From Pecten maximus (taxonomy: Eukaryota): DNA of 64,000 nucleotides. The notes beneath the pieces are model-generated. The model saw only the letters and a program-made list of their open reading frames with translations. It had not been told where the DNA came from and did not search any database. This document shows positions 1 through 64,000 of the stretch, one piece after another; positions within the stretch are counted from its first letter, which is position 1, and every line of letters starts with the position of its first letter. Made by a program: the position numbers and the translations under genes. Where the stretch lies: NCBI RefSeq assembly GCF_902652985.1, contig NC_047020.1:25110001-25174000 (forward strand). Reading direction: 5' to 3'.

Positions 1-3000
1 AAATATTACTACAGACTGGCATCTAGTGGTCCATTTTTACTTTAAAGTCAACTTTAACTAACACCTTATGAAAACAATATATTCATTATGTATCAACCAG
101 AACTCATATTTTTGATGACACTGACTATAATGTATTCTAATTCACCTATATGTATATACAAATGTAAGCATATAGTATATCAACTCAAATAAATGATGAC
201 CCTGTATGTTTGTCAAATAATTTTGAGAACCTGACAATAAATCAAATTCATCAGAAGTTTAAAGATAGTTGTATAACTGCTCAGAAACGGCAAATGTCAA
301 GTCCCTCCTCACACACGGCCTTGCTATACATAACTTTTGCCTACAACATTGAGAACAAGTGCTTGAAGTGATTTTTTTCTTACATAACCTTATATAATAC
401 CTTTCTACCTGTTCATTATTTTGACCATTGACCGTACTTGAATGAAAACAGCACGCCCTTTGGCACTATCCAAAGAACTTATTTGTACAACAATACCAAT
501 ATTCAAACATTAATAAAAAAAAAAAAAAAAAAAAAACATAAATCATTATATATGCACTAACAGCTTTCCCAAAAACTTAGATCAAAATGAAACAATTGGC
601 TGATTCAGTGACTGAATCAAGACCCACAGTTTAGGGTAGACGATGTATACCGGAATTAGCCGAACTGATACGATTGGAAACAAGCCTGCCCTATGCCCTA
701 CTCTCAAGCCCTAAATGGCAGATTTAACTCACACGTTATGTGTATAGAAATTAAAGCAAATCAATAAGGGAAATATGCCAGTAATTCAATCTGTTTCACT
801 CCCACCAAAACAACAGCCCTGTATCATATAGTAGAACACGTACGACCACTATGAATGTTGTCCGGTGCTGACGTTACGTTATATATACCAGACCGTTTGG
901 GTAGACCTTGACAACGTTTTATCATACATTTGTCTGTTTACCAGCTGTTGTGAGGTTGTCTCTTCTTTCTTGTGTATTGTGATAAAAATCTAATTTAATT
1001 AGATATGTATTGATGACGTACGTGCATTTTAATCAATGTATAACTTCCGTTTTATATTTACATCAATCTGGTAATCAGATTGATTAGCTCCAAACATCGG
1101 ACATATTGCTATGGTGTTGCTATATGTCGTCACGTACAAAGTGTTTATGATATCGTGACACTTATACCAGACAAAATAACGATTAAATCAACGTTCGTTA
1201 ATTTCCATTGATGAGGATCAAAGACATAACAATGAATATTTGATGCCTGGAACAATCCACTGTACCAGACCATTGTTTGATCTGGTAATTGTACGGAATG
1301 GTTATGGCATCCAAAGCTAGCGCTACAGGTGATCCCCGCAACAGGTATACTTACCTGTAGGGTCATTAGCTCTGATTGTTTGCCACTCCAGGTAATTACA
1401 CCGAATGGTACATTGATGTATAAACTGGAGCGATAGTGCCATGGACATTTTATTGGCTATGGGACAATTGACTATTTCATGTCTTGACTAATATCCAAAT
1501 TGCTCCACTCACCTCTGTTCGGGTATTATTACTTTTATGGCCATAATGCCATAACCATTACAACTGATGATTCTCCAACATATAGGTCAGGTGGAGCATA
1601 GTGGGTCAATATATAATGGGGGACACAGACAAGTAATGGACAAATAAACTCTGCACTGAATGAACATTTACCGAATCAAGAGGAAGCTTTGTGGCGTTCG
1701 TTAAATGTTTCATCACAGGCTAAAATCTGCATGTCTCAGCTTTACCTGGAAAATCCCTACAAATTATAGCGATACATTTAATTGAATATTTCCTATTTCC
1801 TGGTTGTAAGGCATTACGTCGTTTAACCACCCCGATTTCGACCTGCGTCGCTTCTACTTTTCTCTCCAGATTTTAATAATAGTAATATTCGTAGTTTATT
1901 GCATTATGATACTACATTGTAAGAGGTATATATATATCATAGCTTTGGACATTTCACAATTTTTAGTATGCTAGACCTTCCTACCATGACAACACCATGT
2001 GATAATCCAAACACTATTACACTTTTATCTGAGTCTGCAGCTTTAGGTTGTGTTGGCTAACAACGCTATTGTCCCACAAACAAACAATGACAGTCAGGAA
2101 GCTTGGGGACGAAGACTCATAACTATATTGACGGTACAGATCGATGCTAAAAGATGGTTGCCATACACTTGCTAGTCAGACAGTGTGCGCTAGATTGATC
2201 AACAATGACATACCATAGGGATTTATGTGGAATACAATTATATATTTTTATCACTTATTGAAAATATCGACCTGGTTTTTTTCTGATACTTCTATGTCCA
2301 TGTTGATTAATTTCTCATTCAAAACTAGGTCAAGGCACAATTAAGAACAACAAATGTAAAATTTATTTTGGCCCTTAGTCATATAGCTCTTTGTTTGAAT
2401 ATTGCTTTTCCATTAGTGCATTTGATACATTTGACTGCTTCCGAAAAAAAAACTTCATCCTGTTTTCGCATATTGGCAACAGTGGGAAACATAATGGAAT
2501 TCTACGGTGTAAAATTACGTTTTTATACCACATGGAAAACATTCCTTGTCCATAACCTGATATCGACAGGTATTTAAAATACGGTATAACTATCATCAAT
2601 AGCCATAAACACAGTTTAAGCATCCAATTAAAAGTACTGGGAATTTCACTACCCATAAAAATGCTTCTGTTAATAGGATGGTTCCGGACAAGAACAAAAT
2701 TATGGAAGTTTATAGTAATAAATAAATAGGTCAGGCAATAATGAGGTGGTTTATGGTGCGTATATCAGTAGTAAAATGATAATGTACATTCTACATTTTC
2801 AACAATTGCGAAACACGTTATGTCATGTATCAATATACATGTATATCAATATATTGATGAAAGCGCATGAGGTTTTTTTTTTTTTTTTTTTTACTGTGGA
2901 AGGAAACCTGAGTATCCGGAGCAAATCATTGGCTAGGCTCTCAAATTTCATGTACAAATTTCATAGTTTTTCTTGTATTTTCATAGTTATTCTTGCGTTA

Positions 3001-5273
3001 ATTTTCATCGTTATTTAAGCTTGGAGATATCAATATTTTTAGTTCCATAGCGGTATGAAAATAATTTAATTGTAAATTGAATGAATCTGCATTTCTACAT
3101 ATTTTTTCATACTCTATGAAACAAAACAAAAAATTACAAAAATTATTTCTGAACCTGTACCTACAATTTAAAACACGTTTTATGTATATTTGTTCTAAGG
3201 CCACTCCAATTTGATTAGTAGTTCGTCGGATTTACCGCTCGCGATTTGGACAGGAACACGGAAAAATAAGATAAAAAAAATCACCGCTCCCGTTTTTCAC
3301 AACGACGTTCTGACGAATCCAGATATATTGTCCATTTCAAAAGTTAGTGTTCTCCTTAAATCGTGCCATTCATGCGTTTGTGTTGATGTCCACTTCTAAG
3401 TTAAAGCACATCCGACTGAACTGAAACTTCGTCAAGCTGACTATTATTATCAATCAGATCATGCAGGGAAAGTGTGAATAATATGTTTTTAATTCCACAT
3501 TTTGAAAATGTATTTTTGTGTTAATATTTTTTTATCAAAGCTATTGACATCCGATTGAATTGGAACTTGATCGAGTTACTCTTGTTATCTATTTGAAAGT
3601 AAATATTCTCAGGTGAAAAACTCGGAATTTGGATGGAGACGTTCATATTTTTATCAAAGCATCTCGTGGGGCCATTCATGTTTCACAAACAATTCTCTAG
3701 TTTTAAGCATTGTATTACCAATGCAGCCATTGTCCATTTTGCATAAAATTTCAGAAAAAAATGTACTAAAACAATGAATCTTCTTTATCCATATCCTTTT
3801 GTTTCCAATGCAGGGTATTTGTTAACAAATCAATTCTCCATGTAAGGATAGACAATTTAGTTATACAAATACATGTAGGTATTTAGTCTACTCTGTAACA
3901 ATATATTGAAAGGTAAACCAATATTGCAGTGTGGTGCAAAATGTATGCATTCTGACATTGCATTATTGATGAATTTGTATTGATTTGATATGTGCATGAT
4001 TGTGAATAGTTGAAATAATATGAAAAATGATGGTATAACTGTATTTATTCTGAGAATATGACATCGCATTGGTGTACCCGGTGTAAATTTAGTCTAGCCT
4101 ATAAATGTCTAGTCAATGAAGATACAGTTAGAGTAGGAGTTTTTATTTACAAGTTAATTTGTATTAATAAAAGTGGAAGTTTATAAGTTTATGTAATTTA
4201 CTTTTACTGTTACGATGTAATACTTTATTTCATTTCATTTTTTTGATGTCACTGTGATTACTTTATGGCAGGCTAGCATAGATATTAAACTTATATTTTG
4301 TTTTGTTTAAGTTTTTTTTAAATAGATTTTGCATAATCATTTCAAACAAAAATGTTTTCTGGTTCTTGTGAATTCTTTTATCTCTTTCTGAAGCTATGCA
4401 TTATACAGTTACATGTATTATACAGCATTCATGGTACATGTATGCTTTGGTTTATGATTTGTTATGTTTATCTAAAAAAAAACTGTAGTTTTGAGAAACA
4501 AAACTATATTTCACCATATTTTATACCGCTCGCACCTAATTTGTGGAAAATAAAAGATAAAATTAAATTAAAAAATAAAAAATAAAAATTCCGAAGAACT
4601 TCTAATCAAGTTTGTGCGGCGTAATGACGTGGAAAAATAACAAGTCATAAGACCGTACTACCAGCCTGTAATCATCAGTGCTAGCTCTTTCATACTGGCT
4701 TACTAAACGGAATGAAATAACGACAATTTTAGACATACACAAAGATCGTATGCAAGTCAAGTGTTATACGATTATCACGAAGAGATTAACCCTACGGCGG
4801 ATTAGTATAATCGCCACTATTCAGACACCTTGATGAAAAGCTATGTTGATGGATAGTTTAATCCCAGGGGTTTGTTGTATCTATAATCTATAATTCTGTA
4901 TTTTTACATTCGTATATCGTATATTTTTTTTTATATTTCTATAACTATAATATGATAACATTTATCTTCACTACTGACATGAACAAAACAAGCACTGATA
5001 TCAGTTCGTACCTCAGTTGATAGCATCTTTTATAAAACAAGATTGTATTTATCAGGCATAATTTCCAGGTGAGGTAAGATTTGGCGATTTCAACATGAAG
5101 ATTAAGTGATGTTTAAGTAAATAATTAAGAAAGTTTTAATAAATAATGAATCACATTTGACAAAAACTTGATTAGTGGTTTTCATGCTTGCTAATTATTT
5201 TGATTTTATAAGCATCAAGTCAACCGTGCTGAAAACAAACGCTCAGTAATATGTATTATAATGCACAACGTGT

Positions 5274-5474
5274 ATGGTTTGGTTTGTTTTGTTTAACGTC
5301 CTATTAACAGCCAAGGTCATTTAAAGACGTGCCAGGTTTTGGAGGTGGAGGAAAGCCGGAGTATCCGGAGAAAAACCACCGGCCTACGGTCAGTACCTGG
5401 CAACCTCGCAAACTCGCAACCCAGAGGTCTAGTGATAAAGTGTCGGGACACCTTAACCACTCGGAAACCGCCCC
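5274..5474 (-). mobile_element. tRNA-derived SINE (Meta/V-core-like), near full length
   Basis: Minus strand begins GGGGCGGTTTCCGAGTGGTTAAGG (A-box-like). Central GGTTTTTCTCCGGATACTCCGGCTTTCCTCCAC core and an (AAACC)n tail. A second copy lies at 23417-23570. Confidence 0.8.
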
Positions 5475-6431
5475 ACCCCCACGTGTATAAGTGTATGAAT
5501 GACAGTAGTCTTGTAATAAATAAAGATGGAATAGGTAAAATGCAGGTTATATTTAAAAACAAAGTTTAATGATGACATTCATTTAGAGTTGTATCCGTGG
5601 CAAGATAAATGAAACAGGGAATACATTATCTTTACGCAAAATGAAAGAGAAAGTCACAGAATTAATCTTATTATTACAGTGTACAAGACCTTGTTATTTA
5701 GTTACTGTATAGGATAACAAAATATGCCATTTACTTATTTAGTAATATTCCACGCGCTACATTCAAAACTGATATATCCGTATTCAATGAACATGTCTAT
5801 TAATAACAACCATGCCAATCTTGTTGCTTGACTGAAAATGGTAGTTGAGAATGGCTCCGATTATTGACATTTATCGAGGAGACGATGAATAGTTGTTATG
5901 GCTAACAGGCAGTTTTGTAAGGTGTTACCTATCATATCAACAGGCCATACCGTCCGATAGTGTGAGAGAAGCAACCAATGCAATCCCGACATTACCAGTG
6001 AAATATATATTGTCCCATTCTTCATCTATAAATATATATATATATATTTCTCCTGTCGCCTCCAATCAGCGGGCAGAATCCATAAAACGTGTTCACTCCT
6101 AATGGTAACGGGACATTATAACGAGAATAGGTGTATACATAAATACACAACTGTCGAGACAGACACTACAGTTGGATTGCGCGCTTAACGTTAAGCCATA
6201 CAATACCATCAGAGGATCAACAGATTACGTGTAAGGATACGTAACAAACAGTCTTTCAGGGATTATCTAACTAAAGCTATATGCTATAGTGTATGGATGA
6301 TTGTGTTGCAACGTTCAGTATCGAGAATGAACTGCTACTGACCACATCATTGTGTGGTGGAACTACAATTTGTGGATACTTAATAATACCATAGCTACGA
6401 ATTGATATCTTATGGTAACCAAACCGAAACC

Positions 6432-8201
6432 ATGAAAGGCATGTCCTCGCCAGAAGGAAGGAATCATAGGCCGATACTTACTATTAACATCGACAAAAAC
6501 CCTCAGCAGATCACCAAACCGAAAAATACATCTCCTCGGAATAAGACTGCAATAGTTGGGATGTTCCCTCCTATTGCTGAGGAGCATCTTCTTCAAAAGT
6601 CCCAGCCGTCCTACCCGATATCGCCTAAAACAGTTAAACAAGAGACTAGCAATGTAACATTCAAACAGGAAAATCAACCAACCTCACCTCTGGAGACGAC
6701 TACAGGACGACGGTTATCAGTAAGCAATGGAGTGGGGTTAGTCCGAAACATGGCGTCATTAAAATCGATGGGGAAGGATTTCAACTGTTCTTAAAGCTAA
6801 GATGGCTTTTAAAAGTCGTAGCAAAAGACAGCCAGTTAATCCTGTAGTGGAGGAAGAGGAGGATTTGATCATAGAACTTCCAAAGGAACCTCGCTTCTCC
6901 ACAACGATGTCTCCGGAGGCGCAATATGCCATTATGAAAGGATATGAAGATACGGTGTATAATTATCTATGTAAAGAATACCCGGAGCAAAGGCCGTCCC
7001 TGCGAAGGAACAAAACACCCATTTCAAAACTTGATCATCGAAACAGAGACGAAGCCCGGAACATGCAAGACCACGATTCCACCCGTGAACTATCGACGAG
7101 AAATGACTCAGAACGAGAGGAGAGTGATTCTGCTTCTCAAAGTTCCTCTATCGATTCCCCTTTGTCAGGTTCATCATTTACATTCCCTTCTCCTCAATCG
7201 GCCAACATGTCGAGACGAGCGTCCATGCCAGTTACGGCCATAAGCTTTAAGAAATTTGGTCGGTCTGGGAGTCTTAGTACTTCGCCGTCCGTTTCTGTCG
7301 ACTCGTCGTTAACTCGTACGAACAGTTTACCAAGTGTTATCCCACGGGAAAAACAGTTGGTTTTGTCATATCGCCTCCAGAGAGCTATGGATATATTAGA
7401 CACAGTCCGAGACGGTGTGGGCGATAACTACACCTCCCCGAGAGTCCGAGCCAGTACCAACAAGAATATCAAGCCGGTCTTGGACTATAACAAGTGGACC
7501 GGCGTCTGGGGTCGGGAATTCAGCGATCTTGGCAAAATCAGTACGTATCCATTTCATTTAATAACGTTCAAACACCATGATTTATGATGATTTAGGACTG
7601 TCAATATTGTTATTTGCGTTTTGTTCATACAACATTAGAATATCATAAACAAAGATTATGTAAGTGAAGAAACACGTAATGAGACTAACGTGGGTCGCCG
7701 ACGATTTATTGTTAATGATGTAGAAAACAAAAAACATCGCTGTTATAGCAACTTTTTCGTGTAAGTTATATAATCGAAATTAATAAATACATATTAAAAT
7801 CTGAAATTGGTTAGTCTAGGACCGGTTTCATCAATATTCCTTGATTTAAAGAAAATTCCACAACTTATTTTTTTCCTCAGGAAAGCATTACAGAATTTAA
7901 GGCAGAAATCTAAGTAAAGGAAACTTAAATTCTGTAACGCTAACCTTCTGATAATGTGTGGTTAAGACATATTGATGAGACTGACCCCTTGTGACACTCT
8001 CGTACATAGTATACATCTGGTAGAAAACACTAACCTGTATTTATAAAATACTAAACACTAAATATTCACCTAACTTAACTATACTCGAATTATTTTGTTT
8101 GTGGCAAAATTTGTAATGGGGTTTATGTTCTTCTATACATTTCTAAACATTTGAGTGTAATAAATATTATTTTCTATGATTCCGTTTCAGAAACAAAATA
8201 A
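6432..8201 (+). CDS. Uncharacterised Ser/Arg-rich protein; exons 6432-7540 and 8191-8201, with a 1-bp frameshift near 6783
   Basis: ORFs 6432-6794 and 6802-7587 join as ...MGKDFTVLKAKMAFK... if one A at 6783-6784 is removed. Phase-1 donor GTACGT at 7541 and acceptor TTTCAG ending at 8190 give ...GKIKTK*. AATAAA at 8737. No recognisable domain. Confidence 0.65.
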
Positions 8202-9219
8202 TCTCCGATTAACTGAAAGGATAAGAAATGACGTCATTTCTACACGGGGACAATAGCTGTCAAGTCTGTCTACCGTGTTAAGGAATATACATTGGACAAT
8301 AAACATCATTTACTGACGTATGAAGGAGGGGAATCCCAGGGCAAGCATTATAATATGGAATGGAAAGCTTGATTCGCATAAACTGGTAGTGGACCGTAAC
8401 AATATATGTGGGATTTATGGGGCATATTGTCATTTATGCATATGTCGGATAACCTCATATATGGTTGTTTAATAACATGTATATACTATTGAAGAGGCTT
8501 AAATGGACGAAATGAAAGACGAAATCGATACTTTGCTTGGCCGTACACTTATTTTCTAAATATGTGCTTCCTGTGATTGTGTTTCTAGTGCTTTAGTACC
8601 AAACTAAAAACATTGTACTGTCTGCAAATGTTACAACTCGGCCACTAAATAGTGCACTTTTCTTTCGAGAGGTAATGACTTGTATAATAATATTACATGA
8701 TTTTTTTTATCTTTGTATTATATCCAATTCGATGGAAATAAAATCTGTACATATAATCATAGTAAGTTTTGTTTAAAACGGATAATTTGTATATAGTTTT
8801 TTTCATCTTTTTTGTCTCCTCTGCAATGTCACTTTATTAGCACTGTTTCTTGTAAATTAAACCATAAAACAGCATACTGTAGTTATCGCCCACAACAGAT
8901 ACACAGTTCTGTAAGTAAAGGTAAAATAGAAGCGAAACCATACACAAACTTTGGAAAGGTCATCACGAGATTCAATCTAATATATCGAATTCCGTCAAAT
9001 GCTGCTTTCTAAGAAAATTGGAGCTAAATTAATCGAAATAAAACGAGGTCGGCTGATTTACGTTAGAGATTGTCCACTTACAAGTAATCTAGTTATTTTA
9101 ATGACGTTATTTGACAAGGGAAAATTTTCAGATGAAAGTACATTATTATAGGTCACTGGGAAAGTGAATATTGTATTATGGAGTTATGAAGCAATGTTAA
9201 TAAGAATTAAATATAAATG

Positions 9220-11415
9220 TTGTATTTCGTCCTATTCTTACACAGTAATATTTCATTATCTTTTGACTTAGTTATAATTCATCTCATGCTGACATTTATA
9301 GTTTGTCGTATGTTGACATGTTAACAGTCATATTTCGTCGTATGTTGACACAGTTGTATTTCGTCGTATGTTGACAGTTATATTTCGTCCTATGTTGACA
9401 CAGTTATATTTCGTCCTATGTTGGCATATTAATATTTCGTCCTGTTAACACAGTTATATTTCGTCCTATGTTGACACAACTATATTTCGTCCTATGTTGA
9501 CACAACTATATTTCGTCCTATGTTGACAACTATATTTCGTCCTATGTTGGCATGGTTGTATTTCACCCTTTTGACACAGTTATATTTCGTCCTATATTGA
9601 CAGTTATATTTCGTCCTATGTTGGCATATTAATATTTCGTCCTATATTGACACAGTTATATTTCGTCCTATGTTGGCATATTAATATTTCGTCCTGTTAA
9701 CACAGTTATATTTCGTCCTATGTTGGCATATTAATATTTCGTCCTGTTAACACAGTTATATTTCGTCCTATGTTGACACAACTATATTTCGTCCTATGTT
9801 GACACGACTATATTTCGTCCTATGTTGACATAACTATATTTCGCCCTATGTTGACGCAGCTATATTTCGTCCTAACTATATTTCGTCCTATGTTGACACG
9901 ACTATATTTCGTCCTATGTTGACATAACTATATTTCGCCCTATGTTGACGCAGCTATATTTCGTCCTATGTTGACACAACTATATTTCGTCTTATGTTGA
10001 CACGACTATATTTCGTCCTATGTTGGCATGGTTGTATTTCGCCCTTTTGACAGTTATATTTCGTCCTATGTTAGCACTGATATATTTCGTCTTATGTTGA
10101 CACAGTTATATTTCGTCCTGTTGACAATTTCGTCCTATGTTAGCACTGATATATTTCGTACTATGTTGACAAAGTTATATTTTGTCATATGTTGACAAAG
10201 TTATATTTCGCCCTATGTCGACACCGTTGTATTTCGTCTTATCGACACAGTTATATTTCATCCTATGCTACCAGCTATATTTCATCCTATTCTGACAGTT
10301 ATATTTCGTTCTATTTTGTCACAGTTATATTTCGTCCTATGACGACACCGTTATATTTCGTCCTATGTTGGCATAGCTATATTTCTTCCTGTTTACATAG
10401 TTATATTTCGTCCTATGTTGACATAGTTATATTTCGTCCTGTTGACAAATTTATATTTCGTCCTATATCAGCACTGATATATTTCGTTCTATGTTAGCAC
10501 TGATATATTTCGTCCTATTTTGACACGATGACATAGCTACATTTGTAGATTTCGTCCTATACTGACAAAGTTTTATTTCGTCCTATGTTTATAAATAATA
10601 TTTTGTCCAATGTCGACACCATTATATTTTGTCCTATTTTGACACAATTATATTTCGACGTATGTTGACACTGTTATATTTCGTCCTTTTTTAGCACATA
10701 GATATTTCGTCTTACGTTGATTCAGTTAAATTTCGTCATATGTTGACAGTTATATCAAGTCGTATGTTGACACAGTTATATCAAGCCGTATGTTGACACA
10801 GTTAAATTTCGTCCTATGATGATACAGCTATATTTTGTCGTATGTTGACACAGTTAAATTTCGTCCTATGATAATACAGCTATATTTTGTCGTATGTCCA
10901 CACAGTTATATTTCTTCCTATATTGACATAGTAACATTTTCCTATGTTGACTAAGGAATATTTCGCCCTATGTTGACAGTTATTTTTCGTCATTTGTTGA
11001 CACAGTTATATTTTGTCCTATTTTGACACCGATATAGTTCGTCGTATGTTGACACAGTTACATTTCGTCGTATGTCGACACAGTTATATTTTTCTTCCTA
11101 TGTTGACAGTTATATTTTGTCCTATTAAAACAGTTATGTTTCATCCTATTCGGACACAGTAATATTTTGTCCTATGTTGACACAGTTATATTTCGTCCTA
11201 TTTTGGCACAGATATATTTCGTCGTATGTTTACACAGGTATATTTCGTCGTATGTTGACACAGCTATATTTCGTCGTATGTTTACACAGGTATAGTTCGT
11301 TCTATGTTGACAGTTAAATTTTGTCGTATGTTGACACAGTATTTCGTCCTATGCTGACAGTTCGTTTTTGTCGTATGTTGACACAATTGGATTTTCGTCC
11401 TGTTGACAGTTATAT
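9220..11415. repeat. Minisatellite, ~24-26 bp unit TTATATTTCGTCCTATGTTGACACAG
   Basis: Dozens of visible tandem copies, degenerate at both edges. Confidence 0.97.
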
Positions 11416-11996
11416 TTGTTTATCTATTGAAACGGCTGTCCGTTGTCATTTCTAACACAAGTTTCCTTATGTTGACAGAACATACTATATGTGACATTTT
11501 TTTGTTTTTTGCCCTGGGTAGACAAATTACATATTTCCTGTTGATAATGTTGTAAATTTTGTTCATTTGTTATGTCAATGACAGTACAGTAAGAGGTTGG
11601 TTGTCATTATATCGACTAGCCCCCGGCATACATAACAATGGATGTCGGTGGCTCATATTAATCACTTTACATAATTACGGCGGTAAGGTCTGTAGTAACA
11701 ACAGATTTGTTTTAATACACAGTAAACGGCGATATCAATAAAAGCCACGAAACTAGTAATCTGTGACAAGGTTAGGGGTATCAAATATTTATATTTCCCT
11801 TCGACCAGAGCCCGGTACAATTAGACTTAATTCAATATTTACACAGTAAACATATATCAAGCTTTAGAATGACCTCCTCAATCAGAAGTCAATATCTAGG
11901 TGTGAATGGCCGACAACGCCAGGTTGCCCTTTAATTGTTAACAAACCTATTAACATAACTGGAGTCAGTTATAATATCGCACCTGTATATCCTGTT

Positions 11997-12171
11997 NNNN
12001 NNNNNNNNNNNNNNNNNNNNNNNNNNNNNNNNNNNNNNNNNNNNNNNNNNNNNNNNNNNNNNNNNNNNNNNNNNNNNNNNNNNNNNNNNNNNNNNNNNNN
12101 NNNNNNNNNNNNNNNNNNNNNNNNNNNNNNNNNNNNNNNNNNNNNNNNNNNNNNNNNNNNNNNNNNNNNNN
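11997..12171. other. Assembly gap (175 N)
   Basis: Run of N. Confidence 1.
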
Positions 12172-13607
12172 AAGTAGTCTTTCATTTAGCCAACATATAT
12201 ACAATAAACACGTCAATAGCGTCGAGTCACTAAGACGAACGTGAGCAGAAGGAAGGTAATTTCACGATTAATAGTAAAGGTTTAAATGTCTTACTCACTT
12301 AATACAATAATTCACTATAACAAAAAACACCAAGAATTGCTCAATACAATCATATATTGGTCATAAATCACTTCATAAAGGACCCACATTTAATGGTTGA
12401 TGCTCAGCTTATTCTGTTAATAATAGTTTTGGCAATACTTCAAACTGAAAGTCCGTTTTTTAATTAGAATAATATACGATAATAGTTGAGAAACACTACA
12501 CTTCTATTTAACTCTGGTTTCTACAGAGGAATTTAGTCAATGTCGTTTAGTTTTCATACATTATAATCATTACAATTACAGGACATTGTATTGAATGTAT
12601 TTACTGTCAGAAGTTTAATAGTTTATATGAATGAATCGCTTCAGTTTTCAACTAGTCATGTACTTTTAAACATCCGTACTCTTTCAAATCGGAAATGAAA
12701 TTCTGTTCATTCGTTGTACATTTACAAAGGAACAAACACCGGTTACCGTGTCACGTGACAAACGCGGAGTTATCCGCCTTCTGATGGTAGTAACACAACT
12801 AATATTAAAGTAATTATCAGACTTGCAGAAATATATATATGTCTGGAAGCAGTAATGAAACAAAGCATGGAAAGTGTAGTTTTGTCGGTCATATGTCGTG
12901 TTTGACTATAAACAATTACATACTTAGGTAGGTTATCAATTAACGGGTTAAGAGGTCTACATTACAGGATTAATTACCAAGTCAAAAGTGTAAATATTAA
13001 CGCCTTTCATGGTCATAGGAAACCATGACTTTGTTCACGATCACTTTCTTATTATACCATTTACTGACGCAAAACATTCATAACAACGTATTTAGGACAC
13101 TGGTTACGTTACTCCTATACACCTATAGTGTATTTGTTTGGTTCGGATTAACCGCTAACATATAAGAGGGGGTTACAAAATAAAGGCAGGAGTTAACATG
13201 TACCAAAAAATGGACATTCCGCTCGGTATAAAAACTTTGAAAAGTGTTGACAAAAGACATATAGTAAAACTATTGAGAAAAATGTTTTAAAATTACAAAT
13301 GTAGTGATATTAAAACAAGAAAAATATAATATCTATACAATCAATATGTAACATGATATGAGAAGACTGCTTTCATAAATTATATATACATATTGATCAA
13401 CATTCAATGTTTGTAAGCAGGACTAATTTGGCGCAGTTTAAAATCCCTGTGTAGGAATTGCATCCCCCCCCCCCCCCAGAGACCGATGACCGATATATCT
13501 ATCCTCCCTCAACACCACGAGGCGTTACAGCCCAAACACAGTAATGTAAACTGTATCTATTTTACAACAACTGCAATTCAAGTTAAATCAACTTATATTA
13601 ATCACGC

Positions 13608-13783
13608 TTGTTGGCCCGATTGAAGCGTGCGAGGGGTTTTACTGTGGTTGGAAACCGGAAAACCATGAGGGAAACCGACGTAGTCGGACATGTGACCACA
13701 TACCTTTCACATCCGATCGAGAAATCGAACCCCGTCCGTCTATTTGAAAGACAAGTATGTTGCTGCTGTGCCAACCGACCACC
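13608..13783 (-). mobile_element. Degraded tRNA-derived SINE (second family)
   Basis: Minus-strand B-box-like GGTTCGATTTC (plus strand GAAATCGAACC) and core-like TTTTCCGGTTTCCAACCACAGTAAAAA. A related fragment lies at ~2888-2930. Confidence 0.55.
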
Positions 13784-14974
13784 TATTACCTACAATAATT
13801 GTAGATAACTATTTGTTGAAAGTAATATGAACATGACAGTTTTTTTTATTTAACAATTAAGCATTGTTGTAATTATTATCATTTTAATTGGCCAATTCGA
13901 ATGTGAATTATACAGAGTGAAATGAAAATAATATACTTTTTATTGTAAATTGATTTCGCATCGTAGTCAGACATGTATGTTGATATATATGTAGATATGT
14001 TTACAATAACGTTAATGCTTATCAGAAACATCACATGTATTAATCATGATAACAGTAACATTGATATTTAAACCTCCTGGACCACTGAACATAAATAAAA
14101 CATATGAGTAAACACAACCTGGGACCATTGTAACTCTTTATACAGCTCGACACGTCCATGTCATCAATGTTTGATGATTAGCGACATTTTGAGTTAATTA
14201 TAGCTCTTTGGCCTCCATGTCACCTCGCGAATGAACACTAGCTTTTCATGATCGATGCTTTGATGATTGTATCTTTCTCATGCACGCGACCTGTTTTAGA
14301 TATCAAATACACATGTATGATCTTGTCGTGAAAATGGTACAACTCGCAAAAAAAAACGAACATTGAAATTGACGGGTTGTTTTTGTTGAAGTCATGCATT
14401 TCTGTTTTACAATTGTGCAGGACCATGCAGTAATACGGTGTATATGATCATTTGTGTCTGTGACAATATCTTGATCGTTCTTAGTTATGTACAAACTCTT
14501 TTATCATAGATATATGCATATTATATAGCATGTATTTAATTCCACAAGTATTTTATTCCTAAATTGAAAATTAATCAAAGTGCTGTGTACTCATGGTACG
14601 TATTGTGTTTTAATAAAAACTTTAAAGCATTAAAAGTTATAGAATGTTCTTATTACAATTTTCTTTGTGTATCTTATTGGTGCTTTTCTAATATGTATTT
14701 CTAGTTTTTATTTTGCAAAATTGCACTCTCACTATATTTTACTTACAACCTATCAATCTATTCGCCACGATATGACACCCAGACAATTGACACAGGGGTT
14801 ACATAGTGTCATGGCCGACAAATGGCCAATTTGTCACTATGGTTGGCAGCAGCCTAATTATCATGAATAATTCATTCCATTTTGGAATCAAGAGCTAATT
14901 GATCATTATAATCCAACTTGGGATCTGAGGCGGAGTTTAAATCAAAATAAGGTCATATTTCAATCAGCTGACAT

Positions 14975-15700
14975 TAACGTATGGATTAGCATTAACGAAT
15001 TACAAATGTATAACTGACAGATTGTTAGCAGTACCACTTGGGTGACTACTTATTGTATAACTTTTCTTTTAATTATACAATTTGCTGTATTTATTAATAT
15101 CGGGATTCAGAGTACATTATATTGTATTCGCGTTACATTTGAATGGAAGAGAATGTAATTGATGGGTAATACGCAAGTTAAATATTTGTGAACACCAAGT
15201 TGAATAGACAAGTCAACATTCTCTTCAAAAAAGGTCTGTATTCTTATTCCATCCCGTTCTAAGGGGTTTGATCGGTGACTTTTCACATCCTGAAAGACCA
15301 CCATTAATATCGTCGTCAATCTCCCCACCACAGGACGTTTTCTCTATACACTATGTATTCATTGATAATATTTCATTGTTGATTACAGATTATTTTTTAT
15401 TCATCATTAATTTCCAGATTTAATAATCGAGTAGTTCTGCAGAGTAGATAATTATTCTTTTATTATTTTATCATACACATATATCACTGTTTATTTGATT
15501 TGAGCTCATACAACTCAGTGAATTCTCAGATGGTCTGCTCAAGTCTGGATCAACTTAGACGAATATAATTAACAAGCCCACGATAGAGTTAATGTTCTTT
15601 TGTCGACAAAGTTAATTTACCATAAAAATACTTACTATAATACCAGATTAAGTATTACTGTGTACTTAATTATAAAGTGATATCAATATAGCGCTTCAGT
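14975..15700. repeat. Dispersed duplication, copy A (paralogous to 27618-28430)
   Basis: Long colinear similarity, e.g. TGTGAACACCAAGTTGAATAG.CAAGTCAACATTCTCTTCAAAAA and TTTTCACATCCTGAAAGAC.ACCATTAATATCGT in both copies. Confidence 0.9.
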
Positions 15701-16099
15701 TTAATAACTGCTGTCTACTCGAAGTATAGTGAAATACCAGATTAATAACCACTTATCAAAAAGGTTATATTACCTGCCATAGTAACGTCATCCTGTCAAC
15801 ATGTCTGATAGACCAGATTTTTTCATCGTGGAGCTAGTTTATAACAATATACTGATAAAGAAGGAGATCTAAATTCCTCTCTACTTGCCATTGATTCCAA
15901 TATCTGAATTTATGGAAGCTGTCGAAGCCCCCCAGTGAAGACATCGTTCGGGTTTACGCTGATATTTGTATTTTCATTCATTGCAATGCTGTCTACTTTG
16001 TACTCGGCACGACGGAAAAGGGCGCTGAATCGTCAGCTAATTATCTCAACTAGTTTTATTCCTATCAACAAAACGTATACGTTTACTGGTCTCCCTTAC

Positions 16100-17300
16100 A
16101 ACCCTGGAAACTCCTATTGACTATATTGGAGTGAATAACACTATGACAGGCTCTATACAACCATACGGGGTTTTCTCCTGATCCGATATAGGCATTGCGT
16201 CTGACCACGCTGTGTCGGATCGTACTACCCGATCGTTAATGGAGAACGTGCAGCGTCAATAAGATGATACAATATCAGCTAGCAGTTAGTTGATAGCATA
16301 TGGCGGACATACTTAGATTTTTAAATAAATCTACCTACGGACATCGACGTGTTAAATACTATCACGGGTACCCCTGATCACACATGCACATTCATGTATT
16401 CCTATATCGAGGTTTAATCCACGCTCAAAATCATTACTGAAACAATGATGTTAATGCAGCACACAAGTCTGCTCGTGACCGACGGAAGGACTGGAGAGTT
16501 GACGGGAAAAAACCGTGCAGTTTTACTTATCTTCAATACAAATGCAAAACGTGCTTTCAGAAATTCCCAGCATATTGCAATTGAGGATAAAATGGTACAA
16601 CCGACAACTACTGTGACGTAAAGACCTGTGGCAGGCTTTGAAGCAATGGACGCACACTTCCCATTGCAGTGGCTCCCTCTGGACAGTTAGTAGTGAAGCT
16701 CAGGCATTTGTCAATTATTGTCGAAAATTCTATAAGGCAAATGTCTTTCGAACGGACAGGATTAACAGTGAAGAGGCGAACCGTGAATCCTGTTGAATTA
16801 AATAGGAGTTCAGATGATTTCGCATCAAAATTGAATACGTCATAAGAAGTCTGAATTTAAAAGGCACTAAGGACCGATTGTATTCAGAATGAACATTTAC
16901 AGTATGGAGGCCGACCTCTAATAGCACGCTTACAGATACCTAATGTCTTGACTTGAAGGTTGCCTGCTGTTGCTTCCCATTTTAAAAAGTGGTATTAAGT
17001 CTCGTGGTAACCCCGCTAGTTATAGACCGATCACCTCTTGGAAAGGTAATCAGAACCCGAATACAGGACCGTCTTGATACGGTTATACCCTTCGCGAACG
17101 TGCAATATCAGGGGTTTTCTCTACAGGAGACTATTGATCCTAATCCCGAGTGAGAAAGTAAAATCTCAAAGCCTTCCTGGACTTAAAGGGCAGTTGTTAC
17201 TTTATGACACATTGGCCTCATTATAAACTCTGTGGTCTCGGAGTCGAAGGTAATCTTTTTAATACCATTCGTGCTCGTACAAAGACACACGGAATGTCTA
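16100..17300 (+). mobile_element. Degraded LINE ORF2 fragment (CR1/L2-like)
   Basis: Frameshifted RT-proximal motifs: PILKSGIKSRGNPASYRPIT (~16977-17035), AFLDLK (~17171) and YKLCGLGVEGNLFNTIR (~17222). Confidence 0.75.
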
Positions 17301-18726
17301 AATAGCCACAGTTTAAAATAACAAGATGGCAGCGGTGACGGTGGCAGTGGTGTGAATGCGATGTAGGATACATTTACACTTCGGGCTGAGGTTGTTTTTT
17401 AGGGTCTTTCTATTGGTATTTGAACCCAGTATTATGATTAATAGTATCGAGTGCCTTTTCACGCCCGAGTGACACGCACTACCTACTCATAGGTTCTGCC
17501 GAACTTACCCCCACTGTGTGTTTTACATGTCCTTAACCCTCTATTTTACTTCACTATATTCGTATTAGAACCTTGTTAGCCACATCTATATCATGCTGCT
17601 GAAGTTAACTACTTTCATCTTATCTACTTTTTCATTTTTTAAATTTTCTGCTCCCACGGTTCCCAAGCTTTTTTCGCGGCACCAGTCGGCTGTTTTGGGC
17701 AACATGACGGACATGCAGTGTGACAAGGAGATTGAGAAGTGCCCAAAATAAGTAAACCCTATTCAAATCACACAATCACATATCATAAGGAAGATTTCAC
17801 ATAAACGACAATATCAAAAAGATATCGGCCGCGACGAGAGTTGAGGACTGTGACGTCAAGATCAAAGATGGCAACGTTGTTGTGACATTTTCTCACTCGG
17901 AACACCTCGGCCGATTCTCTACGGTTAGGCGAAAGGTACGGAATCGGCCGAGTAGCTACGAATGGACATTTTCTGCGACAGCATTATGAATACTTTCGGA
18001 CATCTCTTGCTGCTATTTTGACAAATCGAGTGATTTATCAGTTAAACATAAAATATCTTAAGACAAAACTGACCTCTGTATTATGCAAGAATATCTATCT
18101 GTTGTACACACCCGATCCCACTGTATAATTTCCTTCTTCAGTCATTTATTCCACGAATTCAATGCCATATACTCATAAATGCTGTTTTTAGCTAAGAAAT
18201 GTGCTGAACTTAGTCATTTCTTACTCCCGATTCTGGTAAACACTCGGAGGCACTCTTACATACGGGGGTACCTATGAACGACAGTATACAGCTGTGACAG
18301 AGGAAACAGTTTATTGGGTGGTCCCAACACCGAGTTTTGACTGTTGACTGATAAGGCATGAAACAACTGTTTTGTTACCTGAATAATCCACAAGATTTCA
18401 CTAGACTGAGGAACGCGTGAAAAGTCTTCAGTAAACTCTTACTCCAAAGTTGACGTTCCTTTGACCTCGCAATACGCTGTAAGAATTCATATAAACCCTT
18501 TTATGATATTTTATGTGGTAGCCGAATCCCTTATCAATTATCAATTATATACAACAAAACCTAATTGGATATCAGAAAGACGCTTCATCATAACCATTAT
18601 GGTGTTTGAGCGCGTGCGGATGTTCCGCGCCAGTTAACAGTCGAAAATATTGATCTGTCAACAGCCGAAAATACTTTATTTACATTTGCATAGAGAGTCA
18701 GGTAATGATACTACATACGTACTCAT

Positions 18727-20965
18727 CATGTCTCATCTATACACACTGATGTATCCAAGAACAGTATTGATGTATCCAGGAACAGTACTGATGTATCCAG
18801 GAACAGTACTTCACATGTCCCATCTATACATACTGATGTATCCTGGTACAGTACTGATGTATCCAGGTTCAGTACTGCTGTATCCAGGAATAGTACTTCA
18901 CATGTCCCATCTATACATACTGATATATCCAGGTACAGTACTTCAAATGTCCCTTCTCTACATACTGATGCATCAAGGAACAGTACTAATGTATCAAGGA
19001 ACAGTTCTGATGTATCCAGGAACAGTATTGATGTATTCAGGAACAGTACTGATATATCCAGAACAGTACTTCGCATGTCCCATCTATACATACTTTTGTA
19101 TCCAGGTACAGTACTGATATATCCAGGTACAGTACTTTACATGTCCCATCTATACATACTGATGTATCCAGGTACAGTACTGATATATCCAGGTACAGTA
19201 CTGATGTATCCAGGAACAGTATTGATGTATCCAGGAACAGTACTGATGTATCCAGGAACAGTACTTCACATGTCCCATCTATACATACTGATGTATCCAG
19301 GTACAGTACTTCACGTCCCATCTATACATACTGATGTATCCAGGAACAGGACTGATGTATCCAGGAACAGTACTTCACATGTCCTATCTATACATACTGA
19401 TATATCCAGGAACAGCATTGATAAATCCAGGAACAGTACTGATGTATCCAGGAACAGTACTGATGTATCCAGGTACAGTATTGATGTATCAAGGAACAGT
19501 ACTGATGTATCCAGGAACAGTACTGATGTATCAAGGAACAGTACTGATGTATCAAGGAACAGTACTTCACATGTTCCATCTATACATACTGATGTATCCA
19601 GGAACAGCATTGATAAATCCAGGAACAGTACTGATGTATCCAGGAACAGTACTGATGTATCCAGGTACAGTATTGATGTATCAAGGAACAGTACTGATGT
19701 ATCCAGGAACAGTACTGATGTATCAAGGAACAGTACTGATGTATCAAGGAACAGTACTTCACATGTTCCATCTATACATACTGATGTATCCAGGTACAGT
19801 ACTTCACATGTCCCATCTATACATACTGATGTATCCAGGAACAGTACTTCACATGTCCAATCTATACATACTGATGTATCCAGGAACAGTACTGATGTAT
19901 CCAGGAACAGTATTGATGTATCCAGGAACAGTACTGATGTATCCAGGTACAGTATTGATGTATCCAGGAACAGTACTGATGTATCCAGGTACAGTACTGA
20001 TGTATCCAGGAACAGTACTTCGCATGTCCCATCTATACATACTGATGTATCCAGGAACAGTACTGATGTATCCAGGAACAGTATTGATGTATCCAGGAAC
20101 AGTATTGATGTATCCAGGAATAGTACTTCACATGTTCCATCTATACATACTGATGTATCCAGGAACAGTACTGATGTATCCAGGAATAGTACTTCACATG
20201 TTCCATCTATACATACTGATGTATCCAGGAACAGTACTGATGTATCCAGGAACAGTACTTATGTATCAAGGAACAGTACTGATGTATCCAGGAACAGTAT
20301 TGATATATCCAGAAAAGTACTGATGTATCCAGGAACAGTACTGATGTATCCAGGAGCAGTACTGATAAATCCAGGAACACTACTGATATATCCAGGAACA
20401 GTACTGATGTATCCAGGTTCAGTAATGATGTATCCATGAACTGTTCTGATGTATCCAGGAACATCACTGATGTATCCAGGAACAGTACTGATGTATCCAT
20501 GAACTGTACTAATGTATCCAGGAACAGTACTTCACATGTCCCATCTATACATACTGATGTATCCAGGAACAGTACTGATGTACCCAGGAGCAGTATTGAT
20601 GTATCCAGGTACAGTACTGATGTATCCAGGAACAGTACTTCACATGTTCCGTATATACATACTGATGTATCAAGGAACAGTACTTCACATGTCCCATCTA
20701 TACATACTTTTGTATCTGGGAACAGTACTTCACATGTTGCGAATATACATACTGATGTATCCATGAACAGTACTTCGCATGTCCCATTTATACATACTGA
20801 TGTATCCAGGAACAGTATTGATGTATCCATGAACAGTATTGATGTATCCAGGAACATTACTGATATATCCAGGAACAATACTGATGTATCCAGGAACAGT
20901 ATTGATGTATCCAGGAACAGTACTTCACATGTCCCATCTATACATACTGATGTATCCAGGAACAC
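18727..20965. repeat. Two-unit minisatellite: 21 bp (ACTGATGTATCCAGGAACAGT) plus 24 bp (ACTTCACATGTCCCATCTATACAT)
   Basis: Directly visible, with a near-exact 192-bp higher-order duplication at 19388-19579 / 19580-19771. Confidence 0.97.
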
Positions 20966-22844
20966 ATGTTACATCCATACATATTGGGGAGTCGAAGTCT
21001 TCCACATGCCCTATCTATACTTACTGATGTAGTTAATGACAATAGTACAACATATCCTGTCACTGTCTAGCAGTAAAGGTATTCTCCGAAAGACGCAACG
21101 TCGGACCTCGAAATCTATAATGCTAAGGCTGTCCTTACTGAGGAAGCAGCCCCCCCGCAGTCGTACCTTCTGCTAGTATTTTAGTCAACCCTACTGACCC
21201 GGTCCTACGATGCCAAAAGTTACAGTTTTGACTCCTAGCCCGAGCCTCACTCAACCAACAGTTAAACCCAGAGAAGAACATGCTGCCCTCAGAGCTAGGG
21301 AGAGGAAACTCAGATCCTGGGAAGAGCAACTAAAAGCTGAGAAAGCAAAACATGATAGCGATCTGAAAGACCCTGTTAGATTAAAAGCTCACATAATTAG
21401 ATTAGAAAGAACATGAAAGACCTGGAAATATTAACCAAATCCTAAGAATTGAGAACACTTCCTCCCGAGACGCCGCTCGACATAACAAGGGAAGCGCGGC
21501 CCTCTCAAAGGTGTACGTAACGTGAGATGTGACTAACAGTGCCGTGAGAAAGAGACATCCACTCTGAATACTACACCGACCCAAAATGATACAGCCAATA
21601 GCCGACGTCTGGAGTCCAGGATCAGAAAGCTGGAACTGTCGAGTCTATCGGACTCAAAGACCGGAAGAATCACAAATCTCACCTATGAAATTTTAGTCTC
21701 GAATCCGTGCTTGTCAGCAACGACACGAAAAGCTGGAGCAGTATCGTACAGCTACGTCTAATAATACTAAACATTATTAGCAACTAACAACACTGGCTTC
21801 CTCCTTGCCTCGTAGTACAATATCACTCTCGCAGCTAGACCACGGTCCTCCACTCCAATAGCGTTTAACCCCCATTATACAAAATGATGTTTCCAAGATC
21901 AGTAGTGTACCTCACATGATTCACATCTACATACTGGCGTATTTGAAAGCACTATATCACATGTGTCATGTATACATACTGATGAACCAATTATGCCTCA
22001 GCAATGACCCGAATTCAATCCAAGTAACGGTACTACAGCTCCCGATAGTAAAACCAATGACAACTCCAACACAAGACCAGAAAGTAGTAGTGAGGCAGTC
22101 AGCAGTGTGGAAACGCCCGTTACACAAGAGCCGGTAGTTATCCCTTAAAGGAAACAATCCCTAAGGCCAATCTTTTTCTACACATAGCCTCACCAAGGAG
22201 GACACCAGTTCAGTAGCAGAGTGCCACAATAGTGTTGATAAGCAAGTATATCACCTACGTATCGCTACATGTAATTGTACTAATGTCTTAAACAGCTAGA
22301 TTGTGTCAACTCCTGGAAAATAATTATGTTATCTGCCTACAGGAGCGCAGGCTATTACATTTTGAGCTTGATTGGCGAAATCTAATTGCCGAAAACATAT
22401 ATAAATGTAGTACAGGAAAATCAGTTGATACACAGGACCTTATATTCTCGAATCAGTGACCAGGGGGTTACGGAGGAAATTGCATTATTTAGAAGAATTC
22501 AATTGAACATTTAGCGATCATGACATATGAAGATAACGACAATATAGCATGCGTCTCCATACAGACGGCAGAAAAAAACCTGATCGTGTCTGTGTATATT
22601 CCTTGCAGACGCTATAGAACTAGCGAGGAGGCGTAGGAAGCCAACCTTGATTCAAGAAATTACTAGACTGTATACAGCATCCCTTGATAGCATTATAGCA
22701 GGAGATCTCAATTGTGACCTGTCCACTAATAGCAATTCCAGAAAGAAACCAAATCTCCAACATTTTAGGAAGTCATGTGGATATTCAACAACTATAGCAG
22801 ACTATACTTATAAGGGACCAACCAACCAATTGTTTTTCCATAGA

Positions 22845-24565
22845 CTTTAGTGTTAACGTTTTGGAGTATATCATTAAAATTCTTGAATTCAATATGGCAA
22901 TTATGGTTTAACACGTAATCAAAAAAAAGTCCTTCAGCTCAAATTTTGTCCAGGGTAGCCATTTTGAAAATGGATGAATTTCGCAGTAAAAAAATCTCAA
23001 AATTCTGAAATGTTTACCTGTTAATTATTATGACATGAACTTTAGGGAAAAATTCAATCAGACTTACGAAATTTATATCAACATTTCTTATAGACAGTAA
23101 CCTATCAGGCTACATATCTATTTTGTCATTTCATAACATACTGGCCAATCAGTGGCTGCCAGAAATTTTATCCCTGGCTCAACTTTCTATACACAGGGGA
23201 TGTTTCAAAAATCTATTTTTTCAATTGGTTGGTTGTTCCCACACCCAATAGGGCGAGAGAAATCTATTTTCTATTCAACCTGTTTACAGTACACATTCAA
23301 ACTGTTCCGCCAGTTCGTCGTCGACTATCTAGAACATAATACATTTGATCACATTTCCATTACAACAGTAGTGGCTTGAATCCCTGGAATTAAAGGCCCA
23401 TATACAAATGTACCTTGGTTTATTTGTTTGGTTTGGTTTATTTTGTTTAACGTCACATTAACAGCCATAACGTCACATTAACAGCCATGTCAATTAAGGA
23501 CGTGCCAGGTTTTAGAGGTGGGGAAATCCGGAGTACCCGGAGAAAAACCACCGGCCTACGGTCAGTATCTACGTTAAGAAATAAACATGTAAGGATCATA
23601 TGGAAACAGTATGACCCTACATCCTATCAGCAAAGGGACATCTAAACAGCAAATCCAGTCAAAATAGTGGTATTTTACAAGCCTATACATTCATACTATG
23701 ATGCAATTTAACAGAAGTAGCATGATGAACTTTTAGTACGTATCACGGCAAACCGTCGGCCTTGCTGTTGACATGTAATTTGTTAGGCTGTTTGTAAATT
23801 TCAACAAAACATGCCAAAAATGCATGTTTCATGGGGACATACATTTGTAATCAGTTCATTTGCATCGCATTTATTGCACAAAATAGACGTCTTTTTGCTC
23901 ACAAGCGTCTAAAGCACAAAATAGAAGCATTACTTTGACCAGATTTTATATGTATAAACACGGCTTTTATTTTGACCTTGAAATGCAAATGGCGGTTGTA
24001 AATGATATCACTCAAATATGGCATATAAGGAGGTATTTCAAACATCAAACATGCATATTAGACACTATAAAGAACTCTAGATATGGCAAAAAATGTTTTT
24101 GGGGTAAAATATGTATATTTCTGAAAAAGGCCCAAAACTCACCAGTTAAACAATTTGTCTTAAAAAGGTCCTTTTTACTATGCTCAGATGTCTTTAGGGT
24201 ATGATATAGGAACCTTTTTATTGATTGAAATGCCTTCCTTTATCCGATATTTGCGTAATATTATTTACATCCGCCATTTGCATTACAAGGTCAAAACAAT
24301 ACGTGCATTAAGTCAAATCTGGTCAAACAAATGCTCCTACCCTGTGCTTTTACATAGATGTGAGCATAACAGCTTGGTTATTTTTCAGGATTGATCATTT
24401 GTGTGACTTTATTCCATGCTACATCTTACCACAAAATAAGTGTTAGCATATACAGCAAATTATATTTGATTTTAGGAAAATACATGTCCAAACAAACATT
24501 TTGGTATATTACATGATTATTGTTGTGCAAGTTTCTAGATATGTATTCGTGTTTGGAATTCAACA
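22845..24565. mobile_element. AT-rich insertion interrupting LINE ORF2 (probable non-autonomous DNA element)
   Basis: LINE coding motifs stop at ~22845 and resume at ~24570. Intervening DNA is AT-rich and non-coding and hosts a SINE. No clear TIR or TSD seen. Confidence 0.45.
23417..23570 (-). mobile_element. 5'-truncated copy of the SINE at 5274-5474
   Basis: Shared GACGTGCCAGGTTTT..GGAGTA.CCGGAGAAAAACCACCGGCCTACGGTCAGTA. Internal 20-bp tandem duplication TAACGTCACATTAACAGCCA. Confidence 0.85.
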
Positions 24566-27500
24566 TTATTCTCCTATACAGATTACCCTTAAGCCTAGCC
24601 AGAATATTAAGATTTTCGGTGGACAGAATCGTCTGACGAGATAATCTCTGATGCTGTCAAGTGCCTCCACGGACAATCTATCAAGGCCAGGGAGGGGTAA
24701 ACACAATGTTTGGAAGCAGGAAATAACGGTTGCAACCAAGGCTAATAAAACAGCTCTCGAGACTTGGAAAGACGCAGGTAAACCCTGATCAGGGCCGGAG
24801 CTAGAGGTGTCGAGACAAAGGGGGCACGCAGGATAATGGAAGCCCATCACGGTGATCGTACCACCTTTTACCGTCTTATTAATAAATCATGTAAATCACA
24901 GGCCCCCTCCTCTCACAGAATTGAAAGTGGGAGACAATATCTATGACGACCAAGAGCAAATACTTGAAGGGCGGAAAAAGCACTTCACCAATCTAGCATC
25001 TCCTGAGAACACTGAGGGTTATCCCTTTTACAATCGCATATAGTTTGACGTAGACATTCTGGAACTTCCAGCCCAGAGAATGTCAACTCTAACGAACTAT
25101 TCAGTCACACAGAAATGACTAAGATATTCCAATCACTTAACTGCAGCAAGTCGCCAGATTAGTTCAATATAACTGCTGAGCATTTTCAGTATAATGGTCC
25201 AGAGCTAAATCAATGCATCGATGATCTTCACCAAGGGTAGTATATCTGATCTTATGAAGATAGGGCAGCTATTTGTAACCCAATTTACAAAGGAAAGGAA
25301 ACAAGAACAATGCCGGGAACTAGAATGTATCGGGGATAACTGTGCTATCACTAATACTGAAAATCCTAGAGACAGTACTGCGAAACGGAGTAGAGAAGAA
25401 ATTATCAACGAAACAGAATCCCCTGCAGCGCGGATTTACGAAGAATGCCGCAGTACTGTTAGGTGACCTGTGAAACTATCCATACTTTAAATAAAGGCTC
25501 AATCACGCACTTTAATTGGAATGAGAGTACTCAACAGTCCTTATACGACAAGGTGTGTGCCAAGGGGGATCCTCAACACCATCCTGTACAAGATATTCAT
25601 AAATGACCTCCTTGAACAAGTACAGAGCTCGGGAGACGGGGTCAATGTCTCCTGTACTGTGCCAACATCTGATGTTTCGCTCTCTACCTCAGCAAACGAA
25701 GAACTCTTGACACATCTCGATGCAGTCTAAGCAGACCACTGTCATAAGCTGTAGCCCAAACAATGTGTAGTCTTACCAGCCAAAAGCAAGGCAGGGTCCC
25801 ACTTCACTAACCAATGGTTACACTACGCTAAGCTCAATTGTTTCTTAATCCCCTTTCAACTTCACAATCAATGAAGAATCTATACCGAAAGAAAGCAAGG
25901 CGACATATATTGGAGAACCTGCTCCGACTACCATTTAGGTCAATATTCAGAAATCTAAAGGTAGGAGAACTATATGGTCTCATGAAGGCAGGTATCCAAG
26001 GAAAGAATGGACTGAACCCGTCTGCCAATATCCACCTTATCAAGACGTATGTTGCTCCAATCATAACCTATAAGTTGGCGATCATCTTAACATTCGACAA
26101 AGACCTACTACCTCTAGAAGCTGAATTCAGGAATATGTTGCGACAAGTCGTCTTCCTTCCGGACATATGTGCTGAGGCAACAGTATAACTACTAACTGGT
26201 ACAGCACCCATAGCAAATGTCATTCATAGATCACTCGTCTAGAAGGATCCACAGATAATGACCTCGCATATAGGCAGCCGTTGGTCCATGATATCCACAC
26301 CAAGCTGGTTCCCGAGTATTCAGAGGCTGCTAAGTAAATACGATCTCCCTAGAGCCATTACTATGCTTGAGAACCCACCACCTGTCAGTTCATGGAAGCA
26401 TATCACAAACACAACTGTCAACAAGCACTGGGAATTTAAGAACACTAAATGTGAAATTATCGTGATCGGGTCGATGCTAATAAGAGAATGTAGAGATATT
26501 CCTTTATCATACGCAGCTCCTACTCATTCAGCGTTTGACAATTGTGACAGATTTTTTTTTTTTTTTAAGATGAACAGAGGGGCAAGTGATCCCATGGTCA
26601 TCGGCACCACGCATGGAGTTGTTTGTCCGTCTTGGAATATAATTACGATCTTTCTTTTTATAAGGGCTCAGCAGTGGTTTGGCCGTCAGTTTTCTATGGA
26701 TGTGAACACTGGTTTTATCTCAATAAACAATCTAACAAAATGATATCCTTTCCAACATTACATCGTTAAGTTCATGCTTTGTTTAGTCCATACCACTACA
26801 GTATAGCAGATGCGGCCGATTCCGTGCTTGTCCCATCCACATCGACAAGGGGAAGCTGCTTTATCTACAAAATCTAATCTCTTTAGTTTAATCCTTTCTA
26901 GTTAAGCTGGTTTTCACCATGCGCATTAACTCATTTCTTCCATGTGCAAATTTGAAATTTTGGATTTACTTCCCAGACATCTTCAAAGTGCTCCAAAGAT
27001 GCGAACTGATGTCATACTTCAATTCATATCATCAGATTTAAACATTTCCCTCAATGGAAACACATTGTATGTTCATAAAGTGTCATGCCTCCTAAAAACC
27101 GTATGTAATGCGGCTTGTTGTGGAATCTGTATCGGACATTCATGTGATTTCACTTTTTTTTTTAAAGGTATCTGGTAATATTTTAGTTCTGACGCGGCGC
27201 CCGTCATACGTTCTCGCCTTGTTTATCCTCTAACATTGTTGGAGTACTCCTGACCGTGCCATGTTCCCAATCCACTAAACACATCTGTAAAGGAGTCCTA
27301 TATAGGTTTTAGGCGAGGACTTTGACACTTTTTCAAACTAGGTGCGACAATGGCCGTCCCATTCCATTATGAAATTGCCTAGAACCGGTTTCTGATCAAA
27401 GCAGCTCGTTTCGTTATGCACGCTACGCGTTTCTAGATGACTTTTTTTTTTTTTTTTTAAATGAAATCTCGTCGCTATAATGAATGAACTACTTTTATTT

Positions 27501-27617
27501 TTCCTCTAAAATTAATACATTTTGAACTGTTCTCCTTTTATTTATTGGTCGATTTCTGATGTGTCTAAGTATCTTCTGAGGGGGACACAAAGTTTGATGA
27601 TGATGCTGATGACAGTT

Positions 27618-28430
27618 ACGTACGGATTAGTATTAACTAGAAATACAAATGTGTAATTGACAGATTATTAGCAGTACCACGTAGGTGATTACTTATTGTA
27701 TAGCTTTTTCCTTTCGACTATACAATTTTCTGTTTTTATTAATACCGGGATTCAGTGTATATTATGTATATTGTATTCACAGTTTATGTGAATTGAACAG
27801 CAATATGCAAGGTAAATATATGTGAACACCAAGTTGAATAGGCAAGTCAACATTCTCTTCAAAAAGGATCTGCGTTCTTATTCCATCTCTTAACTGAGGG
27901 ATTGTTCTCCGATTTTTCACATCCTGAAAGACTACCATTAATATCGTTTCTATACAAACAATGTCAGCAATCTCCACACCACAGGACGTTTTCTTATTTA
28001 TATATATTACTGTATACAGATTAATTATTTGAAAGAATATTTTCATCCTTAATTTTCAGATTTAATAACCAATTCAATCTCATACACCCAAGTGAGTTTA
28101 ATTTCTTCATTAAATTTACAGTATAATACATGTATGACTTAAAAAGGTCTGCTCTTAATTTCTTCATTAAATCTGCAGTATAATACATGTACATGCATGA
28201 CTTAAAAAGTTCTGCTCAAGTGTGGATATGTACAATGTACCTTACAATTGGCAGCAGAATGATATTAACTTGGACGAATCCAATTACTAGTAATTTTCCC
28301 TTGATAGAATAAATATTCTTTCGTCAACAAAGTTAATTTGGTATAAAGATGTGTGCTGCAATACCAGATGTAGTATTACATTGTATCAAATTATGTAATA
28401 AAGTATTACATTGTATTTAATTATAAAATG
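27618..28430. repeat. Dispersed duplication, copy B (paralogous to 14975-15700)
   Basis: See copy A. Confidence 0.9.
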
Positions 28431-28714
28431 TAACAAAGCTATAACATTATACTAGAATAGCCTTTCAACAATGTAATAACTCCTGAATCGAGTTAAGTTA
28501 TACTTCTCCAATTAAACAAGTCGTCTATGATGTAAAAGATGATGTATCAACAATAAATGTTGTGCCTTGTTTTGAGTCCAGGACTTGAAATGAAACCACA
28601 ATCACCATATTGAACTATATTTGAGGATTTAGAATTTTCAGTAAACAACATATTATTCAAACATATTTGATTGATCATGTAGTTCATAGTATTTAATGTC
28701 ATTGCCTCAGATTT

Positions 28715-29730
28715 TCAAAGAAGAGACCCGTTGGCCTTAATGGTCTTCTGACTATAAAGACACTTAGCTAGTACCAGTGTACTATATACAAGCAGTTTTT
28801 CATGTTGGAATGTAAAAAAATAATTTTAAAAGGAATAAAAAAGAAGAAAAAAAAAACCATTCAATTTGTAAAGGACCATCTCAAGATAATTCCTGGCAAG
28901 TTTCAACTACACATCTAAATCTTACACATGGAACTGTGAGAAGTTTTTTTGAAATGTGATTTTGAAGATGGCAGCCATAGCAGCCATATTTGCTTTTGAA
29001 TCATTCTAGAAATTGATAGCAATAGGTTGAGAACATCTCTGAATCATATATTCCTGACAAGTTTCAGCAAAATCCTAATGGTGAAACTAGAGAAATTGAA
29101 AAATGGGTTTTTCAAAATGATTGAACACCTCAATTTAATAACACTTTGTCAGGACCACCTCAGAACCATTTCAGGCAAGCTGAAGCTTAATCCTACCAGT
29201 GTAACTAGAGAAGAAGACTGAAATGTGTTTTTCAAGATAACAAACATCTTGAATTTTAGACCAAATCCAAATAATAACAACACTTATATAATTAGTCTGG
29301 ACCATCTAGGATAATTCCAGACAGCTTTGAGAAGGATTCCACAGCACCAATATTAGAATAACAAAGAGGCCCAAGTGCCTTAATGGTCACCTGAATTAGG
29401 AAATACATAGAGTTGAGTTATTTTTTGTTTTTTTTTACTAAGAATTTAACACAATTGACTAGTGTCATGTTGAAGAAAGTTCAAAGTCATTCAATTAAAC
29501 AAACTTTTCAGCCTGTTATCAAAGCATGCCTCTGTCCCAATATCATGATCCTGGGCCTCTTGGTTATTAATAAGTTGTTTTAACGATTTTAACACATTCG
29601 ACCTCTGTGACCTTGAGAGTACATCAATGTAATTCATTTTTGGTAGCCCTTCATCTCAGCTTGAAACTGGCCCCATATCATGGATATGGTGGGCCTCTCG
29701 GTTATGAAGAAACTGTGGTGGCCTTTCATC
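28715..29730 (-). mobile_element. Two degraded HINE-like (non-autonomous Helentron) remnants
   Basis: 3'-end signatures AAGAGACCCGTTGGCCTTAATGGTC (28721) and AAAGAGGCCCAAGTGCCTTAATGGTCACCTG (29363) resemble the reverse complement of the HINE end at 50509-50542. Followed by degenerate ~150-bp repeats. Confidence 0.55.
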
Positions 29731-29884
29731 CAAGCATGCATACATGTGTTCTTGACACAAATACACAACCTGCATGTAGTCAACAAGGCAACTCAGTACT
29801 GGGTGCCACCATTACTATATACATTCATAGGTATTTTAATCTTAAACCTAAGGTTCATATATATATATATATATTTATAACATA

Positions 29885-30012
29885 GTAACACAATTCAAGA
29901 AGGAAGACAACTTTATGACTCGTACCCTGACCAGGCCTCGAACTCACGATCTACGGCACCCCATCGCCTAACCAGAAATACCTGTAGCTCATACCGCTGC
30001 ACCACATCGGTG
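29885..30012 (-). mobile_element. tRNA-like SINE head fragment
   Basis: Minus strand GATGTGGTGCAGCGGTA (A-box-like) and GAGTTCGAGGCC (B-box-like). Flanked by (TA)n tracts at ~29857 and ~30228. Confidence 0.5.
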
Positions 30013-45969: not shown

Positions 45970-48900
45970 TGTATGTACTTCTGTACAACTCCAGTCCAAA
46001 CTGTCAATCTTTTCGTATACATGAAACAAAGTTAGCCCTGGTGTTCATTTACAGCTAATGTTACATCTGATATGTAGATTTTAACCTAATAAATTGTTTA
46101 TTCTATAAACTTAAAACATATAAATCACTTCAATTGCCATGAACCAATTTTTTTCAAGTATTTTTTATATTACCCTAATACGATATATCAATTTGATCTC
46201 GCATATTATTCAATTCCTGTAATCGACTGGTTTTCAGTGATAAATTAAGCTGGTGTGATCAAATCAAAGATTGGTAAAGTTTACTGAATGTGACAAAATA
46301 TATCGTAGAAATAAACCCCAAGTGATTCATAATTATCCATTCTCTGCCTACATTGGATGTCAAAGTATTGTTATACCATTGTAACGACGGAGTGAAACAA
46401 AGGGACATAACTCTGAGAGATCAGAGTGATAGTTATGTTACACAAAAAGACCATCAGTTATCATACACAATGACTTCCTCTTTATTGTACGAAGGACAAG
46501 GCCCCCTTGGCATAGATCCATGCAGTTCTATAGGCGTCCTACAAGGAGCATGGTATATATTTTATATATATGGGGAATGACTATTATGTACGTTAAATTA
46601 CTACCATAATTTATATAAAGTTTTGGATTTACCGTAACTAATTATTTTTTCTACATCTCATTTGAGTCTATACACAAATATAACGACATGTATCACAATA
46701 TCTGTGTTCATAGCCATGGTGAAAATACAACAGCAATGATCTTGTGGTTTTAAGATTGCTAGGTCTGCAGGGTCAGATGAATAGTAAATGCACTTTCATT
46801 TCTGTTTATATTGAATTCTAGATACAATTTAAAAGCATGAACACAATTTTGAAAGCCTACTTTTTTGGTAAAAATCTGAGAATCTACATTATCAAATTTA
46901 ACTTTGAATGTCTTGATTATTAGAGTGAAAATGTTTAAATTACCTAGTAATTAAATTGAAATGGATTTTGAGCAGTTTTGCTCTAGGTCATGGACTCAAC
47001 TCAACAATTGGCTTTTTTTCAAGAAAATTAAGCAGCTACAAGAAGTTCACGAACCAAAGAAAATAAAAAAGATCAACAGCAAATATTCCAAAACAAAATA
47101 TCGGACCTAGCAACTTAGCGCAGTATAGTAGTACATTGTATTATGTATGTAAATATCAACAGTGAACTTGACAAATTACAGCTTTACCTGTCAAATGGCC
47201 TGACTGTGGAGTCGCATTATGTGGCCACCTGAATTAAAGCATCAGTTGATCTCCACTGAATCTGTGAGCTGTTCCTAGCATGGTGTACAACTATTGAGTA
47301 TGTCTATAAATAGCTATAAATAATTTACATAAATATATCATCAAAATCTCATTATTTACATACACATCTGTATAAAATTTGATAATAGTATACAACACAT
47401 CACAGTAGTGTAGGACGTATATAGTGTAACACTAAGACAAGAAGGCAGCTATTTGATTCCGTTTATCACTCGTCTAGAGTTGATATAAAAATAAGGCAAT
47501 TATAGGCAAATAATTTAACCTGAAACCATATTTGTTTATTTGAATAAACGTTTTTGATTTTAAAGTATGAATATGTTGCAGATATACAGTCCGTTTTAAA
47601 ATGATTATATTACTAGAATATTAATCACAATGCAGGCACATATGATATGTAGTCCTTGGGGTCAAGGAATTTATGGTATTCACAGAAATTTTGAAACCAA
47701 CCTTTTATCATAAGTGTGTTTCAATACTCCAGGGAGATAACCATTTACAGGACAATTCAATCCATTTTGTAAAATTACATAAAATCATTCTAATACAAAG
47801 AATTTTGTTCCATGGAATGTATTGAAAAAGACCAAACCATTGAGTATGGTATGATTAAAAAAATATCTGAAGAACTTTAGAATAAACCATTGACTATGGT
47901 ATGATTAAAAAATATCTAGTAGAACTTAACCTTTCATACTCTTTAGTACTTTAAAAGTGTATCTACAATTTAAATTTGAGGGAAATAATTAAGTTACATA
48001 AATACTTCTCTTTAATTCCAAAGGCATCAAATTATTTTGGAGATATATCGGTAACTGAAGAAATATACTAGTTAAAAGATAATAAATCAGAAGATGCAAT
48101 TATGTATGTAGCTCATTGATATTCCAATTATCAAAGTTTGTAAAGAAGTATCTGGTACAGTAGCATACACACACTATAGTTAATGGGTTAATTGACAAAT
48201 CTATATATTGCACACAACTGCTACATGATTCAAGCATTATTATAGCAATAACAGGATAATTTGAAAAAATGCAACAAGATTTCAAACTCCACCCAAATCT
48301 GTTCGAATGGATGATGCTATTTATATTTTGATAAATATAATTTTATTTTGTTTTCAAGCCTAATGTGACAAGTATGGAACATTAGACTATTTAGTGCAAC
48401 AATGAAAGAAGAAACCATTTGCTTCCAAACTGGAAGAGGGAGATGATTGATGGTGAAATGGATTAACAAGGTTTTGACTGGATAATCTTACCACAAACCT
48501 TATGTAATCGGATTCCTAGATATCCTGTCATTTTTTACCATACAGCTGTACTTCTACAATTTACTTAATATGAATCATATATCATAAGCACCCAGCATCC
48601 AAGTAATTTATTAATATCTCTGAGTGAGTCAGATAAGTCAGGATTTACTATACTATGGAATACCTTTAAAATGAAAAACAAGCTCTTTCAGATCTGGCAT
48701 TCATATGCAAGGTATACGTAGATGTATTATTTATATAAAATGACATCAAAATTTAAGTCACATTTATTTTTGTGTTGTGGGAGAAATATCTGATTCATGA
48801 TGATAAATTCTAGTTCATATATAATTAAGTTACTAAGAATTTATTCGCTTGTCAGGAATAGTTAGAAATCACAACCATATAGACTTTGATATCTTTTATA

Positions 48901-49121
48901 AAAGAACAACCCAATAATTTCAAATTGTTTGAAAAGTAATGTTATTTTTGTTGTTGTTTGAAGAAGCTTTAACAGTTCGGTAGCAGGTACTGTAACAAAA
49001 TGCGTTTTTTGGGGCATATAAAAAAGATTTTATAAAATCTACATGCAAGATATCCTCGAAATCCCAGGTTTATGACTACAAGTTTAATTCTCTGCATGAT
49101 GAAGTGATTACTGTAAATCAC

Positions 49122-50542
49122 TTATTAGCTCACCTGGTCCGAAGGACCAAGGTGAGCTTATGCCATACCGTTGCGTCCATCATCCGTCCGTCGTCTGTCC
49201 GTTGTCTGTCGTCCGTTGTCCGTCCGTCCGTCAACAATTGACTTCTTCTTCATAACCACTGATCAGAATTTGACCAAATTTTGTCAGAAGCATCCCTATG
49301 GGATGTGGACTCAAAATTGTACAAATGGTGGGGCTGACCCCCCAGGGGTCTGAGGGGCGGGGCCAAAAGGGGTCAATTTGGCTCTATTAGTATAAACGAC
49401 TTCTTCTCTGAAACCATGCAAAGGATATCGCTCCTATTTGCCTGGTAGCATCACTATGGCATGAGGATTCAAAATTGTACAAATGGTGGGGCTGACCCCC
49501 TGGGGGCCTGAGGGGCGGGGCCAAAATGGGTCAATATACCTATATTGATATTAACGACTTCTTCTCTGAAACCAAGCAATGGATCTTCGTCATATTTGCC
49601 TGGTAGCATCACTATGGGGTGGGGATTCAAAATTGTACAAATGATGGGGCTGACCCCCTGGGGGCCTGAGGGGCAGGGCCAAATGTGTTCAATTGGGCTA
49701 TATTGATATAAATGACTTTTTCTCTGAAACCGAGCAATGGATATTGCTCATATTTGCCTGGTAGCATCACTATTGGGTGGGGATTCAAAATTGTACAAAT
49801 GGTGAGGCTGACCCCACGGGGGCCTGAGGGGCGGGGCCAAGAGGGGTCAATTTGGCTAAATTGATATGAACAACTTCTCTTCTGAAACTAAGCAATGGAT
49901 ATCTCTAATATTTGACTGGTAGCATTCCCTTGGGTTAAGAATTCAAAATTGAACAAATGACAGGGCCAACCCCTTTGGGGCTGAGGGGCGGGGCCAAAAG
50001 GGGTCAATTTGGCTAAATTGATATAAACAGCTTCTCTGAAACTAATCAATGGATATCACTCACCTTTGTATGTAGCATGGTCATGGGGTGGGGATTCAAA
50101 ATTGTACAAATTTTAGGGTTGACCCCACCAGGGGGCTGAGGGGTGGGGCCAAAAGGGGTCAATTTGGCTAAATTGATAAGAACAACTTCTTCTCTGAAAC
50201 AGCTCATATTTGACAGGTAGCATTCTTTTGGGTAAGGATTCAAAATTTTATAAAGGAAGGAACTGACCCCCCAGTTGCAGAGGGCAGGGTCAAAAGGGGT
50301 CAATGGGTTTAAACAACTTCTTTTCTGAAACTAAGCAATGGATATCACTCACATTTGTGTGGTAGCATCCCTAAGGGGTTGCGCCAAAAGTCATTTTTTG
50401 GCATAAAAACCTCACATACCCATATAAAATGCCTATGATATATTGACATAGCAATACCAGTGACAAATATACTTAAATCATCATTCTTGTTTCATATATC
50501 ATAAAATCCAGGTGAGCGATACAGGCCCTCTGGGCCTCTTGT
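49122..50542 (+). mobile_element. Non-autonomous Helentron (HINE; pearl/DINE-1-like) with internal 158-bp satellite array
   Basis: 5' subTIR AGCTCACCTGG with inverted partner AGGTGAGCT, a (CCGT/CTGT)n microsatellite and ~7 core repeats. Repeat starts are 49311, 49469, 49627, 49785, 49943, 50096 and 50240. 3' CCAGGTGAGC plus hairpin AGGCCC-TCT-GGGCCT. Confidence 0.9.
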
Positions 50543-53209
50543 ATTTTGCATTGAATTTATTTTCACGTTATTACATGAGAAGTTTCAATTCAATTCCTTA
50601 TTTGTACAAAAAAAAAAGGTTTTTTTTTTGGATGATGGCAAAGCTATTGGTTATCAATATATGTGTCTTGCAATTCCATGACTCTAATCGATCATCATTT
50701 GTATATTTAAAGTCATTTCCAAATCAGCGTTTACAAAATCATGTATTAGCAAATATGTCTGAAGAGGTTGGTGAAATTAAGTATTTGCAAAATCTAAGTA
50801 TTTTACAGTACTTAAAGCAAAGGTATGTCTGCTAACCCTTGGATTTAAAAGATGTGTGTGACTGCACAAACAACAGAGTCAAGTTAATGAATGACGAGAC
50901 GGAAAAGTTTAGTCATAATATGGGTTGAAAGCATTGAAAATTTGCTCCTCATACACAAGTACTACAATAGAAAATATTACAACTACCAAAAATGAGGATC
51001 TTAATACAGAAATCTTCAACAGAGTCTTACACATTTCAATGTAACAAAAAAGTGTCTTATAAAAAAATGTATAAAACTTAACAGAACAGTCTTGTGTATA
51101 ACAAACTAGATTTTGATGAGTGACTAGAAGTGAATTAGGAATGTGCAATATGGTAGTTCCTTATGGGTACATTGTATCTGATGCATGTGTTGTGAATATA
51201 AATGATGAGCCGATGATTTTTAAATACTATTAAACAGATTTTGCATCAGAATTTGTTCAACATAGATTTACCAAGTGACAAATACAATACATATAAGTGT
51301 TCAAAAGCCTTACACTAAAAAAAAAAGAAATGCTGTAGTTTTGGAATGTTCATTTGTAAAACAAATACTTATGGATGACAGAATTGTAATAAATATTTAT
51401 CACAAATTTTACAGATCTACATACCTGTACGATATATGTACACAAAACAAACTTGGAATGAAAATTTGAAGACAAAACATACAAATACAAAATATATCCT
51501 GTGTAGGACTAAATATATTCAGTGAATGATATAGAAAACGGTACACATTGAAAAAGGAGGTAGGTAAGTTTACTTAAGGTACAATAATTACAATGCTGTG
51601 TAGAAAACTTGTGAGACACTGATCTTAGTAATGATTCACTATTATACAGCTGGTAACTATATTATATATATCATATACCGACAGACAGATAGACAGAGGC
51701 TATAGATAGAAGTTTATATTATAATAATGAGTTTAAATTTACTTATGAAGAAGTGTATACATATACAGTACTTAAATATTAACACAAGTAAAACAGGACG
51801 GATGCTGTAAATAAACACATTCTCTGTACTGTAGATAAGATTTTGTTTATGTTCAGGACAGATACAACAGACTTGCCTACTGGACGGACACAAAGTAAAT
51901 GAGGAACACAATATGAAAAGAAATGTAAAATAAGATAAAGGGCTCTAGTTATACTGGGACATATATGTATCTCATCCATCATTCTCAAAAATGTATAAAA
52001 CCATTTCAATAAAATAAGATATCATTATGTAATAAAAACCTTGAAATGAGATAATACTAATTATTACATTTTGTGTATGTATATATATATGGCTAAGCTT
52101 ACACTAGTATAACTTATAATTATAGTCAAAAACTAAAACATCATTTACCATGATAAAATATAACGACAGTTTGGGAAACATTTGTATAAAGTATACTAAT
52201 TTGACTAACACACATGATGCACACCACACATATATATTTGTCAATAAGAGTCAAGGTTTACTACATCTAGCACTCAATGCTTCATTGACAACAAAGATGG
52301 CTGATATTGACATCAGTGAGGAAACGAGATTCAAGTCTCCTGAAACTACCAAACATTTCAAACCAGACACTTTTTGTCTGGCAGATTCTGGCTGCTCACG
52401 TACACACTTGTATTAATCTATTGATCAGTCACTACTAAAAATCATTCTCTCACATCCATACTTATAGCTTCTCATCTCATGAATTCTAGCTTTCATACAA
52501 ATAAGCCTGTTCACAACTTCACACTGCTGGCTGTGTATACTTCACCTAAACATACAACAGGTTGTAACCAAACCATACAACTATGGTAAGGTATATATAG
52601 CTGTCAGACACATCTTAACAGTATAATATCACTAACAATGTATAGGTCTTAAACACACTATACTGAAGATTAACATAACAAGTGCTAAAACTGTAACTAC
52701 AACATTTGTCAAAATCTGCAGTGTCATAATTACACTGTTAAAATCTATACCACATGTACATTTAATAATCTATAGGCATGCCTTGGTGTTTATACTAGCA
52801 AATAATGTTGCACTAAAACAAATCCAACAGCTCTGTAAAATTAAAGCAGAATATGTTCTTTTGCTGGTTTTAATCCTTGACTACTCCATTTTATATACAT
52901 GGGAATATATATATAATACAGTAATGAATTTGCTGTAGTAGCTTATCTCAAGTTTATTTTTAAATATAATTAGAATTAGGAATTTTTGTTTTTATAAATA
53001 GAATAAAATGATTTTTCAAAATTCAGAAACAAACAGATGCTATTGAAAATTCTTTATATTGAATCCATATTTTTGAGAAAACAATATTGTATCTAGACAC
53101 AGAGGAATATGAATACGGTAATACTAAATATTTAGTTATCAAATCATCCTTGCAACTAAACCATATAACTTTACAGACTCTGAACTGTATAAACTACTGC
53201 TAACACTGG

Positions 53210-53416
53210 GTCTGTCCTAACAAGGACAGGGTAAATCTTGTGTTACTTCGGACATGTGATCAGTCATCCATGAGTTACCCTGTCCTACCTGAAGGACAGT
53301 GTAAATCTTGTGTTACTTCGGACACGTGATCAGTCATCCATGAGTTACCCTGTCCTACATGAAGGAAAACATGAATCCTGTGATATTTTGGATAATGGTC
53401 AGTCATCCATGAGTGA
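53210..53416. repeat. ~70-bp tandem repeat (x3) overlapping the kinase stop codon
   Basis: CAGTCATCCATGAGT at 53261, 53331 and 53400. Confidence 0.85.
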
Positions 53417-56400
53417 CCAACTACTGGCCACAGACTGTGGTGGACTGTTCGGGTCTTCTCCTAGAGCCATCCGCCTGCTGGAAACAGCCTGAAAAAATAG
53501 TGTATCCATGATGTATTTTTCAGTAACTCTTTAATACTTCATACAAGTACAAGTGTATATGGAATCTTAAATATTTATATACATTACGACCAGGAGTCAT
53601 GATCAGCAACTTAATCTCTTAATTACTTATAAAAGGCCAAAACATAACCTCTGACTCGGATGTCAAAATAAAATTCCTGACGCTAGATTATTTTGTTGTT
53701 CAAAATTATTAATGTCACAAATTATCCAAAAAGTTTAGGGGAGGGCTTATTTGTGAACCGCTTTAAGCTTACTATTTTAAAAAGGATGATTCTGCAAAAA
53801 TGAAGAAGGGCACTTATTTGAGAATAAACAAGCATGCTGGGTATTGCTAAAGCAATACATGTCCCCTACCGATCCCCGCCAAAAATTGTAACAGTGATCT
53901 TGACCTTGACCCAAAAACCCTGAAAGTCGAACTTGATCTGTAGGTACTAATACTGAAGTTACATTCCAATTTTCATCAACACACCTTGTCAATGAATACC
54001 TCGAGGTAAATGGCTGAGAAAAGTGTGGAAAACAACTGAGTGGACGGACCGACAGACGGACAGGGAGGAGCCCTGTATAGTCCCCATGGTTTCACAGGTA
54101 GGGGACTAATAAGACTCTGCCATATTGTCTATGGAATATTTCAGTCTATCTTTCAAAATACACAGAGAACATGCATGTACATTAATCCTAGTAACAAACA
54201 ACTGCAATGTTTGATAATAAAACCCCCCTAAATGTACAAAATGTATCTGACCTTTTTGAGTATTTCTGCAATGGACACCATGGTACTCTTTTTGACATGT
54301 CTGAGGTCATGAAGTTGACTTGGGTGAGGTTTGGAGGTGGAGTGTAGGACTTCTCTTTGATCACGTAGATCCTTGGACTTTACTAAAAGTGGAGAATTGT
54401 CCATATTCTCTGTTGGAGGAATTCCACATTGCAATCCACGGTTAGTAGCACGTGATGGCTGCGGGAGGTCCTTAGAAATGATGGCAGGCTTAACAACCTG
54501 TTTCTTGCCACTTGTCACTGCGAGAATTGGGGGTGGGGGTGGGGCAGGCGGTGGTGGTGGTGGGACCGATGGGGGAGGGGATTGAGATGCAATGTGTTCA
54601 GTCTCTACACCATTTTGAAGATTTCTTTTATTTGGACTAGGTACATCACATTTCATGCGTGAAAGTGAATCATCAGTAGACTTTCTTTTGACTGTAGAAT
54701 GATACAGATTTCCTGTGGGTCCATTATTTTTCCTGCCTGATTTGTGTTTTTGTTGATTGGACTGCAAGGAAAGTAACTGGCCAGATGTTTTTTCATCTGC
54801 AGAATTCTCTTGATCTGAGAAATGTCCTAGATTTTGAAGTTTATTACTTAGCTCAGCCATCCAATTTGTAGATGATCCAACTCTGGGTTTCTCATTGACC
54901 TGATCGGACTTCAAACTTTTTGTCGGGGTTTCAGCTGTTTTCAATCCAGTAGGTTTAGGCTTCATCTGAGGTCTTGGGCTTGCTCGAGAATTTTTTGGGT
55001 AATTATCTAAATTATCCTCGAGGCTGTCTCGTAACTGTGGTGAATCGAGACTATCAGAATCAATACTGCCAACACTTTGTACCTCAATGTCCTGTGATAT
55101 ATTGAGGCTGTCCCGACTGATATTCCCAGTAGTCTTTTTTTTGAAGCTGAGTAGAAGCTGGTGATTTGCTTTGATCAATCACTGCCCCACGTGGGTCAAC
55201 TTCCATTATGCTTGACACAGATGGTGGGCTGTCCTGTTTACTTTTCCTCAGAGACTTTCCTGTATTGATGACTTGACGCTGGAATTCCTTTGCATCTCTT
55301 CCTGATCTTGGAGTTACTTGTACACTGGCCTGAGCACAAATATCCACCTTGTCATTTGATTTTTGTGTCACATTTTGTACACTTTTCCTTAAAACATTTT
55401 TGCTATTTCTCACTTCACTTAGTAAATTTTGTCTTAAATCTACAGATGATTTTCCTTTTATCTCAACATCACTACTATTGCGGATGTCACTCATAAGACT
55501 TTTTCTCAAGTCTCCACTTTTTTTGCTGAACTCCAAGCTGTCACTGTTACGGAATCCTTGCATCACACCTGTTCGGCTATCAGTTTGTCCTGTTCCTGAG
55601 TTTATTGAAGTAGTAGAATTAGTACTCATATCTCTGGAATTGTTATTACAATTTGGCTGTGGAGAATTAATCTCCTTTCTTGGAGAGCTAGACACCACAG
55701 GATTTTTTACATCATAAGAATGTTTGACATCAGTGCAACTAGCTGTAAAACTCTTTCTGACACTGATCTGATTCTGGTGATACTTGTCAGTTTCTGTACT
55801 ATTTCTTATTGACCTTTGACTTTCTGCAGTTTTACTGTTTCTGACATTTTCCATCCCATCCTGGAAAACTTGAGAACTTCTCCAAGTGTCTTGACTATTC
55901 CTGAGAGACCTAGCCGTATCTGGTGAACTTTTAAAAGGATTTGTATCTGGGGAACTGCGACTGCTCCTTAAAGATTTAGGTGTCCCTTGGGAACTATCCT
56001 CTCTCCCTGTGGGTATGACAAGAGGTTCAACAGGCTTTCGATGTGATTCACTATTCATTTGTGCAAAATGTTCTCGTGGAGACCGAACAGAGTTTATTTT
56101 TCTTGGACTCAAATCTCTTGATTGGAGAACTTCATTCAAAACATCCTGAGATTTTCTATTAGCACTTGTTGGCCTAATTTCGGCTGACCTGTTAGTATAA
56201 TCGCTTTGATTTGGTGATGGAGAGCGCTGACTGACTTTGCTAGATCCTTCCTCTGGTTCTGGGTATGTACCAAATGATCGTTTGAGTTTTATATCCTCAA
56301 TGAGACTTTTGGCATTGGCAGTGTCTAGAGAGTTGGTGACAAGACTGATTAAGGTTCGGGTAGAGTGTACATCCTCCAGTGCCTCTGGAGGAACTCCTGC

Positions 56401-59400
56401 CTCGCGAAACAGATCTTGCCACTCAGAGGGAAATGTCATATCTTCCAACTGTGTCAGGATATCCTGTAGCAAAGAGTGTACAACAAATTACACACATGTT
56501 AAATGACTTATCAAACAGCTGTTTTACCCAAATATAAGTTTATGCATATTTGATTAATATTAAAGAATAATTGACACATCTAGAAAACTAATTGTTTTTT
56601 CTTGTACATTAATTGTTTCAAAATTTGCTAAATCCTTCAATTTGAATTTGAATGAGTTATCTCCCTTGCATCAGATAACCAATTACACATCAATGATGGC
56701 ATCTCTTGTGTCAAATACTGTATACAGGTGCAAGATAGACTGAACAAGACTGAAAAGTTTAAGATTAGGTTCAGAATGAGATTTCCTGGTCAAATGGACA
56801 TATATTAAAACTAGAGGTAATACCTGGTACAATATGCATGTGCATGATAAAAAATTCCAGAAGGAATATATATGACTCATTAAATTGTCATTATATTTTA
56901 AGTTTATAGATTTTTATTACAATAACTTATTAAGGTTTTTTCTTGTTAGTACTAAAAAAAAGTCCAAGTTCAGAGGCATTGTTGATTGAATGGCTTTAAG
57001 CATTTTACCTTGAAGGGAGGTCGTTTGGATGGAACAGGTGCCCAACACTGCTGTACAAACTTGGCCAGTTCTGTAGGACAGCTTGGGGGTATCTCAGGTC
57101 TCTTGTTCAATCTTACCCTCTCCAGAACCTAAAAAAACAGTACCACTGATTATCAGTGGATACCATCTGTACCTTACTTATACCCCATTCCCACATCATG
57201 ATTAACATACTAAAATTCATACGCCATGATTCCCATACTAAAATTCGCACATCATGATTCCCATACTAAAATTCACACACCATGATTCCCAAACTAAAAT
57301 TCACACACCATGATTCCCAAACTAAAATTCACACACCATGATTCCCATATTAAAATGCACACACCATGATTCCCATATTAAAATGCACATACCATCATTC
57401 TCATAGTAAAATTCACACACCATGATTCCCATACTTAAATTCACACACCGTGATTCCCATACTTAGATTCACACACCATGATTCCCATACTTAAATTCTC
57501 ACACCATGTCATGATTCCCATACCTAAATTCACACACCATGATTCCCATACTTAAATTCACACACCATGATTCCCATAACAAAATGCACAACCATGATTT
57601 TCATACATGTACTTCACACACCATGATTCCCATTAAAATCTGAACGACATGATTCCAAACTAAAATCACACACCATATGATTCTCATACTAAAATTTACA
57701 CACCATGATTCCCATAGTAAAATGCACACATCATGATTTCCACACATGTGCTTCACATACCATGATTCTCATACCATGATCCCAACATCATTATTCTTCT
57801 CATAGCACAAATCCCACACTAGTGTTTTCAATACCATATACTGTAACCAGAGTATCGTATCCCATTCAGATACCATAATTTCCTATGGACTACATACAAT
57901 AAAGGATTTAATTAAACAAGGTACACTGTGCCAGCAGGTAACTTTAATTTTTTCACAGCTTACCTGGAACACTGAACATCCGTCATATGGCTGTTTTCTC
58001 GTCAACATTTCCCAGAGTATAATACCAAAGCTGTACACGTCAGCCTTGGGAGTAAGCTCCCCTGTCTCCAGGAGCTCGGGGGCCATCCACGCAGGGCTGC
58101 CATGGACTGGTTTAGATTTTGATATCTTTGTGGCCTTCAAGTTAGCATCATATCTGTGATTACAATTTTACATAAGGATTAGCTGTATCGATTATTAATC
58201 TGTACATATAACACTATGTGTGACTTACAATTTATTTTATCTTTAAAACAATATCACATCTAGTTTTCAATTGTACATTTCCAAAAGTGAGATAAAAATG
58301 AAAGAGAAATCATAAAGACTCTGTTAATATTATTTGAAGAATTAGGCCTTATAATGACTACAAGTGAGTGTGGAAAAACCATGGGTTACTGACTTACACT
58401 ATACATTGTAAATTTATACAAACATGTCTACAAATTATACTCGGAAAGAGGGAAACAAAAATATTCAATTCAAAATTTTAATCCTGCTGGTCACAATATT
58501 TCAATCTTGAAAATCCTGAAAAATATGTGGGAGACAGTGCCAACTGATCTAAAAAAAACTTTAACAACCAAATGGAGCCTTTAAATGTTTACTAGCTATT
58601 ACACTGATGTGTCCTTTTAGGAGTACATACTATATGGTGGCCAAGAAATGCTTGATACAAATCGCTCTGCCATTAACGTGTAATATAAACCTATAATATA
58701 TTATGTGTATATATAAAAGACTTTACATAGCAACTTAGACTTCTGTTTTAGAACTAAACTTACCAACATGTTTTAGAACTAAACTTACCAACATATTAAG
58801 GTGAAAATCTTTTCCTAAAGACTGTTCATACATAATATTCATATACCAGTAAATGTTTTCATTGGATAAGAAGTTCTAGAGAGAAGAATGTATTAACTAA
58901 TGGATGAACTTGAATATCACATCAAAATAGGTTCTGTCTACAGGGGATCACAATCACACAACAAATATATTTGATATTCCATTAAGCTGAAAAAAATGCC
59001 ATAAATAAGCGACGGCATGCGTGCATGTCTTTATAATAGAAGAAAATTCCAGCGAGCTTGAATGTGTCACAGAAAACTGAGGTACACACATGATCACTCT
59101 GTAGTGGGTAGGAGGTATACACAGGAACTAAATATAGTGGCTCTCATCTGTTACACATCACTTTCATCTCTCAGTAAATTATTAATGTTTCTACAAATTA
59201 ATATGTCTTTAAATCAAGTTTTCTGTAAAATATAAGAATTTGCAACACTATTATACAAACAATATATCAGGGTGTACATTTGTATATTGCCAATGAATTT
59301 TAAACAGCTAGAACAGAAATGTGGTTACTTGATATATTGTATGTCAAAAGAATTTTAATATGATGTATTTTACCAAACAAACCAGATTTGTATACAAATT

Positions 59401-62400
59401 CAAAGAATCTATTTTCTCCACTCCATATCCATGCATAGCCATCATTGAGATTTAATTGTGTAGATTGATCTATTTAATACCGTGTATATGCATACAAAAT
59501 TAGGTCAATATGTTTTTGTAAAAGTCAAAACATATATAGCAGCTGTGTACATTTACTTATTGGTTTTATAAAAAATTATCGTTTAATATGCATAACATTA
59601 CAATTTTGAAACACATTTTTAATCCATTACCAAAATAATAGTTCCATGCAGGGCTACCCTACATTTGTAACTTGGAATAGGAATGGTACCAAAGAATGAA
59701 GCTAAAGCCAATAAGAAACATACAGAGAAGTATTTTCCCACTGAACCCTGACTAACGCATGCAACAGGGCTGCCAGCCTCACAACTCATTCATCGACCCC
59801 AAAACTACCATGATTCTGGACAAACCTGCACCCTATTGATCTATATATGAGCATGAGGTTTTTACATGCAGCAGCTATATGCAGTGGACCAGAAGCAGAT
59901 TTTCTTGCCAACCAGTTTGAGATAACACACCAAATATACAGGTACCGATAGATTCAGCCAGGATGATTTTTGTGATGTCCACCAAACACTTTGATTTAAG
60001 GTTAAACATATACATTACTTCATACTTTTTCTGTCTTTGATTTTAAAGGAAGGCAAGAAACACAATCTATCTCTAGGAATGTGCCTGAGATATCATACAG
60101 ACATGTAACATATCTTCTTTCTCAGAGAAAACTTTAGTTAGTACTCTATCTGAAAAATCTGAATCTCTCTAAAATTACATGTGAAATTCAAAGATTAACC
60201 TGTTAAAACATGATCAACAATAGATTAATTGTGTCTCCCCTGGTTAGGAAGATTTTGATCAATGATAAAGTTCCGATCAATATATCCATCAGTATCATTT
60301 AATAAGCACCTAGCTAGAAGGGGGCAATATATTATTTTTCACTCAAAGCAAGAGGTGGACTAATAATTTGGTAGCATTTTTACTGACTATACATGTACAG
60401 CTGAAATCGTCCTGACTGGTTTATTGTAAGACATGGGTTTTTTTTTACCGGGAAATCAGGCAAATTGACTCCAGGAAAAGAAACTATTGTAACAAGCTTA
60501 CATGAGCCTTCAGCTAAGGGGAGCTTAAAGATCTAGCACATCATGTTTTGGAGTTATGACATGTATGACAGTTATTAAAAACTGATGAGAGATCTTCAGT
60601 TTTATTTTGTTTTTGATCCCTATACTATGTCGTAATGACTTTACCTACACAGGGTATCCCAGAGAGAGATTAGATTTAACCTAGCACCAGCTTTCTTTGT
60701 CTAGCAGTGTAAAGTGAGCACTCAAAACTCTGCCACACAGACACCACAAGAGTGAAGAGACGTGTATCATATGTTTGTGTCTTATATGCAAATCTCAACA
60801 TCAAACAGAATTGCGTGCAGCAGTAAAAAATCGTGACATTTGTACTTTCGTAATAGCTGTAGTGGTGCATTTCTGAAAGATAATAAAATAGTCTCACACA
60901 AATACACTTATATACAGGTTGTGTTCATAAATTTATTGTCTTCATTAATTATCTTTAATTCATAAAGCACTAAAAGAAAGTAGATGTGCTATCTAATAAA
61001 TTATTTGCAAGATCTGACATCTAGAAATTAATATTAGTATAGCAAGTATCTTATCTAATAACCAGGGATTCTGATTTCCTGTCCAATCCAATATATGATT
61101 TCATAACCCCATTTCTTATGTTATAAACTAACAAATTAATCCTTTATGTTCTGACATCCTGTCAAATCTGATTGAAATTTGTGTCCTACGGTGTATGAAA
61201 GGCGCTACACTAGTGTCAGTTTCCCCAATGAAAATATGTAAATCTTCTGATTAGAATTAAATGATAAAAATGGTAAAATATGTTGAAGCAAACAACAGCA
61301 AGGCATTATTACTTTTGCCAGAGACAACACTAAATACATGTACATTACTATGATTACAACAGCTGAGCTAATATTTAATGCTTCAACAAATTACACAGCT
61401 CACATCTTCCTAAAAGCACCAGCTAAACTCCCCCCAAAAAAACATAAGCCTACCTTAATTTTGAGAATCCAAAGTCAGCAATTTTAGCTCGATCATTACT
61501 ACAGATGAGGACATTCATAGATTTGAGGTCGAGGTGAAGCACTGCTGGTTTTTGTTGATGAAGGTAGGCCATCCCGAGAGCAATGTCGTGAGAGATTCGG
61601 AAATACTCAGCATGGTCCAGGGGCTCTCTGTTAAACATTGATACTCATTTATATATACCTATACCTATGTTTTATAAATCCAAAATACAATATTGCAAAT
61701 AGAACATAATGCAGCCAGGAAATATATCTAAGAACAGGTCCAGGAAACTTACATGTATAAATGTGACTACAAAGTTTCAGTAAGATATACAATGCATTTA
61801 GAATAAATTCAATGGAATAGTAGGTGATGGACTACATGTAGATTGGGCTTGTCCATGATCACATGGCATTCCAAACAAGAAATATCTTTAAAAAAGATAA
61901 AAGGCATAGTTTTAATGCTGGTGGTTATAATTTAAACTGCTGGTGAAATAAATGAACGAACTAATGTGTTTCAGCACAGATAACAAAATTATATCAGTTT
62001 GAATCATTTTTGGTGATAATAAGAATATATTTGAATCAGGAATATGATTTTATTAATGGGTAATTTGAAAAGATACATGCACTTATTCAGCTTGCATTCA
62101 ATCTTAACTTTATTTCGTTTTTAACTGCATATCTGCATTTTGCATTGACCGCTACATTGACCAATTACATACTTCATCTTAACCAGTAAAGCCACCTGTT
62201 GCAGCATATCTGGGCCAAAAGAATATTATACGGCTATGCCGAAAAAAAACCAGAAGCTCATTGTCTACTCCAACAATGTGAATGGTAATATGGTCAGAAA
62301 CTATGACAGGGGCCTGGTAACATCCTCATATTACAGGGTCAGAAACTATGACAGGGGCCTGGTAACATCCTCATATTACAGGGTCAGAAACTATGACAGG

Positions 62401-63762
62401 GGTCTGGTAACATCCTCATATTACAGGGTCAGAAACTATGACAGGGGCCTGGTAACATCCTCATATTACAGGGTCAGAAACTTACTACAGGGGCCTGGTA
62501 ACATATTCATATTAAATGGTCAGAAACTTACTACAGGCCGGGGCCTGGTAACATCCTCATATTACATGGTCAGAAACTTACTACAGGGGCCTGGTAACAT
62601 ATTCATATTACATGGTCAGAAACTTACTACAGGGGCCTGGTAACATATTCATATTACATGGTCAGAAACTATGACAGGGGCCTGGTAACATCCTCATATT
62701 ACATGGTCAGAAACTATGACAGGGGCCTGATAACATCCTCATATTACATGGTCAGAAACTATGACAGGGGCCTGATAACATCCTAACACGGTCAGAAACT
62801 TACTACAGGGGCCTGGTAACATCCTCATATTACATGGTCAGAAACTTACTACAGGGGTCTGGTAACATCCTCATATTACATGGTCAGAAACTTACTACAG
62901 GGGCCTGGTAACATCCTCATATTACATGGTCAGAAACTTACTACAGGGGCCTGGTAACATCCTCATATTACACGGTCAGAAACTATGACAGGGGCCTGAT
63001 AACATCCTCATATTACATGGTCAGAAACTATGACAGGGGCCTGGTAACATCCTCATATTACACGGTCAGAAACTTATAACAGGGGCCTGATAACATCCTC
63101 ATATTACACGGTCAGAAACTATGACAGGGGCCTGGTAACATCCTCATATTACACGGTCAGAAACTTATAACAGAGGCCTGGTAACATCCTCATATTACAT
63201 GGTCAGAAACTATGACAGGGGTCTGGTAACATCCTCATATTACATGGTCAGAAACTATGACAGGGGCCTGGTAACATCCTCATATTACATGGTCAGAAAC
63301 TTATGACAGGGGCCTGGTAACATCCTCATATTACAGAGTCAGAAACTTACTACAGGGGCCTGGTAACATCCTCATATTACATGGTCAGAAACTTACTGCA
63401 GGGGCCTGGTAACATCCTCATATTACATGGTCAGAAACTTATGACAGGGGCCTTGTAATATCATCATATTACACGGTCAGAAAGCTTATGACAGGTGGCT
63501 AGTAACAGTAAGCACAATAATGTCAGATAATAAATTGACCGACCATGTCTAGCAGCCTCCTATGTTATAGGAGTACACATTACCCAGCTATATTCTAAAT
63601 CACCCTGTAGAAATATGGCCCTTACCTGGCAGTGCTATGGAGATGGTGATAGAGACTCCCTCTGGCCATATACTCTAAAACCATCAGAGGAAGTCTGCTT
63701 GAACTACACACACCCATCAGTAATACCACTCGGGGATGACGCAGGTCTCGCAGCAAACTCAC
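53399..63762 (-). CDS. TKL-group (MAP3K/Raf-like) protein kinase, 5'-partial, with long low-complexity WASP-like tail; exons 63762-63626, 61627-61454, 58153-57964, 57128-57009, 56463-54252 (1-bp frameshift at 55135-55142), 53488-53399
   Basis: Subdomains IV-XI splice in frame: LRHPRVVLLMG, LEYMARGSL, HLDLKSMNVL, KIADFGFS, GSPAWMAPE, DVYSFGIILWEM and CW....KRPPF. All introns are GT-AG. The N-lobe lies beyond the window. Confidence 0.9.
53827..54112 (-). mobile_element. Short complete HINE in last kinase intron
   Basis: Minus strand starts TTATTAGTCCCCTACC...GGGGACTA hairpin, then (CCGT/CTGT)n. It ends GGTAGGGGAC, hairpin GTATTGCT-T-TAGCAATAC, then CTTGTTT. Confidence 0.8.
57190..57800. repeat. 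28-bp minisatellite CACACACCATGATTCCCATACTAAAATT in kinase intron
   Basis: About 20 visible copies. Confidence 0.95.
62292..63505. repeat. 45-46 bp minisatellite GGTCAGAAACT(T)ATGACAGGGGCCTGGTAACATCCTCATATTACA in kinase intron
   Basis: About 26 copies with two variants (CTATGAC / CTTACTAC). Confidence 0.97.
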
Positions 63763-63899
63763 CTAGGCAACCAAAGTAAACAAGTTATCATATACACTAA
63801 TTGTGTGTCATTCTATAAAGGGATTTAGACAAAACATGAACTCAAGGAAACGGTCTCTGTCCTCTTTGTGACAAATTACTTGACTGGTATTTAAATATC

Positions 63900-64000
63900 A
63901 GTCACAATCAGTGGTGAACCATCTTGTCACTTGTATCTGAAGTATATGTCACAGTGGGGAACCATCTTGTCACTTGTATCTGAGGTATGTCACAGTGGGG
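63900..64000. repeat. Start of ~43-bp tandem repeat
   Basis: GAACCATCTTGTCACTTGTATCTGA occurs twice and the repeat runs off the window edge. Confidence 0.75.

What the first reader, a model, noticed from the sequence alone, without database searches (positions are those of the whole stretch)
53399..56463. TKL kinase fused to a WASP-like actin-regulatory tail
Seen: directly after the kinase domain is FPSEWQDLFREAGVPPEALEDVHSTRTLISLV (56433-56338). It resembles the autoinhibitory post-CRIB part of the WASP GBD (LF..AG.....L.D......I). WH2-like repeats follow: DLRKSLMSDIRN (~55512), DLRQNLLSEVRNSKNVLRKSV (55440-55378) and INTGKSLRKS. Then come a poly-Pro tract (~54580-54530), LHDLRHVKK, an amphipathic IAEILKKAVSSRRMAL similar to the WASP/WAVE C helix, and a terminal SSWSLMDD with Trp and acidic residues. 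Known: GBD-PRD-WH2-C-A is the nucleation-promoting-factor layout that activates Arp2/3. Inference: a kinase-NPF fusion, an architecture I do not recognise from well-studied animal kinases.
Basis: partly seen in the sequence, partly recalled or inferred. Interest (0 to 1): 0.78.

Follow-up and report, generated by a model that had tools for sequence, protein, structure and literature searches.

The report
Kinase with WASP-like autoinhibited actin tail
A scallop gene, conserved from a single-celled relative of animals to amphioxus but never studied, joins an apparently active protein kinase to a tail laid out and predicted to fold like the self-inhibited actin-branching switch of WASP proteins; this kinase-plus-actin-nucleator design appears undescribed and its activity is untested.

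Summary
The genome is Pecten maximus.

**Gene model**
- The motifs lie exactly where stated, on the minus strand of a roughly 19-kb, at least 17-exon gene. It encodes a protein of about 2000 aa: N-terminal region, SAM domain, TKL kinase, then a long tail.
- RNA contigs from three studies confirm the splice junctions.
- All of them lack one base of an A8 run. The "frameshift" is therefore an assembly or individual indel, and the tail is one open frame.

**What is conserved**
Orthologues occur in molluscs, a brachiopod, crustaceans, echinoderms, hemichordates, amphioxus and an ichthyosporean. They share:
- a post-kinase helical module (invariant Trp);
- a positionally fixed poly-Pro tract;
- a V-like motif;
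- an amphipathic C helix (invariant Arg);
- a Ser/acid-rich end with an invariant Trp.

**Support for the WASP reading**
- In an AlphaFold2 model, the best of 48,161 PDB representatives is the WASP autoinhibited GBD–C core. The match spans both the post-kinase module and the C helix.
- Language-model neighbours of the C-terminus are WH2/WCA fragments.

**Against it**
- Pfam and my own HMMs do not significantly link the tail to canonical WH2, C or A segments.
- There is no CRIB motif.
- The acidic region is weak.
- Arp2/3 activation is inferred, not shown.

The parts
63625..63762 (-). Kinase exon (subdomains IV-V). Earlier exons, including the Gly-loop/VAVK exon and the SAM-domain exon, lie beyond the window end in L004 (G000:C6:25174001-25184000).
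   Evidence: Pfam PK_Tyr_Ser-Thr 1.3e-08. tblastn of the Argopecten orthologue P0165 maps collinearly onto L004:8299 down to window:53402. SAM_1 1.7e-12 in L004:5654-7474.
61453..61629 (-). Kinase exon carrying the catalytic loop (HLDLKSMN) and DFG motif.
   Evidence: Pfam Pkinase 2.2e-12. 100% identical to Argopecten over 59 aa.
57964..58155 (-). Kinase exon (activation segment, APE, subdomain IX).
   Evidence: Pfam 5.9e-13. RNA junction 57964|57128. The upstream boundary is approximate.
57009..57128 (-). Last kinase exon (subdomains X-XI).
   Evidence: Pfam 1.8e-06. RNA junctions on both sides. GT/AG sites read.
54252..56463 (-). Large tail exon, about 737 aa once the indel is corrected. Mostly Ser/Pro/Arg-rich and predicted disordered.
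   Evidence: A continuous RNA contig covers 54565-56462 and is joined to the kinase exons. 68-69% identical to Argopecten.
56338..56433 (-). Post-kinase GBD-like module (helix, short helix, long helix; invariant Trp). It resembles the post-CRIB autoinhibitory part of WASP/PAK GBDs. No CRIB motif is present.
   Evidence: Conserved from Chromosphaera to amphioxus. About 100% identical between Pecten and Argopecten. Pfam PBD sub-threshold in amphioxus. AF2 pLDDT 75-93. VIA-align rank 1 is WASP 1t84.
55378..55512 (-). Two WH2-like repeats found only in scallops. They sit inside a stretch that, on my reading of the translation (no tool tested it), is a degenerate xRNSx repeat region.
   Evidence: Pfam WH2 E=0.12, 12.6 bits, below the cut-off, on the helix part only. 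Absent from all non-pectinid orthologues. The second repeat is a local conservation peak against Argopecten.
55135..55142 (-). A8 homopolymer run. The assembly has one base too many, which creates a false stop at 55084-55086.
   Evidence: One base is left out at 55134/55135 in the contigs of all 4 RNA runs. Argopecten reads through. The NCBI model P0001 is truncated here.
54528..54578 (-). Poly-proline tract, a candidate profilin/SH3-binding region.
   Evidence: It is the only such tract (or tract cluster) in these proteins. It lies 123-153 aa from the C-terminus in Mytilus, Potamilus, Haliotis, Patella, Ptychodera, Branchiostoma and Patiria.
54288..54392 (-). Conserved V-like element (h-x-h-x4-L-x2-Q-K-x2-L-R/K-P/S-V, then PHPSQLxDL). 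It is a candidate G-actin-binding (WH2- or RPEL-like) segment.
   Evidence: Conserved in all 15 lineages aligned. The Chromosphaera version resembles a WH2/thymosin motif on my reading. AF2 predicts a short helix with pLDDT 66-74. No HMM link to canonical WH2.
54252..54275 (-). First half of the amphipathic C helix (SIAEILKK). It is split from the second half by the last intron (53489-54251).
   Evidence: Junction seen in 4 RNA runs. Alignment.
53402..53488 (-). Last coding exon. It holds the second half of the C helix (invariant Arg in the RR pair) and a Ser/acid-rich end with an invariant Trp six residues from the stop.
   Evidence: 28 of 29 residues identical to Argopecten. Invariant R1483 and W1502 in alignment A1. 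AF2 C helix pLDDT 81-94. The ESM Atlas neighbours of the corresponding C-terminal stretch of the orthologue P0015 carry WH2.

Best explanation
The region is the 3' half of a single-copy, expressed Pecten maximus gene. The gene encodes a protein of about 2000 aa: N-terminal region, SAM domain, coiled coil, catalytically intact TKL kinase, then a long disordered tail with a structured element at each end.

**Anatomy (shown)**
- Immediately after the kinase lies a three-helix module of the WASP/PAK post-CRIB GBD type, without a CRIB motif.
- At the extreme C-terminus lies a module ordered poly-Pro, V-like motif, amphipathic C helix, Ser/acid-rich end with an invariant Trp. This is the PRD-V-C-A order of WASP-family nucleation-promoting factors.

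**Proposed mechanism**
- Predicted, not measured: in the resting state the GBD-like module binds the C helix in cis, as in autoinhibited WASP, and probably rests on the kinase C-lobe.
- Inferred: release of the C helix would free the V-C-A end to bind G-actin and the Arp2/3 complex and start branched actin assembly. Because there is no CRIB, release would not come from Cdc42/Rac. Plausible triggers are kinase activation, autophosphorylation of the Ser-rich tail, or SAM-mediated clustering.
- Inferred: SAM oligomerisation would also raise potency, as dimerisation does for WASP proteins.

The gene model, its expression, the conservation and the predicted fold are shown here. Actin and Arp2/3 binding, and any kinase-tail coupling, are inferred.
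For: **Gene and expression**
- RNA contigs confirm the junctions and remove the frameshift.
- The orthologue P0165 maps collinearly.
- The gene is single-copy in the genome.

**Family**
- Orthologues occur in Mytilus, Potamilus, Solemya, Argopecten, Haliotis, Patella, Aplysia, Plakobranchus, Bulinus, Lingula, Hyalella, Macrobrachium, Antedon, Patiria, Asterias, Amphiura, Ptychodera, Saccoglossus, Branchiostoma and the ichthyosporean Chromosphaera.
- All are annotated as uncharacterised or carry automatically assigned names.

**Conservation**
- Three tail residues are invariant: the Trp of the post-kinase motif, an Arg of the C helix and the terminal Trp.
- The poly-Pro position is fixed.
- The last exon is 97% identical between scallops, against 68% for the rest of the tail.

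**Structure**
- AF2 gives pLDDT 90-94 for the post-kinase helices and the C helix in Macrobrachium P0081.
- It gives 75-84 in the kinase-less Saccoglossus fragment P0036.
- VIA-align of the P0036 model against 48,161 PDB representatives ranks 1t84 first. This is the WASP autoinhibited GBD-C core. Z is 6.4, rmsd 2.4 A, 67 residues aligned, 18% identity, model range 66-437, so the match spans both modules.

**Sequence-level leads**
- Pfam PBD at E=0.009-0.05 on profile positions 24-52 in four amphioxus orthologues.
- My post-kinase HMM ranks two PAK post-CRIB exons 7th and 8th of 9,563 ORF segments.
- ESM Atlas: the three nearest named clusters to the C-terminal 84 aa all carry WH2. One is made of WHAMM C-terminal fragments. 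Scores are 0.88, 0.87 and 0.82, with 175 shared features for the first.

**Independent role for the C-terminal module**
- The three heterobranch gastropod lineages (Aplysia, Plakobranchus, Bulinus) have lost the GBD-like module but keep the V-C-W module.
- So the C-terminal module has a partner other than the GBD-like module.
Against: - No Pfam WH2 or PBD hit reaches the curated cut-off in any member.
- Genome-wide Pfam WH2 and PBD scans of Pecten do not flag this locus.
- HMMs built from the family's V, C and CA modules do not rank Pecten's own N-WASP WH2 or C exons, or its WASH VCA exon, above noise. Ranks were 26, 264 and 428 of 9,563.
- phmmer of the Pecten pieces against PDB sequences finds nothing.
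- The spacing between the V-like helix and its L-R-P-V is shorter than in canonical WH2.
- The 'A' region has only 2-7 acidic residues in the last 25. The Trp is followed by Ser rather than flanked by Asp/Glu.
- There is no CRIB motif.
- Z=6.4 is a middling score for a helical model, and the next unrelated row is at 5.9.
- AF2 was trained on WASP structures and may be pattern-matching.
- The Atlas scores are below 0.9, so they are leads only.
- There is no experimental datum on actin or Arp2/3.
Confidence: 0.5

Rival explanations
1. A PAK-like kinase switch with no nucleation activity. The GBD-like module and the C-terminal helix form an intramolecular clamp whose job is to regulate the kinase, as the PAK1 inhibitory switch domain does. 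The poly-Pro, V-like and Trp elements would be docking sites for SH3 or other partners, not for actin or Arp2/3.
For: - The GBD-like module abuts the kinase. Its pLDDT, and that of the C helix, rise when the full kinase is present: 90-94 against 75-84.
- My post-kinase HMM ranks PAK exons above the N-WASP exon.
- HMMs give no link to canonical V, C or A segments.
- The tail end is only weakly acidic.
Against: - Heterobranch gastropods lost the GBD-like module yet keep the whole V-C-W module, with its hydrophobic face intact. The helix therefore has another ligand.
- The conserved order PRD, V-like, C, terminal Trp and the WH2-bearing Atlas neighbours are unexplained by a pure kinase clamp.
- The best structural match is the WASP GBD-C core, not PAK.
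Confidence: 0.28
2. An unrelated short-motif tail. The C-terminal amphipathic basic helix and the Trp would be a different kind of linear motif, such as a calmodulin-binding helix or an adaptor- or motor-binding Trp motif. The WASP resemblance would be convergence plus AlphaFold pattern-matching.
For: - All sequence-profile tests against WH2, C and A are negative.
- Z=6.4 is within the range that helical models reach by chance (note).
- The Atlas scores are below 0.9.
Against: - It had the lowest rmsd and the highest identity among the top rows, and it covered both distant segments.
- Four separate layout features match the WASP order.
- Pfam PBD matches exactly the post-CRIB positions.
Confidence: 0.17
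3. A decaying pseudogene or mis-assembled locus. The frameshift would be real and everything downstream of 55087 would not be translated, as in the NCBI model P0001.
For: The assembly has an in-frame stop at 55084-55086. The NCBI model ends there.
Against: - All four RNA runs lack one base of the A8 run and continue into the last exon.
- Argopecten reads through.
- The last exon is 97% conserved.
Confidence: 0.02

Closest known systems
WASP / N-WASP (autoinhibited GBD-PRD-V-C-A nucleation-promoting factors)
   Same: - The order is GBD helices, long linker, poly-Pro, V-like motif, amphipathic C helix with a conserved Arg, C-terminal Trp.
- The predicted GBD-like/C-helix packing best matches the WASP autoinhibited core 1t84.
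- The C-helix hydrophobic register h-xx-hh-xx-hh-xx-R-xxx-h lines up without gaps with Pecten N-WASP's own C exon, L009:800-931. This is my reading.
   Different: - There is no WH1 domain and no CRIB.
- A SAM domain and a TKL kinase lie upstream.
- The V element is not a canonical WH2 by Pfam or HMM.
- The A region is Ser-rich and only mildly acidic.
- There is no significant sequence-profile link.
PAK kinases (CRIB/GBD inhibitory switch plus kinase)
   Same: - A GBD-type helical module and a kinase sit in one polypeptide.
- The P-x-x-W-x-x-L-L/F start of the module resembles the PAK post-CRIB segment. PAK exons are the best canonical hits of my HMM.
   Different: - In PAK the GBD is N-terminal to an STE20-group kinase and has a CRIB.
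- Here it follows a TKL kinase, lacks a CRIB, and is predicted to bind a distant C-terminal helix.
MLK-group MAP3Ks: ZAK (kinase-LZ-SAM), MLK3 (SH3-kinase-LZ-CRIB), DLK; plant CTR1
   Same: - These are the closest solved kinase domains (CTR1, DLK and ZAK).
- From general knowledge, ZAK combines a TKL kinase with a SAM domain, and MLK3 has a CRIB after the kinase.
   Different: - The SAM domain is N-terminal here.
- There is no leucine zipper-CRIB arrangement.
- None of these has a V-C-A-like end.
Spire (KIND domain plus four WH2)
   Same: From general knowledge, Spire is the only well-known actin nucleator built on a kinase-derived fold followed by actin-binding motifs.
   Different: - KIND is a non-catalytic C-lobe relic, whereas this kinase keeps its Lys, HxD, DFG and APE motifs.
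- Spire nucleates without Arp2/3 and has no C/A element.
WHAMM/JMY and WASH C-terminal WCA segments
   Same: - The ESM Atlas neighbours of the C-terminus include WHAMM C-terminal fragments.
- Pecten WASH's C motif, with its RR-x-x-h-x-G-E stretch (L035:910-1686), resembles the family's RR-x-A-h-G-E on my reading.
   Different: My CA HMM ranks the WASH exon only 428th of 9,563. WASH has a strongly acidic DDDDDDWDD end.

Membership tests
WASP-family nucleation-promoting factors | WH2 (V) motif that binds G-actin | tested here: inconclusive
   - Pfam WH2 is not reached in any of 17+6 members. The only hit is E=0.12 on a scallop-specific repeat.
- The family V HMM ranks the N-WASP WH2 exon 26th of 9,563, at 3.6 bits.
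- The Atlas neighbours carry WH2.
- The Chromosphaera version looks canonical by eye.
WASP-family nucleation-promoting factors | Amphipathic connector (C) helix with a conserved Arg | tested here: inconclusive
   - The pattern, an invariant Arg and a confident AF2 helix are present.
- The helix is predicted to sit where the WASP C helix sits.
- There is no HMM link to the N-WASP or WASH C segments.
WASP-family nucleation-promoting factors | Acidic (A) end with a conserved Trp | tested here: inconclusive
   The Trp is invariant, 2-10 residues from the end. Only 2-7 Asp/Glu occur in the last 25 residues, and the Trp is followed by Ser.
WASP-family nucleation-promoting factors | Proline-rich region upstream of V | tested here: met
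   A poly-Pro tract (or tract cluster) lies 123-153 aa from the C-terminus in seven other lineages, and at the equivalent place in Pecten and Argopecten.
WASP-family nucleation-promoting factors | Stimulates Arp2/3-dependent actin nucleation | not testable with these tools
   This needs biochemistry. The one co-folding job with actin gave no verdict.
WASP/PAK GTPase-binding domain (Pfam PBD) | CRIB motif (I-S-x-P-x2-4-F-x-H-x2-H-V-G) | tested here: not met
   A regex scan of 21 family members found none. The module starts directly after the kinase.
WASP/PAK GTPase-binding domain (Pfam PBD) | Post-CRIB autoinhibitory helices | tested here: inconclusive
   - The fold-level test is met: the AF2 model's best PDB match is the WASP autoinhibited core.
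- The sequence-level test is sub-threshold only: Pfam PBD positions 24-52, 14-17 bits against a cut-off of 21.3.
TKL-group protein kinases | Complete catalytic core, closest to TKL kinases | tested here: met
   - Pfam PK_Tyr_Ser-Thr matches on all exons.
- VAVK, HLD, DFG and APE can be read.
- The best PDB sequences are CTR1, DLK and ZAK.
- Foldseek finds CTR1 and TAK1.
SAM domain proteins | SAM_1/SAM_2 domain | tested here: met
   L004:5654-7474 hits SAM_1 at 1.7e-12. 10 of 17 orthologues hit SAM. The domain lies outside the window.

The most novel reading that the evidence does not exclude
This is a new, ancient class of Arp2/3 nucleation-promoting factor in which a WASP-style GBD/C-helix lock and a V-C-A output are hard-wired to a SAM-clustered TKL kinase. 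Actin branching would then be switched by the protein's own kinase rather than by a Rho GTPase, for example by phosphorylating its Ser-rich A region or the lock. The class would have been present in the holozoan ancestor and lost from vertebrates and the classic invertebrate models.
Probability: 0.3. Interest if true: 0.9.

Novelty: new variant of a known kind. Interest (0 to 1): 0.76.

Why it matters
Known Arp2/3 activators (WASP, WAVE, WASH, WHAMM/JMY, WHIMP, and the proposed WAWH and WAML) all receive kinase and GTPase signals from other proteins. None contains a kinase itself. A 2012 census of the family lists no such member (PMC3298513), and my literature searches found no description of one.

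A kinase carrying its own autoinhibited WCA-like output would be a one-protein signalling-to-actin module. It would also extend the WASP GBD/C-helix lock outside the WASP family proper. Its age is notable: it occurs in an ichthyosporean, in non-vertebrate deuterostomes, in lophotrochozoans and in crustaceans.

Its apparent absence from the usual model organisms would explain why it has been overlooked. That absence is not demonstrated here.

The hypothesis is directly testable with standard pyrene-actin and binding assays.

On the practical side, the NCBI model for this Pecten gene is truncated by a homopolymer indel and should be corrected.

Tried and rejected
1. **Pfam on the Pecten exons and short in-frame pieces at E up to 10**. 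Only the kinase matched, plus one WH2 hit at E=0.12 on a non-conserved repeat.
2. **Pfam on 23 orthologues**. SAM and kinase matched. PBD was sub-threshold and only in amphioxus. There was no WH2 hit.
3. **Genome-wide Pfam WH2 and PBD scans of Pecten**. They find N-WASP, WIP-like and PAK genes but not this locus.
4. **phmmer of the GBD-like piece and of the last exon against PDB sequences**. Nothing was found.
5. **Local HMMs of the four modules against six-frame ORF segments**. The segments included Pecten N-WASP (L015, L009, L023), WASH (L035), WIP-like and PAK exons. Only the PAK exons rose into the top 10, at about 5.5 bits. The V, C and CA models did not find canonical segments.
6. **Co-folding of scallop actin with the Mytilus tail end** (actin as two exon chains from L026; P0005 residues 2222-2304). 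The score was 0.02, which the tool reports as no verdict. This is not evidence either way.
7. **Foldseek on both models**. It saw only the kinase parts.
8. **ESM Atlas on the post-kinase module**. No usable hit.
9. **An intronless actin-like ORF (L030)** was considered as an actin chain. It was rejected as too divergent.
10. **Searches for a WHAMM/JMY WCA exon downstream of the Pecten JMY-domain exons (L036, L037)** found none within 20 kb.
11. **A tRNA scan of the highly covered 53825-53870 intron element** found nothing.
12. **The pseudogene reading** was rejected on the RNA evidence.
13. **Joined spliced model.** Exons were searched separately by reference, and full-length analyses used orthologue proteins returned by the tools.

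Full report
**1. What is in the sequence**

They belong to a multi-exon animal gene. A word search identifies the genome as Pecten maximus. The NCBI model P0001 is 540 aa, is named "probable serine/threonine-protein kinase DDB_G0268876", is 100% identical to the window, and stops at 55087.

- **Kinase exons.** These lie at about 63762-63625, 61629-61453, 58155-57964 and 57128-57009. Each matches Pfam kinase models.
- **Tail exons.** A 2.2-kb exon (56463-54252) and a last coding exon (53488-53402) encode the tail.
- **RNA support.** Contigs from four runs in three studies show the junctions 57964|57128, 57009|56463 and 54252|53488. The GT/AG sites were read.
- **The frameshift.** Every run lacks one base of the A8 run at 55142-55135. 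The apparent frameshift is therefore an assembly or individual indel, and the tail is one open frame.
- **Polymorphism.** Three of the four runs also carry an in-frame 6-nt insertion after 55747.
- **Full extent.** The window is G000:C6:25110001-25174000. Upstream DNA (L004) holds the Gly-loop kinase exon and a 607-aa exon with a SAM domain.
- **Orthologue mapping.** The Argopecten irradians orthologue P0165 (2008 aa) maps collinearly over 17 exons, from L004:8299 to window:53402.
- **Copy number.** The gene is single-copy in the genome.
- **Method limit.** Full-length analyses used orthologue proteins.

**2. A conserved, uncharacterised family**

A full HMMER search with P0001 found proteins of 830-2300 aa whose match runs past the kinase. 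A word search restricted to the tail of P0015 added more.

| Group | Genera |
|---|---|
| Bivalves | Mytilus, Potamilus, Solemya, Argopecten |
| Gastropods | Haliotis, Patella, Aplysia, Plakobranchus, Bulinus |
| Brachiopod | Lingula |
| Crustaceans | Hyalella, Macrobrachium |
| Echinoderms | Antedon, Patiria, Asterias, Amphiura |
| Hemichordates | Ptychodera, Saccoglossus |
| Cephalochordate | Branchiostoma |
| Ichthyosporean | Chromosphaera perkinsii |

All are annotated as uncharacterised or carry automatically assigned names. No vertebrate, insect or nematode member appeared. I did not test absence.

**3. What is conserved in the tail**

The full-length alignment A1 has three invariant tail residues: the Trp of the post-kinase motif, an Arg in the C-terminal helix, and the terminal Trp. 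Local alignments define four elements.

- **(i) Post-kinase module.** It is about 45 aa long and has the form F-P-x-E-W-R-x-L-F-x2-A-G-I-P-x-E-A-h-x-D-x2-S-A-R-x-I-I-x-L-V.
- **(ii) Poly-Pro tract.** It lies 123-153 aa from the C-terminus in seven other lineages, and at the equivalent place in the scallops.
- **(iii) V-like stretch.** It has the form h-x-h-x4-L-x2-Q-K-x2-L-R/K-P/S-V followed by PHPSQLxDL. In Chromosphaera it looks like a canonical WH2/thymosin motif.
- **(iv) Helix and end.** The helix S-I-A-E-I-L-K-K-A-h-x2-R-R-x-A-h-G-E-D is followed by a Ser/acid-rich stretch ending in W-S-x2-4.

Between Pecten and Argopecten the last exon is 28/29 identical and the post-kinase module about 100% identical. 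The rest of the tail is 68-69% identical.

The second is a local conservation peak there.

The three heterobranch snail lineages have lost element (i) but keep (iii) and (iv) intact.

**4. Tests of the WASP-like reading: positive results**

- **Pfam PBD.** It matches all four amphioxus orthologues scanned at exactly the post-CRIB positions 24-52. Values are E=0.009-0.05 and 14-17 bits, against a cut-off of 21.3.
- **My post-kinase HMM.** It places two Pecten PAK post-CRIB exons 7th and 8th of 9,563 ORF segments.
- **AlphaFold2, Macrobrachium P0081.** With the family alignment, the post-kinase helices score pLDDT 90-93 and the C helix 88-94. About 370 intervening residues score below 50.
- **AlphaFold2, Saccoglossus P0036.** This fragment lacks most of the kinase. 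The same elements still score 75-84.
- **Structural search.** The P0036 model was aligned to 48,161 PDB representatives. Rank 1 is 1t84, the WASP autoinhibited GBD-C core. Z is 6.4, rmsd 2.4 A, 67 residues aligned and 18% identity. The model range 66-437 includes both the post-kinase module and the distant C helix. The following rows are unrelated phage proteins with rmsd 3.4-4.7 A.
- **How I weigh that match.** The Z-score is middling by the tool's own caution.
- **ESM Atlas.** The three nearest named clusters to the last 84 aa of P0015 all carry WH2. One consists of WHAMM C-terminal fragments. Scores are 0.88, 0.87 and 0.82, with 175 shared features for the first. This is a lead only.

**5. 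Tests of the WASP-like reading: negative results**

- No Pfam WH2 or PBD hit reaches threshold.
- Genome-wide WH2 and PBD scans do not flag the locus.
- phmmer against PDB sequences finds nothing.
- I located Pecten's own canonical segments:
  - N-WASP post-CRIB exon, L015:826-1050;
  - N-WASP WH2 exon, L009:1483-2094;
  - N-WASP C exon, L009:800-931;
  - N-WASP A exon, L023:9726-9815;
  - WASH VCA exon, L035:910-1686.
- The family's V, C and CA HMMs do not rank these above noise.
- No member has a CRIB motif. The end is only mildly acidic, with 2-7 Asp/Glu in the last 25 residues.
- Co-folding of scallop actin with the Mytilus tail end gave no verdict.

**6. Interpretation**

*Shown*
- The gene is real, expressed and single-copy.
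- The kinase is a catalytically intact TKL kinase, closest to CTR1, DLK and ZAK.
- The structured elements at the two ends of the tail are conserved across Holozoa.
- Their order matches GBD, PRD, V, C, A.

*Predicted*
- The post-kinase module and the C helix pack as in autoinhibited WASP.

*Inferred*
- The freed V-C-A end binds actin and Arp2/3.
- Because there is no CRIB, release is not GTPase-driven. It may instead depend on the kinase, on phosphorylation of the Ser-rich end, or on SAM-mediated clustering.
- From general knowledge, CK2 phosphorylation of the A region raises Arp2/3 affinity in WASP and WAVE, and dimerisation potentiates VCA.

The retention of V-C-W in snails that lost the GBD-like module argues that the C-terminal module has an external ligand. 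This favours the NPF reading over a pure kinase clamp.

I put about 0.65 on the WASP-like intramolecular lock and about 0.35-0.4 on genuine Arp2/3 activation. For the combined statement as worded I give 0.5.

**7. Novelty**

A census of WASP-family proteins lists no kinase-containing member (PMC3298513). Five full-text searches found no description of such an architecture. I file it as a new variant of a known kind: WASP-type regulatory and output elements on a SAM-TKL kinase scaffold. It is not a demonstrated member of the WASP family, because the WH2, A and activity criteria are unmet or untested.

**8. Housekeeping**

- The N run at 11997-12171 was left untouched.

Noticed in passing
window 55135-55142; NCBI model P0001: The reference assembly has an extra A in an A8 run. 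The public protein model is therefore truncated to 540 aa and starts at an internal Met. RNA contigs and the Argopecten orthologue show the true product is about 2000 aa.
   Followed up: yes
window 55747 and 54990: Three of the four RNA runs carry an in-frame 6-nt insertion after 55747. One run's contig has a single-base insertion in an A6 run at 54990, which is probably a contig error or a rare allele.
   Followed up: no
window 53825-53870 (inside the last intron): A roughly 45-nt element has very high RNA contig depth, up to about 3300. Many different flanks are joined to it, so it looks like a dispersed expressed repeat. ARAGORN finds no tRNA there.
   Followed up: partly
window 57187-57774 (intron between kinase exons): A tandem array of about 21 copies of a 28-nt unit at 80% identity. 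It produces the long spurious 'GIMVCEF...' open frames.
   Followed up: partly
L009:1-560 and L023:9900-10000 (G000:C7, about 22599300-22599960): In the Pecten N-WASP gene, the intron after the C-helix exon holds a tandem array. Its units encode near-copies of the C-helix exon peptide (…VGVLDRALANRQKH…), so the exon appears to have been amplified as an intronic satellite.
   Followed up: no
L005:4700-6920 (G000:C6, about 25188700-25190920): A large tandem repeat lies upstream of the gene and reads as (SCHYVMY)n in one frame. It is a 21-nt satellite, about 2 kb long.
   Followed up: no
window 32001-34000: A strongly strand-biased block with GC 0.50, GC skew -0.91 and AT skew +0.47. It is probably a C/A-rich simple satellite.
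   Followed up: no
L030:500-1636 (G000:C11:23320499-23321635, minus strand): An intronless 378-aa actin-like ORF, much more divergent than the conventional two-exon actin genes (355.7 bits against about 440 bits on Pfam Actin).
   Followed up: no
orthologues P0006 (Haliotis), P0014 (Solemya), P0047 (Aplysia), P0059 (Plakobranchus), just after the poly-Pro tract: Several orthologues carry a second, weaker copy of the V-like motif (h-L-x2-x-x3-K-L-K-P). It lies between the poly-Pro tract and the main V-like motif, which recalls the tandem WH2 pair of N-WASP.
   Followed up: no
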